DNA from: Corallococcus coralloides
GTDB taxonomy: Bacteria; Myxococcota; Myxococcia; Myxococcales; Myxococcaceae
Strand: one strand, 5' to 3'
DNA length: 64,000 bases
Assembly (NCBI RefSeq): GCF_044792175.1
Contig: NZ_CP172866.1
In this document: one piece after another, positions 1 to 64,000 of the stretch
Position numbering within the stretch: the first letter of the stretch is position 1
How the letters are laid out: every line of letters begins with the position of its first letter
Notes under the pieces: generated by a model
Database searches by the model: none
The model's input: only the letters and a program-made list of their open reading frames with translations
What the model was told of the DNA's origin: nothing
Program-made: the position numbers and the translations under genes

Positions 1-122
1 TGATCTTCGTCACCCCGCGCATCGTGAACCCGGACTCGGACAAGGTCCGCAGCATCATCGAGGACGTGAAGACCCGCTACAAGCAGGCCCGCTCCGAGGT
101 GAACTTCAACATCTTCGACTGA
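1..122 (+). CDS. Secretin family protein, C-terminal fragment (CpaC/GspD-like); 5' end lies outside the window
   Basis: In-frame translation ...IFVTPRIVNPDSDKVRSIIEDVKTRYKQARSEVNFNIFD* ends at TGA 120-122. The IFVTPRIV motif is typical of the secretin C-terminal domain. It sits directly upstream of a CpaF-type ATPase. Confidence 0.5.
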   Translation, partial: IFVTPRIVNPDSDKVRSIIEDVKTRYKQARSEVNFNIFD

Positions 123-271
123 CGGCCTTTCGCGCCGCCACGTCGGATCCGGGCCGGCCCCATCCCTGCTTCAGAGGGGGAGGGTGCCGGCCCGTTCGTT
201 TCCGGGCAGCAGGCGGGCGAGCGTCTCAGGAGTCTTTGAGGTCGTAGGAGGGCTTGGTAGCATCCCGACCC

Positions 272-2023
272 ATGTTTCTCATCACGCTGACGGAGAAGGG
301 CGGCGGCTCGGAGCAGCGGGAGTACCCCAAGAACGAGATCACGATCGGCCGGATTGCTGGCAACGACATCGTGCTCGCCAAGGGGAACGTCTCCAAGACC
401 CACTCCCGCATCGTCGAAAAGGACGGCCGCTTCATCATCGTGGACATGAAGTCCACGAACGGCACCTTCGTGAACGGCAAGAAGATCGCCGGGCCCATGG
501 TGCTCAAGCCGACCGACCAGGTCTCCATCGGCGACTACATCCTCAACGTCGAGCCGCTGGAAGAAGAGCCCGCCGACGAGGGCTACGACGAGGAGCAGGG
601 CGAGGAGGCCTACGAGGAAGAGGCCTACGAGGAGGAGGAGCCCTACGAGGAGGAGCCGCCTCCGCCCGCCCCCGCGGCGCCCAGCCGCATGCCCGCGTCC
701 ATGGCCGCGGCCATGGCGAAGAACAAGCGCAAGGTGGACCCCCGGCTGGAGCGCTACTCGCGGCTCCAGAAGGAGATCCACGACCGGCTCATCGAGTACC
801 TGGACCTGCGCCGCATGGACATGGACCGGCTCGGGGACGAGGAGCTCTGGCGCCGCACCGAAAAGGCCATCCGGGACATCATCGACCAGATGGAGGCGGA
901 CCAGGAGCTCCCCGGGGACGTGGACCGGGAGGAGCTGCTCACCGACGTCATCAACGAGGCGCTGGGCCTGGGGCCCCTGGAGGCGTTCCTCGCGTCGGAA
1001 GAGATCAGCGAGATCATGGTGAACCACGCCAACCAGATCTACATCGAGCGCAAGGGCAAGCTGACCCTGTCGGAGAAGACGTTCTCCTCCAACCAGGCGG
1101 TGCTCGGCGTCATCGAGCGCATCGTGGCGCCCATCGGCCGCCGCATCGACGAGTCCAGCCCGCTGGTGGACGCGCGCCTCAAGGACGGCAGCCGCGTGAA
1201 CGCCATCATCCCGCCGCTGGCGCTCAAGGGCCCCTGCATCACCATCCGCAAGTTCAAGAAGGACGCGCTGAAGATCCAGGACCTCATCAAGTACAAGACC
1301 ATCACCGCGCAGATGGCCGAGTTCCTGGAGATGTGCGTGACGGCCCGGCGCAACATCGTCATCTCCGGCGGCACGGGCTCCGGGAAGACGACGACGCTGA
1401 ACATCATCAGCTCGTTCATCCCGGAGGGTGAGCGCATCATCACGGTGGAGGACGCGGCGGAGCTCCAACTGCCGCAGGACCACTGGGTGCAGTTGGAGAG
1501 CCGCCCGCCCAACCTGGAAGGCAAGGGCGCCATCACCATCCGCGAGCTGGTGAAGAACTGCCTGCGCATGCGGCCGGACCGCATCGTGGTGGGCGAGTGC
1601 CGCTCCGGTGAGACGCTGGACATGCTCCAGGCCATGAACACCGGCCACGACGGTTCGCTCACCACGCTGCACGCGAACACGCCGCGCGACGCCATCGCCC
1701 GGCTGGAGACCATGGTGCTCATGTCCGGCATGGAGCTGCCGGTGAAGGCCATCCGCGAGCAGATCGCCAGCGCCGTGCACCTCATCGTGCAGCAGACGCG
1801 CTTCTCCGACGGGACGCGCAAGATCTGCTTCGTCACGGAGGTGTCCGGCATGGAGGTCGACATCGTGACCCTCCAGGACATCTTCTATTACAAGCAGGAC
1901 GGCTTCACGGAGGACCACAAGGTGCGCGGGCGCTTCGTGGCTTCGGGCTTCGTGCCGAAGTTCTACGACGAGCTCCAGCGCAAGGGCATCCCCGTGAACA
2001 TGAGCATCTTCCGCGAGGACTGA
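272..2023 (+). CDS. FHA-domain-containing Tad/CpaF-type secretion ATPase (type II/IV secretion NTPase)
   Basis: ORF 254..2023 (TTG); an in-frame ATG at 272 is preferred. It has an N-terminal FHA fold (EITIGR..NDIVL..VSKTHSRI..TNGTFVNG) and an acidic E/Y-rich linker. The C-terminus is a CpaF/TadA ATPase with Walker A (GGTGSGKTTTLN) and RPDRIVVGECR/His-box motifs. Confidence 0.85.
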   Translation: MFLITLTEKGGGSEQREYPKNEITIGRIAGNDIVLAKGNVSKTHSRIVEKDGRFIIVDMKSTNGTFVNGKKIAGPMVLKPTDQVSIGDYILNVEPLEEEPADEGYDEEQGEEAYEEEAYEEEEPYEEEPPPPAPAAPSRMPASMAAAMAKNKRKVDPRLERYSRLQKEIHDRLIEYLDLRRMDMDRLGDEELWRRTEKAIRDIIDQMEADQELPGDVDREELLTDVINEALGLGPLEAFLASEEISEIMVNHANQIYIERKGKLTLSEKTFSSNQAVLGVIERIVAPIGRRIDESSPLVDARLKDGSRVNAIIPPLALKGPCITIRKFKKDALKIQDLIKYKTITAQMAEFLEMCVTARRNIVISGGTGSGKTTTLNIISSFIPEGERIITVEDAAELQLPQDHWVQLESRPPNLEGKGAITIRELVKNCLRMRPDRIVVGECRSGETLDMLQAMNTGHDGSLTTLHANTPRDAIARLETMVLMSGMELPVKAIREQIASAVHLIVQQTRFSDGTRKICFVTEVSGMEVDIVTLQDIFYYKQDGFTEDHKVRGRFVASGFVPKFYDELQRKGIPVNMSIFRED

Positions 2024-2030
2024 CGCGTCC

Positions 2031-2561
2031 ATGCCTACCCTGGTCGTCCGTCACCCTGACGGCACTGAGCACGAGCACGAGATCGCGGGCGAGCTGAAGA
2101 TCGGCCGCCAGCAGGGCAATGACCTGGTCCTCACGGAAGGCGGGGTGTCGCGGCAGCACGCGCGCGTCTACGTGGAGGGCGGCGCCGTCTACATCGAGGA
2201 CGGGGGCAGCCAGAACGGCACCTTCGTGGACGGCGAGCGCATCGAGGGGCCCACGGCGCTGACGCCGGCCTCGCAGGTGCTGCTGGGCGACTACGAGCTG
2301 AAGCTCAAGGGCAGCGCCCGGAGCACCAGCGGCCGCCGCGCGGCGACGCCTCCTCCCGGCGATCCCGCGACGCTCGCGGACGCGCCCGTGAAGGGCACGC
2401 GCGCCATGCCCAGCATCCGCGCCAAGGCCACGCAGAACGGGGCCGCGAAGCCCGAGGGCGCGCTGGCGAAGCGGCCGGCGCGCTCGCGACGTCCGCGGGC
2501 GCGGGGGCCGCTGCCGCGGCGGCGGCGGGCGCGAGCTCGGGGCCGGTGCTCAAGGGCATGA
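2031..2561 (+). CDS. FHA domain protein
   Basis: The N-terminal ~95 aa form an FHA domain (LKIGRQQGNDLVL..VSRQHARV..NGTFVDGERI). The tail is Arg/Pro-rich and low-complexity. It overlaps the next gene by 16 nt. Confidence 0.65.
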   Translation: MPTLVVRHPDGTEHEHEIAGELKIGRQQGNDLVLTEGGVSRQHARVYVEGGAVYIEDGGSQNGTFVDGERIEGPTALTPASQVLLGDYELKLKGSARSTSGRRAATPPPGDPATLADAPVKGTRAMPSIRAKATQNGAAKPEGALAKRPARSRRPRARGPLPRRRRARARGRCSRA

Positions 2562-4255
2562 CGGGGCCTTGGGCGGGCAAGTCCTATCCCATCAACGGCA
2601 CGGTGCTGGTGGGCCGGGCGCCTCCGGCGGCGGTCGTCCTGGATGACGACTCCGTGAGCCGGAAGCACGCGGAGGTGAAGCGCGAGGGCTCCGGCGTCAT
2701 CGCGCGCGACCTGGGCAGCGCCAACGGCACCCTGCTCAACGGCGAGCTGCTGGGCGAGGAGTTCGTCGACCTGCAGCCCGGGGACGTCCTCCAGTTCGGC
2801 GTGGTGGAGATGACCTACGAGGCCGCCGACACGCCCTCGCGCCGTCCCGGTGCGGGCGCGGCGCCGGCCCGTCGCGGCGGCCGGGCGGCTCCCGAGGCGG
2901 ACAAGAAGCGCAAGCTGCTGGTGGTCGCGGGCGGAGTGATCGCGCTGCTGGCGGTGGCGGCGGTGGTGAAGACCTCCATCGGGGCGCCGCAGAAGGCGCA
3001 GAAGACGGGGCCCGCCGCGCCGCTGGATCCCGCGGCGCAGGTGCAGGAGTTCCTCAGCGAGTGCCGCTCGTACTCCTCCAACGAGATGGGGGCTCCCGAC
3101 TGGGACCGCGCCGAGAAGGCGTGCGAGCAGGCCCTGGACATGGACCCCATCAACGCCGAGGCGAACACCCTCGTGCGGCGCATCAAGCTGGAGAAGGAGG
3201 CCTTCGGCAACTTCGAGGCCGCGAAGAAGGCCATCGAACTCAACCGCGAGAAGGACGCGCTGGAGTACCTGCGCAAGATTCCGAAGGAGAGCGAGTACTT
3301 CCGCCGCGCCCGCTCCAAGGCGAAGGAGACGGCCGAGCAGTTCGTGGAGCGCGCGAAGTTCGACTGCAATCGCTACCTGAACAACTCGCAGTGGGGGCCA
3401 GCGGTCCAGCGCTGCCAGCAGTACATGGAAGTGTGGTGCCAGAAGCAGAGCAAGGAGGACCTGGAGCCGCCCATCGGTCAGACGCTCCGCCTGGAGGGCG
3501 GCCTGCGCAAGAACGAGTGGCGCCCCAAGGACGCCATGTTCGTGAAGTTCCTGGTGGCCCGCAACCGCGTGGACCGCAACGCCCAGCCGTGGACGTGCCC
3601 GGTGTCCGACATCCTGCAGGAGGACGGGCTGGGCGTGGATCAGGCCAGCGAGGTGCGCGCCATGTTCGCCAAGCGCTACGCACCGAAGCTCGTCCAGGCG
3701 GCGATGATGGACTACTGGAACGGCCGCGGCAGCGAGGCCATGGCGACGCTGCAGAAGCTGCGCTCGAAGGAGGACCAGGCGCAGTACCACCAGTTGGCGG
3801 ACGACCTCATCCGCGACGTGTCCAACGTGGATCAGCTCTTCAAGACGGGCGAGAGCTCCATCACCAACGACGACCCCGAGCGCGCGGTGGCGCCGTTCAA
3901 GGACGCGCTGGCGACGGACAAGCGCATCATGGCGGAGCTGGCGGAGTCGCACCTGTCCTTCTACCGGAAGAACATGTTCCAGGACCTGGCGGCCTCCGCC
4001 TACCTGCGCGGCAAGCACTTCGCCGACCGCGAGGACCGCCGCCGTGGCTGCCGCATCTGGAAGATGGGCTTCGACTTCTACAAGGGCAACACGAACCTGA
4101 ACCGCGTGGTGGCCTTCTGCTCCACGCAGGCGCAGAACGCGTTGAACAACGTGGGCGGTTGCTCGGACTTCCAGGCGGTGGAGGACTACGCCGTGCCGGG
4201 TGACGGCATCGCCGAGCAGATGGCCGCGAAGAAGGCCGAGCTGAAGTGCCGCTGA
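2546..4255 (+). CDS. FHA domain - transmembrane - large periplasmic domain protein
   Basis: GTG start at 2546 (alternative ATG at 2558). It has an FHA domain (VLVGRAPP..VSRKHAEV..ANGTLLNGE) and one TM helix (LLVVAGGVIALLAVAAVVKT). The C-terminal domain is ~400 aa, Cys-containing, helical and TPR-like. Codon bias is high-GC3. Confidence 0.65.
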   Translation: MLKGMTGPWAGKSYPINGTVLVGRAPPAAVVLDDDSVSRKHAEVKREGSGVIARDLGSANGTLLNGELLGEEFVDLQPGDVLQFGVVEMTYEAADTPSRRPGAGAAPARRGGRAAPEADKKRKLLVVAGGVIALLAVAAVVKTSIGAPQKAQKTGPAAPLDPAAQVQEFLSECRSYSSNEMGAPDWDRAEKACEQALDMDPINAEANTLVRRIKLEKEAFGNFEAAKKAIELNREKDALEYLRKIPKESEYFRRARSKAKETAEQFVERAKFDCNRYLNNSQWGPAVQRCQQYMEVWCQKQSKEDLEPPIGQTLRLEGGLRKNEWRPKDAMFVKFLVARNRVDRNAQPWTCPVSDILQEDGLGVDQASEVRAMFAKRYAPKLVQAAMMDYWNGRGSEAMATLQKLRSKEDQAQYHQLADDLIRDVSNVDQLFKTGESSITNDDPERAVAPFKDALATDKRIMAELAESHLSFYRKNMFQDLAASAYLRGKHFADREDRRRGCRIWKMGFDFYKGNTNLNRVVAFCSTQAQNALNNVGGCSDFQAVEDYAVPGDGIAEQMAAKKAELKCR

Positions 4256-4314
4256 GCGGCGCTCCGGTGTGGGGCTTCGTGGACAGACAGCGGTAGGCGC
4301 GCTAGGGACGGGGG

Positions 4315-7020
4315 ATGGCCGACACCAGCCCCCCGCGCTCCGAGCGCCGCCTGGCGCTCTTCGACGCCTCTGGCTTCATCTTCCGCGCCTATCACGCCAT
4401 CCCCCCGCTCACGACGAGCAAGGGGGTGCCCACCAACGCGGTGCTGGGCTTCACCCGCATGGTGCTCAAGGCCCTGCAGGAGCTGAAGCCCACGCACGTG
4501 GCGCTGGCGTTCGACAAGTCCGGCCGCGTGGAGCGTCAGAAGATCGACCCCACGTACAAGGCGAACCGCAAGGCGCCGCCGGAGGACCTGACGCCCCAGT
4601 TCCCGCTCATCCGCAAGGTGGGTGACGTGCTGAACCTGCCCTCGCTGGACGCGGAGGGCTGGGAGGCGGACGACGTCATCGGCACGCTGGCGATGCAGGC
4701 GAAGGCGGAGGGCTTCCAGGTCCTGGTCATCACCAGCGACAAGGACTTCATGCAGATCGTCGACGAGGACATCACCCTCTTCGACCCCGCGAAGAACAAG
4801 CGCATCGGCGTCGCGGACGTGCAGGAGAAGATGGGCATCCTGCCCGGGCAGGTGCGCGACTTCCTGGCCCTGGTGGGCGACGCGGTGGACAACGTCGCCA
4901 AGGTGCCCGGCGTGGGCGACAAGACGGCGGTGGAGCTGCTCCACCAGTTCGGCGACGTGGAGACGCTGCTCGCGCGCGTGGAGGAGGTGAAGAAGCCGAA
5001 GATCCGCGCGGCGCTGGAGTCCCACCGCGAGAGCCTGACGCGCGCCAAGCAGCTCGTCACGTTCAACACCGGGCTGGCGCTCAACGTGAAGCTGGACGAC
5101 CTGGTCCGCCGCGCGCCGGACGCCACGCGCGCCAGGGACCTGTTCACGGAGCTGGAGTTCTACGCGCTCCTGCGCGACCTGCCCGCGGAGGAGGCCCCGG
5201 CCCGGCCGGACGTGGCGCCGCTCGCCACCACCACCACGCTGGTCACCACCGAGGCGGAGCTGAAGGCGCTGGCGGACGCGGCGAAGGCGGCCGGGGCCCT
5301 CACGCTGGTGCCCGCCTTCGAGGGCATGCCCTTCGCGGCGCCCCTGGTGGGCCTGGGCGTGGCGCTGCCGGACGGCTCCACGCGCTACGTGCCGCTGCGC
5401 CACCAGCAACTGGGCGCCACCCAGGTACCGGTGGCGGCCTTCACCTCGGTGATGAAGGACGTCGTGGCGGACGCGGCGGTGAAGAAGGGCGGACACGACC
5501 TCAAGGCGCTCACGCTGGTGCTGGCCAATGAGGGGCTGACGCTGGAGGGCGCGCACGACGACGTGGAGCTCTTGAGCTACCTGCTCAACCCGTCGCGCCG
5601 GGAGCACGCGCTGGCGGACCTGGCGCGGGAGCGGCTGCGCTCGGAGCTGCCCGCGCTGCCCGCGTCGGTGGAGGGCAAGAAGGGGCGGCCGCTGGCGGAC
5701 CACGGGCCGGAGGAGGTGGCCGCGGCGTACGCGGTGCGCGCGGACGCGGCGCGCAGGCTGGCGCCGGAGCTGTGGAAGGAGCTGGAGCTGGGCGGGCTCG
5801 CGGAGCTGGCGCGCACGCTGGAGCTGCCGCTGCTGCCCGTGCTCGCGCGCATGGAGCGCGAGGGCGTGAAGCTGGACGTGGCGGAGCTGGGCCGCACGTC
5901 CGAGCGCGTGGACGTGGAGGTGAAGGCGAAGGAGGCCGAGTGCCACCAGGCCGCGGGCCACGCCTTCAACCTGGGCTCCAACCCGCAACTGGCGCAGGTG
6001 CTCTACGAGGAGCAGAAGCTGCCCATCCTCAAGCGCGGCAAGACGGGCCCGTCCACGGACCAGGAGGTGCTGGAGAAGCTGGCGGAGGAGCACCACAGCG
6101 TGCTGGCGCGCGCGTTGATCGAATACCGGGGCCTGTCCAAGCTCAAGAGCACCTACCTGGACACGCTGCCCACGCTGGTGGCGGAGGACGGGCGCATCCA
6201 CACCACGTACCACCAGGCGGCCACCGCCACCGGCCGGCTGTCCTCGTCCGACCCGAACCTCCAGAACATCCCCATCCGCACGGAGCTGGGGCGGGAGATC
6301 CGCCGCGCCTTCGTGGCGGACGCGGGGCACCAACTGGTGAGCGCGGACTACTCGCAGATTGAGCTGCGGCTGTTGGCGCACATCGCGGAGGACCCGGTGC
6401 TCATCGAGGCCTTCCGCAACGACGAGGACATCCACAGCCGCACGGCGGCGGAGATCTTCGGCGTGGACCCCAAGGACGTGGACCGCGAGCAGCGCCGCGT
6501 GGCGAAGACGGTGAACTTCGGCATCGCCTACGGCCTGTCCGCGCACGGCCTGTCCACGCGCCTGGGCATCTCCCAGGAGAACGCGCGCGACGTCATCGAG
6601 CGGTACTTCACCCGGTACGCGGGCATCCGCCAGTACCTGGAGGACACCGTGGAGAAGGCGCGCAAGGTGGGCTACGTGGAGACGCTCTACGGCCGCCGCC
6701 GCCTGATGGGGGACCTGCTCTCCAAGAACCGGGCGGTGGCCCAGGCCGCCGAGCGCGCCGCCATCAACATGCCCATCCAGGGCACCGCCGCGGACCTGAT
6801 GAAGAAGGCCATGCTGGCCGTGGACGCCGCGCTCAAGGAGCAGAAGCTGAAGACGCGCGTGCTCCTGCAGGTGCACGACGAACTGCTCTTCGAGGCGCCG
6901 GACGCGGAGGTGGAGGCCGTGAAGGCCCTGGCCGTGAAGAGCATGGCCTCCGTCGCCGAGCTGAAGGTGCCGCTCAAGGTGGAGGTGGGCGCGGGGAAGA
7001 GCTGGGCGGACGCGCACTGA
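4315..7020 (+). CDS. polA: DNA polymerase I
   Basis: 901 aa. The N-terminus has the 5'-3' exonuclease signature (LFDASGFIFRAYHA). The Klenow polymerase motifs are present: RLSSSDPNLQNIPIR, DYSQIELR, VHDELLFE. Confidence 0.95.
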   Translation: MADTSPPRSERRLALFDASGFIFRAYHAIPPLTTSKGVPTNAVLGFTRMVLKALQELKPTHVALAFDKSGRVERQKIDPTYKANRKAPPEDLTPQFPLIRKVGDVLNLPSLDAEGWEADDVIGTLAMQAKAEGFQVLVITSDKDFMQIVDEDITLFDPAKNKRIGVADVQEKMGILPGQVRDFLALVGDAVDNVAKVPGVGDKTAVELLHQFGDVETLLARVEEVKKPKIRAALESHRESLTRAKQLVTFNTGLALNVKLDDLVRRAPDATRARDLFTELEFYALLRDLPAEEAPARPDVAPLATTTTLVTTEAELKALADAAKAAGALTLVPAFEGMPFAAPLVGLGVALPDGSTRYVPLRHQQLGATQVPVAAFTSVMKDVVADAAVKKGGHDLKALTLVLANEGLTLEGAHDDVELLSYLLNPSRREHALADLARERLRSELPALPASVEGKKGRPLADHGPEEVAAAYAVRADAARRLAPELWKELELGGLAELARTLELPLLPVLARMEREGVKLDVAELGRTSERVDVEVKAKEAECHQAAGHAFNLGSNPQLAQVLYEEQKLPILKRGKTGPSTDQEVLEKLAEEHHSVLARALIEYRGLSKLKSTYLDTLPTLVAEDGRIHTTYHQAATATGRLSSSDPNLQNIPIRTELGREIRRAFVADAGHQLVSADYSQIELRLLAHIAEDPVLIEAFRNDEDIHSRTAAEIFGVDPKDVDREQRRVAKTVNFGIAYGLSAHGLSTRLGISQENARDVIERYFTRYAGIRQYLEDTVEKARKVGYVETLYGRRRLMGDLLSKNRAVAQAAERAAINMPIQGTAADLMKKAMLAVDAALKEQKLKTRVLLQVHDELLFEAPDAEVEAVKALAVKSMASVAELKVPLKVEVGAGKSWADAH

Positions 7021-7032
7021 GCACGAAAAAAC

Positions 7033-7068
7033 GCGGGAGAGCGCCCACCCCCGTAGGCGCCCTCCCGC
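7033..7068. terminator. GC-rich hairpin just 3' of polA (candidate intrinsic/bidirectional terminator)
   Basis: GCGGGAGAGCGCC(7033-7045)-loop-GGCGCCCTCCCGC(7056-7068) forms a 12-bp stem with one mismatch. An A6 tract precedes it, which would be a U-tract for the minus strand. The hairpin lies 13 nt after the polA stop. No U-tract follows on the plus strand. Confidence 0.45.
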
Positions 7069-7316
7069 TGCCCCATCCCCAATCCCCCCGACAAAACATG
7101 CCGATCCGTCCGACCGGCGGAGCGCGCGGACCCCCATCCACGCGTTCCGGCGTTCGACTGTGTGCGGCTCACCGCTCCCCCGAGCAGGAACTCGCACCCT
7201 CAAGGCGCGTCACGGACCCCCATCCATGACAGCGCTCCCTCCCGCCAGCCCCCGGACCCTTCCTCAATGAGGAGTGTCAAGCCGGACGGATCGGCAAACC
7301 TTTAAACCCAATCCTC

Positions 7317-7928
7317 TCAATGCATGGCGGACCGCTCGTCGCGGCGGCCCATGGGGGCCCGGCGCGCGTGGGACGGCCGCTCGAAGTACTCCACCACCAG
7401 ACCGCCGAACGGCACCCGGGGCCCATCCGCCTTCGGGTCCGCCATCCGCTGGAGCAGCGCCACCGCGCTGTCCACGGCCTCGTCGAGCGCGCTGTTGATG
7501 CGCTGGCGCTCCGCGTCTCCACCGCCCAGCACCTCCAGGGCGTCCACCAGGCACCGCCGCAGCAGTGCGAACTCGTCATGCAGGGCGCGCGCGCCACGCT
7601 CCGGCGCCAGGCGCAGCACCGCGCGGGTGCGGCTCCAGGGGCTGGACTCCACGCCCTCCAGCGTCAGCCCCAGCTCCCGGACGAAGGGCTCCACCAGTCC
7701 GTCCAGCAGGCTGGGGCCCGGAACGCCCTGGCCCTCGTGCGCCGCCAGCCGCATCCGCCGCCACAGGGCCGCGATGCGCTCCGGCTGCTTGCTGAAGACC
7801 CGGGCCGCCCCGGCCTTCTTCCGTCCCCGCTCCGCCGCCATGTCCGTTGTCGTCCGCATCGCGAGCAAAGACATAGCAAGGGCTTTGCCAACGCCAGACG
7901 GTTGCCGGTCCCCAGTGAAATCGCCCAC
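7317..7928 (-). CDS. Hypothetical protein
   Basis: 203-aa ORF with strong GC3 bias in this frame and no recognisable domain. It is convergent with polA. Confidence 0.45.
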   Translation of the reverse strand: MGDFTGDRQPSGVGKALAMSLLAMRTTTDMAAERGRKKAGAARVFSKQPERIAALWRRMRLAAHEGQGVPGPSLLDGLVEPFVRELGLTLEGVESSPWSRTRAVLRLAPERGARALHDEFALLRRCLVDALEVLGGGDAERQRINSALDEAVDSAVALLQRMADPKADGPRVPFGGLVVEYFERPSHARRAPMGRRDERSAMH

Positions 7929-8041
7929 TTGGGCAATGGGGCTGCCCTGAAGGGTGGCCGGAGGACGTAAATCCTACGGGGCGGGTGTTGAAAGGCGGGG
8001 GGCAGGGGAAGAACCTTCCCTGCCTGGGAACGCCGCGCCTC

Positions 8042-9337
8042 TCAGTGGAGCGTCGGCTTGGGCGGGCGGCCCGACGGGGCCTCGCCGTCCAGCTCGTACT
8101 CGCCGCTGGGGGACTCCAGCTCCTCGTCATCCCCGTCCATACCGTCCGGGCCCTCTGGATGGCCCGCGCCCGACTCCAACGTCTCCGGCGCGCCCTCCAG
8201 GGCCTCCGGCTGGCTGGGCGCGGACGGATTGGGCGGGGCGGCGGGCGGGGTGGCGGCGGGCCACTCCGGCCAGGGGAGGGCGGGGGACAGCGGCTCGGCG
8301 CCGTCCACGGGGACGGGCCCCGCGGCGCGGGCGGCGGCGAGCAGGCGCAGCGCGGCGTCCTCGGCGGCGTCCTCCGCGGCCAGCTCCGTCATGCGGGCGG
8401 CCTTCTGGCGCATGCGGCGCGCGAAGGCGGCCACGCACAGGATGGAGGCCGTGAGCCACAGGAGCGCGGAGCTGGTGGTGAGCGGCAGCCAGCCGTAGCG
8501 GGCCGCGAGCCCCTCGCGCCAGTCCTGCTCCTCCAGCAGCAGCGACGTGCGGAAGGCCTTGCCGAAGGCCTGCTCGAAGGGCTCACCCGCGCGCACGCCG
8601 TCCACCAGCAGGCCCATGGCGTGCGCGCCGTGCTTGCCGGTGAGGAACGCCACGAAGGCGGCGCTCTGGGCGTAGGCGATTTCGACGTCCGCGGGCACGT
8701 CCGGCCACTCGTCGGACAGGTCCTCGAAGTGGAAGACGCGCTCCTGGGTCACCGCGCGGAAGAGGGCGCTGTAGTGGGCGACGGAGAAGCGCTCGTCGGT
8801 GAGGTTCTGCGCCACGCCCTCCTGGAACCAGCGCGGCCAGTCCTTCGCGAGCTGGCCCAGCGCCACGTGCGCCAGCTCGTGCCGCAGCGTGGTGGGGCCC
8901 TCCGAGTCGCTCAGGCTGAGCGCGTCCAGCAGGATGATCTGATGCCCGGGGTAGGCGAGCGCCACGGCCCAGCCCGGAGGCTTGCCACCGGGGAGCGCCA
9001 GCGCCTCGAACTCCTGGCGGCCCACGCCCAGGCGGATTTCAGTGGTGCCCGGCCAGTCGCGCCCCAGCATCGCGCCGAAGGCATCCCGCACGCCTTCAAT
9101 CTGCCCGGCCAGGGCCCGGGCCGCGCCCGCAGCCTTCGCGGTGTGGAGGATGACGAAGCGCTGCGTCTTCAGCTCCCCCGCGACGATGGCCGGGCGGGCG
9201 TGGGGCACGAGCGCGGCGTCCGTGACGACGGCCTCCGAGGCGTGGATGCCCCGGGGGCCTTCCTCCTGCGCGAACACGCCCGGCGAGGCCAGCAGCATCA
9301 TCAAGAAGGCGAACAGGCGGAGCATGCGTGGCCTCAC
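8042..9337 (-). CDS. Putative zinc metallopeptidase (HExxH...E) with signal peptide, C-terminal TM anchor and Pro-rich tail
   Basis: N-terminal signal peptide [29 protein letters not shown]..(15)..E gluzincin-like motif. A TM helix ([15 protein letters not shown]) is followed by a P/A/E-rich low-complexity tail. The start overlaps the YggU stop (ATGA). Confidence 0.55.
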
Positions 9338-9633
9338 GGTCCACCAGAGATAACAGCCTCGGCCGCCGCCGCATCAACCCCTTCCACCCTCAATCGCTTA
9401 CGGCGCGACGTGTCACCCGCCACGAGTGTCACCTGGCGACGCGGCACGCCCAGCGTTTTGGCGATGAATTCCACCAGGGCCGCATTCGCTTCACCATCCA
9501 CGGGCGGCGCGGCGAGCTGGATTTTAAGCTGGCCGTCATGCTCGCCCACCACCTTGGTGCGGGACGCGCGCGGCTGGACGAGCACCGTCAGCTCCACCCC
9601 GGCGGGTATGGCCTTGATCCAGGGGGCGGTCAT
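9334..9633 (-). CDS. yggU: YggU/DUF167 family protein
   Basis: 99 aa; the motif pattern ...[34 protein letters not shown] matches DUF167. It sits immediately downstream of divIVA, as in many genomes. Confidence 0.8.
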
Positions 9634-9643
9634 GCGCGTGACG

Positions 9644-10171
9644 CTAGTCGTTGGAGGTGGCCTTCTTCTGCGACAGGAACGCGACGTTGTCCTCCACGCG
9701 CGCGTAGTCGCGGTCCGCGAAGGTGGGCGCGGCGAACGTCTCCAGCAGCTTGCGGTGGGCCTCCACCACGGAGCGCACCTGCGACTCGAACTGGGTGCGC
9801 TGGCGCTTGAGCTCGTTGATGTCCTCCACCACCTGCACCAGCCGTTGGTGGGCGCCGTGGACGATCTTCTCCGCCTGGTGCTCCGCGTCCGCGATGATGA
9901 TCTCCGCTTCCTTCTTCGCGGCGTCCTTCAGGTCCTCGCTGATGCGCTGGGCGGTGACCATCGTCTCCTGGAGGGTGCGCTCGCGCTCCTGATGCTGCTC
10001 GAGCCGCGCCTGCGTGCGCTTCAGCTCCTCCTTGAGCGCGATGTTCTCCTTCACCACCTCCTCGAACTCGCCGGCGATCAGCTCCAGGTACGCGCCCACT
10101 TCGGGACGCGCGAAGCCGCGCATCACCGTCTCGAAGCGCTTCTGCCGGATGTCGAGGGGGGTGATCTTCAT
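9644..10171 (-). CDS. divIVA: DivIVA domain cell-division/polarity protein
   Basis: The N-terminus [25 protein letters not shown] is the DivIVA signature, followed by a coiled coil. Confidence 0.85.
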
Positions 10172-10259
10172 GCGCCCCAGTCTAACCCATACACGCGCGC
10201 ACTCCAGGAATCGGCCCGGGCGGGGCGTCAGGCCCGGAGGGCAGACAGGCAGGCGTGTT

Positions 10260-10829
10260 TCAGGGCGCGGCGGCCGGGGCGGCCTCCCACTGCGACGCCA
10301 CCGAGCGCGCGGCGTTCTGCACCGCGTAGCCCACGCGGCTGTCCGCGGCCACGTCCTGCACCACCCGGCGTGCGGTCTGCGTGCGCTGGTAGAGCAGCCC
10401 GCTCAGCGCTTGAATCTTCAGGGCGTCCGGCAGGCGCGGGTGGCGCACGACGTTGCCCAGGATCTCCTCCGCGCGGCGGTGCTGGAAGAGGGCCACCGCG
10501 CGCAGCGCGGCCTGCTGGATGCGCGGGTTCGGGTCCCAGATGAACGCGGCCAGCGGGTCCAGGGCGCGCGGGTCGCCCAGGAGCGCCAGGTCCTCGATGG
10601 CGAGCGCGCGGATCTCCTCCGGCGCGGGCTCCGCCGCCCACAGCAGACCCCTCAGGAGGGAGACGTCGGCGGCGCCGGCATCCACCGGGGGCCGCGCGGG
10701 GGCGGCGCGCTCCGCGGGGGCCTTGTCGGCCTTCGGGGCGGCCTTGGGCGCCGCGGCCGGGGAGGCCGACGGGGCCTGGGCGTGCGCGGCGGCGGTCAGG
10801 AGCAGGGCGGCGGCGAGGAGCGGTCGCAT
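10260..10829 (-). CDS. HEAT/PBS-lyase-like repeat protein with signal peptide
   Basis: ORF runs to 10901. The start was moved to the internal ATG at 10829, which gives the signal peptide MRPLLAAALLLTAAAHAQA. HEAT-like repeats follow (LGDPRALDPLAAFIWDPNPRIQQAALRAV..). Confidence 0.5.
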   Translation of the reverse strand: MRPLLAAALLLTAAAHAQAPSASPAAAPKAAPKADKAPAERAAPARPPVDAGAADVSLLRGLLWAAEPAPEEIRALAIEDLALLGDPRALDPLAAFIWDPNPRIQQAALRAVALFQHRRAEEILGNVVRHPRLPDALKIQALSGLLYQRTQTARRVVQDVAADSRVGYAVQNAARSVASQWEAAPAAAP

Positions 10830-10975
10830 GGGGCTCGTTCTACCCGAAACCCGGGAAGCCCGGCAGCGCACCGGGGCCACCCCCCGGGTCGTGCGCGACA
10901 TTTTCTTGACGGGATCCGCCGCTGTGGGAGTTTGCCGGTGCTACAGGCGTGTTGCGAACGGAGGTCGAAGTCACC

Positions 10976-11491
10976 ATGGGTGCGGCGGTCGCGAGCTGGC
11001 AGACACTGGAGAACGTCACGGTGGAGTGCACCCACTGCGGCGTGATGATGACACTCCAGCCCGGAACCCGGGTGAAGTACTACCGGTGCGGTTCGTGCCA
11101 CCGCTGGGTGTCCAGCACCTACAGCGAGGTGTTCCGCGCGGACGCGAAGATGCGCACGCACCCGGTGAAGGACACCTCGGACGCGGACGCGCGCTTCGTG
11201 GAGGTGAAGGACCGGCTGGACAAGTGGCTCTCCGCCGTCCAGGAGCAGTGCCCGTACCAGACGCTGGGCGTGTCGCCGCTGGATTCGCCGGACGTGATTC
11301 GCGCGCGCTTCCACGCGCTGGCCCTGGAGCGGCACCCGGACCGGGGCGGCTCCGCGGAGCAGATGCGCGAGGTCAACGACGCCTACGAGCGCATCCTCAA
11401 GCACCGTCAGCGCAAGCGGCTGGAGGCCATGGCGTCCGGCACGTCCTCGCGCGCCACTCCCGCGTCCGCCCTGCCCGCGCGCAACAGGTAG
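10976..11491 (+). CDS. J-domain (DnaJ-like) protein with N-terminal CxxC...CxxC zinc-ribbon
   Basis: GGAGG lies 11 nt upstream of ATG 10976. CTHCG...CGSCHRW is a putative zinc ribbon. The J domain is YQTLGVSPLDSPDVIRARFHALALERHPDRGG..EVNDAYERI with the HPD motif. The 3' end overlaps the convergent gene by ~85 nt. Confidence 0.7.
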   Translation: MGAAVASWQTLENVTVECTHCGVMMTLQPGTRVKYYRCGSCHRWVSSTYSEVFRADAKMRTHPVKDTSDADARFVEVKDRLDKWLSAVQEQCPYQTLGVSPLDSPDVIRARFHALALERHPDRGGSAEQMREVNDAYERILKHRQRKRLEAMASGTSSRATPASALPARNR

Positions 11492-12417
11492 AGCCAGAAG
11501 AGGGCTCCCAGCGACAGGCCCAGCCCCACCTTGGCCCAGGTGGGGAACAGGTGGCCCGGGGAGATGAAGCCCTCCACGAAGCCGATGCCGGCCAGGAAGG
11601 GCGCGCAGCCCACCACCAGCTTTACGGCTTCACGCCCGCGCGCCTGGAGCGCCTGCGCGCGCGGCAGCTCGCCGGGGTCGATGAGCGCCTGGCCCACCAT
11701 CAGCCCCGCGCCGCCCGCGATGACGATGATGGACAGCTCCACGGGCCCGTGCGCGGCGATGAAGTCCAGGAAGCCCGCGGCCATGCCCTCGCGGAAGCAC
11801 AGCGCCCCCACCGCGCCAATGAGCACGCCGTTGTTCACGAGCGTGAAGATGGGCCCCACGCCCAGCAGGATGCCGGACGCGAACGCGAACAGCGTCACGG
11901 TGAGGTTGTTGGTCGCGATGCCGGAGGCCACGGCGTTGGGGGGCGCCACGGATAGCAGGTCATCCGTCCACATGCGCCCCTGCGCCACGTAGCGCCGCAC
12001 GCCCTCCGGCACCAGCAGCTCCGCGCCGCGCGGCTCCAGCGTCACCACCAGCGCGCCCAGAAGCAGCCCCAGCACCAGCAGGCCCGCGCTCACGCCCACG
12101 AAGCGCGCCTCTCGGCGCAGGGTGGCGGGGAAGTCCCGGCGGAAGAAGTCGCGCGTGGAGGCCCAGCGCTCGCGCGGCGGCTGGTAGATGGCGCCATACG
12201 CCCGCGCGCACAGTTGGTTGAGGAAGCGGTGCGCGTCCGTGCCCGGATAGAACGTCTGCGCCCGCGCCAGGTCCGCGGCCGCGCGCCGGTACAGCGTGTC
12301 CAGCGTGCGCAGCTCCGCCAGGCTCAAGCGGCCCGCGCGCTGGCGCGTCAGCAGCGCCTGGAGCGCGTCCCAGTCCGGCCGGCGCCGCGTGACGAACGTG
12401 GGCAGGGGCGCGGCCAT
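11407..12417 (-). CDS. SpoIIM/DUF95-family integral membrane protein
   Basis: A cytoplasmic N-terminal region (LAELRTLDTLYRRAAADLARAQT..FLNQLCARAYGAIY) is followed by 5-6 TM helices. The architecture is typical of stage II sporulation protein M-like proteins. It sits 1 nt downstream of the RDD gene. Confidence 0.5.
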   Translation of the reverse strand: MAAPLPTFVTRRRPDWDALQALLTRQRAGRLSLAELRTLDTLYRRAAADLARAQTFYPGTDAHRFLNQLCARAYGAIYQPPRERWASTRDFFRRDFPATLRREARFVGVSAGLLVLGLLLGALVVTLEPRGAELLVPEGVRRYVAQGRMWTDDLLSVAPPNAVASGIATNNLTVTLFAFASGILLGVGPIFTLVNNGVLIGAVGALCFREGMAAGFLDFIAAHGPVELSIIVIAGGAGLMVGQALIDPGELPRAQALQARGREAVKLVVGCAPFLAGIGFVEGFISPGHLFPTWAKVGLGLSLGALFWLYLLRAGRADAGVAREDVPDAMASSRLR

Positions 12418-12418
12418 G

Positions 12419-13183
12419 TCAGTGGACCGCCTTCGCGCGCGTGCGCAGGAAGGCCTCCGTGGCCTCCGGCGACTGGAGCACCCGCGCGCGCTCCTCGTCC
12501 GTCAGGGACGCGCCCACGCGGTCCACCAGCCGCGCGCCCAGCCGCCGCCGCACCTCCGGCTCCAGGCCGGGCGCGCGCGACAGGAACGCCAGCACCAGCT
12601 CCACGTCCTCCGTGTCCAGGGGGCGGTGCGCGCCCGCGTCCGGCGCGTCCACCGCGGGCGCCTGCGTGTACTTGTCCAGGTCGATGGCCTCCTCGCGCAC
12701 CAGCACGGTGCCGGCGAGCATGTCTCCCAACCGGCGGTGGCGTGAGTCCAGCAGCATGGTGATGCAGCCGGTGGCGTAGAGCACCGGCAGGAAGTCCACG
12801 GCACGGCAGAGGTTCCTCACCGCGCTTTCGAAGAAGCCCACCGGCGAGCCATCCTCTCGCACCACGCGGATGCGCAGCACCCGCTTGCCGGGTGTCTGTC
12901 CATGGAAGAAGACCTCCGCCAGCGTCCAGTACAGCCATTGCGTGGCGAAGAGGCCCACCGCGAGCAGTGTCTGCGTGAGCCCCGACAGCGCCTGGAAGGC
13001 CCCCAGCACGTCGGACACCAGCAGGGTGATGACGAAGTAGAGCGCCACCCAGAAGAAGAACAGCAGGCTCGCGTCCACCAGCCACGCGAGACAGCGGTAG
13101 CCGATGCCGGCCACGGGCAGGGACAGGGCCACCCGCTCGGGCGTGGCGACGTCGACATGGGGTGCGGGGGCGGAGGGAGTCAT
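12419..13183 (-). CDS. RDD family membrane protein
   Basis: ORF runs to 13285; the start was set at the ATG at 13183. It has TM helices plus a conserved C-terminal RRLGDMLAGTVLV motif typical of the RDD domain. Confidence 0.55.
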   Translation of the reverse strand: MTPSAPAPHVDVATPERVALSLPVAGIGYRCLAWLVDASLLFFFWVALYFVITLLVSDVLGAFQALSGLTQTLLAVGLFATQWLYWTLAEVFFHGQTPGKRVLRIRVVREDGSPVGFFESAVRNLCRAVDFLPVLYATGCITMLLDSRHRRLGDMLAGTVLVREEAIDLDKYTQAPAVDAPDAGAHRPLDTEDVELVLAFLSRAPGLEPEVRRRLGARLVDRVGASLTDEERARVLQSPEATEAFLRTRAKAVH

Positions 13184-13667
13184 GCGCGCGGGACGCACAG
13201 CATACGCCCTTGCCATCCAGGACGCGCCATCTCCATGCATGCCGGGGCCTCGCCCGGGCATGGGACGAAACACCGATGAAAACATCCGAATCTGGACGCG
13301 GGACGTATGTCCCTGGGCTGACAGCGATCACGACCTGACGGACGAGGCCCTGGATTTCCATGCGTTCCGTGCGCAATTGACAGTCCTGCTCGGGTCCGTT
13401 CGCAAGAGGCCTTGGATGATGTTAGGGTCTCGGTTGGCTGGATTTGCTTGAAACGAAAAAGGAGGTTCGGCCCGGACGGGCCAGTTCGGCAGTCGCAGAC
13501 GCAGTCCGCAGGGCAGCAGTCACAGGACCCCCGGATGGAGTTGAAGCGCGGTTCTCGCACGCTCAGCACAGGCGGAAGTTCCGCCGCGGTTCCACCGACT
13601 CCGGGGCAGGTTGAAGTCGACAGGTAGCATTGAAAGCAATTCGCCACGACGGCTGGGGGGCCATCGC

Positions 13668-14354
13668 ATGGCAGCGAATCAATCGGCAGTTCGAATTTCG
13701 ATTCTCGAAGGACCGTGGGCGGCCTGGCAGGGCCTTTCCGACGGGCTTCGGGGTGAGGGTCATTCCACTTCGGTGACGCGCGACGTGCGCGGCTTCCTGG
13801 ACGGGCTCGGGACGGATCCACCGCAGGTGGCCATCCTGGACGTGGAGAGCGACGGCGAGGCCGCCATCGGGTGCTCCGTGACGGAGGGGCTCAACCTGCT
13901 GCGCGAGGCCCGCAAGCGCCGGCTGGAAGTGCGCATGCTGCTGCTGTCCGCGGTGAGCACGCCGGAGGTCATCTCCCAGTGCTTCGACGAAGGGGCCTCC
14001 GGGTATCTCTTCCGCGCGGGGCTGGGCGTGAACGCGGTGTCCTCCGCGGTCCAATCGCTGGTGCGGGGGGAGCGCCTCTTCCCGGTGCAGCTCCTGCGCA
14101 ACGACTTCGAGCACCCGCCGGTGACGTCACCCACGGCGAGCGTCCTGTTGCTGCTCACGCAGCGCGAGCGCGAGGTGCTCCAGTACGTGGCGGGCGGGGC
14201 GGACAACCTGAAGATCGCCGCGCACCTGCAAATCGCGGAGCGCACGGTGAAGTCACACGTCACGCAGCTCTACCGCAAGCTGGGCGCGGAGAACCGCACC
14301 CAGCTCGCCCTGCGCGCCTGCCACCTGGGCGTCAGGCCTCCGCCGGACCTCTAG
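13668..14354 (+). CDS. LuxR/FixJ-family transcriptional regulator (receiver-like domain + C-terminal HTH)
   Basis: The C-terminus LTQREREVLQYVAGGADNLKIAAHLQIAERTVKSHVTQLYRKLG is a LuxR-type HTH. The N-terminus is CheY-like (ISILEG...AILDVESDGE). ORF begins at 13611; the ATG at 13668 is preferred. Confidence 0.65.
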   Translation: MAANQSAVRISILEGPWAAWQGLSDGLRGEGHSTSVTRDVRGFLDGLGTDPPQVAILDVESDGEAAIGCSVTEGLNLLREARKRRLEVRMLLLSAVSTPEVISQCFDEGASGYLFRAGLGVNAVSSAVQSLVRGERLFPVQLLRNDFEHPPVTSPTASVLLLLTQREREVLQYVAGGADNLKIAAHLQIAERTVKSHVTQLYRKLGAENRTQLALRACHLGVRPPPDL

Positions 14355-14368
14355 CGGGGCCGGCCCAC

Positions 14369-14392
14369 CCTCCCCGTTGAAGCGGGGAGGGC
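14369..14392. terminator. Bidirectional hairpin between convergent genes
   Basis: CCCTCCCCG(14369-14377)-TTGAAG-CGGGGAGGG(14384-14392) is a perfect 9-bp GC stem. It lies between the LuxR-family gene stop (14354) and the MbtH-like stop (14416). Confidence 0.5.
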
Positions 14393-14415
14393 GCGGTGGG
14401 AAGCGCACGCGGCCT

Positions 14416-14643
14416 TCAGTTCTTGTTGCGGGCCGCGTCCTCTTCCATCTTCTTGCGGAGGCTCAGGGGACGCATGTCCGTCCAGACCTCCTTGATGTAC
14501 TCCAGGCACTCGGCCTTCAGGCCCTGCTTGCCGGCGTCCTTCCAGCCCAGCGCGTTCTCACGGTCCGCGGGCCAGATGGAGTACTGCTCTTCGTGGTTCA
14601 CGACGACCTTGTAAACGGTCGTGTCTTCGCGCTCGTCGCTCAT
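14416..14643 (-). CDS. MbtH-like protein (orphan)
   Basis: The C-terminal 75 codons of the long antisense-artifact ORF 14416..15747 encode [62 protein letters not shown]. This includes the conserved MbtH signature (NxExQxSxWP...GW...). The ATG is at 14643. Confidence 0.75.
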
Positions 14644-14832
14644 GGGGTGTGACTCCTGGAAGCTGGGGACCCCCCTTTCGTCGCACACCCGGGGAAAAGC
14701 GGTCAAGGTAGGCGGTTGCGACAAATCCCGGTCCTTCCCGGGAGGGGGGATCCGCGCCCGGCCGCCCGCCGGGACCGCCCCCGGAAGCCGCCTCCGTGAC
14801 ACGAGCGGCACGGGGCGCGGATACTCGGCCGC

Positions 14833-15840
14833 ATGCGCATCTGGAAGAACGCCGTGTCGGGGCTCGTGCTCCTCCTGGGGGGCGCCTGGGCCTCGCTGGC
14901 CCTGGCCCTGACGGGGACGGGGCCGGAGGGGCCGCACGGGGCCCGGAGCCTCGTGGCGGGGGCCCTGGTGGCCCTGGCGGTGGCGGCCTGGCGGTGGCGT
15001 TCGCGGCGCTGGGGCGTGGCGGTGATGCTCCTGGGCTGCCTGTCCGTGTACGGGTGGGTGCGGACGTTCCAGCCCTCCAACACGCGGGACTGGGCGCCGG
15101 ACCTGTCGCGGGCGCCGTGGGCGGAGGTGGCCGGGACGCGGGTGACGCTCCACGACGTGCGCGACTTCCGCTACCGCAGCACCACGGACTGGGACCCCGC
15201 CTGGTACACGGCCACCTACGACACGGACGCGCTCACGGACGCGTCGTTCATCGTGGAGCCGTTCTCCGGCTTCTATGGCGCCGCGCACACGATGGTGAGC
15301 TTCGGCTTCCAGGACGGCCGCCACGTGGTGTTCTCCGTGGAGGTGCGGCGCGAGCAGGGGGAGACCTTCTCCGCGCTGGGGGGCCTGTTCCGCCGCTTCG
15401 AGCTCACCTACGTCGTGGGCGACGAGCGGGACCTGGTGCAACTGCGCTCCAACTTCCGCCATGACGACGTGTATGTGTATCCAGTGAACGCGTCGAAGGA
15501 GCGCATCACCGCGTTCTTCATGGACATGGTGCGGCGGATGAACGGGCTGCACACGCAGCCGGAGTTCTACGACACGCTCACCAGCAACTGCACCACCAAC
15601 CTGGTGCACCACTTCGAGAAGGTGGCCACGAAGGACGTGCCGTACGACCACCGCACGCTGATGCCGGCGTTCTCGGACGCGCTCGCGTACGAGCTGGGCA
15701 TCATCGACACGGACGTGCCGCTGGAGCAGGTCCGGCAGCGCTACCACATCAATGCGCGAGCGCTGGCCGCGCAGGGGCGGGACGACTTCTCCGCCCGCAT
15801 CCGCGCGCCGCTGGAGACCGCCGCCGCGCCGGTGCCCTGA
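14833..15840 (+). CDS. DUF4105 domain membrane protein
   Basis: It has N-terminal TM helices and then a conserved region ([31 protein letters not shown]...Y...YD...L) characteristic of DUF4105/Lnb-N-like proteins. Confidence 0.5.
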
Positions 15841-15859
15841 GCCCTGGCGCCGTCTGGCT

Positions 15860-16621
15860 TCAGGTGCCCGTCGCGGCCCGGGGCTGCTCGGGCATGGGGC
15901 CGCGCTTCAGGTGCTTGTCGTAGTGGGCCTCCAGCGCGGTGAAGTAGCCGCGCTCGTCCCACATCTCCTGGAGGAGCCGGTCCGTGAGGGACCTCACCTC
16001 CGCGCGCTCGTCCTTCGGGTCGGGCACGCGGGCGCCGCCGCGCTTCGGATCCAGGAAGGCGCGGGTGGCCTCGGCCATCAGCACCCGGCTGCCGCGGAAG
16101 AGCCGGCGCAGGGCCTGGTTGATGGGGCGGGCGTCCATCTCCGAGCAGGCGGCGACGATGGCGGCCTGCACCCTGCGGGGCGCGTCCCCCTGGAGCGAGG
16201 CCGCGTCCAGGTCGCCTCGCTCCAGCGCGTGGTGCAGCAGGTAGCCGTGGTGCAGGCACACGCTCGTCAGGTCCACGCAGTCCTTCACCCAGAGGACGAA
16301 GAAGACCTTGCGGAACACCTTTCGCACGGGGAAGAGGGCCACGGCCTTGAGGTAGGACACCAGCCGTCCGCCCAGGCCGCGCGCTTCGTATGAGCCGGCG
16401 AGCACCGCCACGGCCTTGTCCGGGGCTTTGAGGCCCTTGTCCTTGAGCTGGTCGCGCACGGACTGCTCGCGCACCTGGCGCAGGGCGTAGTCGTCCAGGA
16501 ATGGCACGGGGATGAGCGGGGTGAGCCCGGCCGCCACGGCGTGGAAGGCCACGCGGGCGAGCGAGGGCGGCACGGCGTTCGGCGGACGGGCGTGGGTGGA
16601 GTCATCCATGGCGTGGTTCAT
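15860..16621 (-). CDS. Hypothetical protein
   Basis: ORF runs to 16846; the internal ATG at 16621 (MNHAMDD...) is preferred because upstream codons are atypical. No recognised domain. Confidence 0.4.
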
Positions 16622-16667
16622 AACCGCTTCCGCCCGGGCCGCCTTCCGCCGGTAGAGTGGGATTGTC

Positions 16668-17300
16668 ATGAACCCGGCGCGAGCCAGGGGGCAGGGAAAG
16701 GTGTTGGACCGCATGAAGGCGAAGGCGAAGCAGGAACTCCCCGTCGTGCCCTTCGCGTCGGAGAAGGCGTGGGAGAAGTGGCTGGAGAAGAACCACGTCG
16801 ACTCGCCGGGGGTCTGGGTGAAGCTCGCCAAGTTGGAGTCCGGCATCCCGTCCGTGACGTACGCGCAGGCGCTGGAGGTGGCGCTCTGCTACGGCTGGAT
16901 CGACGGGCAGAAGGGCGCGCTCGACTCGGAGTACTGGCTCCAGCGCTTCACGCCGCGCAAGCCGCGCAGCAAGTGGTCGAAGATCAACTGCGGCAAGGTG
17001 GAGACCCTGGTCGCCGCCGGACGCATGAAGCCCGCGGGCCTGCGCGAGGTGGAGGCCGCGCGCGCGGATGGCCGCTGGGAGGCGGCGTACGCGGGGCAGA
17101 AGACCATGGAGGTGCCGGAGGACCTGACGCTCGCGCTGGAGAAGAACCCGAAGGCGAAGGCGGCCTTCGCCACGCTCAAGGGCGCCAACCGTTTCGCCAT
17201 CCTCTTCCGGCTCCATGACGCGAAGAAGCCGGAGACGCGCGCGCGGCGGCTGGAGAAGTTCATCGCGATGCTGGAGGCCGGGGAGCTGATCCACGGCTGA
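16668..17300 (+). CDS. YdeI/OmpD-associated (bacteriocin-protection) family protein
   Basis: The family signature is WVKLAKLESGIPSVTYAQALEVALCYGWIDGQKGALDSEYWLQRFTPRKPRSKWSKIN...RF.ILFRL..AKKPETRARR..KFIAML. Confidence 0.7.
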   Translation: MNPARARGQGKVLDRMKAKAKQELPVVPFASEKAWEKWLEKNHVDSPGVWVKLAKLESGIPSVTYAQALEVALCYGWIDGQKGALDSEYWLQRFTPRKPRSKWSKINCGKVETLVAAGRMKPAGLREVEAARADGRWEAAYAGQKTMEVPEDLTLALEKNPKAKAAFATLKGANRFAILFRLHDAKKPETRARRLEKFIAMLEAGELIHG

Positions 17301-17319
17301 TGCCGGTCGCGATGACTGG

Positions 17320-17988
17320 CTATGGCAGGATGCGCTGCAGGAGCGCGCTGCCCGCGATGAGGTGCGCGCGGGTCTCGCCGCTCATCAGCGACGCCGCCAT
17401 GCTTACCCCCAGCGGCTGCTGCCGGAAGAACGCGGTCTCGCGCATCGCGAACTCCCAGATGTTGGAGGGCGTCGCGGGCCGGTTGAGCAGCTCGCGGTTC
17501 GCCTCGTAGAAGTCACCCACTTGGCCCGCCGCCGCCTCGCGTCCCGCGGCCTGTCCCGCGCGTGCCTGCTCCTGCATCCGCTGGAGCAGGTGGGGGGCCA
17601 TCTGGGACTGGGCCATGCCCTCCACGCCCAGGGCCGCCGCAGCCGGCGCAGCACCTGCCGCGTAGCCCACCGCGCCCATCGCCTGCATCGCGCCGGACAG
17701 CAGCGGGCGGATGGCCGCGCCCACCGAACCCGGGGGCGCCTGCCGCACCACCTCCAGCGCCCGCTCGCGCTGCCCCATCGGCGCCGGACCGCCCGCGCCC
17801 GTCAGGTTCACCGGGGCCGGAGCGCGGGGGCCCTCGAAGCCATCCTGTTGCAGCGCCACCTGCCGTGGCGTGCGTGCGGGCGCGGCCGGAGCCGTGGAGG
17901 CGGCTGGAGCCGCCGGACGGGCCTCCGTCACCGGGTTGGACACCGGGAGCGAGACACTCCGGTTGCCGACTGGACCTATGTTTCCCAT
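17320..17988 (-). CDS. Hypothetical Pro/Ala-rich protein
   Basis: The N-terminal half is low-complexity P/A-rich. The C-terminal ~70 aa look conserved (DFYEANRELLNRPATPSNIWEFAMRETAFFRQQPLG). Start uncertain (17988 or 18072). Confidence 0.35.
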   Translation of the reverse strand: MGNIGPVGNRSVSLPVSNPVTEARPAAPAASTAPAAPARTPRQVALQQDGFEGPRAPAPVNLTGAGGPAPMGQRERALEVVRQAPPGSVGAAIRPLLSGAMQAMGAVGYAAGAAPAAAALGVEGMAQSQMAPHLLQRMQEQARAGQAAGREAAAGQVGDFYEANRELLNRPATPSNIWEFAMRETAFFRQQPLGVSMAASLMSGETRAHLIAGSALLQRILP

Positions 17989-18046
17989 GTCTTCCACTTT
18001 AACACGGGTTCCTCCGGCCCTGCCGTGGCCGGGTAACCTCGGCGGC

Positions 18047-18520
18047 ATGTGCACCCCGATTGATTCCGTCATGCGCGTGGCCTACCGCGGCGCCTATCAC
18101 CTGGCGCTCGCGTGGTGGTTCGTGCGCCGCCCGCGCACGGAGGGCACGCTCGTGGGGGTGTGGCGGGGGCGTGAGGTGTTGCTGCTGCAGAACTCCTACA
18201 AGCAGGCCTTCTCGTTGCCGGGCGGCGGCCGGCACCGCGGCGAGTCTCCGGAAGAGACGGGCGCCCGGGAGCTGCGCGAGGAGGTGGGGCTGCACGTGCC
18301 GGCCTCGAGTCTGCGCGTCGTGTGCGAGCTGCGTCACACGGACGAGTTCAAGCGGGACCTGTGCCACTTCGTCGAGCTGGAGCTCGCCGCGGAGCCCCGG
18401 CTCGTGCTCGACCAGCGCGAGGTGGTGTGGGCCCGGTGGCTCGACGTGGAGACCGCGCTGCGCCTGCCGCTCATGCCCGTGGTGCGCGCCTACCTGGAGG
18501 ATGCCGCGCGGCGGAGGTGA
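18047..18520 (+). CDS. NUDIX hydrolase
   Basis: The Nudix box is GGGRHRGESPEETGARELREEVGL (GX5EX7REUXEEXGU). ORF begins at 17711; the ATG at 18047 is preferred. Confidence 0.7.
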   Translation: MCTPIDSVMRVAYRGAYHLALAWWFVRRPRTEGTLVGVWRGREVLLLQNSYKQAFSLPGGGRHRGESPEETGARELREEVGLHVPASSLRVVCELRHTDEFKRDLCHFVELELAAEPRLVLDQREVVWARWLDVETALRLPLMPVVRAYLEDAARRR

Positions 18521-18636
18521 TTCGTGCCCTCTCGCCCGTCCCCCTGGCGTGGAGGCGTCCTCCACCCTGTCTTGCACCCGCCACTTCGCCACCCCACCTT
18601 TCGGCGATTGGGATTGAACCGGGACGGAGGCGGACC

Positions 18637-19047
18637 GTGCTTCAGGAAGCCAGGACGACACCTTTGCAGAACGTGGGGCGCGGCGTGTTGGGCTCGTTCA
18701 TGGTCGGGGCCGGCGCGGGCCATCTCTCCTTCGCGCGCGGACCATTCCAGGCGCAGGTGCCGGACTGGGTGCCCATGGACAAGGACCTCGTCGTCCTGCT
18801 CTCCGGCGTGGTGGAGATCGGCCTTGGGCTGTCGCTGCTCTTCGACAAGCGCCACCGGGTTCCCCTGGGGCTGGGACTGGCGGCCTTCTTCGCGGCGGTC
18901 TTCCCCGGCAACCTGCATCAGTACGACAAGCGCCTCTCCGCGTTCGGTCTGGATACGGACGGCAAGCGCCTGGCGCGGCTGTTCTTCCAGCCCGTGCTGA
19001 TGGCCTGGGCGCTCTGGTCCACCGGTGCCCGGAAGGCGTTGCGGTAA
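18637..19047 (+). CDS. DoxX-like small membrane protein
   Basis: ~135 aa with 3-4 TM segments and an FPGNLHQY motif resembling the DoxX-like family. GTG at 18637, or ATG at 18700. Confidence 0.45.
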   Translation: MLQEARTTPLQNVGRGVLGSFMVGAGAGHLSFARGPFQAQVPDWVPMDKDLVVLLSGVVEIGLGLSLLFDKRHRVPLGLGLAAFFAAVFPGNLHQYDKRLSAFGLDTDGKRLARLFFQPVLMAWALWSTGARKALR

Positions 19048-19074
19048 AGACAGACGCTCGCGGAGGACGGCGGA

Positions 19075-19971
19075 CTACTTCGCTTCGCCCATGACTTCCA
19101 TGGTGTGCTTGAGCCGCTCCAGGCCCAGGCGCACCAGCGCGCCGCGCAGGTCGGGCTGGCCCAGGAAGGCCTTCCTGAACACCTCGCGCTCCAGCTTGAG
19201 CAGCGTGCAGGGCGTCACGGTGCGCACGGTGGCGGTGGCCAGCCGGCTGCGCAGCAGGGAGATCTCCCCGAACAGGGCGCCTTCCTCCAGCTTGGGATAG
19301 GCGGACTGGCGGCCGTCGCTGTGCGTGTGGAAGACCTCGCACTGGCCCCGGATGAGGACGTAGAGCGCGTCCCCCGGCTGGCCGCGGGTGAGCAGCGTCT
19401 CTCCGGCGGGGACGGTGCAGGGGACGAACGAGTCTCCCAGCTCATGCTGCACCTCCGGGGGCAGGGCGGCGATGAGCGGGTTGCTGCGCAGCGCGTCCGC
19501 GAGCAGGCGCTCCCGGGCGGCGACCTGCATCTGCTCGCCCTTCACGCCGTAGTCCTTGCCCAGCTCCCGGACGCCGGCCTGGGTGAGCTCCAGCAGCACG
19601 GCGTCCTCCACCGTCACGATGGTCGCGGTGCGCTGCGTGCCGGTGAGCAGCGCCAGCTCCCCGAAGAACTCGCCGGCCCCCAGGCGGCCGACCTCCGTAT
19701 TGCCGCCGGGTTCGCCGCCGCGAAGCACCGCGACGCGGCCCTCCAGCACCACGAACATGGAGTGTCCCGGGTCGCCCTCGCGCACCACCACCTGGCCCGC
19801 GGGCAGGTAGCGTGTGCAGACGGGCGGTGGCGCGGGGGCGCCTTCCGTCTCCGCCTGGGCGCCGGTCGCCACCGGGTGCGCCGAGGAGGCCGCGGGCGAC
19901 TGTCCGGCCGCCGGAGCCGGGGCGGACGGGTGGGCGGACAGCAGGGCCTGCAGGCGCGCGAACAGGGACAT
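19075..19971 (-). CDS. Tandem cyclic-nucleotide-binding (cNMP) domain protein, no output domain
   Basis: Two cNMP-binding domains, each with the phosphate-binding cassette: GAGEFFGELALLTGTQRTATI and EGALFGEISLLRSRLATATV. There is no HTH or enzymatic domain. Confidence 0.8.
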   Translation of the reverse strand: MSLFARLQALLSAHPSAPAPAAGQSPAASSAHPVATGAQAETEGAPAPPPVCTRYLPAGQVVVREGDPGHSMFVVLEGRVAVLRGGEPGGNTEVGRLGAGEFFGELALLTGTQRTATIVTVEDAVLLELTQAGVRELGKDYGVKGEQMQVAARERLLADALRSNPLIAALPPEVQHELGDSFVPCTVPAGETLLTRGQPGDALYVLIRGQCEVFHTHSDGRQSAYPKLEEGALFGEISLLRSRLATATVRTVTPCTLLKLEREVFRKAFLGQPDLRGALVRLGLERLKHTMEVMGEAK

Positions 19972-20184
19972 GGTGCGCGAATGCTACCGGCCCGTCCTCG
20001 CGGAAACTGTGAAGCGCTTCACAGGCGGCGTGGAGGCGGCCTGAAAGACAGCCAGGCGGCCAGGAGGAGCCATTGAACAGGGATTGACGGACGTTCGCCA
20101 CGTCTGTGTTCATCCCACCCGCCACGGTGGGGTGGACGCCGGGGATGGCGTGGCCGGACCGGTACGCCCTACAGTCCCGGGTCC

Positions 20185-21180
20185 ATGGGAGACACGCTGG
20201 ACGTCGTGGTGGACTTGGGGGACGTGGGAGAGACGGCCGCGGACGCCGTGCTGCTGAAGTACGCGCAGGGCTTCCACGGGGCGGACGGCGCGGTGGCGCG
20301 CAGGCTGGAGGCGGGGGGCGTGGCCATGGACGCCTTCGACCTGCTCCCGGGGGATCACCGCTTCATCGAGTCGCGCCGGACCCTGGGCGCCCCGTGGGTG
20401 CTCTTCCTGGGCACGGTGCGCCTGAGACAGTTCGGCTACCACGAGATCCGCCAGTTCGCCGTGCGCGCGCTCCAACTGCTGGAGCCACGGCATGAGGTGC
20501 GTCACCTCGCGTGCACGGTGCACGGTCCCAACTACGGGCTGGACGAGGACGAGGCCGTGCTGGCCCTGGTGGGTGGCTTCGTGGACGCGTTCCAGCGGGG
20601 CAGCGGCCCTCGCGACCTGGAGCGCATCACGGTGGTGGAGCTGAACCCCAAGCGCGTGGAGCGCCTGCGAAAGGCATTGGCGCTGGGGCTGGGGCTCACG
20701 CCGGGAGTGGAGCCGCTGATGGGGGCCACGGGCTTCCGTGTGCGGCGGACGTCGCGCTTCGTCCAGGCGCCGTCCATGGCTTCCGCGGGCGCGAACTCCC
20801 AAGAGAAGCCCCATGCGTTCGTGGCGATGCCCTTCGCGCAGGAGCTGGAGGACACCTACCACTACGGCATCCTGAACCCCGTGAAGGCGGCGGGGCTCCT
20901 GTGCGAGCGGGTGGACCAGGCCGTCTTCGACGGGCCCATCATCCAGCGCATCCGGGACCGCATCGACACCGCGAAGGTCGTCATCGCGGACCTGTCGCTG
21001 GCGAACCCCAATGTCTATCTGGAGGTGGGCTATGCCTGGGGACGCGGCAAGCCCACCCTGATGCTGGTGCGCGACGTGAAGGAATTGCGCTTCGACGTGT
21101 CCAGCTACCGGTGCCTCGTCTACCGGAACATCCGGCACCTGGAGGAACTGCTCACGCAGGAGCTGAAGCGCATCCCCTGA
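20185..21180 (+). CDS. Two-domain protein: N-terminal uncharacterised (macro-like?) domain + C-terminal nucleoside 2-deoxyribosyltransferase/SLOG/TIR-like domain
   Basis: C-terminal ~130 aa: AFVAMPF...(80)...ADLSLANPNVYLEVGYAWGRGKPTLMLV. This matches the NDT-fold signatures (N-terminal hydrophobic strand-GxF and ELGYA..GK catalytic-Glu motif). The N-terminal domain carries a Gly-rich AADAVLLKYAQGFHGADGAV segment. Confidence 0.6.
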   Translation: MGDTLDVVVDLGDVGETAADAVLLKYAQGFHGADGAVARRLEAGGVAMDAFDLLPGDHRFIESRRTLGAPWVLFLGTVRLRQFGYHEIRQFAVRALQLLEPRHEVRHLACTVHGPNYGLDEDEAVLALVGGFVDAFQRGSGPRDLERITVVELNPKRVERLRKALALGLGLTPGVEPLMGATGFRVRRTSRFVQAPSMASAGANSQEKPHAFVAMPFAQELEDTYHYGILNPVKAAGLLCERVDQAVFDGPIIQRIRDRIDTAKVVIADLSLANPNVYLEVGYAWGRGKPTLMLVRDVKELRFDVSSYRCLVYRNIRHLEELLTQELKRIP

Positions 21181-21193
21181 GCGTGTGGCGCGG

Positions 21194-22363
21194 TCAGTAG
21201 GGGGCGCAGGTGACGCCCTCGCAGTTGCCGGCGCCGTTGTTCCGCGCGACGTTGCCGCCCCCGTCGAAGGCGGTAGGCGCGTGGATGCCCCAGCCCGTGT
21301 TGCCCAGGGCCACGTTGCCCAGCACCGTGGGCGTGCTGGCCGGGAGGACGCGGAGGCCGTCACCGTTGTTCCGGAGGAACCGGTTGGCGCGGACGATGCC
21401 GGTCTGCGGGAGGCTGACGATGGGCGTGTCTTCCAGGGTCAGTCCGCCCGCATTGTCCCAGAAGGTGTTGCCCTGGATGTAGACCTGGAATGAGCCGGCT
21501 GTCAGCCCATTGTCATTGCCCACGATCCAGTTGTTGATCATGTCGAGCTGGACCACGTTCCAGATGGGCGTCTCCGTGGGAGCGAACGACGCGTTGTTCG
21601 CGATGAGCGTGTTCTCGAAGCGGAACCGTTCGCAGATATCCCGGCCCCCGATGGGCACGGTCGTGGAAGCGACGGCGTCATTCCGCGCGAAGACGCTCGA
21701 CCGGACGCGGGCACTGCCGGCGAAGCAGTAGATGCCGACTTCGTTCCCCGTGAAGGTCGAATCGAGGACGTCGGCCGCATGGGTATCCAGGTAGATGCCG
21801 AGGCGGTTGTTCTCGAAGTGGCTCGACCTCACGTCGAACGAACCGAGGGACGCGTCGATCTCGCTTCCGAGCCCGACGTCATTGCCGATGAACCGCGAAT
21901 TCGTGACGAGGAAGGAGGTGGTGGAGAAGAAGTTGTAGATGGCGGTGCCGTTGCCGGCGAACGTGAGCTTGTGCACCCGCAGGGAGTCGACTCCCTCGGT
22001 CTGGATGCCTCTTGCGAACCCGCGAATCGTGCCGTTGCGCACCATGCTGGTGCCGGTGACCACGATGCCCAGGGTGTCTTGCCGGACCGGACTCGAGCGG
22101 CGCACGGTGTGGCCACCCAGGTCGAGGACGATGCCATCCCCTTCGATGCGGAGTGCGGGCTCGTCCGTGCCCGGGCAGGAGAGGTCATGCGTGAGCTTCG
22201 TGTGCTGGGTGATGACGTCGCCACACTGGACGTCGCATTCGACCGGCTTCGCTTGCTGGAACCGGGCGTCGAGCGCCTCCCTGTCCGACGCGAGCGCCGC
22301 GGGTGCTCCCAGGAACAATGCGCCGATGGCCGCCGTGACAGAAAAGCCCTTTGCCTTATGCAT
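21194..22363 (-). CDS. Secreted right-handed parallel beta-helix repeat protein (pectin-lyase fold)
   Basis: Signal peptide MHKAKGFSVTAAIGALFLGAPAALA. Many ~22-aa repeats follow the pattern N.I.GN..G/A, consistent with PbH1 repeats. Confidence 0.7.
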   Translation of the reverse strand: MHKAKGFSVTAAIGALFLGAPAALASDREALDARFQQAKPVECDVQCGDVITQHTKLTHDLSCPGTDEPALRIEGDGIVLDLGGHTVRRSSPVRQDTLGIVVTGTSMVRNGTIRGFARGIQTEGVDSLRVHKLTFAGNGTAIYNFFSTTSFLVTNSRFIGNDVGLGSEIDASLGSFDVRSSHFENNRLGIYLDTHAADVLDSTFTGNEVGIYCFAGSARVRSSVFARNDAVASTTVPIGGRDICERFRFENTLIANNASFAPTETPIWNVVQLDMINNWIVGNDNGLTAGSFQVYIQGNTFWDNAGGLTLEDTPIVSLPQTGIVRANRFLRNNGDGLRVLPASTPTVLGNVALGNTGWGIHAPTAFDGGGNVARNNGAGNCEGVTCAPY

Positions 22364-22500
22364 GCCGCCTCCCCGCCGGAAGTCGTTCCGGCGACCGGCG
22401 AAATGCTAGACATGGCACCGTCAGCGGCATCCCCTCTGCCAGTGGCAGCGCGCGGACCAGTGGATGACAACCTGGCTGCACGCTGGGGCGGTACGGCCTG

Positions 22501-23595
22501 TCACCAGCCCCGCGCTGTGACCTCCCATGTCGCCACCTGCGTGTCACCCCGCACGACGTGCAGTCGCGGATGCTGGGGGACGGAAACACAGACATGGTTG
22601 GGCACCACGCGCACCCGCTCGCCGATACGCGGGCGCCACGTCGTGCCGGACACGTCCAAGAGGCCGTGCTCCTCCGACAGGTTCTTCACCACGACCTCCG
22701 GCCGGTCCAGCACGACGCCATAGCCCGGCGCCAGCCCTTCCTCCTTCACCAGCGCCTTGGCCCCCGCGTCGATGACCACCTGGCCCGGCACGGCCGTGCT
22801 CACCACGGTGGCCAGCACGGAGTAGGCGCACTCCGTCCAATCACACGCACCGATGACCGCGGCGTTGCGGTCGTTCAGCGCGTTGAGGCCGGGGCGGATC
22901 TCCGTGAGGCCCTTCACCGTATGGGATTGCCAGAGCGTCGGCGTGGAGCCGCCACTGACCACCTCCGGCGGCAGACCCGCGGCCTTCAACGCGTCCACGA
23001 ACGTCGTGACCGCATCGGACTGCGCCTGCATCACGGCGGGCAGCTCCGCCTGCGGGACGCGGATATGGCCCGCGTAGAAGGTCAGCCCGCGAAACGCAAC
23101 CCCAGACATGGACGCCGCCGCGCGCGCCAGGGCCAAGGCTTCATCCGGCGTGCGCAGCCCCACGCGGCGCATGCCCAGGTCCACCTCCACGAGCACTCCC
23201 ACGGTGCGCCCGGCATCCCGCGCCGCGCGCGCCAGCCCCTCCAGCACTTCAAGGGAGTCGAGCGCCACGGTGAGTCGCACGTGCGAGGGCAGGGCCATCA
23301 GCCGCGCCAGCTTGCGCGCGCCCACCGGCGGATACGCGAGCAACACGTCGTCGGACACGGACGCCATCACCTCGGCCTCCAGGAGGGTGGCCACCGTGAC
23401 GCCGGAGGCTCCCGCCGCGACCTGCATCGCGCCCAGCTCCGCCGTCTTGTGCGTCTTCGTGTGGGGACGCCAGCGCAGGCCGTGCTCGCGGGCATAGGAC
23501 GCGACGCGCTGGAGGTTCCGCTCCACGCGGTCCAGGTCCACGATGGCGGCGGGCGTGTCGAGGGAGTCAAAGAGGGGCGAGGACATGCGGCGCAT
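22501..23595 (-). CDS. PLP-dependent D-serine dehydratase-like / alanine racemase N-terminal domain protein (DSD1 family)
   Basis: The N-terminal TPAAIVDLDRVERNLQRV...HTKTHKT matches fold-type III PLP enzymes of the D-serine deaminase-like family. The C-terminal domain is also conserved. Confidence 0.75.
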   Translation of the reverse strand: MRRMSSPLFDSLDTPAAIVDLDRVERNLQRVASYAREHGLRWRPHTKTHKTAELGAMQVAAGASGVTVATLLEAEVMASVSDDVLLAYPPVGARKLARLMALPSHVRLTVALDSLEVLEGLARAARDAGRTVGVLVEVDLGMRRVGLRTPDEALALARAAASMSGVAFRGLTFYAGHIRVPQAELPAVMQAQSDAVTTFVDALKAAGLPPEVVSGGSTPTLWQSHTVKGLTEIRPGLNALNDRNAAVIGACDWTECAYSVLATVVSTAVPGQVVIDAGAKALVKEEGLAPGYGVVLDRPEVVVKNLSEEHGLLDVSGTTWRPRIGERVRVVPNHVCVSVPQHPRLHVVRGDTQVATWEVTARGW

Positions 23596-23651
23596 GCTGG
23601 CACCGCGCTCCTCGCTCCGTCATCCGAATCGCCGGCCTTGCGTTCGCGGGG

Positions 23652-24074
23652 CTACGCCGCCGGTTCGAAGCTCACCGTGGGCCGCTGCCAGCTCCAGCCG
23701 CCGCCCTTCAACGCTTCCGTCGCCTGCGCATCCAGCACGCGCAGCGCCGCGAGCACGTCCGCGGGCGGGCGGGGCGCTCCCGGCGCGCTCTCCACCTCGA
23801 AGCGCGGGGGGATGCCGGCGGCGTCACGGCCGCCCATCACCACGCGGATGCGGCAGTTCTGTGGGGACAGCTCCGTCTCCCCGGACCAGGACACGTCCTG
23901 GACGAAGAGGTCCACCGCGCCCGGGGCCTTCTGCCCGCGCAGCCGCGTCACCACCGCGTCCAGCGAGCCCTTCGCGCGCGCGTTCCGCTTCTTGCCAAGG
24001 CGGGTGAGCGACCACCAGACCAGGCCGCCCGCGACGATGGGCGACAGAACGAAGTAGGGGATGAGCGGGCTCAT
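23652..24074 (-). CDS. Hypothetical membrane-anchored protein
   Basis: N-terminal TM helix (LIPYFVLSPIVAGGLVWWSL) and no known domain. Confidence 0.4.
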   Translation of the reverse strand: MSPLIPYFVLSPIVAGGLVWWSLTRLGKKRNARAKGSLDAVVTRLRGQKAPGAVDLFVQDVSWSGETELSPQNCRIRVVMGGRDAAGIPPRFEVESAPGAPRPPADVLAALRVLDAQATEALKGGGWSWQRPTVSFEPAA

Positions 24075-24162
24075 GGGGCGGCAGGCTGCCACGAAACGCG
24101 GAAGAAGAAACGCCCGTCTCCAGGCCTTGGGGCTCCGGAGACGGGCGTGAAGAGAAGCACGG

Positions 24163-26343
24163 CTACTGCGGCGAGGGCGCGGAGACCTTCTTCGTCGCGT
24201 TGGGCTTGTACGTCATGCCCAGCTCGTTGAAGACGAAGGAGTAGACGTCCACCTCCTCCTCGATGCGCGCGGACAGCGGCGTGCCCATGCCGTGGCCCGT
24301 CTCCGCGTTGGCGCGCAGCAGGATGGGCTTGGGGGACGCCGACGCCGCCTGCATCCGGGCCACCATCTTGCGCGAGTGGAACGGATCCACGCGCGGGTCA
24401 TTGGCCCCGGAGGTGAAGAGCACCGGCGGGTACTTCGTCCCGTCCTTCACGCGGTGCACCGGCGAATAGCCATACAGCGCCTTGAACTGCTCCGGGTCCT
24501 TCACCGAGCCGTACTCCGTGACGTTGAACTGGCCGTTGGGCGTGAGCTCCGTGCGAAGCATGTCGTAGATGCCCACGCGCGCCACCACCGCGCCGTACTG
24601 CTCCGGGTGCTGCGTCAGGGCCGCGCCCATCAGCAGGCCGCCGTTGCTGCCGCCCTGGATGGCCAGCTTCTTCGGCTGCGTGTACTTCTGGGCCACCAGC
24701 AGCTTCGCGCACGCGTAGAAGTCGTCGAACACGTTCTGCTTGTTCGTGAGCGAGCCGGCCTTGTGCCACTCCTCGCCGAACTCGGAACCGCCGCGCAGGT
24801 TCGCCACCGCGAACACGCCGCCCTGCTCCAGCCACATGCCCGTCAGCGGGCTGTAGCCCGGGTTGATGGACACGTTGAAGCCGCCGTAGCCGGTGAGCAA
24901 CGTGGGGTTGTTCCCGTTCAGCTTCGTGCCCTTCTTCTTCAGGATGGTGAGCGGCACCTTGGTGCCGTCCTTCGAAGTGGCCTCCGTGCGCACCACCTCC
25001 ACGTCGCTCATGTCGATGGGCGCCGTGCGCGCCAGCGCCGTCTTCGTGAGCTTGTTGTCCGCCGCCGAGTAGCGGAACCACGCGGCCGGCTGGGTGAAGC
25101 TCCCGTTGACGATGAGCAGGTCGTCCGCGCCCTGGCGCACCAGGCCGCCCACCGCCGACACCGGCAGCGTGGGCACCAGCCCCAGCTCCTTGCCCGTCAG
25201 GTCCACCATGCGCAACTGCGAGGGGCCCCCCAACTGCTCCAGCAGGTACAGGCGGCTCTTCGTCGGCACCACGGCCTGCACCGTCGCCTTGTCCTCGGGG
25301 ACGACCACGGTCGCCTTGTCCAGCGTGGGCGTGGCCAGCGGCAGGCGCAGCACCTTGCCGCGCGACGCGTCCTTGCGGCTGAGCAGGTACGCCGCGCCGT
25401 CGCTGCCGAAGCGCGCCGCCACCACCTTGTCCGCGTACTTCGCCACCTGCGTCCACGTGCCCTTGGGGCCGTGCAGGTACAGGTCGAACTCGCCGCCGTC
25501 GCCGTTGGCCACGCGCGCGAAGGTGTACTGACCGTCGTCGCTGGACTCCAGGTCCGTCATCGCGATGCGCGGGAAGTCCTTGCCCAGCGCGTACGTGTCC
25601 TTCTCCGTGGGCGTGCCCAGCGCGTGGAAGTACACCTGCTGGTACACCTCGCGGTCCACCGGCGGGCGCTCCTCGCCGCGCGGATAGCGCGTGTAGAAGA
25701 AGCCCGTGCCCTGCGCGTTCCACGCCAGGCTGCCGCCCGCCGTGCCGCCGTTGACGCGGGGGACCCGCTCGTTGGGCATCGCCTTCGCGGACGCCACGTC
25801 CCACACCGTCACGTCACCGCTCTCCGTGCCGCCCTTGGACATGGACACGGCGACCTTCTTGCCGTCGTGCGACAACTGGAACCAGTCGATGGTCGTCTTG
25901 CCTGACGTGTCCACGACCGTGGGGTCCACCAGCACGCGCTCCTTCGACGTGTCGTCCAGCGAACCCACCACGATGAGCGTGGGCTGCTGCTTGGGCGGCT
26001 GGAACTTCAGCCCCAGGAGCGTGCCGCCCTGTTCGTCCAGGCCGCCGTAGGAGGGCGACTTCCAGGACAGGAGCTCCGTGATGCGCTGGCGCAGGGGCTC
26101 GCGGCCCGGGAGCTTGTCCAGGTACGCGCGCGTGTACGCGTTCTGCGCGTCGGTCCACTGCTGCACCTGGGGGTCGGTCGCGGACTCCATCCACTGGTAC
26201 GGGTCCGTCACGGTGGTGCCGTGGTAGGTGGCCTCCACGGGCTTCTTCTCCGCGGCGGCGGGCTTCGCGGGCGCTTTGCCCGCCGCTCCGGACACGAGCG
26301 GCAACAGCAGCGCGGCGGTCGTCACTGCGATTCTGGACTTCAT
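24163..26343 (-). CDS. Prolyl oligopeptidase (S9A family serine peptidase), secreted
   Basis: Signal peptide. It has the N-terminal beta-propeller and C-terminal alpha/beta hydrolase domains of S9A peptidases. The catalytic Ser motif GGSNGG is present, along with the S9A-like Asp and His motifs. Confidence 0.85.
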   Translation of the reverse strand: MKSRIAVTTAALLLPLVSGAAGKAPAKPAAAEKKPVEATYHGTTVTDPYQWMESATDPQVQQWTDAQNAYTRAYLDKLPGREPLRQRITELLSWKSPSYGGLDEQGGTLLGLKFQPPKQQPTLIVVGSLDDTSKERVLVDPTVVDTSGKTTIDWFQLSHDGKKVAVSMSKGGTESGDVTVWDVASAKAMPNERVPRVNGGTAGGSLAWNAQGTGFFYTRYPRGEERPPVDREVYQQVYFHALGTPTEKDTYALGKDFPRIAMTDLESSDDGQYTFARVANGDGGEFDLYLHGPKGTWTQVAKYADKVVAARFGSDGAAYLLSRKDASRGKVLRLPLATPTLDKATVVVPEDKATVQAVVPTKSRLYLLEQLGGPSQLRMVDLTGKELGLVPTLPVSAVGGLVRQGADDLLIVNGSFTQPAAWFRYSAADNKLTKTALARTAPIDMSDVEVVRTEATSKDGTKVPLTILKKKGTKLNGNNPTLLTGYGGFNVSINPGYSPLTGMWLEQGGVFAVANLRGGSEFGEEWHKAGSLTNKQNVFDDFYACAKLLVAQKYTQPKKLAIQGGSNGGLLMGAALTQHPEQYGAVVARVGIYDMLRTELTPNGQFNVTEYGSVKDPEQFKALYGYSPVHRVKDGTKYPPVLFTSGANDPRVDPFHSRKMVARMQAASASPKPILLRANAETGHGMGTPLSARIEEEVDVYSFVFNELGMTYKPNATKKVSAPSPQ

Positions 26344-26380
26344 GGTTCACCTCGCATGCGGGTGGTTCCCTGCGGGACGC

Positions 26381-27868
26381 TCAGCGCAGGGGCAGCTCCA
26401 CCAGGGCGGTGGAGAAGGTGTCGAAGGTCTCGTTGGCGTTGGGCCTGGTGCCCTCGTCCATGTTGCCGAGCATCAACGCGAAGACGACGCGCGGGTGCTC
26501 CGTGTCGTTCGGCCGCTCCGCCACGCCCACGAAGCACTTCTGGCCCGTGAGCGTGCCCGTCTTCGCGCGGAGGCGGCCCGCGGTGGACGCCGTCGTCTTG
26601 CGGCCCGCCAGCGTCCCGTCCACGCCCAGCACCGGCAGGCTGTCCACCAGCGCGGCGCCATACGGCTCCTGGAGGCTGGTGAGCAGCACGCGCGCCATGC
26701 CCCGGGGCGTGGCCAGGTTGTAGCGGGACAGGCCGCTGCCATCCACCGGACGCAGGTCCTTGGTGGGCACGCCCCGGCGCGCCAGCTCCGCCACCAGGGC
26801 CGTGCGCAGCGCGGTGTAGCCCTCCTGGCCGGTGCGCTCGCGAGCGAAGCGCATGCCCAGCCGCTCCGCGTACAGGTTGAGGCTCTCCTTGTTCGTCGCG
26901 CGCACCAGCTCCGACAGGGGCGGGCTGATCAGCTCCACCAGCGGTGACGGCATGGGGGGCAGGGGCGGGGTGGGGGCCTCCAGGGACAGCGGCAGCCGCG
27001 TGACTCCGTGCCGCGCCAGCGCGTCGTCCACGCACGCGGCGAAGAGGGCCTCCGGCGCGTCCACGGACAGCTTCACGGCGGCGGACTGGGGGCAGGGCCC
27101 GCCCGTGGGCGAACGCCACGTGCAGCGCACGCCGCCGCCTCCGCGAACGCAGGCCAGGTTCGCGCGCTCGGCGTTGACGTCCACGTTCACCACCGCGGAC
27201 AGCGTGGCGAAGGCGGGGGTCCACTGCACGGAGGGCGCGTCCGCGCAGGTGGCGCCGGGGGCGCGCGCCAGCGCCAGGTCCACCACGTTCTCGCGGAAGA
27301 CGAAGGGCGTGGGCGGCGCGCTGTACGCGTACGCCGCGTCATCCCAGGCCCAGCCCGGCCCCATGCCGCCGTCCAGGCCGTCCGTGCCGGAGATGCGCAC
27401 GTTTCCGCGCCACTGGTGGATGCCGCGCGCCTGGAAGGCCTCCGCGATGCGGTCGCACGCGAGCGCCGTCTCCGGGAAGCGCCACGAGCCCAGCGACGGG
27501 TCCCCGGACGCCTGCGCCACCACGTCGCCCAGGAACAGGCCTCCTGTCTGCGAGCCCTCCAGGAACACCGGCGTCGTGAAGCGGAAGTCCGCCCCCAGCG
27601 CGGACAGCGCGGCGGAGGTGGACACCACCTTCATGGTGGACGCGGGCAGAAGCCGCACGTTCTCGCGGTGGGTGAAGAGGGGCTCGCCGGTGCGCGCGTC
27701 CACCACGTACGCGCCCGCGAGCGCGCCGTCCGCCTCCAGGGTCTCCAGCAGGGCCTTCGTCACCCCGGGCAGGGTGTCGCGCGGGGCGCCGCCCGGCGTG
27801 GCGGGCGTGTGGGTGCAGGCGGACAGGAGGAGGGCAACGACGCTGGCGGGCAGGAGGGCGCGGCGCAT
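26381..27868 (-). CDS. dacB: D-alanyl-D-alanine carboxypeptidase/endopeptidase (PBP4, peptidase S13), lipoprotein
   Basis: Lipoprotein signal MRRALLPASVVALLLSAC. The motifs are ASTMKV (SxxK) and SGLSRYN (SxN), plus KTGTL. ORF extends to 27907; the ATG at 27868 is preferred. Confidence 0.8.
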   Translation of the reverse strand: MRRALLPASVVALLLSACTHTPATPGGAPRDTLPGVTKALLETLEADGALAGAYVVDARTGEPLFTHRENVRLLPASTMKVVSTSAALSALGADFRFTTPVFLEGSQTGGLFLGDVVAQASGDPSLGSWRFPETALACDRIAEAFQARGIHQWRGNVRISGTDGLDGGMGPGWAWDDAAYAYSAPPTPFVFRENVVDLALARAPGATCADAPSVQWTPAFATLSAVVNVDVNAERANLACVRGGGGVRCTWRSPTGGPCPQSAAVKLSVDAPEALFAACVDDALARHGVTRLPLSLEAPTPPLPPMPSPLVELISPPLSELVRATNKESLNLYAERLGMRFARERTGQEGYTALRTALVAELARRGVPTKDLRPVDGSGLSRYNLATPRGMARVLLTSLQEPYGAALVDSLPVLGVDGTLAGRKTTASTAGRLRAKTGTLTGQKCFVGVAERPNDTEHPRVVFALMLGNMDEGTRPNANETFDTFSTALVELPLR

Positions 27869-28059
27869 GGCGGCGGCCACCGTATGTCGCGTGCCAGGGA
27901 GTGTCATGGATTCCCGCCAGCGGGGTGGGGCGGAAGAAGTGCACGGTTGGACGGCGCCCGGGCAAACGGCTTCCGGCGCGGCCTATTCCCGGTGCTTCGC
28001 GTCCAGCCACACCGAGTGCCTTGACGCGGCGTCACAGGCCCCCCATCCTGCCGCGCCCC

Positions 28060-28710
28060 ATGCCTGTCCTACGTGGTGCCGTGACCTTTTCGCGCTTCCG
28101 GACCGAGCCGGCCAAGGATGCGCCGTCCGACGTCAAGCGCTGGATGACCAAGGGACTCAAGTCCCATGCATTCGAGCCCATCGACCGCCGCTCCGAGGAG
28201 GAGCGCGCCGCGGGGTTTGTCGAGCTGGAGAACCCGGAGTCCTCCGAGTTCGCCACCGGCAACCTCTTCTATGGCGAGTACGCCCTGTTCGCCTTCCGCA
28301 TCGACACGCTGAAGGTGCCCGCGTCGATGATGAAGTCGGAGCTGGACAAGTGGTCCGCCGCCTTCGCCAAGGAGAACGGCCGGCCGCCCGCGCGCGCGGA
28401 GAAGAACAAGCAGCGCGCGGAGCTCAAGCAGCTCCTGCGTCAGCGCGCGGTGCCGCGCACCAGCACGCTGGACGTGACGTGGAACCTGAAGACGCACACG
28501 GTGCAGGTCTGGGCCGCGTCGCGCAAGACGGTGGATGAGATCTGCGTGGCGCTGGAAGGCGCCCTGGCGGTGAAGGTGATTGGCATCACGCCCGCGTCCA
28601 TGGCGCAGCGCGCGGGCATCGACGAGAAGGCCCTGGGCCCCACGGCGGAGCTCATTGGCATGGACCTGCCGGCGACGGCTTCGGTGGAGGGCGCCCATGG
28701 CGAGGCGTGA
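28060..28710 (+). CDS. RdgC-like (recombination-associated) protein, N-terminal-region homolog
   Basis: The patterns M.VLRGAVTFSRFR... and VPASMMKSELDKW...AEKNKQRAELKQLLRQRAVPRTSTLDVTWNLKTHTVQVWAASRKTVDEICVALEGAL parallel E. coli RdgC residues ~85-170 from memory. ORF begins at 27901; the ATG at 28060 is preferred. Confidence 0.4.
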   Translation: MPVLRGAVTFSRFRTEPAKDAPSDVKRWMTKGLKSHAFEPIDRRSEEERAAGFVELENPESSEFATGNLFYGEYALFAFRIDTLKVPASMMKSELDKWSAAFAKENGRPPARAEKNKQRAELKQLLRQRAVPRTSTLDVTWNLKTHTVQVWAASRKTVDEICVALEGALAVKVIGITPASMAQRAGIDEKALGPTAELIGMDLPATASVEGAHGEA

Positions 28711-37765: not shown

Positions 37766-38686
37766 TTATCGCCGTTTGTTCAGGCGGCGACGCAGCCCGT
37801 CAAGGATGGATTGGACGGCGGGGCTGAGCCCGCCGGAGGGCCAGACGGCCACGACCTCCACGACCTGGGGCTCCTGTTCGCGCAGGGGCCAGACGTGGAG
37901 GTCCGAGGGGAACGGCTGGGTGGGGCGCACGTCCGGGGCGATGGTGCACGCCTTGTAGGCGCGCAGCAGCTCATAGAGGTGGAGGAAGCTCTCCACGCGG
38001 CCCACCTCCGTGACGGAGACGCCGTGCGCGGCGAAGCGCGCGCTGTTGGCGCCGCCGTAGGGGTCGTCCCGCAGCCAGTCCACGAAGCGCTGGTCCTGGA
38101 GGTCCTTCACGTCCAGGGAGCGGCGCGAGGCGTGCGTCCGGGCGAGCGCGGAGTCCGGGCCCGCGATGACGACGAAGGACATGCGCAGCAGGGACTCGGT
38201 GTCCACGCCCTCGTGAGGGGGGAGCGGGGTGAAGTCGAGCGCCAGGTCCTGCTGCCGCGTCTGCACCTGCCGCATGAGCTCGTGCGAGCCGCCGAAGCCC
38301 ACCACCAGCTTGAGGTCGGCGGCGGCGGCGTCCTGCGCGATGCCGCCCAGCAGCGACATGGACAGCGTGGGGTTGAGGCCCAGGCGCAGGGTGGGCTCCA
38401 CGCGGGCCAGGTCCATCAGCCGCTTCACGTCCAGTTGGTGCAGCGGCGTCTGGGTGCCCGCGTAGAGGCGCTCTCCTCGCGCGGACAGTTGCAGGCGCCG
38501 GCCGGGCCCCCGCTCCAGCAGGGCGGCGCCATCCGCGAGCGCTTCCTCCAGGGCGCGGATGTGCTCGCTCACGACGGAGCGGGCGACGCCCAGGTGCTCC
38601 GCGGCGGCTTCGATGCTGCCGGCCTCCACGGCGGCGGTGAAGGACTCGAGCCAGACGAGGTGTCGCTGGAGCTTGCGCGGGGGCAT
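37766..38686 (-). CDS. LysR-family transcriptional regulator
   Basis: N-terminal HTH (LESFTAAVEAGSIEAAAEHLGVARSVVSEHIRALE) plus a LysR substrate-binding domain. Confidence 0.8.
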   Translation of the reverse strand: MPPRKLQRHLVWLESFTAAVEAGSIEAAAEHLGVARSVVSEHIRALEEALADGAALLERGPGRRLQLSARGERLYAGTQTPLHQLDVKRLMDLARVEPTLRLGLNPTLSMSLLGGIAQDAAAADLKLVVGFGGSHELMRQVQTRQQDLALDFTPLPPHEGVDTESLLRMSFVVIAGPDSALARTHASRRSLDVKDLQDQRFVDWLRDDPYGGANSARFAAHGVSVTEVGRVESFLHLYELLRAYKACTIAPDVRPTQPFPSDLHVWPLREQEPQVVEVVAVWPSGGLSPAVQSILDGLRRRLNKRR

Positions 38687-38701
38687 GGGGCCAAAGGCGC
38701 G

Positions 38702-39532
38702 CTAGAGGAAGAAGTCGGGCAGCAGCTCCGCGCCGGGGACGGACTGGTACGCGTCGAAGTTCGTGACGCCGGCGGCGCGCAGGACTTCCTCGTCGATGCA
38801 GAAGTTCCCGGTGAAGGAGCGGCTGGGCTTCGTGAGGATGGCGTACGCGGCGTCCGCCATGATCTCCGGCTTGCGGCTGCCCTTGATGGTGTCGTCGCCG
38901 CCCAGCAGGTTCTGCACGGCGGCGGTGGCGATGACGGTGCGGGGCCACAGCGTGTTGACGGCGATGCCGTCGTCCTTGAGCTCCTCCGCCATGCCCAGGG
39001 CGCACAGGCTCATGCCGTACTTCGCGATGGTGTAGGCCACGTGGGGGCCGAACCAGCGGGGCTCCATGTTGAGCGGCGGCGAGTTGTTGAGGATGTGCGG
39101 GTTGGAGGACTTCTTGAGGTACGGGATGCACGCCTGGGAGCACGCGAAGGTGCCGCGCGTGTTGATGCCGTGCATCAGGTCGAAGCGCTTGAGCGGCGTG
39201 TCCAGGGTGCCGGTGAGGCTGATGGCGCTGGCGTTGTTCACCAGGATGTCGATGCCGCCGAAGGTCTCCACGGCCTTGGCGACGGCGGCGTGGATCTGCG
39301 CCTCGTCGCGGATGTCCACCACGCAGGGGAGCGCCTTGCCGCCGGCCTCTTCAATCTCCTTCGCCGCCGAGTAGATGGTGCCGGGCAGCTTGGGGTGCGG
39401 GTCCGTGGTCTTCGCGGCGATGACGATGTTGGCGCCGTCGCGGGCCGCGCGCAGCGCGATGGCCTTGCCGATGCCGCGGCTGGCGCCGGTGATGAAGAGG
39501 GTCTTGCCTTGGAGGTTGGACATGGGCCGCAT
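38702..39532 (-). CDS. SDR-family NAD(P)-dependent oxidoreductase
   Basis: TGASRGIGKA Rossmann motif, NNAS, and catalytic YTIAKYG (YxxxK). Start at 39532 or 39523. Confidence 0.8.
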   Translation of the reverse strand: MRPMSNLQGKTLFITGASRGIGKAIALRAARDGANIVIAAKTTDPHPKLPGTIYSAAKEIEEAGGKALPCVVDIRDEAQIHAAVAKAVETFGGIDILVNNASAISLTGTLDTPLKRFDLMHGINTRGTFACSQACIPYLKKSSNPHILNNSPPLNMEPRWFGPHVAYTIAKYGMSLCALGMAEELKDDGIAVNTLWPRTVIATAAVQNLLGGDDTIKGSRKPEIMADAAYAILTKPSRSFTGNFCIDEEVLRAAGVTNFDAYQSVPGAELLPDFFL

Positions 39533-39619
39533 CCTCGCTCAATCGCGCGGCGCCGCAATGCCCTGTGCGGCCGGACCCGGGTGGATCCGGCCGCTGTTCA
39601 ACGGAGTCTCAGGGGGACT

Positions 39620-41965
39620 TCAGGGGCTCGCGGGCGTGTAGACGAGCACGGCGCTGACGCTCGCAGGGGTGTCCCGGTCCCAACCGCCGATGAAGAGCAC
39701 CTTGCCGTCGGGCAGCACGGTGGTGGCCATCAGGTAGCGGTTGGACGCCATGCTGGTGGAGAACGAGGACGTGCCGGTCGCCAGGTCGAAGAGCTCCGTC
39801 GTCAGGCCCACCGTGGAGTTGCCCCCCGCGAGCAACAGCCGCCCGGAGTTCAACTGGACCAGCGAGGCGTTGGCGCGCTCGTAGGTGAAGTGGCCCAGCG
39901 TGGCCTGGACGTTCAGCACCGGGTCGTATGTCGCGACCAGCGTCCCGTCCACCAGCACGAGCTTTCCGGACGGCTGGAGGAAGGCGTCCGTGAAGGTCCG
40001 CGTCGTCAGGCCGGTGGCGACGCTCCAGGTGTTGTTGGACGGATCGTAGAACTCCGACGGCAGGTTGCCGCCCACGGTGAGCACCTTGCCCGACGGCAGC
40101 AGCACCGCGCGGTGGTTGGACCGGGCGTAGGTCGGGCTCGCCACGGGCAGCCAGGTGTTCGTGGTGGGGTCGTAGAGTTCGGTGGCGCGGTTGCTGACGG
40201 TGTCCCCCGTGGTGACGCCGCCGATGACCAGGACCTTGCCGTTGGGCAGCAGCGTCGAGGTGTGGGCGCCGCGCGCGAAGGCCATCTGCGGGCCGGCCGT
40301 CCAGGTGTTGGTCGCGGGGTCGTAGAACTCCACGGCGCGCAGCGGCGTGGTGGCCGGGTACGCCGCGAAGCCGCCCGTGACCATGACCTTGCCAGACGGC
40401 AGCAGGATCACCGCGGGGTTGTAGCGCGCGGTCCCCAGCGTTCCAGCGGAAGACCAGGTCCCCGCCGCCGGATCGTAGAGCTCCGCCGTGCCCAGGACGG
40501 GGTTGGAGGTCACCGACCCGCCGAAGGCGAGGATCTTCCCGGAGGCCAGGGGGATGACGCTCGCGCCGAAGCGGCGCTGCGTCAGGCTGGCCGTGAGGTC
40601 CCACCGGGCGACCGTCGTGGGCGGCGTGCACGACGGGGCGTTCTGCACCGCGACGGTGAAGGCCTGGGACGCGGAGAAGCCCTGGGCGTTGGTGACGGTG
40701 GCGGTGATGGTCGCGTTCCCGCCGGTGGGCGCGCAGGTGGGGGCCTTCCAGGAGACCTCGCTGGAGGTGAACCCGGACGTGGGCGTCGCGAGCGTGCCCG
40801 TGCTCGAGGCCCAGTTGAAGGTGAGGGCGCCGCCGTTGCCGTCCTCGGCGAGGACGCGGAACGTCACGGCGCTGTCGCCCACCACGGACGCGCTGCTCTG
40901 GTGCGCGAGGACGATGCGCGGCGGGACGTTGGCGCTCGCGCCTTCACCCACGCAGATGCGCAGGGTGCCCTGCGTCTGGCCGCCCTTCGGGTCCTTCACG
41001 GTGACGGTGAGCGCGCAGTTGCCGCACGCGTCGCCAGCGGGAATGGCGGTCGGGGTGAAGGAGGCGATGTTGGAGGTGTCATCCGTCCAGGTGCCCGCGC
41101 AGGACGCGGCCCACTGGTAGGTCAGCGCGTCGCCGTCCGGATCCGTCACGTCCGCGGTGACGGTGGTGCTCTGGCCCACGGGCACGGGGGACCGGGACGC
41201 GGTGACGCGGGTGACCGCAGGGGAGATGTTGAACGTGACGGACACCTCGGCGGTGCCGGCCGTGGTGCCGCCGTCCTTGGAGACGACGGTGATGTCGATG
41301 CGGATGGTCGCCGTGGCGCCGCGTGAGTCGGTGACCGTCAGTGTCAGCGCGTAGACGCCCGGCGTCGCGGGCGCGGTCCAGGTCGTCGACGTGAGCGTGG
41401 GCGAACCGAAGGTGCCATCCGCCGCCGTCCAGGCGTACGTGAGGGAGTCGGACGCATCCGGATCATGCGCGGTGGCCTGGAGGGAGATCGTGCCCCCGGG
41501 GAGGACGGTGCTCGCCGAGGCCACGAGCGAGTCGATGCACGGGGCCGAGTTGTCGAACGGGCCCGGGACATCCAGCGCCTGGAGGGTGATGGCCACGATG
41601 GAGGTCGTGCCCGCGGTGATGGTGACGTCCGAGGCCACGCCCCGGTAGCGCAGGGCGCCGTCCGCGGCGAAGGCCTCCGCGGTGAAGGTGCGCTGGGGAC
41701 CGGCGGGCACCTGGTACATGGTGCCGCTCCACCCATCCGTCCCCCGGGTGAGCACGGTGGTGGCGGAAGGCACGCCGGAGGCCGTCAGGGTGACGGTCAC
41801 GCGGGTGATCTCATCGCCCGCGAGCGCCTGGGGCACCGCGCTGACGAACCGGACGTTGCCGGTCTCCCGCTCCGGTTCGCCCCCCGTGTCGCAGGCCGTG
41901 ACAGACATGACTGCGCTGATCAATGCGCAAAGCAGAACGCGAGACAGGGTGGCTTGTCGACGCAT
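39620..41965 (-). CDS. Lipoprotein with PKD/Ig-like domains and C-terminal Kelch-type beta-propeller
   Basis: Lipoprotein signal MRRQATLSRVLLCALISAVMSVTAC. Repeated Ig/PKD-like segments (ALTLTVTDSRG.., CALTVTVKDPKGG..). Six Kelch-like blades with the YDP..N.W pattern (ELYDPAAGTWS, EFYDPATNTWT, ELYDPTTNTW, EFYDPSNNTWS...). Confidence 0.7.
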   Translation of the reverse strand: MRRQATLSRVLLCALISAVMSVTACDTGGEPERETGNVRFVSAVPQALAGDEITRVTVTLTASGVPSATTVLTRGTDGWSGTMYQVPAGPQRTFTAEAFAADGALRYRGVASDVTITAGTTSIVAITLQALDVPGPFDNSAPCIDSLVASASTVLPGGTISLQATAHDPDASDSLTYAWTAADGTFGSPTLTSTTWTAPATPGVYALTLTVTDSRGATATIRIDITVVSKDGGTTAGTAEVSVTFNISPAVTRVTASRSPVPVGQSTTVTADVTDPDGDALTYQWAASCAGTWTDDTSNIASFTPTAIPAGDACGNCALTVTVKDPKGGQTQGTLRICVGEGASANVPPRIVLAHQSSASVVGDSAVTFRVLAEDGNGGALTFNWASSTGTLATPTSGFTSSEVSWKAPTCAPTGGNATITATVTNAQGFSASQAFTVAVQNAPSCTPPTTVARWDLTASLTQRRFGASVIPLASGKILAFGGSVTSNPVLGTAELYDPAAGTWSSAGTLGTARYNPAVILLPSGKVMVTGGFAAYPATTPLRAVEFYDPATNTWTAGPQMAFARGAHTSTLLPNGKVLVIGGVTTGDTVSNRATELYDPTTNTWLPVASPTYARSNHRAVLLPSGKVLTVGGNLPSEFYDPSNNTWSVATGLTTRTFTDAFLQPSGKLVLVDGTLVATYDPVLNVQATLGHFTYERANASLVQLNSGRLLLAGGNSTVGLTTELFDLATGTSSFSTSMASNRYLMATTVLPDGKVLFIGGWDRDTPASVSAVLVYTPASP

Positions 41966-42124
41966 CGCACCTTCCTGGAGGAATGAGTGGAAGGTGCGAT
42001 CTATCAGGTCGGGAGGATGAAGACAGACATGTTGTGAGGGTTTGCGGTGTCTATCCAAACCCGATCGGGTCTGTGAGTACCCCACGGAGAGGAGCCGCGT
42101 GGGCTCCCCTCGTCCCTGCGGGGG

Positions 42125-43015
42125 CTACTGGGTGATGCAGGTGACGGTTTCGATCATCGTCACGTTGGAGTTGCCGGTGGTGTTCCAGCTACCGACGCCG
42201 TTCGTGCCCACGATGTACGTGTACGCGGTGCCGCGGATGGCGGTGGTGAAGCTGCTCACGTCGACGTGGCCCTGGTCCAGGCAGAAGCGGCGGGCGGTCG
42301 CCGCCGGGGTGCTGAAGTTGCCGGTGGGGTAGTTGGGCTGGATGGTGCCGATCTGGTAGCCGTTCACCTTCGGCGTCGCGTAGGTGAGGACCGGCGCGTT
42401 GAAGCAGGTGATGGTCTCCAGCATGGTCACGTTGGAGTTGCCGGTGGTGTTCCAGGCGCCGATGCCGTTCGTGCCGACGATGTACGTGTACGCGGAGCCA
42501 CGGATGGCGACGGTGAAGGTGCGAGCGCCGGTGTGGCCCTGGTCCAGGCAGAAGCGGCGGGCGGTGTCGGCGGGCGTACTGTAATTGCCGGTCGGGTAGT
42601 TGGGCTGGATGGTGCCGACCTGGTAGCCGTTGACGGTGGGCGTCGTGTACGTGACGTCCGAGCTGGAATTGAAGCAGATGATGCTTTCAATCATCGTCAC
42701 ATTGGAGTTGCCGGTCGTGTTCCAGGGGCCCACGCCGTTCGTACCCACGATGTACGTATAAGCGGAGCCACGGATGGCGGTGGTGAAGCTTTGCGCGCCG
42801 CTGTGGCCCTGGTCCTGACAGAAGCGGCGGGCCGTGTCGGCGGCGCTGCTGAAGTTCCCAGTGGGCTGGTTGGGCAGGTAGGTGCCAATCTGATAGCCAT
42901 TGACCGTGGGCGTCACATAGGTCTGGTAGGTGTCGGCATTGGCTGACGACGCGAAGCCCACGACGAGAAGCAGGGACACGAAGAGGGTGGGGAGACCGCT
43001 GCTGCGACGAAACAT
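42125..43015 (-). CDS. Secreted protein composed of three tandem ~96-aa repeats of an uncharacterised Cys-containing domain
   Basis: The signal peptide is MFRRSSGLPTLFVSLLLVVGFASSANA. Three near-identical repeats follow: TY.TPTVNGYQ.GT..PN.PTGN.S.PA.TARRFC.DQGH....FT.AIRG.AYTYIVGTNG.G.WNTTGNSNVTM.E...C. This is the C-terminal part of the long artefactual ORF 42125..44503. Confidence 0.6.
   Translation of the reverse strand: MFRRSSGLPTLFVSLLLVVGFASSANADTYQTYVTPTVNGYQIGTYLPNQPTGNFSSAADTARRFCQDQGHSGAQSFTTAIRGSAYTYIVGTNGVGPWNTTGNSNVTMIESIICFNSSSDVTYTTPTVNGYQVGTIQPNYPTGNYSTPADTARRFCLDQGHTGARTFTVAIRGSAYTYIVGTNGIGAWNTTGNSNVTMLETITCFNAPVLTYATPKVNGYQIGTIQPNYPTGNFSTPAATARRFCLDQGHVDVSSFTTAIRGTAYTYIVGTNGVGSWNTTGNSNVTMIETVTCITQ
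42130..43000 (-). repeat. Three tandem ~290-bp coding repeats (within gene 42125..43015)
   Basis: DNA-level periodicity is seen as recurring ACGTACGTGTACGCGG...GTGCC...AACGGCGT blocks. The encoded repeats are >70% identical. Confidence 0.6.
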
Positions 43016-43162
43016 GTTTTTCCTCGGCTTGTGGCTGATGCGGGGGAAGCAGGACCGTGGCGGCTCCCGGGGTTGAGCGCACTGGAGACATTTCGGGACT
43101 GTGATGGGCGTTTCGTCGCGAAGACCGCCAGTGGACGTTGTTTGGTCTACGCTGCGGCCCTC

Positions 43163-45835
43163 ATGCGACTGCTTCCACTCCTTGTGTTGGTGGTGTTGAC
43201 CGTCCGCTGTGCCCACGCACCTACTGCCTCCTCTCCGCCCACCGTCTCCTGGCCGGAGGCCCTGCCTCCCGCGCTGCGGTTGCCGGACACCGTGCGGCCC
43301 GTGCACTACGCGCTGGATCTGAAGCTCGTGCCCTCGGAGGACGTCTATCCGGGCAGCGTCACCATCGACGTGGAGGTCCGTGCGCCTGTTCGCCAGGTGT
43401 GGCTGCATGCTCAGGACGTGGAGGTGACGCGGGCTCGCGTCACCGTGGGGAGCCGCACTTTCGACGCGAAGCCTGTCACCGCGCCTGAAGGACGTCTGGG
43501 ATTGCTCCTGCCGGAGGAGTTGCCTGTTGGGAAGGCCCAGCTCGTGCTCGACTTCACCGGCAAGGTGGACCGGGAGCGCAGCCAGGGCATCTATGGCGTG
43601 GAGGAGGGCGGTGAGCCGTACCTCTACACGTTCTTCGAGCCCATCGACGCGCGCCGCGCCTTCCCTTGCTTCGACGAGCCGACGTTCAAGGTTCCGTGGC
43701 GCCTGCGCTTCACCGTGAAGGCCGGACACGTGGCGCTGGCCAATCATCCCGTCGTGTCGCGCGAGCCCCTGGCGGACGGCCTGGAGCGCGTCACCTTCGC
43801 GGAGAGCAAGCCGATGCCCAGCTACCTCGTGGCCTTCATGGTGGGGCCCTTCGACGTGGTGGAGGCCGGCACCGTGGGACGCACGAACGTGCCGCTGCGC
43901 TTCGTCGTCCCCAAGGGCCGGGGCTCGGAGACGCGCTACGCCGCGAGCATCACGCCTCGCATCGTGAAGGGTCTGGAGGACTTCTTCGACCAGCCGTATC
44001 CGTACGAGAAGCTCGATGTCGCGGTCGTGCCCCGGTACTGGGGCACCATGGAGCACCCCGGCATCGTCGCGCTCGGGCAGCCGCTCACGCTCATTCCCCC
44101 TGGTGAGGAGACGCTGGCCCGCCGAAAGTCGTACGCCGTCATCGCCAACCATGAGCTGGGTCACTACTGGTTCGGTGACGTCGTCACCTGCTCCTGGTGG
44201 AACGACATCTGGCTGAATGAGTCCTTCACCGCGTGGCTGGACCGCCAGACGGTGGACCGGCTGGAACCGTCCTGGGACTACCAGCAGGAGCGCGCCATGT
44301 CCGCGACCCGCTCCGCCCTGGCGTCGGATGAGCTGGCGGCGGCGCTGCCCGTGCGCAAGCCGGTGGAGAGCAATGACGACATCGTGGGCTCGTTCGACAA
44401 CGGGACGACCTATGACAAGGGCTCGTCCGTCATCGCCATGTACGAGGCCTGGCTGGGACCGGAGCGCTTCCGCGACATCCTCCGGGGCTATGTCCGCAAG
44501 CACGCCTGGAAGGTCGCGACGATGGAGGACTTCCTCGCGGACCTCTCCCAGGCGGCGGGGCCGGAGGTGGCGCGGTCCTTCGGCGGGTTCATCGAGCGGA
44601 GCGGCGCGCCTCGGATCACCGCGCGGCTGTCGTGCCCGGCGGGCGGCGCTCCGTCCGTGACGCTGTCGCAGGAGCGCTACCTTCCCCTGGGCTCCAAGGC
44701 GGACTCGAAGCAGGAATGGCAGGTGCCCGTGTGTCTTCGCGTGGGCACGGGCACGCAGTCGTCGCGGGTGTGCTCGATGGTGCAGGGACCTTCGACGGAG
44801 GTCGCGCTGCCCACGAAGCAGTGCCCGGCGTGGGTGCTCCTCAAAGCGGGCGGCGCGGGTTACTACCGCAGCGGGTACACCCGCGAGCAGTTGACGAAGC
44901 TGCTCGCGACTCCGGCCGCCGCCTTCACTCCGGCGGAGCAGGTGGCGCTCTGGGCGGACGTGGACGCGGCGGTGGTCCGGGGCGACCTGCCGCTGGGGGA
45001 GGCGCTGAAGGCGGTGCCTGCCTCCGCGAAGTCGACGAACCGGCTCGTGGTGCAGAGTGGCGCTTCGCTGCTGGAGCTCGTGCGCTTGGAGCAGCTCACG
45101 CCCGAGGAGCGCCAGCGCTTCCGCGCGTGGGTGGCTTCGCTCTACTCGGCGCGCGCCCAGGCCATGGGCTGGGTGCCGAAGCCGGGAGAGGACGACTCCG
45201 TGAAGGACTCACGCTCCCTGTTCCTCCGGCTGGCCGGCGGTCTGGGCGATGATCCGCGACTGGTGAAGGAGGCGCTGCCCCTGGTGCGCGCGTGGCTGGC
45301 GGACCGGAAGTCGGTGGATCCGGAGGCGTTCGGTGCCGCGCTGCCCCGCGCGGCGACGCACGGCGATGCGGCGCTGTTCGACGCGCTGCTGGAGGCGGCG
45401 AAGAAGGAACAGGACCGCACCGAGCGTTCCCGGCTGCTGACGTCCCTGGCGTACTTCCGGAACTCGGAGCTGCTGTGGCGGGCGCTGGGGCTCGTGGTGT
45501 CGCCGGACTTCGACGTGCGGGACTCGCAGGTCATCCTGCGGATGGCGTTGATGTCGCCGGAGTCGCAGTCGCTGGCGTGGGACTTCTATCAGGCGCACTT
45601 CGATGCGCTGACCCAGCGGCTGCGTTCGGATGAGCTGGGCCGGCTGATTGGCCAGACGGGGAGCCTCTGCGAAGACATCCACCTGACCCAGGTGGAGACG
45701 TTCTTCGCGTCCCGCGTGGACAGGATTGAAGGGGGGCCGCGCGCGCTCGCCCGGGCCCTGGAGTCCATCCGCCTGTGCATCGAGTCCCAGAAGCTCCAGT
45801 CCCCGAGCGTCAAGGCGTTCCTCCGCGCCCGGTGA
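43163..45835 (+). CDS. pepN: Aminopeptidase N (M1 family zinc metallopeptidase), secreted
   Basis: Signal peptide MRLLPLLVLVVLTVRCAHA. M1 family motifs: GxMEN-like GTMEHPG, HELGHYWFG(18)E zinc-binding motif, and the ERAP/LTA4H-like C-terminal domain. Confidence 0.85.
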   Translation: MRLLPLLVLVVLTVRCAHAPTASSPPTVSWPEALPPALRLPDTVRPVHYALDLKLVPSEDVYPGSVTIDVEVRAPVRQVWLHAQDVEVTRARVTVGSRTFDAKPVTAPEGRLGLLLPEELPVGKAQLVLDFTGKVDRERSQGIYGVEEGGEPYLYTFFEPIDARRAFPCFDEPTFKVPWRLRFTVKAGHVALANHPVVSREPLADGLERVTFAESKPMPSYLVAFMVGPFDVVEAGTVGRTNVPLRFVVPKGRGSETRYAASITPRIVKGLEDFFDQPYPYEKLDVAVVPRYWGTMEHPGIVALGQPLTLIPPGEETLARRKSYAVIANHELGHYWFGDVVTCSWWNDIWLNESFTAWLDRQTVDRLEPSWDYQQERAMSATRSALASDELAAALPVRKPVESNDDIVGSFDNGTTYDKGSSVIAMYEAWLGPERFRDILRGYVRKHAWKVATMEDFLADLSQAAGPEVARSFGGFIERSGAPRITARLSCPAGGAPSVTLSQERYLPLGSKADSKQEWQVPVCLRVGTGTQSSRVCSMVQGPSTEVALPTKQCPAWVLLKAGGAGYYRSGYTREQLTKLLATPAAAFTPAEQVALWADVDAAVVRGDLPLGEALKAVPASAKSTNRLVVQSGASLLELVRLEQLTPEERQRFRAWVASLYSARAQAMGWVPKPGEDDSVKDSRSLFLRLAGGLGDDPRLVKEALPLVRAWLADRKSVDPEAFGAALPRAATHGDAALFDALLEAAKKEQDRTERSRLLTSLAYFRNSELLWRALGLVVSPDFDVRDSQVILRMALMSPESQSLAWDFYQAHFDALTQRLRSDELGRLIGQTGSLCEDIHLTQVETFFASRVDRIEGGPRALARALESIRLCIESQKLQSPSVKAFLRAR

Positions 45836-45853
45836 GCCCGCGGGCCTGGAGCC

Positions 45854-46249
45854 TCACGGACCGTAGGGACACAACTGCATCGTCTCCGCGATGGGCGGGC
45901 GGCAGAGTTGCAGGAGCTGTGTCTCGTCCAGGAACGACGAGGCCCGCGCCTTGAGGAAGCAGGACGCGGGATCGTCCTCGGGCTGTGCGTACTGGCAGAG
46001 CTGGAGCGCCTGGGAATCGGAGAGGAAGGCTTTCTCCTGGACCCGGTGGAAGCACCGCGCCGGGGTGTCGGAGCGGGCACCCTGGCAGAGCTGCGCCGCG
46101 ACGGTCTCCGTCACCGAGCCGCCCTGGCGCGCCGCTTCGAAGCAGGAGTATTGCGGCGCACCTTCGAGCGGTTCCAGTTGCGCCGCCGCTGGAAGCCCGA
46201 GCAGCGCGGCAGCCAGCCCCCAGACACCTCTCCAATGGCCTCGCTTCAT
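45854..46249 (-). CDS. Small secreted protein with four ~25-aa Cys-pair repeats
   Basis: Signal peptide MKRGHWRGVWGLAAALLGLPAAAQ. The repeats are SCFEAARQG..AAQLCQGA / RCFHRVQEKAFLSDSQALQLCQYA / SCFLKARASSFLDETQLLQLCRPP, with 8 Cys in total. Confidence 0.5.
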   Translation of the reverse strand: MKRGHWRGVWGLAAALLGLPAAAQLEPLEGAPQYSCFEAARQGGSVTETVAAQLCQGARSDTPARCFHRVQEKAFLSDSQALQLCQYAQPEDDPASCFLKARASSFLDETQLLQLCRPPIAETMQLCPYGP

Positions 46250-46332
46250 CGTTCACCCCTCACAGAAGGTGGGGGAGTCATGGCCCGCGTGGGAGGGACG
46301 GGCCGGAAGACAGCCGCCGTGCGCCGGCCGCT

Positions 46333-46677
46333 TCAGCCGTGCACGGTGCGACTGTCGGCGGGCACGGCCGCCCGGTCCTCCAGGCCGTAGTCCCTCACGA
46401 CGTGCGCCACCCGCAGGCGGTAGTCGCTGAACACGCCTCCCCGGCCTTCGCGCTGGGCTTCACGGTGGGCCTCCTTGCGCCGCCATTCCGCCACCGCTGC
46501 CTCGTCGCGCCAGTAGGACAGGGACAGCAGCTTGCCCGGTGCGCTGAGGCTCTGGAACCGCTCGATGGAGATGAAGCCATCGATGTCCGCGAGCAGGGGC
46601 CGCAGCTCCGCCGCGAGGTCCAGGTACCGCTGCCGATGCGACTCGTGTGTCCAGACCTCGAAGATGACAGCGATCAT
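46333..46677 (-). CDS. Antibiotic-biosynthesis-monooxygenase (ABM) domain protein
   Basis: 114 aa with the ferredoxin-like ABM pattern (MIAVIFEVW..., ...LSYWRDEAAVAEW). The start overlaps the P450 stop (ATGA). Confidence 0.65.
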   Translation of the reverse strand: MIAVIFEVWTHESHRQRYLDLAAELRPLLADIDGFISIERFQSLSAPGKLLSLSYWRDEAAVAEWRRKEAHREAQREGRGGVFSDYRLRVAHVVRDYGLEDRAAVPADSRTVHG

Positions 46678-47795
46678 TCCAGTCCTCCCAGGACGCGGGT
46701 GTTGGTCGAAGCACGCCAGGTGACGGGGCCCGCCAGGGGTGACAGGTCCAGGCCGCTCGCGAGCACGCGCTCCGCCGCCGCCGTGGTCATCGCCGTCGCG
46801 AGCAAGGCCCCGGGGCAGCCATGCGAGCCCATGCCGAAGGTGAAGGTCTGACGCCCCTCGCGCCGTGGCAGGAAGGCATCGGGCTGGGGGTTCTCGAGCG
46901 GATCCCGGTTCGCGGCGGCGAGCACGACGACCACGGTCTCGCCGGCTTCCAGCGGCTGCCCCGCGACGGTCGCCGCGGCGTGGGTGAAGCGTCGCGTGTT
47001 CTGGACCGGAGCGTCATGGCGGGCCGCCTCCTGCACCACGTCGCCCACCGTGCACGCGCCTTGTGAAAGCTGTTCACGCAGCTCGGGCATGCGAGCGAAG
47101 GCCCGCAGCGTCGCGCTCAAAAGCCCGGCCGTCACTTCATACGCCTGGGTGAGCAGGCCCACGGCATTGGGGATGCGCAGCTCGTCCGGGCCCTGGCCTT
47201 CCATGAGCCGGGCCGTGAAAGCGGTCCTCGCGGTGGACTGGAAACAGGCCGCCACGCGTTCGTTCAGCCTGGCCACGCCCTCGCTGCCCGCATGGGGCCC
47301 GGCGACCGAGCGGACATAGGCATCCACGTCCCGCACGGTTGCCTCCAGCGTGTCTTCCGGGAAGCCCAGCAGCGAGCCCAGCACGAACACGGGGAACTGG
47401 AGGGCGGCGTCCGGCAGCCGTGACAGCGAGGGCGTCGCGAACAGGCGCTCCGCCCAGCGGCGGCTCTCCGCTTCGACCTCCCGCTGCGCCTCCAGCAGCG
47501 CGCGTGAGAGCGTCTGCTTCACGGCGGGGTAGGGGCCTCCGTCGTTCATCCGCACCAACCGTCCAAAGAGCGCGCCTCCGGTGGTGCCCACCAGATGCGA
47601 CGGCACCGGCTCCGACCGTGGCCGGACCCGGCAGTGCTCGCTCGTGAGCACCGCGCGGACGGTGGCCGCGTCCGCCGCGATCCATGGCCCGAAGCCGGGG
47701 ACGCGATGCAGTCCGCCCCGGGCTCGGAGCGTCGCGTAATAGGGGTACGGGTCGGGGTGTGTGACGGCCTGATAGGGGTCGGTGGGCGGTGTCAT
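46674..47795 (-). CDS. Cytochrome P450
   Basis: Heme-binding loop FTFGMGSHGCPG, an ExxR motif, and an I-helix. The ATG at 47795 is preferred over the ORF-track start at 48023. Confidence 0.85.
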   Translation of the reverse strand: MTPPTDPYQAVTHPDPYPYYATLRARGGLHRVPGFGPWIAADAATVRAVLTSEHCRVRPRSEPVPSHLVGTTGGALFGRLVRMNDGGPYPAVKQTLSRALLEAQREVEAESRRWAERLFATPSLSRLPDAALQFPVFVLGSLLGFPEDTLEATVRDVDAYVRSVAGPHAGSEGVARLNERVAACFQSTARTAFTARLMEGQGPDELRIPNAVGLLTQAYEVTAGLLSATLRAFARMPELREQLSQGACTVGDVVQEAARHDAPVQNTRRFTHAAATVAGQPLEAGETVVVVLAAANRDPLENPQPDAFLPRREGRQTFTFGMGSHGCPGALLATAMTTAAAERVLASGLDLSPLAGPVTWRASTNTRVLGGLE

Positions 47796-47858
47796 CGGTC
47801 CTCGCTGCCGGGCACTCTGCTGCCATTGCCGTGTCGGCGTGCTAGGAAATGGTTCGTC

Positions 47859-48542
47859 ATGGACCGAACGATGAATGCAGGACCGGACCTCACGACGCTG
47901 GCCACGGCCGTGGGGGACGCCACGCGGATCCGGATGCTGGAGCTGCTCATGGAGGGCCGGGCGCTCGTCGCGAAGGAGCTCGCGTTCGGCACGGGCGTCA
48001 GCCCCGCGACGGCGACCGCGCACCTCCAGCGGTTGGAGCAGGCCCGGCTGGTCCGCGCCACCCGGCAGGGGCGCAACAAGGTGTTCCGGATCGCCACGCC
48101 CACCGTGGCGCGGATGGTGGAAGCGCTGATGACCGTGGCGGTCCGGGGACCCCGTGCGTCAGCGACTCCGGAACCCCTGCGGGCCGCGCGCTACTGCTAC
48201 GACCACCTGGCGGGCCGGCTGGGCATGGGCATCACCGACGCGCTCCTGCGGGCCGGGCACCTCGCCCTTCGCAAGCGCGCGTTCGCGCTCACCCCGAGCG
48301 GCGAGGCGTGGTTCCAGGAGTTCGGCATCGACCTGGCGCCCGTGCGCGAGCAGCGGCGCCACTTCGCCCACCGTTGCCTGGACTGGAGCGAGCGGCGCGA
48401 CCACCTCGCGGGGGCGCTGGGCGCGGCGCTCGCCGCCCGGGTGTTCTCATTGGGGTGGGTGGAGCGTCAGCCCGACTCTCGCGGCCTCATCGTCACGCCG
48501 GGAGGCCAGCGGGGACTCAAGCGTCACTTCGGCGTGCTGTAG
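47859..48542 (+). CDS. ArsR-family (winged-helix) transcriptional regulator with C-terminal extension
   Basis: LATAVGDATRIRMLELLMEGRALVAKELAFGTGVSPATATAHLQRLEQARLV is an ArsR/SmtB-type HTH. It is divergent from the P450 gene with a 63-bp intergenic region. ATG at 47859. Confidence 0.65.
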   Translation: MDRTMNAGPDLTTLATAVGDATRIRMLELLMEGRALVAKELAFGTGVSPATATAHLQRLEQARLVRATRQGRNKVFRIATPTVARMVEALMTVAVRGPRASATPEPLRAARYCYDHLAGRLGMGITDALLRAGHLALRKRAFALTPSGEAWFQEFGIDLAPVREQRRHFAHRCLDWSERRDHLAGALGAALAARVFSLGWVERQPDSRGLIVTPGGQRGLKRHFGVL

Positions 48543-49375
48543 GCCGCGGCGTTCGCGTCCGCGCGCTCACGGGTGCGCTGGATGGCGACGGAGACCGCTT
48601 CTCCCACGACGCGCGGGAGGCCATGGGCGTCCATCGCCGTGAGCCCCGCCTCGGTGATGCCTCCCGGGGTCGCTATCTCCGTGATGAGCCGAGGGGTGGT
48701 GGCGCCGGGTTCGGCCAGCAGCTTCGCCGCTCCAATGAGCGTCTCCTTCGCGAGCACCGCCGCTTCCGCCGCGTCCATCCCGTGCGCCATCGCGGCCTGG
48801 GCCAGGGTCTCCACGAAGCGGAAGACATACGCGGGGCCCGTGCCGCACACGCCCGTGCAGACCGTGAGCGCTTCCTCGGTCATCCACAGCGGCCGTCCCG
48901 TCGCGGCGAAGAGGGACTCGGCGGCCTGCCTCGCGGTCTCCGTCGCCCGGGTCCCGGCCGTCAGGGGCGTCACGCCCGCTCCCACGCGCACGGGGGTATG
49001 GGGCAGGGCGCGGATGACCGAGACGCTGGAGGGCAGCGCCGCTTCCAACTGAGCGATTCGCACATCCGCGGAGAGCGACACCACGGTCTGCCCCGGTTCC
49101 AGGGCCGGCGAGATGACCGTCATCAGGTCCCGCAGTTGTGCCTGCCGCACCGCCAGCAGGATCACCCCCGCGCCCCGCACCGCCCGCGCGTTGTCCAGGA
49201 GGACGTCCACGCCATGCCGGGAGCGCAGCTCCTCTCCGCGCTCGGGCCGGCGCACCGTGACGCGAAGGTCCGAGGGACTCACGTGGCCAGAGCGGAGCAG
49301 TCCCAGGATGAGGGCTTCGGCGATCTTGCCGCCTCCCAGGAGCACGACGGGGGCGGGGATGGGATGGGACGCCAT
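48524..49375 (-). CDS. proC: Pyrroline-5-carboxylate reductase
   Basis: N-terminal Rossmann VLLGGGKIAEALI and the conserved C-terminal dimerisation domain (CTGVCGTGPAYVFRFVETL...TTPGGIT). Confidence 0.85.
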   Translation of the reverse strand: MASHPIPAPVVLLGGGKIAEALILGLLRSGHVSPSDLRVTVRRPERGEELRSRHGVDVLLDNARAVRGAGVILLAVRQAQLRDLMTVISPALEPGQTVVSLSADVRIAQLEAALPSSVSVIRALPHTPVRVGAGVTPLTAGTRATETARQAAESLFAATGRPLWMTEEALTVCTGVCGTGPAYVFRFVETLAQAAMAHGMDAAEAAVLAKETLIGAAKLLAEPGATTPRLITEIATPGGITEAGLTAMDAHGLPRVVGEAVSVAIQRTRERADANAAAYSTPK

Positions 49376-49431
49376 GGCTGAAGCCTACCCTCAAGCGGGC
49401 CGCCCGGGGCCGTGCTCGCCCGCTGCGGACC

Positions 49432-50208
49432 TCAAAGCTTCACACCCACCGTGGTGCGCAGTTGCGTGTCCAGCGGCGGCACCGTCGCGGGCGGCGCGCT
49501 GTCGTAGGTGAGGTTGAAGCCGATGCCCACCGTGACGCGCGGATTGGGCGTCACCGCGAAGAGCGTCTCGTTGAGCACGCGCAGGTCGGAGGGGCGGGTG
49601 ACTCGCGGCTGGAAGTAGACCGTCTCCACGAGGTGGATGTTCTCCATCAGCTTCACCCGGCCCAGCAGGTAGCTGGAGACGCGCGGGTCCGTGTAGCGGT
49701 CTCCCGCGTCCACCTCGCCGTCGTTGCGCAGCCGTTCGTACTCGAACATCAGCGCCACCCCGAAGGTGAGCCCCAGCTTGTCCTCGTTGAGCAGGAGGAA
49801 GCGTGGACCCGCGCCCAGCAGGGCCCGGAACTGGAGCCGGCGGAACTCGTTGTATTCGTGCTGGGCGAAGACTTCTCCCGAGACCCAATCCGAGAACTGC
49901 CGCCGGTAGCGCACGTGCTCCAGCACCTGGCTGACGATGCGCTCGCCACTGGCGAAGGAATACTCACCCCGGATGACGCCCAGCCAGACGTCGCGCTCGG
50001 AGCGCACCTGGCCCACCAGGGAGCCGCGGATGGAGAACAGCTCCGTGCTGCCCGTGCGCCAGTCGCCGCCCAGCTCGATGGCCGCGGCGGGCCCCAGCTC
50101 CGCCTTCTCGTCGAAGAGCGCCTGGACGTTGACGATCTGTGCCGCCGCGCCGCTCGCGTGGAGCAACACCCCCAGCACCACCCACCGGCCTGCCTTCAGG
50201 AGATCCAT
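49432..50208 (-). CDS. DUF481-like outer-membrane beta-barrel protein
   Basis: Signal peptide. Alternating-hydrophobic beta-strand pattern throughout. It ends in an aromatic/hydrophobic C-terminal strand, in a YdiY/DUF481-like arrangement. Confidence 0.5.
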   Translation of the reverse strand: MDLLKAGRWVVLGVLLHASGAAAQIVNVQALFDEKAELGPAAAIELGGDWRTGSTELFSIRGSLVGQVRSERDVWLGVIRGEYSFASGERIVSQVLEHVRYRRQFSDWVSGEVFAQHEYNEFRRLQFRALLGAGPRFLLLNEDKLGLTFGVALMFEYERLRNDGEVDAGDRYTDPRVSSYLLGRVKLMENIHLVETVYFQPRVTRPSDLRVLNETLFAVTPNPRVTVGIGFNLTYDSAPPATVPPLDTQLRTTVGVKL

Positions 50209-50338
50209 GCCTCCTTGCTGTGCCTGCTCGGGCGCTCCCGTTCAACCCTGTTGTGGGGCCTCCGGCGCTTGACGCCAACGGGGGAGCGGAGCATGCCTGC
50301 AGGGTTTCCAGGCCCCTTGCCCTGTCCGGAGCGCGCCC

Positions 50339-51226
50339 ATGCAGGTCCACATCATCGATGCCTTCACTCGCACCGCGGGTGCGGGAAACCGCGCGGGCGT
50401 GGTGCTCGACGCCTCGGCGCTGGATGTCCCCACGATGCAGCGGACCGCCGCGGCCGTGAGCGCGTCGGAGACCGCGTTCCTCCTGTCCCGGCCCGGCGAC
50501 GCCACCGTGCGCCTGCGCTACTTCACGCCCGTGGATGAGATTCCGTTCTGCGGCCACGCCACGGTGGCCACCTTCCACCTGCTCGCGGAGAAGGGGCTCC
50601 TGCGCGGCCCGGGGACGTACACGCTGGAGTGCCCCGGCGGGACGTTCGGCATCGAGCTGGAGCCTCGGGGGGCGCACGGGACGCGGGTGTGGATCACCAC
50701 GCCTCCACCGCCCATGCAGCCGAACCCCGTGGAGCTGGAGGCGCTGATGGCCACGCTGGGGGGGACGGCGGCGCAGGTGGATCCGTCGCTGCCGGTGATC
50801 CGCCAGGGCCACCGGCTGGTGGTGCCCCTCCGGCGGCTCGCGGACCTGGAGGCCCTGACGCCGCGAGGCGCGGCGATGAACGCGCTGCTGATGCCGCACG
50901 GCCTGCGCGGCGTCTACCTCTTCACCCGCGAAGCGAAGGAGGAGGGGAGCGTGGCCCAGGCGCGCTACTTCGTCCCGGGCTTCGGCATCCTGGAGGACCC
51001 CGTGACGGGCTCCGCCGCGGGACCGCTCGCGGCCTGGCTCGCCGAGCACGGGAGCCTTCGCCTCCCCGAGCACGGCGGCACGGTGTCGAGCCGCATCGAA
51101 CAGGGCGACACGCTCGGCAAGCCGGGCCGCATCGACATCCAGGTCACCGGCCGGCCAGGCCACATCGAGCGCGCCCGCGTCGGCGGCGTGGCCCTCACCG
51201 TGATGGACGCCACGCTGCTCGCGTAG
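50339..51226 (+). CDS. PhzF-family isomerase (phenazine biosynthesis-like protein)
   Basis: Motifs MQVHIIDAFT...GN.AGVV and ETAF....G.....LRYFTP..E...CGHAT are the PhzF/YddE family signatures. Confidence 0.8.
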   Translation: MQVHIIDAFTRTAGAGNRAGVVLDASALDVPTMQRTAAAVSASETAFLLSRPGDATVRLRYFTPVDEIPFCGHATVATFHLLAEKGLLRGPGTYTLECPGGTFGIELEPRGAHGTRVWITTPPPPMQPNPVELEALMATLGGTAAQVDPSLPVIRQGHRLVVPLRRLADLEALTPRGAAMNALLMPHGLRGVYLFTREAKEEGSVAQARYFVPGFGILEDPVTGSAAGPLAAWLAEHGSLRLPEHGGTVSSRIEQGDTLGKPGRIDIQVTGRPGHIERARVGGVALTVMDATLLA

Positions 51227-51391
51227 CGAGGCCGCCGCGAATGACGGCCCCCCGGGGCCCGGCGGCCTGGCGGCCCTTGATGGCCCCGCCGCGCGCCTCC
51301 ACGTTTGGGGTTGGGATGCTTCCATCCCCGCTTGAGTGACCGGTGCGGTCCGGCGGCCGGGCGCCAGCCGGCTCCACCGGGGGAGGACGTC

Positions 51392-52057
51392 ATGGCAACG
51401 GACAACAGGAATGCAGGCGCGCAGGAGGGGTCCTCCTCGCCCGCCGTGAAGAACGCCCAGGCCGACGCGCCGAGCGCCACGTCTCAGGGACAGGTCCCCA
51501 GGACGGGCGCTGGCATCGCCCGCCGCGAGTCCCAGGCCCCCGCCATCAGCAGGGAGGCCGCCCCCCTGAGCCCGTTCGGGCTGCTGCGCCGGGTGATGGA
51601 GGACATGGACCAGCTCTTCATGGGCTTCGGAGGACGGGGCCTCGCTGCCCGGAGCGACGTGCTGGACGAGGGCCTCTGGTCACCGCAGATGGACGTGGTG
51701 GAGCGGAACGGGAACCTCATCGTGAAGGCCGACCTGCCGGGGATGAAGCTGGAGGACATCCACGTCGAGCTGCTGAATGACCTGCTCATCATCGAAGGCG
51801 AACGCACCTTCGAGCTGGAGGAGGAAGAGGAGGCCGAAGGCGTCTGGAGCCTGGAGCGCAGCAGCGGTCTGTTCCGCCGCGCCATTCCGCTTCCGGAAGG
51901 CATCGACACGGAGTCGGTCCATGCGAACTTCGAGAACGGCGTCCTGGAGATCTCCCTGAAGCTCCCGGTGACGGTGCCCCAGGGCAAGCGCATCGAGGTG
52001 AAGGGAGGCTCGCGCGAGCAGGCCCGCCGGCTGACGCGCGGGAAGCCCATCCACTGA
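51392..52057 (+). CDS. Hsp20/alpha-crystallin family small heat-shock protein
   Basis: The alpha-crystallin domain is WSPQMDVVERNGNLIVKADLPGMKLEDIHVEL.. ...AIPLPEGIDTESVHANFENGVLEISLK. RBS GGGGGAGGACGTCATG. The N-terminal arm is long and disordered. Confidence 0.8.
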   Translation: MATDNRNAGAQEGSSSPAVKNAQADAPSATSQGQVPRTGAGIARRESQAPAISREAAPLSPFGLLRRVMEDMDQLFMGFGGRGLAARSDVLDEGLWSPQMDVVERNGNLIVKADLPGMKLEDIHVELLNDLLIIEGERTFELEEEEEAEGVWSLERSSGLFRRAIPLPEGIDTESVHANFENGVLEISLKLPVTVPQGKRIEVKGGSREQARRLTRGKPIH

Positions 52058-52076
52058 GGGTGGGGCGCCTTCCGGG

Positions 52077-52772
52077 TCAATGCGTGTGCCGGCGGCCCTC
52101 GTCCTCCACGACGGCCGCCGCCACCTGCTCCGCCGAACCGCGCAGCTCCTCGGTGGACGGCGAGTGCCAGGACTCGAAGGCGAACAGCTTCCGCATCAGC
52201 TTCCCGGCCTGATAGCCCGGGCGCAGCCCGATGGCGTCGAACATCCAGGCCAGCGCCTCGTCCGCGAAGGTGGACCAGGCCTCCTCGCAGCCCGTGGCGT
52301 CCATGGTGAGGTTCATCGTGGTGACGATTGCATCCGCCAGGGCCAGCGTGCGGATGTCATTGTCGTCAGGGCCCGAGGGCAGGTCCCGCTTCAGCGCCTG
52401 GAAGTGGGCATCCAGCTTGAACAGCCATTCGCGCGACCGCTCCAGCGCGTCGAGGATGAGCTGGATGTTGTATTCCACGCTCATGTTCGGGGTGGGCTTC
52501 TGTCTGAAGAAGCGGTGGCACCAGCAGTAGCCGCCGAAGCTCTCATTGCCCAGAGACAGGCCCGTCTCCGTGTACCAGGGCCCCAGGTTCTGGTGGAGCA
52601 TCCGCTGGAGGTGTTTCGCCATCGTGTCGTGCTGCTCGTCCGTGAGCTTGCGCGTCCCCGGGGGCACACGCGGCGTCAGGTATTCGCGCAGCATCCGGAC
52701 GAGCTTCTCCGGCTCATACCCATCCAGGCTGTCGCGGATGCGCCGCCAGTGCCCCAGGGCCGGCCTGCTCAT
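52077..52772 (-). CDS. Hypothetical protein, paralog A (full length)
   Basis: 231 aa. It shares WRRIRDSLD.Y.P..L...LRE.L.P......L...Q......Q..L...LGPWY.E.GL.LGNE..GGYCWCH.FF.Q.P with the upstream gene. The start overlaps the upstream stop (ATGA). Confidence 0.45.
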   Translation of the reverse strand: MSRPALGHWRRIRDSLDGYEPEKLVRMLREYLTPRVPPGTRKLTDEQHDTMAKHLQRMLHQNLGPWYTETGLSLGNESFGGYCWCHRFFRQKPTPNMSVEYNIQLILDALERSREWLFKLDAHFQALKRDLPSGPDDNDIRTLALADAIVTTMNLTMDATGCEEAWSTFADEALAWMFDAIGLRPGYQAGKLMRKLFAFESWHSPSTEELRGSAEQVAAAVVEDEGRRHTH

Positions 52773-53224
52773 ACGGCCACCTCCGCCACCCGCGCCGCCG
52801 CGTCCCGGAGGGCCCTGTCGCCGGCCGCCGCCTCGAGCTGACGGCGCGAGGCCTGATACACGCCGTCCAGCGCGTACAGGAACGAACGGATCCGCTCCAG
52901 CGCGTCCAGCATGAGCTGGATGTTCTCATCCACATCCATCGTCCGGTGTGGCGGGTTCTGGTTGAAGAACGAGTGACACCAGCAATAGCCCCCCAGCACT
53001 TCATTGCCCAGGGGCAGGCCGCTCTCGAGGTACCAGGGCCCCAGCTCGGCCTGGAGCAGGTCCTGCACGGCGTTCTTCGCCTGCTTGAGCCGGCTGGCGT
53101 GGATGCTTCCGGTCCGCAAGGGAGCCAGGGCCTCCCTCAGCCGGGACGCCAGCGATTGCGGTGAGTAGGCATCCAGGCTGTCGCGGATGCGGCGCCACGT
53201 GAAGGCCGACGCGTTGTTGTTCAT
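52769..53224 (-). CDS. Hypothetical protein, paralog B (C-terminally shorter)
   Basis: 151 aa. The ATG at 53224 overlaps the Fic gene stop (ATGA). It is homologous to paralog A over its whole length. Confidence 0.45.
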   Translation of the reverse strand: MNNNASAFTWRRIRDSLDAYSPQSLASRLREALAPLRTGSIHASRLKQAKNAVQDLLQAELGPWYLESGLPLGNEVLGGYCWCHSFFNQNPPHRTMDVDENIQLMLDALERIRSFLYALDGVYQASRRQLEAAAGDRALRDAAARVAEVAV

Positions 53225-53958
53225 TCGGGCACCTCGTTGCGGCACGGGGCGTCCGGCCCCGCGATGGTCCGGGCCAGCAGCCTCGCCAGCCGCGTGTAGT
53301 TCACCGCGTCTCCCGGACGCTTGGGCCACAGCACCACGGGCGCCAGCGGCGGCGTGGGCAGCCCGCCCCGGCGCAGCATGTATTCCAGCCACAGCCGCGC
53401 CGCGCGGGCGTTGCCGTCCGGGAAGGGATGGAAGAAACACAGGTCCAGGTACAACCGCGTGGCATGTGCCACCGGGTGGCGCTCCTCCCGCGCGTCCGCC
53501 TCCACCTTGTCGCGGAAGGCGGCCTCCAGGCCGGGCCCGTGCGCGTAGCGGTGGGCGCCCCCTCGCGCGAAGGCGTCCCCGGTGCGGAAGCCCGTGGTCC
53601 CGCCCAGAAGCTCTGACTGGAGCTCCACCATCCGGGTGAAGGTCAGCGGCTCGCCCGCGTCCGCGAGCCGCCGCACCCGGGCCAGGGCCCGCTCGAAGCG
53701 CTCCGTGCGCGCCGGTCCCTGGACTTCATGGGCCGGTGCGTCATGCCGGTGCAGGAAGTCCTCCTGGGCGCCCGTCTCCCGGAAGGGCTGCCGCGCCGCC
53801 GCCGCCAGGTCCGCCCGGAGCGCGGGCAGCGCCCAGTCCAGGGCGCGCGTGGCCTCCCGGTGGGGCGCGAGCTGCTCGGTGGCGGACGGGGCCTTCACTC
53901 GGGGTCCAGGGCAAAACGGGGGGGCGGGGAGCCCAGCATGGACGGGGCCGGGTGACAA
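53221..53958 (-). CDS. Fic/DOC family protein
   Basis: Fic motif HPFPDGNARAARLW (HxFx[DE]GNxRxxR). Start uncertain. Confidence 0.6.
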   Translation of the reverse strand: MSPGPVHAGLPAPPFCPGPRVKAPSATEQLAPHREATRALDWALPALRADLAAAARQPFRETGAQEDFLHRHDAPAHEVQGPARTERFERALARVRRLADAGEPLTFTRMVELQSELLGGTTGFRTGDAFARGGAHRYAHGPGLEAAFRDKVEADAREERHPVAHATRLYLDLCFFHPFPDGNARAARLWLEYMLRRGGLPTPPLAPVVLWPKRPGDAVNYTRLARLLARTIAGPDAPCRNEVPE

Positions 53959-54056
53959 ACACCCCGGGCGATGTGGCCCTCCCGTGGGTCACGGAGTGGA
54001 GCCCCGGCGCACAATTGCGTAAACAGGCCGTTCTGGCAGCAGGGAGAAGGCACTGA

Positions 54057-54977
54057 ATGAAGACGTTCCTCGTGGTCAACCCGCGCAGCGCCAACGGGCA
54101 GACGGGGAAGCGATGGGTGGAGATCTCCGCGCAGGTGGGCAAGGTGCTCGGTGACTTCGGGTACGGCTTCACCAGCGGCGGCATGGATGCGGCGCGTCTG
54201 GCGCGGCAGGCCATCGATGACGGTTATGAATGCATCGTCGCGGTGGGCGGCGACGGCACCCTCAACGAGGTCACCAACGGCTTCTTCCGCGACGGGCAGG
54301 TCATCAACCCCCGGGCCACGCTGGGGCTGTTGCCCCGAGGCACCGGCGGCGACTTCCGCCGCACCTTCGGGTGGGACCTGGAGCTGACGTCCGCGCTGGA
54401 GCGGCTGCGCACGGAGACGACGGAGCCCTTCGACGTGGGGCGGCTGGAGTTCACCGACAACGACGGCAAGCCGGCCTCGCGCTTCTTCGCCAATATCGCC
54501 TCGTTCGGCGTGAGCGCGGTGGTGGCCCGCGAGGTGAACCAGGGCAGCAAGGCGCTGGGCGGCCACCTGAGCTTCATGTGGGGCACCGTGAAGGGGCTGC
54601 TGAAGTACCAGGAGCAGCAGGTGCGCCTCACGGTGGACGGCGGCGAGCCGGAGACGGTGAGCGTCACCGCGGTGGCCGTGGCCAACGGCCGCTACTTCGG
54701 CAGCGGCATGTTCGTGGCGCCGGAGGCGGTGACGCACGACGGCCTCTTCGACGTCACCATCTGGTCCAACTACGGCCTGTCCGACTTCGTCCTCAAGTCC
54801 AAGGGCGTCTACAACGGCGACCACGTCACCTGGAAGGGCACGCGGCGGCTGCGCTGCCGCACGCTCCACGCGGAGGCGCTGACGGGCGACGTGTTCCTGG
54901 ACGTGGACGGCGAGACGCCGGGCCGGCTGCCCTGCACCATGACGCTCCTGCCGGGCGCCATCCGCCTCAAGGTGTAG
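54057..54977 (+). CDS. Diacylglycerol-kinase catalytic domain lipid kinase (YegS/DgkA-like)
   Basis: MKTFLVVNPRSANGQTGKRW...CIVAVGGDGTLNEV (GGDG motif), plus the C-terminal beta-sandwich. Confidence 0.8.
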   Translation: MKTFLVVNPRSANGQTGKRWVEISAQVGKVLGDFGYGFTSGGMDAARLARQAIDDGYECIVAVGGDGTLNEVTNGFFRDGQVINPRATLGLLPRGTGGDFRRTFGWDLELTSALERLRTETTEPFDVGRLEFTDNDGKPASRFFANIASFGVSAVVAREVNQGSKALGGHLSFMWGTVKGLLKYQEQQVRLTVDGGEPETVSVTAVAVANGRYFGSGMFVAPEAVTHDGLFDVTIWSNYGLSDFVLKSKGVYNGDHVTWKGTRRLRCRTLHAEALTGDVFLDVDGETPGRLPCTMTLLPGAIRLKV

Positions 54978-55857
54978 CGCCGGAGCGGGGCGCTCGCGGC
55001 GCGTCCGCCACGGGCGCGCCGACGCCGGGCGAGGCGGGCGTGGGGCGGTACCAGCTCGTCTGGCCAATCAGGTGCCGCGTGAAGCCGTCCTCCACCAGGG
55101 GCGAGGCCTCCGCGGCGCCCAGCACCAGGTAGCCGTCCGCGTGGAGCATCCGCCGCACGCGGGCGAGCACCGCGCGCCGGGTGGGCACGTCCCAGTAGAT
55201 CATCACGTTGCGCAGGAACACGAGGTCCACGGGCGCCTCCAGCGGGAAGTCGTCCATCAGGTTGAGCGGCCGGAACTCCACCGGCCTGCGCACCTGCTCG
55301 CTCAGGCGCCACCCGTCGCGCTCCTGGTGGAAGTAGCGCTGGCGCAGCTCGGGCGTCAGGCCCCGGTGGATCTCCTTCGCGTCGTAGCGGGCCTCGCTGG
55401 CCCGCACGAGCGCGCGGGTGCTGAAGTCGGTGGCGAGGATGCGCACGGTCCAGCCGGTGATGAGCAGCCCGGCCTCGGCCAGCGTCATCGCGATGCTGTA
55501 GGGCTCCTGACCGTAGGCGCACGCCGCGCACCAGACGCGCAGCGTCCGCGTGCGGACGCGCTTCGCCAGCAGGCCCGGCAGCACGGTGGCGCGCAGGGCC
55601 TCGAAGACGGGCGCGTCGCGGAAGAAGGCCGTCTCGTGGTTGGCCAGCGCCTCCGCCAGCCGCTGGTGCAACGGACTTCCCTCCGGTTGCGTGCGCAGCC
55701 GCGCGACCAGGGCGGAGAGGTCCGGCAGCCGCTCCTCGCGCATGAGGGGCGTGAGCCGCGTCTCCACCAGCGCGTACGTGTCGGGCTCCAGCACGAGCCC
55801 GGAGCGGCGCAGCACGCGCTGCCGCAGGTACGCGAAGTCGTCGGGAAGCAGGGACAT
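54967..55857 (-). CDS. cheR: Chemotaxis protein methyltransferase CheR
   Basis: The SAM-dependent MTase motifs are LRVWCAACAYGQEPYSIAM and FLRNVMIYWD. The C-terminal 296 codons of the artefactual ORF 54967..56997 are this gene. ATG at 55857. Confidence 0.85.
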   Translation of the reverse strand: MSLLPDDFAYLRQRVLRRSGLVLEPDTYALVETRLTPLMREERLPDLSALVARLRTQPEGSPLHQRLAEALANHETAFFRDAPVFEALRATVLPGLLAKRVRTRTLRVWCAACAYGQEPYSIAMTLAEAGLLITGWTVRILATDFSTRALVRASEARYDAKEIHRGLTPELRQRYFHQERDGWRLSEQVRRPVEFRPLNLMDDFPLEAPVDLVFLRNVMIYWDVPTRRAVLARVRRMLHADGYLVLGAAEASPLVEDGFTRHLIGQTSWYRPTPASPGVGAPVADAPRAPRSGATP

Positions 55858-55859
55858 GC

Positions 55860-56924
55860 TCAGGTCCTCCGTCCGCGCGCATCCACGCGCCGCGCCAGCT
55901 CCGGGGCCAGCGCCTCCAGGGGCACCACGGCATCCGCGAGCCCCGCCTGTTCCACCGCGCCCGGCATGCTGCCGGCGACGCAGCTTGCCTGGTCCTGCAC
56001 CACCACCTGTCCGCCCGCCTCGTTCACGCGCCGGCAGCCGCGCAGCCCGTCCTGGCCCATGCCGGTGAGCACCACCGCCAGCACCCCCGCGCCGTACACC
56101 TCCGCCGCGGAGCGGAAGAGCAGGTCCACCGCCGGGCGGCACGCGTTCTCCGCCGGCCCCTGGTGCGTGTGCAGCCGCACGCCCGCGGCATCCCGGCACA
56201 CGGCCAGGTGGAAGTCGCCGGGAGCGACCCACACCTCGCCCGCGTTCACGGCCGCGCCCGGCACCGCCTCGCGCACGGTGAGCGGCGTCACCCCCTGCAA
56301 CCGCTCCGCGAGCAGCCGGGTGAAGACGGGAGGCATGTGCTGCACGATGAACACCGGCACCGGCAGGTCCGCGGGCAGCGCGGACACCAGGCGCACCAGC
56401 GCGCCCGGGCCCCCGGTGGATGCGCCGACGACGATGGCCTCCACCCGAGCGGGCATCCTCGGCCGGAGCGGGAGCTCGCGCGTCACCGGTGACAGTGGAG
56501 ACGCGGCGGAGGGCGTGCGCACGTTCAGCGCCTTGAGCTTGCGCACCAGTTCGTCGCGCACGGCCTCCAGGGGGATGTTCATCCCGCCCGCGGACGTGGG
56601 CTTCGTCACGTAGTCGCGGGCCCCCAGCGCGAGCGCCTCCAGGGTCAACAGGCCCGCGCGTTCGGTGAGCGCGCTGAACATCACCACGGGCAGCTCCGGG
56701 GCGCGCTGGCGCAGGAGCTTCAGCGTCTCCAGCCCGTCCAGCTCCGGCATCTCCAGGTCCAACAGCACGACGTCGGGTTGGAACTGCTCCACCTTCGCCA
56801 GGGCGATGCGGCCATTGGGCGCGGTGGCGACGACCTCCAGGCCCGGCGCCGTGCCCAGCAGCAGCGACACCTGACGCCGCACCACGGCCGCGTCGTCCAC
56901 GACCAATACCCGGATGGCGTTCAT
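55860..56924 (-). CDS. cheB: Chemotaxis response regulator protein-glutamate methylesterase CheB
   Basis: The receiver domain (IRVLVVDDAAVVRR..VLLDLEMPELDG) is joined to the methylesterase domain (IVVGASTGGPGAL.., IVQHMPP.FT, GMGQDG). ATG at 56924. Confidence 0.85.
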   Translation of the reverse strand: MNAIRVLVVDDAAVVRRQVSLLLGTAPGLEVVATAPNGRIALAKVEQFQPDVVLLDLEMPELDGLETLKLLRQRAPELPVVMFSALTERAGLLTLEALALGARDYVTKPTSAGGMNIPLEAVRDELVRKLKALNVRTPSAASPLSPVTRELPLRPRMPARVEAIVVGASTGGPGALVRLVSALPADLPVPVFIVQHMPPVFTRLLAERLQGVTPLTVREAVPGAAVNAGEVWVAPGDFHLAVCRDAAGVRLHTHQGPAENACRPAVDLLFRSAAEVYGAGVLAVVLTGMGQDGLRGCRRVNEAGGQVVVQDQASCVAGSMPGAVEQAGLADAVVPLEALAPELARRVDARGRRT

Positions 56925-56935
56925 TCGCACCCGCG

Positions 56936-57271
56936 TCACCGCACCGCGTGCGCGACCGGGCAGCGGCCCGCGGGGGGGCTGGAGGCCCTCTCGCCATACA
57001 CCTCGTGGCGCGGCCGGCTCGCGAGGATGGCGCTGGCGCCCCAGTCCGTCACGCGGTGGAAGGCCTCGGACGCGATGAAGGCGTCGAAGCCCTCGCGGCT
57101 GTGCCACTCGGAGACGATGAGGTAGCGCCCCGGCGCCCCCACGCTCTTGAACAGCTCCGTGTGCACGTGCGCAGGCAGCTCGCGCATCGCCTCCTGCACG
57201 AGCGCGAACTTCCGCTCGAAGGCCTCCGCCTTGCCCTCACGCACCTCGTAGTTCATGCCGATGGTGACCAT
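56936..57271 (-). CDS. ABM-like (antibiotic biosynthesis monooxygenase fold) small protein embedded in che operon
   Basis: 111 aa with the ferredoxin-like ABM pattern (MVTIGMNYEVREGKAEAFE..., YLIVSEWHSREGFDAF). Confidence 0.55.
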   Translation of the reverse strand: MVTIGMNYEVREGKAEAFERKFALVQEAMRELPAHVHTELFKSVGAPGRYLIVSEWHSREGFDAFIASEAFHRVTDWGASAILASRPRHEVYGERASSPPAGRCPVAHAVR

Positions 57272-57293
57272 CCGTCACCTCCTTGTCCGTGTG

Positions 57294-58823
57294 TCATTCG
57301 AGCCAGACCCGGACACGCCGCTGGCCCTCGTCCAGGTGGAACAACTCCGATGGCCGCAGCCCCGCCGCGACCGCCGCGGTCCCCATGGCCACCGGATCCA
57401 GGCCCCGCGCCGCCAGCTTGCGAGGCAGGTCCTCCGGCAGCAGGTCCTCCAGGTGCGCCGTCACGTCCGCGCGGAAGGTCAGCGCGACGCGCGTGTGCCC
57501 TCCCTCCGTCACCTGGACCTTCAGGTAGCGCGCGGCGCCCTCCGCCCGAACTTCAGGCGGTGACGGTGGAGGCGGCAGCGATGGGGCGCGGGCCTCGTCC
57601 AGCAGCGGCCCCCAGGCGATGGGCACATCCAGCACGTCCAGGTGGCGGACCAGCCCGTGGAACGCGCGCAGGACGAACAGGAGCGACGCGGGCCCCGCCG
57701 CGCGGAAGTTCCAGCGGTGCGGCCCCAGCGCCTCGGTGAGCCGCGCGCCCAGCCGCCAGCTTCGCGCGTGGAAGGGGCGGTCCAGGAGGAAGGGCTCCAG
57801 CAGCACGCGGCTGACGGCGGGCAGCGCCTCCGCCATGGGCTCCAGCAGCTCCGGCGCGAATCCCAGCATCACCCACGCGGGCAGGAGCTGCTCGGGGCGC
57901 GGCGGAGTGCCCGGACCCTTGAGGAGCGTAATCAACCGCCCCAACCCCACGGCCAGCTCCGGCGGCAGTGGCTTCACACAGCCGAAGTCGAGCACCCCCA
58001 GCACGGGCTTGCCGTCAGGGCCGCGCGACACGCGGTAGTTGCCCGGGTGAGGATCCGCGTGGAGCGCGCCCCACGTGAAGCAGCCGTGGAGGAACAGCCG
58101 CACCAGCGTCGTGGACAGCGCGCGGCGATCCGCTTCGCTCCAGCGCCAGCCCTCCGCCAGCGACGCGCCCTCCACCCAGGTCATCACCAGCAGGTCTTCC
58201 CGCGTGAGCGCGTCCACCGGCTCGGGGATGACGACGCCGGGCACGTCCGCCATGCGCGTGCCCGCGTCCCGCAGGGACTGGGCTTCGTGGTGATAGTCCA
58301 GCTCGCCCTGGAGCATGCGGGCCAGCTCGTGGCGGTAGGCGGAAAGGTCCAGCTTCCCGCGCCAGCCTCCCAGCGGCGCGGCCAGCCACCCCAGTGCGCG
58401 CAGATCCTCCCGCACGGCCTCCGCGATGCCCGGGTGCCGCAGCTTCACGGCCACGGCGCGGCCGTCATGCAGCACGCCCCGGTGCACCTGGCCCAGGGAC
58501 GCGGCGATGCCCACGCCCTCTAGCGACTGAAACACCTCCCGCCACGGGCGGCCCAACCGGCGGGACACCTCCGCCAGCGCGGCCTCCGGCGCGAGCGGGG
58601 AGGGCGCCTCCGCGAGCGAACCGAACCCCGGTGTCTCCGCGCCCAGCTCCGCGAGCGTGAGCACCTGGCCCACCTTCTGGGGCAGCCCGCGCAGGCCCAA
58701 CAGCCGCTGGGCCAGCTCATGCCGAGCCTCTTCCACGTCCAGGGGCCGGGACACCCGCTTCATGCGCGTGGAGGCACGGGCCACCTGGCCCAGCGCCCAC
58801 CATCGCTTCAGTCCGGTTCGCAT
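57294..58823 (-). CDS. ABC1/UbiB-family atypical protein kinase
   Basis: ASLGQVHRG...DGRAVAVKLRHPGI (ABC1 A-rich loop/VAIK-like) and HADPHPGN (catalytic loop). Confidence 0.8.
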   Translation of the reverse strand: MRTGLKRWWALGQVARASTRMKRVSRPLDVEEARHELAQRLLGLRGLPQKVGQVLTLAELGAETPGFGSLAEAPSPLAPEAALAEVSRRLGRPWREVFQSLEGVGIAASLGQVHRGVLHDGRAVAVKLRHPGIAEAVREDLRALGWLAAPLGGWRGKLDLSAYRHELARMLQGELDYHHEAQSLRDAGTRMADVPGVVIPEPVDALTREDLLVMTWVEGASLAEGWRWSEADRRALSTTLVRLFLHGCFTWGALHADPHPGNYRVSRGPDGKPVLGVLDFGCVKPLPPELAVGLGRLITLLKGPGTPPRPEQLLPAWVMLGFAPELLEPMAEALPAVSRVLLEPFLLDRPFHARSWRLGARLTEALGPHRWNFRAAGPASLLFVLRAFHGLVRHLDVLDVPIAWGPLLDEARAPSLPPPPSPPEVRAEGAARYLKVQVTEGGHTRVALTFRADVTAHLEDLLPEDLPRKLAARGLDPVAMGTAAVAAGLRPSELFHLDEGQRRVRVWLE

Positions 58824-58857
58824 GTGCCGTGGCTCCGTGGGCCTGACGCCGTCCGCG

Positions 58858-60960
58858 CTACTTCGTCCGCGCCTGCTTGTCGGTCGTGTCCACCTGCACG
58901 ACCAGCCGTTGCAGCGACTGCGCCATGTGGGCCAGCTCCACCGCCGAACGCTGCGTGCTGCCCGCGCCCTCGGTGGTGCTGCGCGCCGCCTCCGCCACGG
59001 CGGCCATGTTCTCGGAGATCTGCTGGCTGCCCTTGGCGGCCTCGCCCACGTTGCGCAGGATTTCTCCCGCGGTGGCCGTCTGCTCCTCCACGGAGGAGGC
59101 GATGGACGTCTGCAGCTCGTTGATGCGGCCGATGGTGGCGCCGATCTCCAGGATGGCGTTGACCACCTCCTCGGTGTCGCCCTGGATGCTGCCGATCTTC
59201 TGGCCGATGTCCTCCGTGGCGCGGGCCGTCTCGCGCGCCAACTCCTTCACCTCGTTGGCCACCACCGCGAAGCCCCGGCCCGCCTCACCGGCGCGCGCCG
59301 CCTCGATGGTCGCGTTGAGCGCCAGCAGGTTCGTCTGCTGCGCGATGGAGGTGATGACCTTGATGACCTTGCCGATCTCCTGGCTGCTCGTCCCCAGCTT
59401 GCCGACGACGCTGGACGTGGAGTCCGCGAGCTTCACCGCGGACGCGGCCACCTTGGCGGCGGTGCTCGCGTTGCGCGCCACCTCGCGGATGTTCGCGTTG
59501 ACCTCCTCCATGCCGGACGCGACGCTCTGCACGTTGCGGCTGACCTGTTCGGCGCCGGCGGACACCTGGGTGGCCTGCGCCGCGGTCTCCTGCGCGTTGC
59601 TCACCATCTGCTGGCTGACGCTGGACAGCTCCTGCGACGACGCGGCGAGCGTCTGCGAGTGCTGCGTCACCTCCTGGAAGATGCCGCGCAGGGTGGCGTC
59701 CAGCTCCTTCTCGCGCTGCTGCACCGCGAGCTTCTCCGTGATGAGCTCCCACGTCACCATGGGGCCCAGGTAGCGGCCCTGGCCGTCGTACACCGCCGTC
59801 ACCAGCAGGTCCGCGGTCTCCGGGCCAATGGGGATGTTCGCGCGCACCGGCAGGTTCTTGTCGTTGGCCAGGATCTTCCGCTGGTACGTCGAGTCGCGGT
59901 GGAAGACGTCGATGCTGGACCCCAGCACCCGGTCCGCCGTGACGGGTAGGTGCTTCTCCACGCGCTGCAACAGCCGGCGCGAGGCGGGGTTCAGGTAGAC
60001 GATCTTCAGGTCCACGTCCGCCACCATCACGCAGGTGGGCGCGTTCTCCAGCATGGCCCTGAGGCGAGCCATCTCCGTGTCCGCGCGCTGCTGGTCCGTG
60101 ATGTCCGTCCACGTCACCACGTAGCCGGTGAGCGCGCCGCCCCGGCCCTCGATGCCGTCGATGCGCGCCTTGAGCAGGGTGGGGCCCACCGCGAAGTGGG
60201 TCTCGTGCGGCAGCGACGACGGGTCGCTCAGCCGCTCCTCCTCCAGCCGCAACTGGTGCTCGAAGTGGGCGAGGAAGTCGCTGCCCCCGTCCCCCGCGCC
60301 GTCGCGGAAGGCGGCCGTCTGGCTGATGCGCTCGATGGCCTCCGACGCGGACGCGTTCGAGAAGACGATGGCCAGGTCCGCGTCCAGGACGAACAGGTTG
60401 ACCCGCGCCGCGTCCAGCACCGCCTCGCTCAGCGCCCCTTCGAGCGGCGTGGCCGTGCGGCGGCGCGAGGACCGGCCCGCGGGCGCGGACGCCACGGCGA
60501 CCCGGCGTCCCTCCGTCCGGGAGGCGCGCGCCGGAGCACGCTTCACGGCGGCGGTCCGCGAGGCGGCCTTCGCCACGGGCCTGCCCACGCCGGCATCCCG
60601 CGACGAGCCCGCGGCCGCCAGCACCTCGCGGGCGACGGGCCCCGGCACGTCCAGCTCATCCAGCACGCTGGCCAGGTGCTCGGTGACGCGCTCGAAGTGA
60701 TGGGGCTTGAGCTCCAGGCGCGCGTGCAGGTCGCGCATGGACGGGCCCTTGTAGACGGCCGTTCCGCCCAGGAACCGGGTGAGGAACGCGACCATCTGGC
60801 GCTGAATCTCGACCAGGTCCTCGCGGCGGAAGTAGGGCTTGAGCAGCGCGTCCGTCATGACCCGCGCGTAGAGCCTCTGCACGGCGGCCGTCAGGGGGGC
60901 CTTGCCGCCCAGGCGCTGGAAGGGAGTGGTTTTCACGGCGGGCGCGGTCGGGCGGGCCAT
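58858..60960 (-). CDS. Soluble chemoreceptor: N-terminal truncated hemoglobin (group I 2/2 globin) - PAS - PAS - methyl-accepting (MCP) signalling domain
   Basis: Residues ~10-125 ([33 protein letters not shown]...FLGG...[27 protein letters not shown]) align to trHbN. They carry the GG motif, B10 Tyr and proximal His. There is no TM segment. The C-terminus has the MCP highly conserved domain (...[32 protein letters not shown]...). ATG at 60960 overlaps the cheW stop. Confidence 0.8.
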
Positions 60961-61448
60961 CAGCGGGGCTCCTGGGCAAGCACGGGGAAGGAAGGGGAGG
61001 CGGGAGCGCTGGACGCGGGCGAGAGCCCGTCCACCACCGCGTCCGCGGACAACACGAGCAGCAGCCGGTCCGGCAGCGCGTGGACCCCCAGCAGCAGCGA
61101 GCGCAGCGGCCCGCGCAGGTTGTCCGGCAGCGGCGCCAGGTCCGACTGCTCGAAGGGGAGGATGTCGCCAATGGCATCCACGCGAAGGCTCACCGCGCCT
61201 TCGTCGCCGCGCAGGACGACGTGGGGCGCGTCCGCGGGGGCGGTGCCCTCGGGCAGGTCCAGGCGGCGGCGCAGGTCGATGGCGGGGACGATCTGCCCGC
61301 GCAGGTTGAGCAGCCCCGCCACCTCCGGCGGCGCGCCGGGGACGCGCGTGAGCGGCGGCGGCAGCAGGATCTCCTGCACGCGTTCGATGTCCAGGCCGAA
61401 CAGGTGCTCGCCCACCTGGAACGAGCACAGTTGCCGGAGGCCGCTCAT
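60960..61448 (-). CDS. cheW: Chemotaxis coupling protein CheW
   Basis: 162 aa with the CheW-like domain ([19 protein letters not shown]...[15 protein letters not shown]). ATG at 61448 overlaps the cheA stop (ATGA). Confidence 0.8.
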
Positions 61449-63583
61449 GGCGCACCGCCGGTCAGCAGCTCCGGGTGCACGGCGCGCACGGTGCCCTCCA
61501 CGTCCAGGAACTCGGTGGCCCGGGCCTGCACCACCATGGAGCCCAGCACGCCCGGACGGCGCGTCTCCCGCTGGAGCGCGAGCTCCACCTCCGCGACGTC
61601 GAGGATGGCGTCCACCACCAGCCCCACGCGCGCGTCCGCGTGCTGGGTGACGACGACGGACAGCGACTCGCCCGGGGCGGCCTGGAGCTGCCGTGCCATC
61701 CGCTCCGTCGCGCCGGGCGTCGCCTCCAGCACGGACGCCACGCGCACCAGCGGCAGCAGTTGCCCGTGGTAGCGCGCCATCTCCATGCCGCCGCTCAGCC
61801 GCTCCACGTCCGAGGCGGGCAGCTCCTCCAGCCGGGCCACGCGCGACAGGGGAATCGCCACCCGGCCCTCCGCGCCATGGCGGCACAGCAGCACCCGCTC
61901 GCGCGTCTCCTCCGGCGCCGGTGCCTCCACGGCGGCCTCCGGGATGACGACCTGGGCCTGGGCCTCGTTGACGGTGCCCACGCGGCGGCCCAGGCCCATG
62001 GCGTCCAGGATGAGCGCCACGCGCCCGTCGCCCAGCACCGTCGCGCCCGCGTAGCAGGCCAGCCCCTTCAGGTGCTTCCACAGCGGCTTGACGACGATCT
62101 CCTCCGTGTCGTGGATGGCGTCCACCCACAGCCCGAAGGCGCACTCGCCCGCCTGGAGCACGACGACGGTGGCGCCCTCGTCCAGGTCCGGCATCGCCGG
62201 CCCCACGCCCAGCTCGGCGGCGAGCACCCCCAGCGGCAGCAGCTCCCCGCGCAGCCGCAGCACGCAAGCGCCCTGGAGGCGGGTGATGTCCCTGCGCGCC
62301 TGGGCCGGCTCCAGGAACACCACCTCTCGCAGGGAGGCCTGCGGAAGCGCGTAGCGGTCTCCCCGGCAGGTGACGAGCAGCGCCGGGATGATGGCCAGCG
62401 TGAGGGGAATCTTCAGGGTGAACGTGGTGCCCTGACCGGGCCGGCTGTGCACCTCCACGGTGCCGCCAATGCGCTCCACCTGCGTGCGCACCACGTCCAT
62501 GCCCACGCCCCGGCCGGACAAGGACGTGACGCGCTCCGCGGTGCTGAAGCCCGGCATGAAGATGAGCATCAGCGCGTCCGCGTCCGGCAGCCGCGCCGCC
62601 TGGTCGGCCGTGAGCAGGCCCCGCTGCACCGCGACCTGCCGCACGCGCTGCACGTCGATGCCCGCGCCGTCATCGGACATGCCCAGGTGCACGAGCCCGC
62701 CCTCGTGCGACGCGCTCAGCGTCAGGCACCCCACGGGCGGCTTGCCGGCGGCGCGGCGCTGCTCGGGCGTCTCCACGCCGTGGTCCACGGCGTTGCGCAG
62801 CAGGTGGGTGAGCGGATCATGCAGCGCCTCCACCAGCGTCTTGTCCAGCTCCGTGTCCGCGCCCTGCAGTTGCAGCCGCACCTGCTTGCCGCACCCGTGC
62901 GCCAGCTCGCGCACCAGCCGGGGGAAGCGGTTCCACACCTGCCCCACCGGCTGGAGCCGCGTCTTCATCACCACCTGCTGCACCTGCGTGGTGACGACGT
63001 CCAGCCGCTGCGACGCGGTCGTCAGGTCCGCGCCCGGCGTGGGCGAGGCCGCGCACTGGAGGATGCGGTTGCGCGCCAGCACCAGCTCGCCCATCAGGTT
63101 CATCAACCGGTCCAGCAGCGCCACGTCCACGCGCAGCTTGGAGTCCACCCCGGTCGCGGCGCCGCGCCAGGGCAGGGCGCCCGGAGGCGCCAGGGGCTCG
63201 GACACCTCCAGCGGCGCGGAGCCCGCCGCCGCGCCCGCCATGCGCGCGAGCAGCGCGGAGTGGTCCACCGCGGGCTCCAGCCCCGTCGCCTCGATGTGCT
63301 CCAGCGCCCCGCGCGCCGCGTCCGCCAGCGCCAGCAGCGTGGACACGCGCTCGCGGTCCAGCACCAGGCGCCGGTCGCGCGCCAGCCCGAGCATCTCCTC
63401 GGCGGCGTGCATCAGCGCCTCCAGGCGGCTGAAGCCCAGGAAGCCGCAGGTGCCCTTCACCGTGTGCAGGGCCCGGAACAACTGCGCCAGCAACGGCTGC
63501 GAGCCCGGCTGCGCCTCCAGCTCCAGCACCGTCGCCTCGATGGCCTGCACGTGCTCGCGGGACTCCAGGAGGAACTCCCGCAT
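61445..63583 (-). CDS. cheA: Chemotaxis histidine kinase CheA (two C-terminal CheW-like domains)
   Basis: Hpt domain with HTVKG, dimerisation domain, HATPase (N/G1/F/G2 boxes: [24 protein letters not shown]), and two CheW-like domains. ATG at 63583. Confidence 0.85.
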
Positions 63584-63788
63584 CACGTCATCCCAGCCCG
63601 GAGTGTCACCCACGGACAGGCGCCCTCTGGACGGAAGTCCACGCGGACTGTATGTCTTTGATGATACGGCTTTGACCGGCGCTGCCCATGGGCAACGGCC
63701 CCCCCGACCCACAGGACTCCGGAGTCGAAATCACAGCATCCTCCAACGTCAACGGCGTGAAACCTGTCCCGGAGGGAAGGGTCCCTGC

Positions 63789-64000
63789 TTAGAAGAACAG
63801 GCGAAGCAGGTCGTACCGGGTCTCCGCGCCCAGCTTCCGGAGCAGGTTGGCCTGGTGGAACTTCACCGTGCGCTCGGTAATCCCTAGCACCGTCGAAATG
63901 TCGGTGGGCGAGCGGCCGAGCGCGAGATATCGCAAGACATCTCCCTCCCGCTCGGACAGCCGCGCGGCGTTCGCCATGCGCCGCACCTTCGCCTCGAAGA
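63789..64000 (-). CDS. LuxR/FixJ-type HTH regulator, 5'-partial (N-terminus beyond window end)
   Basis: LSEREGDVLRYLALGRSPTDISTVLGITERTVKFHQANLLRKLG is a LuxR HTH. The frame stays open to position 64000. It is the likely response regulator of this che operon. Confidence 0.55.
   Translation of the reverse strand, partial: FEAKVRRMANAARLSEREGDVLRYLALGRSPTDISTVLGITERTVKFHQANLLRKLGAETRYDLLRLFF

What the first reader, a model, noticed from the sequence alone, without database searches (positions are those of the whole stretch)
1..4255. Tad-like apparatus end with an FHA-fused CpaF ATPase and two further FHA proteins (Kil-like contact-killing machinery?)
A secretin C-terminus is followed by a CpaF/TadA ATPase that carries an N-terminal FHA domain and an acidic Tyr/Glu-rich linker. 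Two more FHA-domain genes follow. The second of these is FHA-TM-periplasmic, so it could relay phospho-Thr signals across the membrane. FHA-regulated Tad-like systems in myxobacteria have been linked to contact-dependent prey killing. The triple-FHA arrangement points to Ser/Thr-kinase control of this secretion ATPase.
Basis: partly seen in the sequence, partly recalled or inferred. Interest (0 to 1): 0.55.

Follow-up and report, generated by a model that had tools for sequence, protein, structure and literature searches.

The report
Known Kil prey-killing pilus genes, kilD frameshifted

Summary
The sequence features are real. Window 3-122 is the last 39 codons of a secretin. Window 272-2023 is an FHA-fused CpaF-type ATPase with an acidic, Tyr-rich linker. 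Two FHA ORFs follow (2031-2561 and 2546-4255), then polA.

The region is the orthologue of the 3' end of Myxococcus xanthus kil cluster I (kilC-kilF-kilD-polA, MXAN_3106-3108). KilF is 92% identical to the M. xanthus protein. Gene order is conserved for about 12 kb. That system is published as the contact-dependent prey-killing Tad-like apparatus, and its FHA-fused ATPase is described explicitly.

One correction is needed. The two downstream ORFs are the two halves of a single gene, kilD. They map colinearly to residues 1-152 and 153-739 of Corallococcus exiguus KilD. A +2-nt indel at about 2485-2488, in the linker between the FHA domains, separates them. Every full-length homologue found is fused. 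dN/dS shows no decay, so the frameshift is either recent or an assembly error.

All three FHA domains keep the phosphothreonine-binding residues. Ser/Thr-kinase control remains untested.

One side result: KilD is called cytoplasmic in the literature. Here it has a conserved transmembrane helix followed by an all-helical domain with 10 invariant cysteines, which predicts a bitopic protein with a periplasmic domain.

The parts
3..122 (+). 3' end of kilC (Tad/CpaC-type secretin): last 39 codons plus the TGA stop at 120-122. The gene runs off the left edge of the window.
   Evidence: Translation. It is 39/39 identical to the C. exiguus secretin C-terminus and 37/39 identical to DK1622 KilC residues 444-482. 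The full-length neighbours carry PF00263 Secretin.
272..2023 (+). kilF: FHA-fused CpaF/TadA-type hexameric pilus ATPase, 583 aa. The FHA domain is at about nt 338-532, the acidic Tyr-rich linker with the conserved MPASMAAAMAKNKRKV motif at about nt 557-736, and the T2SSE ATPase at about nt 962-1861.
   Evidence: Pfam FHA 3e-17 and T2SSE 1.2e-65. CpaF 9e24 matches at E 1.9e-127. Identity is 92% to DK1622 KilF and 98% to C. exiguus. Walker A GTGSGKT, Asp box VEDAAE, Walker B IVVGE and His box GHDGSLTTLHA are all present. The MPAS[LM]A motif is in 120/120 homologues.
2031..2486 (+). kilD, N-terminal part in its native frame (residues 1-152). FHA1 is at about nt 2097-2288. The Ala/Pro/Gly-rich linker carries the conserved TRAMPS motif at 2397-2414.
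   Evidence: Pfam FHA 8e-18. Identity is 145/152 to C. exiguus KilD residues 1-152. It aligns to GarA with GR / SRxH / NGT matched. The T[RK]A[MLI]P motif is in 103/113 homologues.
2484..2490 (+). Frameshift site in kilD. The window has 2 extra bases (TCGCGACG versus TC--CACG in relatives).
   Evidence: DNA alignments. It is the only non-triplet coding indel in 7.1 kb against L003, L006 and L007. The high-GC3 frame switches here.
2487..2561 (+). Out-of-frame read-through tail of the first kilD fragment (24 Arg-rich codons). It ends at TGA 2559-2561, which overlaps the in-frame ATG at 2557 (ATGA).
   Evidence: Sequence, translations, comparison with relatives.
2489..4255 (+). kilD, C-terminal part in the second frame, equivalent to KilD residues 153-739. 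Possible restart codons are GTG 2546 and ATG 2557. FHA2 is at about nt 2603-2800. The transmembrane helix LLVVAGGVIALLAVAAVVK is at nt 2915-2971. The all-helical domain with 10 invariant Cys, predicted periplasmic, is at nt 3023-4252.
4315..7020 (+). polA (DNA polymerase I), immediately downstream. In M. xanthus it is reported as the last gene of the kilA-kilC-kilF-kilD-polA operon.
   Evidence: Pfam DNA_pol_A 2.5e-155. No terminator-like site lies on the + strand between kilF and polA; a 16-bp hairpin sits at 7033-7068 after polA. The operon prediction is in bioRxiv 10.64898/2026.08.20.745974.

Best explanation
Window 1-4255 is the 3' end of kil cluster I of a Corallococcus strain close to C. 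exiguus / sp. AB030. It holds the end of kilC (secretin), kilF (FHA-fused CpaF-type ATPase) and kilD, followed by polA.

Shown in M. xanthus (literature):
- KilD clusters form first at the point of prey contact, without needing the Tad core.
- KilF is then recruited and powers polymerisation of the KilP Flp-type pilus through the KilC secretin.
- The predator pauses and the prey dies.

Inferred here from sequence:
- KilD is not a soluble cytoplasmic protein. It is a bitopic inner-membrane protein with two cytoplasmic FHA domains, a linker, one transmembrane helix (N-in, C-out) and a cysteine-rich, TPR-like helical domain in the periplasm.
- All three FHA domains (one in KilF, two in KilD) keep the phosphothreonine-binding residues. 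The likeliest wiring is therefore that an envelope or contact event leads to Thr phosphorylation by a kinase encoded elsewhere. FHA-pThr contacts then nucleate KilD and dock KilF at that site.
- Candidate docking or phospho-sites are the conserved T-R-A-M-P-S motif in the KilD inter-FHA linker and the MPASLAxALAKNKRKV motif in the KilF linker.

In this window kilD is interrupted by a +2-nt frameshift in the linker between FHA1 and FHA2. It would yield a 176-aa FHA1 fragment. If translation restarts at GTG 2546 or at ATG 2557 (which overlaps the stop as ATGA), it would also yield an FHA2-TM-periplasmic fragment. Both fragments would have intact domains. The frameshift is either a recent mutation or an assembly error.

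The confidence of 0.85 applies to the identity of the region as the kil cluster I orthologue with a frameshifted kilD. I am less sure of the bitopic KilD topology (about 0.75) and much less sure of the phospho-relay wiring (about 0.4).
For: Orthology and synteny:
- The DK1622 locus has the order FHA protein, prepilin peptidase, secretin, ATPase, 2xFHA protein, polA. This matches the MXAN_3104-3108 table of Seef 2021.
- The downstream genes are identical in kind.

Published function:
- Killing phenotypes, NG-KilF and NG-KilD clusters, and KilD clusters independent of the Tad core.
- KilF is required for KilP pilus polymerisation, and KilD clusters precede the pilus.

One gene split in two:
- Colinear mapping to KilD residues 1-152 and 153-739, and the +2 indel.
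- Of the 120 best homologues, 113 are at least 700 aa; the 7 shorter ones are partial or lie on short contigs.
- 10/10 distant homologues (23-36% identity in the C-domain) still have two FHA stretches.

No decay:
- dN/dS is 0.14 and 0.28 for the two halves, against 0.20 for polA.

FHA residues and ATPase motifs:
- The KilF ATPase motifs are intact.

KilD topology:
- The hydrophobic 19-mer scores Kyte-Doolittle 2.0-2.76 in 32/32 homologues, including M. xanthus KilD.
- There are 0-2 Cys before the helix and 10-11 after it. The net charge on the N-terminal side is at least as positive as on the C-terminal side in 30/32.
- The 10 Cys are invariant and none lies in a CxxC motif.
- AF2 gives a confident all-alpha C-domain separated by a low-confidence helix.
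Against: - No Ser/Thr kinase or phosphatase gene was found among the window ORFs I scanned, and no phosphorylation data exist for any Kil protein in the papers read. The phospho-relay is therefore pure inference.
- Both primary papers describe KilD as cytoplasmic. I could not run a dedicated topology predictor or inspect Cys-Cys distances in the model.
- Whether the frameshift exists in the organism cannot be decided from one sequence. The exact 38-mer across it is absent from the species-representative genome collection. The exact KilF and PolA proteins are not on record either, so no second copy of this strain was available.
- The upstream half of cluster I and all of cluster II lie outside the window.
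Confidence: 0.85

Rival explanations
1. The frameshift is real and inactivating. In this strain kilD is a fresh pseudogene, so the Kil machine is crippled, for example in a laboratory-passaged or non-predatory lineage.
For: - The +2 indel is the only frame-breaking change in 7.1 kb.
- It is a complex change (C to GCG), not a homopolymer-length error.
- kilD is essential for killing in M. xanthus.
- Every full-length homologue found is a single fused protein, even at 24% identity.
Against: - There is no second lesion. dN/dS is 0.14-0.28, as for polA, so any inactivation must be very recent.
- The break lies in a disordered linker and leaves both FHA domains, the TM helix and the C-domain intact.
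- The stop overlaps an in-frame ATG (ATGA), which could allow coupled re-initiation.
- An assembly error in a 70% GC, low-complexity stretch is equally plausible.
Confidence: 0.2
2. The FHA domains are phospho-independent scaffolding modules. In this view KilD acts like the T3SS basal-body protein SctD/YscD (FHA-like domain, TM helix, periplasmic domain), and no kinase is involved in Kil assembly.
For: - All three domains also pass the Pfam Yop-YscD_cpl model (37.8, 48.2 and 58.8 bits against a cut-off of 33.2).
- KilD has the same FHA-TM-periplasm layout.
- No kinase gene was found among the window ORFs scanned.
Against: - The canonical pThr-pocket residues (G-R, S-x-x-H, N-G) are retained in all three domains and are invariant in KilD FHA2 across 32 homologues.
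- The periplasmic domain is all-helical, not the alpha/beta ring-building motifs of SctD.
- From my own knowledge, M. xanthus encodes about 100 Ser/Thr kinases, so absence from the locus says little.
Confidence: 0.15
3. This is an ordinary Tad/Flp adhesion pilus locus whose FHA decoration is unrelated to predation.
For: The ATPase is a close CpaF homologue (E 1.9e-127 to Caulobacter CpaF), and database names say 'Flp pilus assembly ATPase'.
Against: - The window shows position-for-position synteny and 92% identity with the experimentally characterised kil cluster I of M. xanthus.
- Deletion of the M. xanthus orthologues abolishes prey killing.
- The FHA fusion and the KilD partner are signatures that the Kil papers list as distinguishing Kil from classical Tad systems.
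Confidence: 0.03

Closest known systems
Myxococcus xanthus Kil system, cluster I (MXAN_3105-3108: KilA, KilC, KilF, KilD); Seef et al. 2021 eLife; Herrou et al. 2025 Nat Commun
   Same: - The gene order kilC-kilF-kilD-polA and the downstream neighbours are the same.
- KilF is 92% identical, with the same N-terminal FHA fusion and acidic linker.
- The last 39 residues of KilC are 95% identical.
- KilD has the same architecture: FHA, FHA, hydrophobic helix, then a Cys-rich helical domain (56-65% identity).
   Different: - The genus is different (Corallococcus).
- kilD is read in two frames because of a +2-nt indel.
- KilD diverges much faster than KilF.
- My sequence analysis predicts that KilD, including the M. 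xanthus protein, spans the membrane, whereas the papers call it cytoplasmic.
Caulobacter crescentus CpaF (Tad pilus motor; PDB 9e24, 8rkd)
   Same: The ATPase core and the three-helix-bundle region align over query residues 124-570 at E 1.9e-127. All nucleotide-binding motifs are present. It is probably a single bifunctional motor.
   Different: CpaF has no FHA domain and no acidic Tyr-rich linker. It serves surface adhesion rather than prey killing.
T3SS inner-ring protein SctD/YscD/PrgH
   Same: The layout is the same: cytoplasmic FHA-fold domain, single TM helix, periplasmic domain. The Pfam Yop-YscD_cpl model is passed.
   Different: - KilD has two FHA domains with intact pThr pockets.
- Its periplasmic part is an all-helical, TPR-like, cysteine-rich domain, not ring-building motifs.
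- There is no sequence relationship beyond the FHA fold.
Pseudomonas aeruginosa T6SS threonine-phosphorylation pathway (PpkA/PppA/Fha1, TagQRST)
   Same: It is a contact- or envelope-triggered secretion machine whose assembly site is set by an FHA protein binding a pThr. The Kil authors themselves cite it as the model.
   Different: - The kinase and phosphatase are encoded in that locus; none was found in the parts of this window that I scanned.
- Fha1 is soluble.
- The machine itself is unrelated (T6SS versus Tad).
Bdellovibrio bacteriovorus DgcB FHA domain (PDB 6hc0)
   Different: It is fused to a GGDEF cyclase, not to a membrane-spanning scaffold. Only the FHA domain is related.

Membership tests
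M. xanthus-type Kil system, cluster I | CpaF-type ATPase carrying an N-terminal FHA domain and orthologous to KilF (MXAN_3107) | tested here: met
   FHA plus T2SSE. Identity to DK1622 KilF is 89-92% over the full length. Seef 2021 describes the KilF FHA fusion.
M. xanthus-type Kil system, cluster I | Gene order secretin (kilC), kilF, kilD, polA | tested here: met
   Window ORFs compared with the DK1622 locus L002 and Corallococcus loci L003-L007. The next six genes also match. kilA and the upstream genes lie beyond the window edge.
M. xanthus-type Kil system, cluster I | Intact single-polypeptide KilD (2x FHA plus C-terminal TPR-like domain, about 740 aa) | tested here: not met
   A +2-nt frameshift at 2485-2488 splits the gene into 176-aa and 569-aa ORFs. 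All domains are present. Whether the lesion is biological is unknown.
M. xanthus-type Kil system, cluster I | Companion cluster II (kilB, kilG, kilH, pilins) and the major pilin kilP elsewhere in the genome | not testable with these tools
   Only 64 kb of this genome is available, and none of the window ORFs scanned is Tad-related.
M. xanthus-type Kil system, cluster I | Required for contact-dependent prey killing | not testable with these tools
   This needs genetics in this strain. It is shown only for M. xanthus.
CpaF/TadA pilus ATPases (PilT/VirB11 superfamily) | Walker A, Asp box, Walker B and His box; homology to CpaF | tested here: met
   Motifs. CpaF 9e24 matches at E 1.9e-127. The NCBIfam TadA-family model TIGR03819 scores 324 bits, below its 373-bit equivalog cut-off, so it is a family member but not that narrow equivalog.
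Phosphothreonine-binding FHA domains | Conserved pocket residues G-R (beta3-4 loop), S-x-x-H (beta4-5 loop) and N-G (beta6-7 loop) | tested here: met
   The regular expression is matched in all three domains. The residues align with GarA and are invariant in KilD FHA2 across 32 homologues.
Phosphothreonine-binding FHA domains | Actual binding of a pThr ligand made by a cognate Ser/Thr kinase | not testable with these tools
   No kinase gene was found among the window ORFs scanned, and no phosphorylation data are in the papers read (0 occurrences of 'kinase' or 'phosphoryl').
SctD/YscD-type basal-body proteins | Periplasmic ring-building (alpha/beta RBM) domains after the TM helix | tested here: not met

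The most novel reading that the evidence does not exclude
KilD is the transmembrane coupler of the Kil system rather than a cytoplasmic accessory protein. In this reading, its disulfide-bonded periplasmic helical domain detects the envelope event caused by prey contact. Its two cytoplasmic FHA domains then nucleate the machine by pThr-dependent docking of FHA-KilF. This would fit the published finding that KilD clusters form first and without the Tad core. If the frameshift in this strain is real and the strain still kills, it would further show that FHA1 can work in trans, as a natural domain-dissection experiment.
Probability: 0.3. Interest if true: 0.6.

Novelty: already known. Interest (0 to 1): 0.25.

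Why it matters
For a genome scan this is a correct recognition of a published system, not a discovery. The Kil Tad-like apparatus, its FHA-fused ATPase and the surplus of FHA proteins were described in 2021, and intact orthologues from other Corallococcus genomes are in public databases.

Two by-products may be useful to people working on Kil:
1. KilD, used in the field as a 'cytoplasmic' fluorescent marker of Kil assembly, has in every homologue a strong transmembrane helix followed by a domain with 10 invariant cysteines. This would place half of the protein in the periplasm and make KilD a candidate for the missing link between prey contact and assembly.
2. The inter-FHA linker tolerates, or at least carries, a break in this strain. 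That marks a natural boundary for dissecting the roles of FHA1 and FHA2.

Tried and rejected
- **Source genome.** I searched the species-representative genome collection for the exact 38-mer spanning the frameshift and found no match. Exact look-ups of the window's PolA and KilF found nothing on record. No second copy of this strain was available to judge the frameshift.
- **Second frameshift as a sign of an error-prone assembly.** The overlapping same-strand ORFs 27901-28710 and 28580-29386 looked suspicious. The GC3 frame plot shows the switch exactly at the stop of the first ORF, with an ATG available, so they are two adjacent genes and not a frameshift.
- **Ser/Thr kinase in the window.** Pfam scans of 30 further ORFs found none. 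One ABC1 atypical kinase-like protein lies at 57294-58823.
- **NCBIfam GltG hits.** The hits to all three proteins cover only the FHA domain plus the low-complexity linker. I did not treat them as evidence of a specific GltG relationship.
- **Antisense ORFs inside kilF, kilD and polA** (for example 77-2032 and 2291-4018 on the minus strand). I rejected these as artefacts of 70% GC content, since the + strand ORFs have database orthologues and domain hits.
Full report
**1. What is in the sequence.**

The window has about 70% GC. The longest-ORF list is therefore full of antisense artefacts. On the + strand there are four consecutive, domain-bearing reading frames.
- Frame 3 of bases 3-119 reads IFVTPRIVNPDSDKVRSIIEDVKTRYKQARSEVNFNIFD, followed by TGA at 120-122.
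- An ORF runs to 2023. Its first ATG is at 272 (MFLITLTEKGG..., 583 aa). It has an FHA domain (PF00498, 3e-17) and a T2SSE ATPase domain (PF00437, 1.2e-65).
- ORF 2031-2561 (176 aa) has an FHA domain at 8e-18. ORF 2546-4255 (569 aa) has one at 2.5e-18 plus a weak TPR hit.
- polA follows at 4315-7020.

**2. Identity.**

The ATPase has thousands of homologues. The closest are 98% (Corallococcus sp. AB030), 95% (Corallococcus sp. ZKHCc1 1396) and 89% (M. xanthus DK1622) identical by BLASTP. A separate Smith-Waterman alignment gives 92% to DK1622.

I fetched the DK1622 locus. Its gene order is glyQ, glyS, two unknown genes, an FHA protein, a prepilin peptidase, a secretin, the FHA-ATPase, a 743-aa protein with two FHA domains, polA, a small unknown ORF, Peptidase_MA_2, DivIVA, HEAT, DnaJ, SpoIIM. 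This is exactly the MXAN_3102-3108 table in Supplementary file 1 of Seef et al. 2021: MXAN_3104 FHA protein, 3105 KilA, 3106 KilC, 3107 KilF, 3108 KilD.

The window continues with the same downstream genes. The 39-residue fragment at the left edge is 37/39 identical to the C-terminus of DK1622 KilC and 39/39 identical to that of C. exiguus. Over 7.1 kb the window is 96% identical in DNA to three Corallococcus contigs.

The region is thus the 3' end of kil cluster I in a Corallococcus strain.

**3. What is known about it.**
- Seef et al. 2021 (PMC8460266) showed that deleting kilC, kilF or kilD abolishes contact-dependent prey killing.
- They showed that NG-KilF and NG-KilD form clusters at the prey contact site just before lysis. 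NG-KilD clusters still form in Tad-core mutants.
[quoted passage not shown] They propose a T6SS-like phospho-signalling cascade.
- Herrou et al. 2025 (PMC12075869) showed that KilF is required for polymerisation of the KilP pilus, and that KilD clusters precede the pilus.
- A 2026 preprint predicts a kilA-kilC-kilF-kilD-polA operon. Consistent with that, I found no terminator-like site on the + strand between kilF and polA, and a strong hairpin just after polA.

**4. The 'two further FHA genes' are one gene with a frameshift.**
- In DK1622 and in the four Corallococcus genomes for which I fetched this locus, the gene after kilF is a single ORF of 734-743 aa with two FHA domains.
- The two window ORFs map colinearly and without overlap onto C. 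exiguus KilD: residues 1-152 (145/152 identical) and residues 153-739 (549/587 identical).
- DNA alignments place the break at window 2485-2488. The window reads CGCTCGCGACG where three relatives read CGCT--CCACG.
- In 7.1 kb, every other coding indel is a multiple of three. This one is the only exception. The high-GC3 frame switches at the same point.
- After the shift the first ORF reads 24 Arg-rich out-of-frame codons and stops at TGA 2559-2561. That stop overlaps an ATG (2557) which is in frame with the rest of kilD and encodes a conserved Met.
- Of the 120 best homologues of the downstream ORF, 113 are at least 700 aa. The 7 shorter ones are partial or sit on short contigs.
- A full scan of 1.84 billion cluster representatives with the C-terminal domain found only 222 relatives. 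In full-length hits the domain sits at about residues 320-745. Ten distant relatives (23-36% identity) all carry two FHA stretches. The fused architecture is therefore the rule for the family.
- dN/dS against C. exiguus is 0.14 (N half) and 0.28 (C half), compared with 0.09 for kilF and 0.20 for polA.

There is no sign of decay, so the frameshift is either very recent or an assembly error. I could not decide between these, because no other copy of this strain's sequence exists in the collections.

**5. FHA domains.**

All three domains match G-R...S-x-x-H...[ST]-x-N-G-[ST].
- KilF: GRIAGNDIVLAKGNVSKTHSRIVEKDGRFIIVDMKSTNGT.
- KilD FHA1: GRQQGNDLVLTEGGVSRQHARVYVEGGAVYIEDGGSQNGT.
- KilD FHA2: GRAPPAAVVLDDDSVSRKHAEVKREGSGVIARDLGSANGT.

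Actual phosphorylation, and the kinase, remain unknown. No Pkinase gene appeared among the 30 further ORFs of the window that I scanned.

**6. KilF details.**
- Walker A, Asp box, Walker B and His box are intact.
- The core aligns with Caulobacter CpaF cryo-EM structures over residues 124-570 at E 1.9e-127.
- The acidic, Tyr-rich linker is variable in sequence but conserved in kind in 120 homologues (median 69 aa, 26% D/E, 4 Tyr). It ends in an invariant MPAS[LM]A...KNKRKV motif, present in 120/120.
- The KilD inter-FHA linker is otherwise low in complexity. It holds a conserved T[RK]A[MLI]P[SA] motif in 103/113 homologues (TRAMPS at window 2397-2414).

I regard these motifs as candidate docking or phospho-sites. 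This is inference only.

**7. KilD topology.**

Both primary papers call KilD cytoplasmic, and neither mentions a transmembrane segment. The sequence argues otherwise.
- A 19-residue window (LLVVAGGVIALLAVAAVVK) scores Kyte-Doolittle 2.59. The equivalent segment scores 2.0-2.76 in all 32 aligned homologues, including M. xanthus KilD (LIMVAAGLVGVLLMVGMVS, 2.53).
- It is preceded by a basic patch (KKRK), and the net charge on the N-terminal side is at least as positive as on the C-terminal side in 30/32 homologues.
- Every homologue has 0-2 cysteines before the segment and 10-11 after it. Ten of these are invariant, and none lies in a CxxC motif.
- AF2 (pLDDT 82) predicts a short isolated helix flanked by disordered linkers, followed by a confident all-helical domain of about 410 residues.

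Because the N-terminal FHA domains have no signal peptide and must be cytoplasmic, a single spanning helix puts the Cys-rich domain in the periplasm. An even number of invariant cysteines fits disulfide bonding there. The functional N-terminal NeonGreen fusion is compatible with this topology.

**8. Verdict.**
- The two points that go beyond the literature I read are the predicted bitopic topology of KilD and the frameshift in this strain. The first is a testable re-annotation. The second needs read-level confirmation before any biological meaning is attached to it.

Noticed in passing
window 30357-33134 (+): A 925-aa ORF is a clear homologue of the eukaryotic Major Vault Protein (MVP_shoulder 6e-45; Vault repeat domains 6e-32, 6e-31 and 4e-21). 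It is a bacterial MVP-like gene in a myxobacterium.
   Followed up: no
window 34358-35971 (+): A 537-aa protein has an N-terminal LysM domain and a T6SS VgrG3-like C-terminal domain (2e-53), which suggests a peptidoglycan-targeting enzyme. It may be relevant to prey lysis, but it is not linked to the kil genes here.
   Followed up: no
window 55860-63712 (-): A chemosensory module: CheB methylesterase (55860-57107), a globin-PAS-MCP receptor (58858-61455) and CheA with a CheW domain (61445-63712). An ABC1 atypical kinase-like gene lies between them at 57294-58823.
   Followed up: no
window 557-736 (kilF linker) and 2397-2414 (kilD linker): Two short conserved motifs sit in otherwise variable, disordered linkers. 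MPAS[LM]A..A.KNKRKV is in KilF (120/120 homologues). T[RK]A[MLI]P[SA] is in KilD (103/113). Both contain an R/K-(A)-M-P-(A)-S core. They are possibly a shared docking or phosphorylation motif.
   Followed up: partly
window 27901-29386 (+): Two overlapping same-strand ORFs, the first with a partial RdgC match (profile positions 22-157 of 298). They looked like a second frameshift, but the GC3 frame plot fits two adjacent genes with a short overlap.
   Followed up: yes
window 7033-7068: A 16-bp GC-rich hairpin with a T-tract on the minus strand lies directly after polA, between convergent genes. It is probably a shared or bidirectional terminator closing the kil-polA transcription unit.
   Followed up: no

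Follow-up and report, generated by a model that had tools for sequence, protein, structure and literature searches.

The macro fold is the classical ADP-ribose-binding fold. Type II Thoeris combines the TIR protein ThsB with the TM-Macro effector ThsA, a TIR-class enzyme and a macro domain organized around an ADP-ribose-derived ligand; the ThsA macro domain senses His-ADPR (10.64898/2025.12.03.692087), and NDT-like active sites occur in some type II ThsB proteins (PMC11204291). DrHyd and Macro also serve as effector domains of the EAD-linked, NTPase-centred conflict systems, which are enriched in Myxobacteria, Cyanobacteria, Actinobacteria and Chloroflexi (Kaur, Burroughs, Iyer, Aravind 2020, PMC7159879). 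The TIR effectors of Pycsar and CBASS (PycTIR, PDLC00730-733, TIR-SAVED, TIR-STING) carry cNMP, SAVED or STING sensors; Pycsar requires PycC next to the cNMP-sensing effector in an operon kept across genomes, and CBASS combines a CD-NTase with a SAVED/STING-type sensor effector. The N-glycosidases MilB and BcmB act on CMP and hydroxymethyl-CMP, and in NDT and DNPH1 a Tyr paired with the catalytic Glu restricts the enzyme to 2'-deoxy substrates, a Phe in its place going with ribo substrates (PMC11204291).

Here we compare with these systems a divergent gene pair from a 64,000-nucleotide stretch of Corallococcus coralloides DNA (the window). A sequence-only reading had described gene A as a macro-like domain followed by an NDT/SLOG/TIR-class domain with a catalytic Glu, gene B as a tandem cNMP-binding protein without an effector domain, and the pair as a candidate module for cNMP-linked signalling or defence. 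Both open reading frames, their divergent orientation, the 213-bp spacer and the quoted motifs of gene A (AFVAMPF at residues 211-217, NVYLEVGYAWGRGKPTLMLV at 276-295 and AADAVLL..GFHGADGAV at 18-37) are found where that reading had placed them. Overall its domain assignments hold, and its pairing of A with B as a module does not. The features of gene A are:

20185..21180, plus strand: gene A, 331 aa, a macro-fold + NDT/DrHyd-like two-domain protein and orthologue of MXAN_3123 (open reading frame)
20185..20754, plus strand: macro-fold domain, residues 1-190 (structure model, fold matches)
20521..20553, plus strand: loop H113-G-x3-G-L-D-E-x-E123, invariant in 36 sequences
20755..20805, plus strand: linker, residues 191-207, disordered and of variable length (pLDDT <50)
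20806..21177, plus strand: NDT/MilB/TIR-class (DrHyd) Rossmannoid domain, residues 208-331 (fold matches)
20815..20835, plus strand: strand-1 motif AFVAMPF, residues 211-217, with F212, A214, M215, P216 and F217 invariant
21004..21039, plus strand: invariant block NPNVYLEVGYAW, residues 274-285, containing the predicted catalytic Glu280
21022..21024, plus strand: codon of the predicted catalytic Glu280

The predicted structure of the N-terminal domain and its fold matches reveal the three-layer alpha/beta/alpha macro fold. The model supports a macro assignment that no sequence profile detects: Pfam Macro gave no match in 28 family members even at E<=5, in which gene A differs from type II Thoeris, and PDB sequence and profile searches with the gene A family (phmmer/hmmsearch) returned no macro chains. 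In the alignment of 36 family sequences, K25, A27, H113-G114, G118-L119-D120-E121 and E123 are invariant and Q28 is kept in 85-95% of sequences. Judging by eye from motif order, the H113..E123 loop would stand where macro domains have their second phosphate-binding loop. By eye, too, conservation of the NAAN Asn and of the GGG loop is not obvious, nor is a MacroD-type catalytic motif evident, with Q28 in place of the Asn and a degenerate first Gly-rich loop. The linker is the sole indel-rich region of the family alignment, and the structure model contains no transmembrane segment. Gene A resembles type II Thoeris in joining a macro domain to a TIR-class enzyme, but it carries both on one soluble polypeptide, with neither a transmembrane effector nor a two-gene operon.

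The C-terminal domain is a Rossmannoid fold with the catalytic Glu starting the helix after the central strand, and E280 aligns with the catalytic Glu of MilB (Ala in the same column of MilB chain 4ohb). Fold matches and this Glu alignment support the domain calls of the sequence-only reading. Each of the 12 residues of NPNVYLEVGYAW is conserved in at least 95% of the 36 sequences, drawn from many phyla, and this block together with the HG..GLDE.E loop of the macro domain places both domains under strong constraint across phyla. The match to Pfam NDT (PF05014) reaches 24.6 bits, under the gathering cutoff of 28.8, spans only profile positions 52-103 of 117 and is sub-threshold in all 28 family members tested; a broader C-domain profile searched against the PDB improved MilB only to a marginal E of 0.037. 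The PADLOC 'Effector TIR' profile PDLC00733 is matched at 2.1e-13, so that a CBASS/Pycsar 'TIR' effector profile fits the domain better than Pfam NDT does, and none of the TIR profiles (Pfam TIR, TIR_2, ThsB_TIR, CAP12-PCTIR_TIR) matches gene A. From MilB/BcmB and DNPH1/NDT gene A differs in its sub-threshold profile match, in having no GSIRGG-type phosphate loop and in its added macro-fold domain, and from DNPH1/NDT also in having Phe and not Tyr at the predicted Glu-partner position. By motif alignment, that position appears to be taken by the invariant Phe212, and a ribo substrate would consequently be predicted, as in MilB and the TIR NADases.

MilB, the nearest solved fold of the C-domain, hydrolyses CMP, so this domain taken alone fits a mononucleotide substrate just as well as NAD+. 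Gene A could accordingly be a housekeeping salvage or sanitising N-glycosidase akin to MilB, DNPH1 or LOG, acting on a mononucleotide, with its macro-fold domain serving as a nucleotide-binding module for regulation or oligomerisation that has nothing to do with ADP-ribose. The degenerate MacroD-type motif favours this account as well, whereas the closer fit to the CBASS/Pycsar effector profile argues against it.

The inheritance of gene A bears on the same question. We collected 1780 homologues, full length and 57-95% identical across Myxococcota and 41-48% identical in other phyla, while a search with the C-domain returned 12407 representatives at E<=1e-3 and 197 at E<=1e-30, the macro-like N-domain being present in 124 of the best 150 C-domain matches. 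Identity between gene A and its Myxococcus and Pyxidicoccus counterparts (68-71%) falls within that of the syntenic flanks (62-80%), and this equal rate of divergence indicates vertical descent; gene A is a vertically inherited core gene in Myxococcaceae. Full-length copies were absent from phage and plasmid collections, and we found no mention of MXAN_3123 in the literature. The family is thus large, strongly conserved, widespread and uncharacterised. Core-genome status, vertical inheritance and a conserved position in Myxococcaceae are what a salvage enzyme would lead one to expect.

To survey the neighbourhoods, all open reading frames within 6 kb of gene A were clustered across 80 loci from many phyla. 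No conserved neighbour emerged, and the recurring clusters consisted only of antisense shadow ORFs and genus-level synteny. Among 117 neighbours at 17 non-myxobacterial loci, PADLOC and Pfam revealed no defence enrichment, and most belonged to housekeeping families, again in line with a salvage role; against that role, the neighbourhood scans never placed gene A within a nucleotide-metabolism operon. No TIR gene adjoins gene A and, unlike the EAD-linked effectors, gene A has no EAD and no STAND, vWA or MoxR component nearby. A NUDIX gene that had been considered a possible module component proved to be a strain-variable insertion, present only in the window and at one other locus (L011), and was rejected.

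Some relatives of gene A carry additional TIR, DUF4062, EAD, CHAT, HD or peptidase domains. This agrees with the earlier remark that NDT/SLOG/TIR-class domains recur as conflict effectors. DUF4062 is a reported NADase family (10.64898/2026.05.01.722283), and the TIR domains are true TIR domains, a further tie to Thoeris. EAD1, EAD7 and EAD11 precede the macro + NDT-like module in relatives P0355, P0266/P0361 and P0364, as in the EAD-linked conflict effectors, all of these on contigs of 1.4-3.9 kb, too short to hold partner genes. The added TIR, DUF4062, EAD, CHAT and HD domains place the module among NAD+/ADP-ribose-centred effector enzymes, and recurrent fusions to TIR, DUF4062, EAD1/7/11 and CHAT typify NAD+/conflict effectors and not salvage enzymes. 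On balance we regard the salvage account as possible but rather unlikely.

The same architectures could be read differently, with gene A as a catalytically silent sensor or adaptor whose two domains bind nucleotide-derived ligands and whose output passes through unlinked partners. In Thoeris and related systems, macro and TIR/SLOG-class domains do act purely as sensors (PMC9503650; 10.64898/2025.12.03.692087), and the appending of varied enzymatic domains (TIR, CHAT, HD, peptidase) to a constant core is sensor-like. However, the invariance across phyla of the catalytic Glu and of the 12 residues around it is what an active site would show, and the EAD-tagged relatives carry no further enzymatic domain, which by the logic of EAD-linked systems (PMC7159879) implies that the module itself is the effector. 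We therefore consider a silent sensor highly improbable.

The second gene of the pair and the region between the two contain the following features:

19075..19971, minus strand: gene B, 298 aa, an Ala/Pro-rich N-terminus and two cNMP-binding domains (open reading frame, Pfam)
about 19555..19812 and 19108..19446, minus strand: cNMP-binding domains of gene B (Pfam)
19972..20184: intergenic spacer of 213 bp between the divergent genes
20008..20023, no strand assigned: CRP/FNR-type palindrome TGTGA-N6-TCACA, centred about 44 bp upstream of the gene B start codon

Pfam cNMP_binding matches gene B at E 1.8e-46 (156.4 bits against a cutoff of 27.5) in two stretches and nothing else is found, bearing out its description as a tandem cNMP-binding protein without an effector domain. 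Of its two phosphate-binding cassettes, FGELAL..RTAT in the first domain is intact; FGEISLL..LATAT in the second has LATAT for RTAT and so is without the canonical phosphate-binding Arg. A protein of this kind is already known in Myxococcus, namely CbpB of M. xanthus, which has two cAMP-binding domains according to the account of Kimura et al. 2005 in PMC10313047 (ref 46). Like gene B, CbpB is an effector-less tandem cNMP-binding protein of a myxobacterium; the missing Arg of the second domain is a point in which gene B differs.

Several observations could suggest that A and B form a cNMP-controlled module, a split PycTIR in which cyclic-nucleotide sensing by B would switch on the C-domain of A allosterically, for defence or signalling. 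The cNMP domains of gene B match the sensor part of PycTIR/CBASS TIR effectors (PDLC00731 at 2.4e-18, PDLC02371 at 5.8e-17), the C-domain of gene A matches another 'Effector TIR' profile as described above, and the two genes lie close together and divergent in 10 Corallococcus loci. These profile matches are domain-level only, and the PADLOC check of the neighbourhood yielded no complete defence system. None of the 10 neighbouring proteins is a cyclase, as the sequence-only reading had already remarked, and the PycC match on gene B covers the cNMP-binding region alone (positions 39-121 of 374). Neither CD-NTase nor SAVED was matched in the neighbourhood. The locus thus differs from Pycsar, with neither PycC nor a cross-genome operon, and from CBASS, with neither a CD-NTase nor a SAVED/STING-type sensor effector; and the candidate sensor of gene A is a macro fold rather than a cNMP, SAVED or STING domain, in a core gene outside any defence island and without a Pfam TIR match.

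Synteny disfavours the module. The adjacency of A and B is confined to Corallococcus, and even there gene B lies ~0.9 kb from gene A in five loci; at the one such locus examined (L008) the intervening space holds an alpha/beta-hydrolase-like ORF. Absence of the pairing from related genomes, named beforehand as telling against a module, is what we found: the flanks are syntenic in Myxococcus and Pyxidicoccus, gene B is absent and a styrene-monooxygenase-like gene stands in its place. Homologues of gene B are 84-94% identical within Corallococcus and about 66% identical in Pyxidicoccus, where the closest ones sit in an unrelated neighbourhood away from gene A, and at the other gene A loci, roughly 68 in number, no cNMP gene is adjacent. 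Eight more distant cNMP matches, 4-9 kb off, 30-34% identical and with other genes between, were set aside as partners and are taken to be chance; six belong to one Archangium/Vitiosangium clade and two to unrelated MAGs (L061, L069).

The palindrome points the same way. It is the single match to TGTGA-N6-TCACA in 64 kb (0.02 expected) and lies about 37 bp upstream of the gene B start in 10/10 Corallococcus loci, with half-sites kept and the spacer varying. It stays with gene B where gene A is 0.9 kb away, and no such site lies upstream of gene A in the 18 non-Corallococcus loci checked. It is likely the operator of gene B, and its following B and not A speaks for the independence of B from A. 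Because the A-B pairing fails synteny in related genomes, we dropped the module reading, and we give a split PycTIR hardly any credence. Gene B is an independent tandem cNMP-binding protein and a chance, genus-specific neighbour of gene A rather than its partner; since ten Corallococcus genomes keep the two genes near each other, a lineage-specific regulatory link may nonetheless exist in this genus.

Collectively, the evidence makes it reasonably probable that gene A encodes an autonomous, single-gene enzyme in which a macro fold is joined to an N-glycosidase-type domain, likely acting on NAD+/ADP-ribose-type nucleotides, with gene B an unrelated neighbour. The C-domain would cleave a ribo-nucleotide at its N-glycosidic bond by means of the invariant Glu280, and our best guess for this substrate is NAD+ or an ADP-ribose-containing compound given the macro fold, the match to the CBASS/Pycsar 'TIR' profile, the domains added in relatives and Phe212. 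The macro-fold domain may serve to bind the ADP-ribosyl moiety, be it that of the substrate, the product or an activating ligand, and gene B, with its own CRP-type operator, would have become a neighbour of gene A in Corallococcus only. Immune effectors are not typically vertically inherited core genes, which counts against this account. A more specific proposal, which we consider unlikely, is that gene A is a self-contained, ligand-gated NAD+-destroying switch whose macro domain senses an ADP-ribose-derived signal, for example one made by a TIR protein, and unleashes the N-glycosidase. Such a switch, if real, would amount to a single-protein counterpart of Thoeris or Pycsar effectors that multicellular Myxococcota have fixed in their core genome, with a possible role in immunity or in cell death during development.

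These findings remove a tempting but false split Pycsar-like module and illustrate that domain-level PADLOC matches and adjacency in one genus are insufficient to establish a module. The family defined here includes MXAN_3123 of the genetically tractable M. xanthus and has a macro domain invisible to current sequence profiles, and its variant architectures (TIR, DUF4062, EAD, CHAT, HD) tie it to NAD+/ADP-ribose-centred immunity. Should gene A prove to be an NADase or ADP-ribosyl N-glycosidase, it would represent a macro-gated addition to the TIR/DrHyd effector repertoire and one would have to ask why social bacteria keep a conflict-type enzyme among their core genes.

The two divergent open reading frames lie where the sequence-only reading had placed them, and every peptide motif it quoted was found in gene A, the gene for a macro-fold plus NDT/DrHyd-like protein (DrHyd being the NDT/MilB-type superfamily). 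The window has a G+C content of about 70% and is nearest to Corallococcus exercitus, with gene A 96% identical to its counterpart in homologous locus L001. Both genes show a GC3 of 0.93-0.95, which supports their reading frames, and a 213-bp spacer separates them.

Features of the divergent pair
19075..19971, minus strand: gene B, open reading frame of 298 aa, tandem cNMP-binding protein
20008..20023, spacer between genes A and B: perfect CRP/FNR-type palindrome, TGTGAAGCGCTTCACA
20185..21180, plus strand: gene A, open reading frame of 331 aa

To describe gene A we used an AlphaFold2 model built on a 28-sequence alignment (mean pLDDT 80.8), in which the N-terminal domain mostly exceeds 90 and linker residues 191-207 are disordered. 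Foldseek returned TM scores of 0.65-0.75 to YmdB, TTHA0132, macroH2A1.1 and Af1521, so the fold of the macro-like N-terminal domain proposed earlier is borne out in the predicted structure. No sequence profile detects this domain, and Pfam Macro matched 0 of 28 family members even at E<=5, indicating a very diverged macro-fold family. The C-terminal part scored 24.6 bits against Pfam Nuc_deoxyrib_tr, under the 28.8-bit cutoff, and matched PDLC00733 (E 2.1e-13), an 'Effector TIR' profile of the CBASS/Pycsar type in PADLOC; its best solved sequence was the CMP hydrolase MilB, at marginal E-values of 0.12 (single sequence) and 0.037 (family profile). Glu280 of gene A, within NPNVYLEVGYAW, aligns with the catalytic Glu of MilB, and the MilB chain 4ohb carries Ala at exactly this column. 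This alignment and the PDLC00733 match uphold the earlier assignment to an NDT/SLOG/TIR-class domain with a catalytic Glu. Together, the model and alignments show a predicted macro fold, a flexible linker and then a domain of the NDT/MilB/TIR class in which the catalytic-type Glu never varies.

The divergent pair had been read as a cNMP-linked signalling or defence module. When the window genes were searched by tblastn against 80 fetched gene A loci, the ten loci in which the cNMP gene adjoined gene A were all from Corallococcus, and in five Corallococcus loci (L006, L008, L009, L010 and L044) it lay about 0.9 kb away. The gap in L008 (C. llansteffanensis) holds an alpha/beta-hydrolase-like ORF (8958-9977, plus strand; HGLGASKE motif, judged by eye) that is oriented as gene A and ends 24 bp before it. 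Myxococcus and Pyxidicoccus keep the flanking gene order, with 62-80% identity for the Lnb-like, D-Ser-dehydratase-like and prolyl oligopeptidase genes and the hypothetical at 15860; gene A is there at 68-71%, with a styrene-monooxygenase-like flavoprotein as its upstream neighbour. Elsewhere among the genera this upstream position is taken by a subtilase, by a PilP-like protein or by an ORF with no annotation. Pyxidicoccus homologues of gene B, about 66% identical and of equal length, lie elsewhere, followed by a CBS-domain gene (L081, L082; Pfam CBS) and close to genes for an HxlR regulator and a nitronate monooxygenase. When every ORF up to 6 kb from gene A was clustered over the 80 loci, there was no recurrent neighbour beyond genus-level synteny, and 117 neighbour proteins from 17 non-myxobacterial loci were mostly housekeeping, with no family or defence category enriched. 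The window region contains no complete PADLOC system and, as the sequence-only reading had noted, no cyclase. An adjacency confined to Corallococcus and interrupted in five loci, with no conserved neighbour, speaks against the two-gene module, and the pair is not supported as one.

The pair is flanked on both sides by strain-variable insertions, since the hypothetical, NUDIX and DoxX-like genes (17320-19047) occur only in the window and L011, and the beta-helix/NosD-like gene downstream of gene A (21194-22363; GC 0.656) is shared with L004 alone, at 71% identity. Separately, one clade of Myxococcaceae/Archangiaceae MAGs (L037, L040, L043, L046, L049, L062) has a conserved 136-aa CBS-pair-like protein (by eye) that follows the gene A homologue in the same orientation after about 100-160 bp.

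In gene B, Pfam recognises the cNMP_binding domain twice (E 1.8e-46) and no further domain, in agreement with its description as an effector-less tandem cNMP protein; M. xanthus likewise has proteins that bind cAMP through tandem domains and carry no output domain (CbpB; Kimura 2005, as cited in PMC10313047). The phosphate-binding cassette of its first domain, FGELALLTGTQRTAT, has the canonical Arg and that of its second (19108-19446), FGEISLLRSRLATAT, does not, so the second domain may not bind cyclic nucleotide in the usual way. The palindrome, a TGTGA-N6-TCACA that occurs once in the 64 kb (0.02 expected), lies about 37 bp upstream of the gene B start codon in 10/10 Corallococcus loci. Its half-sites are kept and its six central bases vary (AGCGCT, AGCGGT, AGTGCT, AATGCT, AATGGT), which points to a putative protein-binding site rather than an RNA hairpin. 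It stays with gene B where gene A is 0.9 kb away, and 18 loci from outside Corallococcus that were checked have no such palindrome ahead of gene A. Gene B thus seems to belong in its own right to a cNMP/CRP-type regulon, and may itself be under a CRP-family regulator.

Gene A has 1780 homologues in a 90%-clustered database, and across Myxococcota they span the whole protein at 57-95% identity; M. xanthus MXAN_3123, which no paper mentions, is 68% identical. A scan of species-representative genomes gave 360 gene A loci; those from Acidobacteriota, Binatia, Chloroflexota, Nostocales, Gemmatimonadota, Gallionellales and a Methanosarcina MAG are 41-48% identical from end to end. Across 36 aligned sequences covering these phyla, K25, A27, H113, G114, G118-L119-D120-E121 and E123 of the macro domain are invariant (Q28 is kept in 85-95%), as are F212, A214-M215-P216-F217, D223, C240-E241-R242, D244 and the whole N274-W285 block of the C-domain. 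These invariant residues argue for strong purifying selection on both domains, as one would expect if the protein is an enzyme whose ligand is fixed. The C-domain would cleave an N-glycosidic bond via Glu280, and the macro domain would recognise an ADP-ribosyl moiety as substrate, product or activator. By motif alignment, Phe212 would occupy the Tyr position of deoxy-specific NDT and DNPH1, which makes a riboside, for example NAD+ or an ADP-ribosyl compound, the probable substrate (rule: PMC11204291). TIR/DrHyd domains act on NAD+ to free derivatives of ADP-ribose, which macro domains in turn bind or process (PMC9503650).

The C-domain alone gave 12407 HMMER matches at E<=1e-3 among 1.84 billion representatives (197 at E<=1e-30), with a macro-like N-domain in 124 of the 150 best. 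The macro plus NDT-like module recurs with added domains (P0269, P0285, P0286, P0347, P0323, P0325, P0266, P0361, P0355, P0364, P0305, P0290 and P0289 are added-domain relatives): TIR_2 or CAP12-PCTIR_TIR in at least 11 of the 150 best representatives; DUF4062, a reported NADase family (10.64898/2026.05.01.722283), in P0325 with the macro-like domain and P0323 without it; and, on other relatives, CHAT, an astacin-like peptidase or, at the C-terminus, an HD domain. The C-domain is tandemly copied in P0241-P0244. In two variants that lack the macro-like domain, the lone C-domain is preceded by TPR repeats in P0350 and by TIR domains in tandem in P0374. Stand-alone small ORFs resembling the C-domain alone (25-39% identity) occur in 16 Staphylococcus phage records, one of them phage SA13 (9316-9738); temperate staphylococcal phages and many plasmids (Agrobacterium, Bacillus, Tritonibacter) carry such ORFs.

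Relatives of the gene A module also bear the effector-associated domains EAD7, EAD1 and EAD11, on contigs too short to show partners. EADs are adaptors through which effectors are tethered to the NTPase-centred conflict systems found in multicellular bacteria, and the effectors of these systems include both DrHyd and Macro domains (PMC7159879). Gene A can be likened to the sensor-plus-TIR/DrHyd effectors PycTIR and TIR-SAVED, and it resembles type II Thoeris, in which a macro sensor is combined with a TIR whose active site is NDT-like; by their membership criteria it belongs to none of the three. Against an immune role for the window's gene A stand its lack of an EAD or partner, its single-gene locus, its divergence in step with syntenic neighbours and the absence of any full-length homologue from the phage and plasmid collections, and a housekeeping nucleotide N-glycosidase is a serious rival. 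We rate gene A as the minimal form of a widespread, uncharacterised macro-fold plus DrHyd family.

Follow-up and report, generated by a model that had tools for sequence, protein, structure and literature searches.

Which part of a soluble myxobacterial chemoreceptor would read the gas signal when both a truncated hemoglobin (trHb) and two PAS domains precede its signaling hairpin? The question is raised by the mcp gene in a 64-kb stretch of Corallococcus coralloides DNA (64,000 nucleotides; hereafter, the window), which encodes a 700-aa protein with the domain order trHb, linker, PAS1, PAS2, and kinase-control hairpin (Table 1). To our knowledge, no truncated hemoglobin has been experimentally shown to act as a signal-transducing sensor. 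The first-pass annotation of the window had read the globin as the gas sensor of an unusual counterpart to HemAT, and the value of the present re-analysis is mainly corrective: the finding is real, it has already been published, and the role of primary sensor probably falls to an Aer2-type heme-PAS.

The start of mcp was placed at the ATG at 60960 (minus strand, stop at 58858) because this codon shares the sequence TGATG with the cheW stop, has AGGAG 8 nt upstream, and yields an N-terminus that agrees with those of all orthologs; an 865-aa longer open reading frame was rejected as a spurious upstream extension. A Pfam scan of the 700-aa protein (Bac_globin gathering cutoff, 21 bits) returned Bac_globin PF01152 at aa 14-106 (E 4.2e-14, 53.2 bits), PAS at aa 299-333, and MCPsignal PF00015 at aa 497-658 (E 1.2e-32), and no transmembrane segment was found by Kyte-Doolittle analysis (maximum 19-residue mean, 1.47). 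The original description of a soluble MCP that carries an N-terminal truncated globin and no transmembrane region is thus borne out, both by these significant profile matches and by the truncated-Hb fold matches given below. Within Corallococcus, identity declines from the kinase-control module (95-99%) through PAS2 (90-96%), the globin (70-85%), and PAS1 (61-91%) to the linker (44-84%), a ranking that marks the core formed by PAS2 and the kinase-control module as the most constrained part of the protein.

Table 1. Features of the receptor gene and its neighbors in the window (positions in nucleotides; residue numbers refer to the mcp product).
Feature	Position	Strand	Basis and remarks
cheR methyltransferase	54967..55857	(-)	Pfam
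cheB (receiver + methylesterase)	55860..56924	(-)	Pfam
ABM-fold (antibiotic-biosynthesis-monooxygenase-like) protein, 111 aa	56936..57271	(-)	Pfam ABM 1.6e-14
ABC1/UbiB-type atypical kinase, 509 aa	57294..58823	(-)	Pfam ABC1 1e-47; 34 nt downstream of mcp
mcp, 700-aa soluble chemoreceptor	58858..60960	(-)	Translation, Pfam; Cc_4972 ortholog
Kinase-control module, aa 411-692	58885..59730	(-)	MCPsignal, AF2, PDB alignments, motif scan
PAS2, aa 297-410, Aer2-type heme-PAS	59731..60072	(-)	PDB matches, PAS alignment
PAS1, aa 175-290, degenerate Aer2-type PAS	60091..60438	(-)	PAS alignment, AF2 fold
Ala/Arg/Ser-rich linker, aa 122-174	60439..60597	(-)	AF2, composition, alignment
Group-I truncated hemoglobin domain, aa 12-121	60598..60927	(-)	PF01152, PDB phmmer, AF2, Foldseek
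cheW	60960..61448	(-)	Pfam CheW 1e-29; stop overlaps mcp start codon
cheA (Hpt, dimerisation, HATPase_c, CheW-like; no receiver domain)	61445..63583	(-)	Pfam; upstream GTG start possible
3' end of PAS + LuxR/GerE-HTH regulator gene	63789..64000	(-)	Six-frame translation; N-terminus beyond window

Sequence and predicted fold alike identify the N-terminal domain as a true 2-on-2 globin of group I (trHbN type), with a complete set of heme-pocket residues. These lie at G18-G19, Y31 (B10), F44 (CD1), I52 (E7), Q55 (E10), M56 (E11), G65-G66, and H79 (F8), and every trHbN motif initially read from the sequence proved to be where it had been placed (G18-G19 in RLGGK, Y31 in LYARV, G65-G66 in FLGG, and H79 in DLHARL, with H87-H88-F89 beyond). 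G18, G19, Y31, F44, and H79 are invariant in 28 aligned globin domains; as identity outside the genus is only 28-38%, the motifs are not chance matches. Across 41 globin domains the pocket residues are likewise invariant or nearly so (G18, G19, and G65 invariant, G66 in at least 90%, and H79, Y31, and F44, which align with H81, Y33, and F46 of HbN, invariant), which argues that the globin is under selection and is not a passenger. A phmmer search of the PDB with the globin matched group-I trHb chains at 1e-17 to 5e-11 and group-II chains at 1e-9 to 1e-4, and no group-III trHb chain was matched in that search. The AF2 model of the domain (pLDDT 83; helices 20-34, 49-63, 75-82, 86-102, and 107-121) finds its best Foldseek match in Mycobacterium tuberculosis HbN (1idr, TM 0.80, rmsd 1.9), the best 27 matches all being group-I trHbs and the best 50 all truncated Hbs. 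No 3-on-3 globin is found among those 50, nor was there any Protoglobin or sensor-globin Pfam match, in keeping with the distinction first drawn between this 2-on-2 globin and the 3-on-3 fold of HemAT.

The fold is common to the group-I trHbs, including M. tuberculosis HbN, Tetrahymena and Paramecium trHbN, and Chlamydomonas THB1 (TM 0.74-0.81), as are the Gly-Gly motifs, Tyr-B10, Phe-CD1, and His-F8, and a further likeness to HbN is seen in Leu/Ile at E7 and in Val rather than Trp at G8, the window globin having Ile52 and Val at these positions. The distal site is nevertheless distinctive at E11: HbN and most family members have Gln (15 of 22 relatives outside Corallococcus, where the HbN-like combination Tyr-B10/Leu-E7/Gln-E11 occurs), whereas the Corallococcus globin has Met (Met56 here; 18 of 19 sequences of the genus). 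The polar distal Gln at E11/E7 that is typical, if not strictly defining, of characterised group-I members is accordingly absent from the window globin. Group-I trHbs also stand alone, whereas this one is a single domain of a 700-aa signaling protein; the bacterial chimeric T globins given in a 2020 review all belong to the T2 and T3 subfamilies, and a T1 chimera therefore falls outside its census.

The novelty first implied for a trHb-MCP does not stand. A gap-free alignment of the full 700 residues, at 92% identity, identifies the receptor as an ortholog of Cc_4972 (WP_014397685.1), the Corallococcus 'Cc-5' receptor, which was described in silico as part of the Cc-5/ECSS4 cluster of C. coralloides DSM 2259 (Sharma, Parales & Singer, 2018; PMC6194562). 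The Bac_globin, PAS, and MCPsignal architecture is common to both proteins, and the cluster has the same gene order as the window and likewise no cheY. The 2018 study worked at the Pfam level, and the words 'truncated' and 'Aer2' are absent from its text; the globin was not assigned to group I, and the PAS domains were not recognised as Aer2-type heme-PAS. The cluster, then reported in 1 of 34 myxobacterial genomes, is now seen across the genus. A 2026 review cites the receptor as an in-silico prediction, and a literature search whose reach ended before the globin censuses of subscription journals found no description of a trHb-MCP besides the 2018 paper. The nearest record to the window protein is from Corallococcus sp. 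AS-1-12.

The two PAS-like segments that had been taken to join the globin to the MCP are indeed PAS domains, both homologous to the heme-PAS of Aer2, and are more than a passive linkage. In an alignment of 279 PAS domains with PaAer2 and VcAer2, PAS2 has the defining Aer2 residues (PMC10107281): the heme-ligand E-eta His (H354, aligned with PaAer2 H234), the H-beta Leu of the ligand cleft (L385), and the I-beta Trp that H-bonds O2 (W404); His, Leu, and Trp are kept in 119-121 of the 121 C-terminal PAS domains of the receptor family. The PDB matches of PAS2 are Aer2 heme-PAS structures (3vol, 3.8e-15; 4hi4, 7.5e-14; 6ceq, 5.4e-12). Where Aer2 has DxT, PAS2 reads L406-I407-T408, with the Thr alone kept, and the Asp column holds Leu in 107 of the 121 last PAS domains. 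PAS1, which matches PAS2 at 1e-5 by phmmer and has a PAS fold in the AF2 model, retains W284 and D286-I287-T288, with Glu234 in the heme-ligand (E-eta His) column and Ala in the H-beta Leu column. Other Corallococcus PAS1 domains read 'FLSRFEQQ' with no His at the ligand column, and by this alignment PAS1 is without a heme-ligand His in the genus; His232 and His235, which flank the column in the window PAS1, are neither of them conserved within Corallococcus, and heme binding through this pair is unlikely to be a conserved property, though it may occur in the window protein. The Aer2-type heme-PAS was missed by both the first-pass annotation and the 2018 paper. The globin is thus not the sole candidate gas sensor, and the primary sensor is more likely PAS2.

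Between the globin and PAS1 lie some 50 residues that are predicted to be disordered (AF2 pLDDT 29-37 over aa 122-170) and vary in length and sequence, with indels inside the genus and an identity of 5-23% outside it. The prediction thus argues against the HemAT-like wiring implied at first. In HemAT and other globin-coupled sensors, too, a soluble MCP begins with a heme globin, and gas sensing is presumed to feed a Che pathway, but their globin is of the 3-on-3 S family and is joined by a continuous helix, whereas here the predicted-disordered segment and two PAS domains intervene. Such a helix is instead predicted to leave PAS2: a single continuous AF2 helix spans residues 408-522, the hairpin turns at E559 within the tip RAGEAGRGF (aa 556-564), and the C-terminal arm extends to about residue 692. 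The hairpin aligns end to end with Tsr 267-512 and was also aligned to TM1143 (PDB). It bears heptad-spaced Q/E pairs at aa 443-486 and the methylation consensus EEQTAT at aa 625-630, which holds the one strict Glu-Glu-x-x-Ala-Thr site (E625-E626). The spacing from the tip to (D/E)EQ is 67 residues, against 74 in the 36H Tsr and 88 in TM1143; HMMER pairwise MCP alignments placed gaps inconsistently, and the comparison of heptad length is confined to this spacing. No HAMP was detected in the mcp protein by Pfam or in the AF2 model, and there is no C-terminal pentapeptide. In many relatives an insert of about 60 aa separates the last PAS from the hairpin, and in some of them Pfam detects a HAMP.

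A near counterpart is found in the Aer2 PAS-heme aerotaxis receptors of Pseudomonas aeruginosa, Vibrio cholerae, and Vibrio vulnificus, which are likewise cytoplasmic MCPs with tandem PAS domains (homologous to solved PAS-heme domains, with the three residues that are kept in PAS2) and an N-terminal region of variable composition. Whereas the Aer2 core consists of the last PAS, a di-HAMP, and the kinase-control module, the window receptor has no di-HAMP, and it differs further in the replacement of DxT by L-I-T in PAS2, the PAS1 without heme ligand, the extra N-terminal truncated globin, the spacing noted above, which is shorter than in 36H Tsr, and the missing pentapeptide. The NCBIfam Aer2 model NF041847 matches the two PAS domains alone and, at 192 bits, stays far below its cutoff of 1200. 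Because PAS2 lacks the DxT Asp and a di-HAMP is absent, the Aer2 transmission route itself is not conserved.

Comparison with relatives bears on the role of the globin. Proteins of about 50% identity with the same multi-PAS-MCP core carry no globin (e.g., Hyalangium P0055), one, or two in tandem (P0018), and in a Nitrospinaceae MAG (contig JAJDAZ010000064) the globin follows the MCP behind a Gly/Ser/Lys tail, either as a C-terminal fusion or as a separate gene, with an A9 run at L011 7925-7933. On these alignments and models, the globin is an accessory module on a flexible tether, which relatives may have, lack, carry twice, or bear behind the receptor. Truncated hemoglobins also occur on MCPs without any PAS (trHb-MCP and trHb-GAF-MCP) and inside a CheA fragment, a recurrence which suggests that the globin can be an input in its own right. 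MCPs account for seven of ten long single-globin relatives taken from an exhaustive profile search into Pfam scans, although the count of trHb-MCPs is not clean, as the top of the search is dominated by multi-unit trHbs whose scores sum over repeats; a word-indexed database search with the globin domain alone returned no homologs. Within Corallococcus, the C. sicarius lineage (P0020 and P0029) has lost PAS2 through a precise deletion of 120 aa. Globin, His-less PAS1, and hairpin remain in this form, which is nearly identical to the intact relative P0017 and hence recent. Some annotated records (P0023) begin at Met297, without globin and PAS1.

The receptor gene sits between cheW and the ABC1 kinase gene, as first annotated and as the Pfam assignments of its neighbors confirm, in a cluster whose cheA and cheW overlap by 4 nt. 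The cluster is not, however, the complete che operon that had been claimed, for it has no cheY, and the receiver of CheB is the only one detectable across the 64-kb window. The gene order CheA-CheW-MCP(globin+PAS)-ABC1-ABM-CheB-CheR is common to the window and three other Corallococcus genomes (L003-L005), the comparison of neighborhoods in the genus having been taken from the relative P0003, as exact-sequence look-ups gave no record for the window protein or for P0001. At a metagenome locus (L001), a 509-aa ABC1 protein with 43% identity end to end adjoins a 43%-identical trHb-MCP, which contradicts the statement that ABC1 is absent from related clusters (PMC6194562). From these alignments, the ABC1 kinase is co-inherited with the receptor and is an old partner, not a late addition.

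We favor, at a probability of roughly 0.6, a reading in which the heme-PAS2 drives signaling and the globin serves as a second, modulating heme input. By analogy, O2 (possibly NO or CO) would bind the PAS2 heme and trigger the Leu-out, Trp-rotation switch known from Aer2; the helix would carry this change straight to the hairpin and so modulate CheA within a cytoplasmic array, with CheR and CheB adapting the receptor at its Glu/Gln pairs. The globin would tune or gate PAS2, as an accessory heme input, through tether-enabled contacts at the PAS end of the hairpin; its role is likened to that of the upstream PAS-heme domains of VcAer2 and VvAer2, which are dispensable and modulating (PMC10107281), and not to that of a HemAT-like, helix-coupled primary sensor. 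Because the organism glides and the cluster contains no cheY, the output is probably other than classical flagellar chemotaxis, with the co-inherited ABC1 kinase as a candidate partner. Counted against the PAS2-led model are the Aer2 transmission route that is not conserved, the invariant globin pocket together with the trHbs on PAS-less MCPs, the two His residues of the window PAS1, and the PAS2-deletion variant, which, if functional, would mean that heme sensing can rest with the globin alone.

Several of these observations would also suit the globin as the principal gas sensor, a '2-on-2 HemAT' in which PAS1 and PAS2 would relay its signal to the hairpin mainly as transmission or dimerisation modules: heme-pocket residues are invariant across distant homologs, trHbs sit on MCPs without PAS and even in a CheA fragment, the heme ligand is gone from the Corallococcus PAS1, as might follow a shift of sensing to another domain, and the natural deletion of PAS2 leaves the globin as the sole domain with an intact heme ligand. 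We nevertheless regard this as unlikely, for a variable, low-confidence linker of about 50 residues offers no rigid path for a conformational change, PAS2 keeps every Aer2 heme/O2 residue and exceeds the globin in conservation, globin-less homologs keep the same core, and the deletion form is recent and only putatively functional. A globin that is flexibly tethered and varies in its placement, either N-terminal or behind the receptor, would suit a proximity enzyme. HbN of M. tuberculosis, the best structural match, is an NO dioxygenase, and the globin could similarly act on its tether as an enzyme (e.g., an NO dioxygenase like HbN) or as a buffer of ligand (e.g., a high-affinity O2 trap), protecting or conditioning the PAS2 heme locally within the cytoplasmic array; the HbN-like distal site of the non-Corallococcus members and the operon's ABM-fold protein, weakly similar to heme-degrading MhuD, are in keeping with such a role. 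This too we hold to be decidedly unlikely, as Gln-E11 is replaced by Met in nearly all Corallococcus sequences, the cluster shows no evident reductase partner, and the repeated recruitment of trHbs to chemosensory proteins (7/10) fits sensing better than detoxification. It is very improbable that the globin is vestigial and heme-free, with all sensing left to PAS2: the domain does evolve faster than PAS2 and the kinase-control module within the genus, and records lacking it are annotated, but homologs at 28-38% identity keep its proximal His, Tyr-B10, Phe-CD1, and both Gly-Gly motifs without change, and the 2-on-2 AF2 model is confident.

A broader idea, doubtful though conceivable, is that truncated hemoglobins form a recurrent class of sensory input to chemosensory arrays, the truncated-globin-coupled sensors. 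In place of a rigid helix, flexibly tethered or even separately encoded heme modules would dock near the PAS domains on the receptor hairpin in a ligand-dependent way; in Corallococcus, the Met-E11 globin and the heme-PAS2 would form a two-heme discriminator (e.g., of O2 versus NO) with output to the co-evolving ABC1/UbiB-type kinase and not to CheY. If true, gas sensing would be linked through that kinase to quinone or lipid metabolism. The receptor family is a clean place to test a truncated hemoglobin as a signaling sensor, given the natural controls that it contains: globin-less, two-globin, and globin-after-receptor relatives and the heme-PAS-deleted Corallococcus variant.

Two further genes of the neighborhood merit description. 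The gene upstream of cheA was considered as a source of the missing response regulator and rejected, since it encodes a one-component regulator of PAS+GerE type that has no receiver domain; a syntenic 307-aa PAS+GerE gene lies at L003 6249-7172. The ABM protein weakly matches heme-degrading MhuD/HmoB in the PDB (E about 2e-4), and in comparison with the IsdG/MhuD Asn/Trp/His heme-degrading triad, the Trp aligns, while the placement of Asn and His is uncertain by one residue or an indel.

The feature at 58858-60960 is real and correctly placed. Its minus-strand reading frame runs from an ATG at 60960 to a stop at 58858 and encodes 700 residues; this start is adopted because it forms a TGATG overlap with the cheW stop, has an AGGAG 8 nt upstream, and yields an N-terminus that is identical in all orthologs. 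An 865-aa ORF, a mechanical upstream extension overlapping cheW, was rejected as the mcp start. The product matches the Pfam models Bac_globin (PF01152; aa 14-106, E 4.2e-14, 53 bits versus a cutoff of 21), PAS (aa 299-333), and MCPsignal (aa 497-658), the first being the profile search that the first-pass annotation had proposed for its truncated hemoglobin (trHb), and the motifs named there (G18-G19, Y31, G65-G66, H79, and H87-H88-F89) all lie where it had put them. Its description of a soluble receptor also holds, because hydropathy reaches no more than 1.47 in any 19-residue stretch and the protein has no transmembrane segment.

The suggestion that this is an unrecognized type of sensor does not stand, as the receptor is already known: its ortholog and cluster have been described in silico, and proteins of this architecture are widespread across metagenomes. 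A full-text search for 'Bac_globin' with 'MCPsignal' returned a single paper, wherein C. coralloides Cc_4972 (WP_014397685.1) is a cytosolic chemoreceptor (MCP) with Bac_globin, PAS, and MCPsignal domains, encoded in a cluster without cheY for which an aerotaxis or energy-taxis system is proposed (Sharma, Parales and Singer, BMC Genomics 2018; PMC6194562). This protein shows 92% gap-free identity to the window protein along its full 700 residues and shares a 90% cluster with the window protein's nearest database match; a 2026 aerotaxis review still cites Cc_4972 as an in-silico prediction. Since the words 'truncated' and 'Aer2' are absent from the 2018 paper, four points are additions made here: the group-I assignment, the predicted Aer2-type heme-PAS, the degeneracy of PAS1, and the lack of a HAMP. 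A 2020 globin review gives bacterial chimeric T globins for subfamilies T2 and T3 alone; the T1 fusions of this family may have gone unregistered by the globin field.

Judged by sequence, the globin domain is a group-I truncated hemoglobin: in a search of solved structures, its group-I matches (Chlamydomonas THB1, 1e-17; Tetrahymena trHbN, 1e-16; M. tuberculosis HbN, 4e-12) lie well ahead of those to group II (1e-9 to 1e-4), and group-III trHbs gave zero matches. An AlphaFold2 model built from 28 family sequences (pLDDT 83) displays the expected helix pattern and retrieved only 2-on-2 globins from the PDB with Foldseek, with HbN as the top match (TM 0.80, rmsd 1.9 Å) and the top 50 free of 3-on-3 sensor globins, which agrees with the fold first assigned to the N-terminus. 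When 41 globin domains of relatives were aligned with HbN (sequence checked against published residue numbers), Tetrahymena trHbN, and THB1, both Gly-Gly motifs, Tyr-B10, Phe-CD1, and His-F8 were invariant or nearly so, E7 was Leu or Ile (a likeness to HbN), and G8 was Val. Because heme-pocket residues are invariant at 28-38% overall identity, the pocket is under selection. At position E11, 15 of 22 members from outside Corallococcus have Gln, whereas Met occupies it in 18 of 19 sequences from the genus, the window protein (Met56) among them.

The segments initially termed PAS-like are indeed two PAS domains, but their membership in the Aer2 type had been missed. The NCBIfam model of Vibrio Aer2 matches aa 180-417 (E 1e-56, far under the equivalog cutoff), and PAS2 (297-415) matches the heme-PAS structures of P. 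aeruginosa Aer2 (3vol, 3.8e-15; 4hi4, 7.5e-14) and the PAS2 structure of V. cholerae Aer2 (6ceq, 5e-12). Aer2 is defined by three residues, namely the heme-ligating E-eta His, the O2-bonding I-beta Trp, and the H-beta Leu of the ligand cleft, together with a DxT coupling motif at the C-terminus and a conserved core in which the last PAS is followed by a di-HAMP and a 36H hairpin (PMC10107281). When PaAer2 and VcAer2 were aligned with 279 PAS domains of 120 homologs, PAS2 was seen to carry all three residues (His354, Leu385, and Trp404, kept in 119-121 of 121 C-terminal PAS domains), whereas L406-I407-T408 replaces DxT. PAS1 (175-290) retains Trp284 and D286-I287-T288, has Glu234 at the heme-ligand column and Ala at the Leu column, and is probably heme-free; as the first PAS reads 'IHRFHK' outside Corallococcus and has decayed to 'FLAHFEHQ' or 'FLSRFEQQ' within it, this ligand loss is genus-level.

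The receptor also differs from Aer2 in its lack of a HAMP, none being found between PAS2 and hairpin by Pfam or in the AlphaFold2 model of the full-length protein (see table); many relatives have ~60 additional residues at this junction, in some recognized by Pfam as HAMP. The tip of the hairpin and its EEQ motif are 67 residues apart (Tsr, 74; TM1143, 88). The hairpin carries a single strict methylation consensus (EEQTAT, 625-630) and Q/E pairs in a heptad-spaced ladder (aa 443-486), and the protein lacks a C-terminal pentapeptide. Compared with the window protein, sequences from the genus share 95-99% of residues in the hairpin, 90-96% in PAS2, 70-85% in the globin, and 61-91% in PAS1; in the linker, which also has indels, the figure is 44-84%. 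Some Corallococcus records, such as one of 404 aa ('MULTISPECIES Corallococcus', P0023), are annotated from Met297 and comprise PAS2 and hairpin with no globin or PAS1, which could reflect a disrupted 5' gene part or a start-site call.

Genes of the chemosensory cluster and segments of the mcp product
Feature	Position	Strand	Remark
cheA	61445-63583	-	
cheW	60960-61448	-	
mcp	58858-60960	-	
ABC1 kinase	57294-58823	-	
ABM-fold protein	56936-57271	-	
cheB	55860-56924	-	
cheR	54967-55857	-	
globin			full-length AlphaFold2 model, confident
linker	aa 122-170		AlphaFold2 pLDDT 29-37
PAS1	aa 176-286		full-length AlphaFold2 model
connecting helix	aa 288-305		full-length AlphaFold2 model
PAS2	aa 306-406		full-length AlphaFold2 model
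single unbroken helix into hairpin	aa 408-522		full-length AlphaFold2 model
hairpin tip	aa 559-562		full-length AlphaFold2 model
return arm of hairpin	to aa 692		full-length AlphaFold2 model

A globin is present in 40 of the 120 best homologs, the remainder having the common core of two to four PAS domains and hairpin without it (~50% identity). Among the named genomes with the globin form are those of Corallococcus and MAGs of Moraxellaceae, Gemmataceae, and Terriglobia; in Hyalangium rubrum the receptor lacks the globin and is encoded in a cheY-cheA-cheW-mcp-cheY-cheB-cheR cluster, and an MCP of 1171 aa (P0018) bears a tandem pair of trHb domains ahead of four PAS domains. An exhaustive profile search with the globin alignment gave 10,597 matches at E ≤ 1e-3, ten long single-globin examples of which were scanned with Pfam; the trHb-MCP fusions that the first-pass annotation had wished to see surveyed accounted for seven (trHb-PAS-MCP, trHb-MCP, trHb-HAMP-GAF-MCP, and trHb-GAF-MCP), the others being a CheA fragment, a trHb-PAS protein without an MCP domain, and a trHb-E1-dehydrogenase fusion. 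With trHb on seven MCPs and a CheA fragment among these ten, the globin is therefore a mobile module, repeatedly joined to chemosensory proteins. In the CheA fragment (P0265; 578 aa, metagenome representative), a second kind of trHb-bearing chemosensory protein, the globin lies between the HATPase_c and CheW-like domains. Very long multi-unit trHbs, the largest with 14 globin units (1882 aa), were also seen in the representative library (P0121-P0136). In a Nitrospinaceae MAG (JAJDAZ010000064; locus L011, 5878-8303), a tri-PAS MCP ends in GGGKKKV-stop just past an A9 run and is followed, in the +1 frame, by a trHb without its own start codon; a single added A would create an in-frame C-terminal fusion, so that the globin there either forms the C-terminus of the MCP or has an adjacent gene to itself (assembly indel or split gene).

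Past the identity of the domains, we infer every step of the receptor mechanism. PAS2 is taken to be the primary sensor and the globin modulatory, with a probability of roughly 0.6: the conserved engine would be heme-PAS2 coupled to the hairpin through a rigid helix, and the globin a flexibly tethered accessory heme unit that would modulate by docking near the PAS domains. Such docking fits the position of the globin, since both hairpin termini lie at the PAS end and a globin tethered at either would adjoin the PAS domains. In VcAer2 and VvAer2, upstream heme domains modulate, yet are dispensable (PMC10107281).

It is unlikely that the globin is instead the primary sensor, a reading that draws on two independent records from the C. 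sicarius lineage (P0020 and P0029) with a precise 120-aa in-frame deletion (query aa 287-406), produced by recombination between the two PAS repeats. PAS2 is thereby lost while globin, His-less PAS1, and hairpin are retained; if these variants are functional, the globin alone can sense, and trHb-MCPs without any PAS likewise suggest that it may serve as input in its own right. The deletion variant is, however, nearly identical to an intact relative and therefore recent. A globin acting as a tethered enzyme or buffer seems slightly less probable again, and a vestigial globin highly improbable. To our knowledge, signaling by a truncated hemoglobin is still to be demonstrated; the interest of the family lies in this and in natural variants well suited to testing it.

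The mcp gene sits between cheW and the ABC1 kinase gene, as first annotated, within seven minus-strand genes that overlap or are spaced by ≤34 nt and whose order is identical in three further Corallococcus genomes (L003-L005). The claim of a complete che operon fails, however, as the cluster has no cheY and the receiver domain of CheB is the sole one found in the 64-kb window. Immediately upstream of cheA, also on the minus strand, is the 3' end (63789-64000) of a gene considered as a response regulator and rejected; it encodes a PAS plus LuxR/GerE-HTH one-component regulator, present in full in a sister genome (L003 6249-7172, 307 aa), which could be a second PAS sensor tied to the cluster. 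In sequence, the ABM-fold protein (111 aa) weakly resembles the heme-degrading monooxygenases MhuD/HmoB (E ~2e-4): of their catalytic triad, the Trp aligns, whereas the Asn and His columns are ambiguous; beside a putative two-heme receptor, a heme-related role is possible.

In the distant metagenome locus L001, the order is cheA-cheW-(120 aa)-trHb-PAS-PAS-MCP-ABC1-cheB-cheR-HDOD-cheY-cheX. As the MCP is 43% identical to that of the window and the ABC1/UbiB-type kinase (5442-6971) is 43% identical end to end, both kinases being exactly 509 aa, the kinase was inherited together with the receptor. Such joint inheritance contradicts the 2018 study, in which ABC1 was absent from related clusters and a later addition was proposed (PMC6194562). 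Planctomycete-like relatives (P0063 and P0024 loci; JGI 3300047160) have cheA-cheW-trHbMCP-cheY-cheB-cheR-cheX and then, instead, a receiver-Ser/Thr-kinase fusion, through which these systems may have a non-flagellar output.

Beyond the cluster, the 3' end of cheR overlaps that of a convergent diacylglycerol-kinase-like gene (54057-54977, plus strand) by 11 nt (54967-54977). Downstream of a Fic gene lie two adjacent paralogous ORFs, 52077-52772 and 52769-53440 (both minus strand), that share motifs including WRRIRDSLD, LGPWY..GL.LGNE..GGYCWCH, and NIQL.LDALER; a Pfam scan of the former (52077-52772) gave no match, and the pair is kept at the equivalent position in the sister genome (L003 17733-19090).
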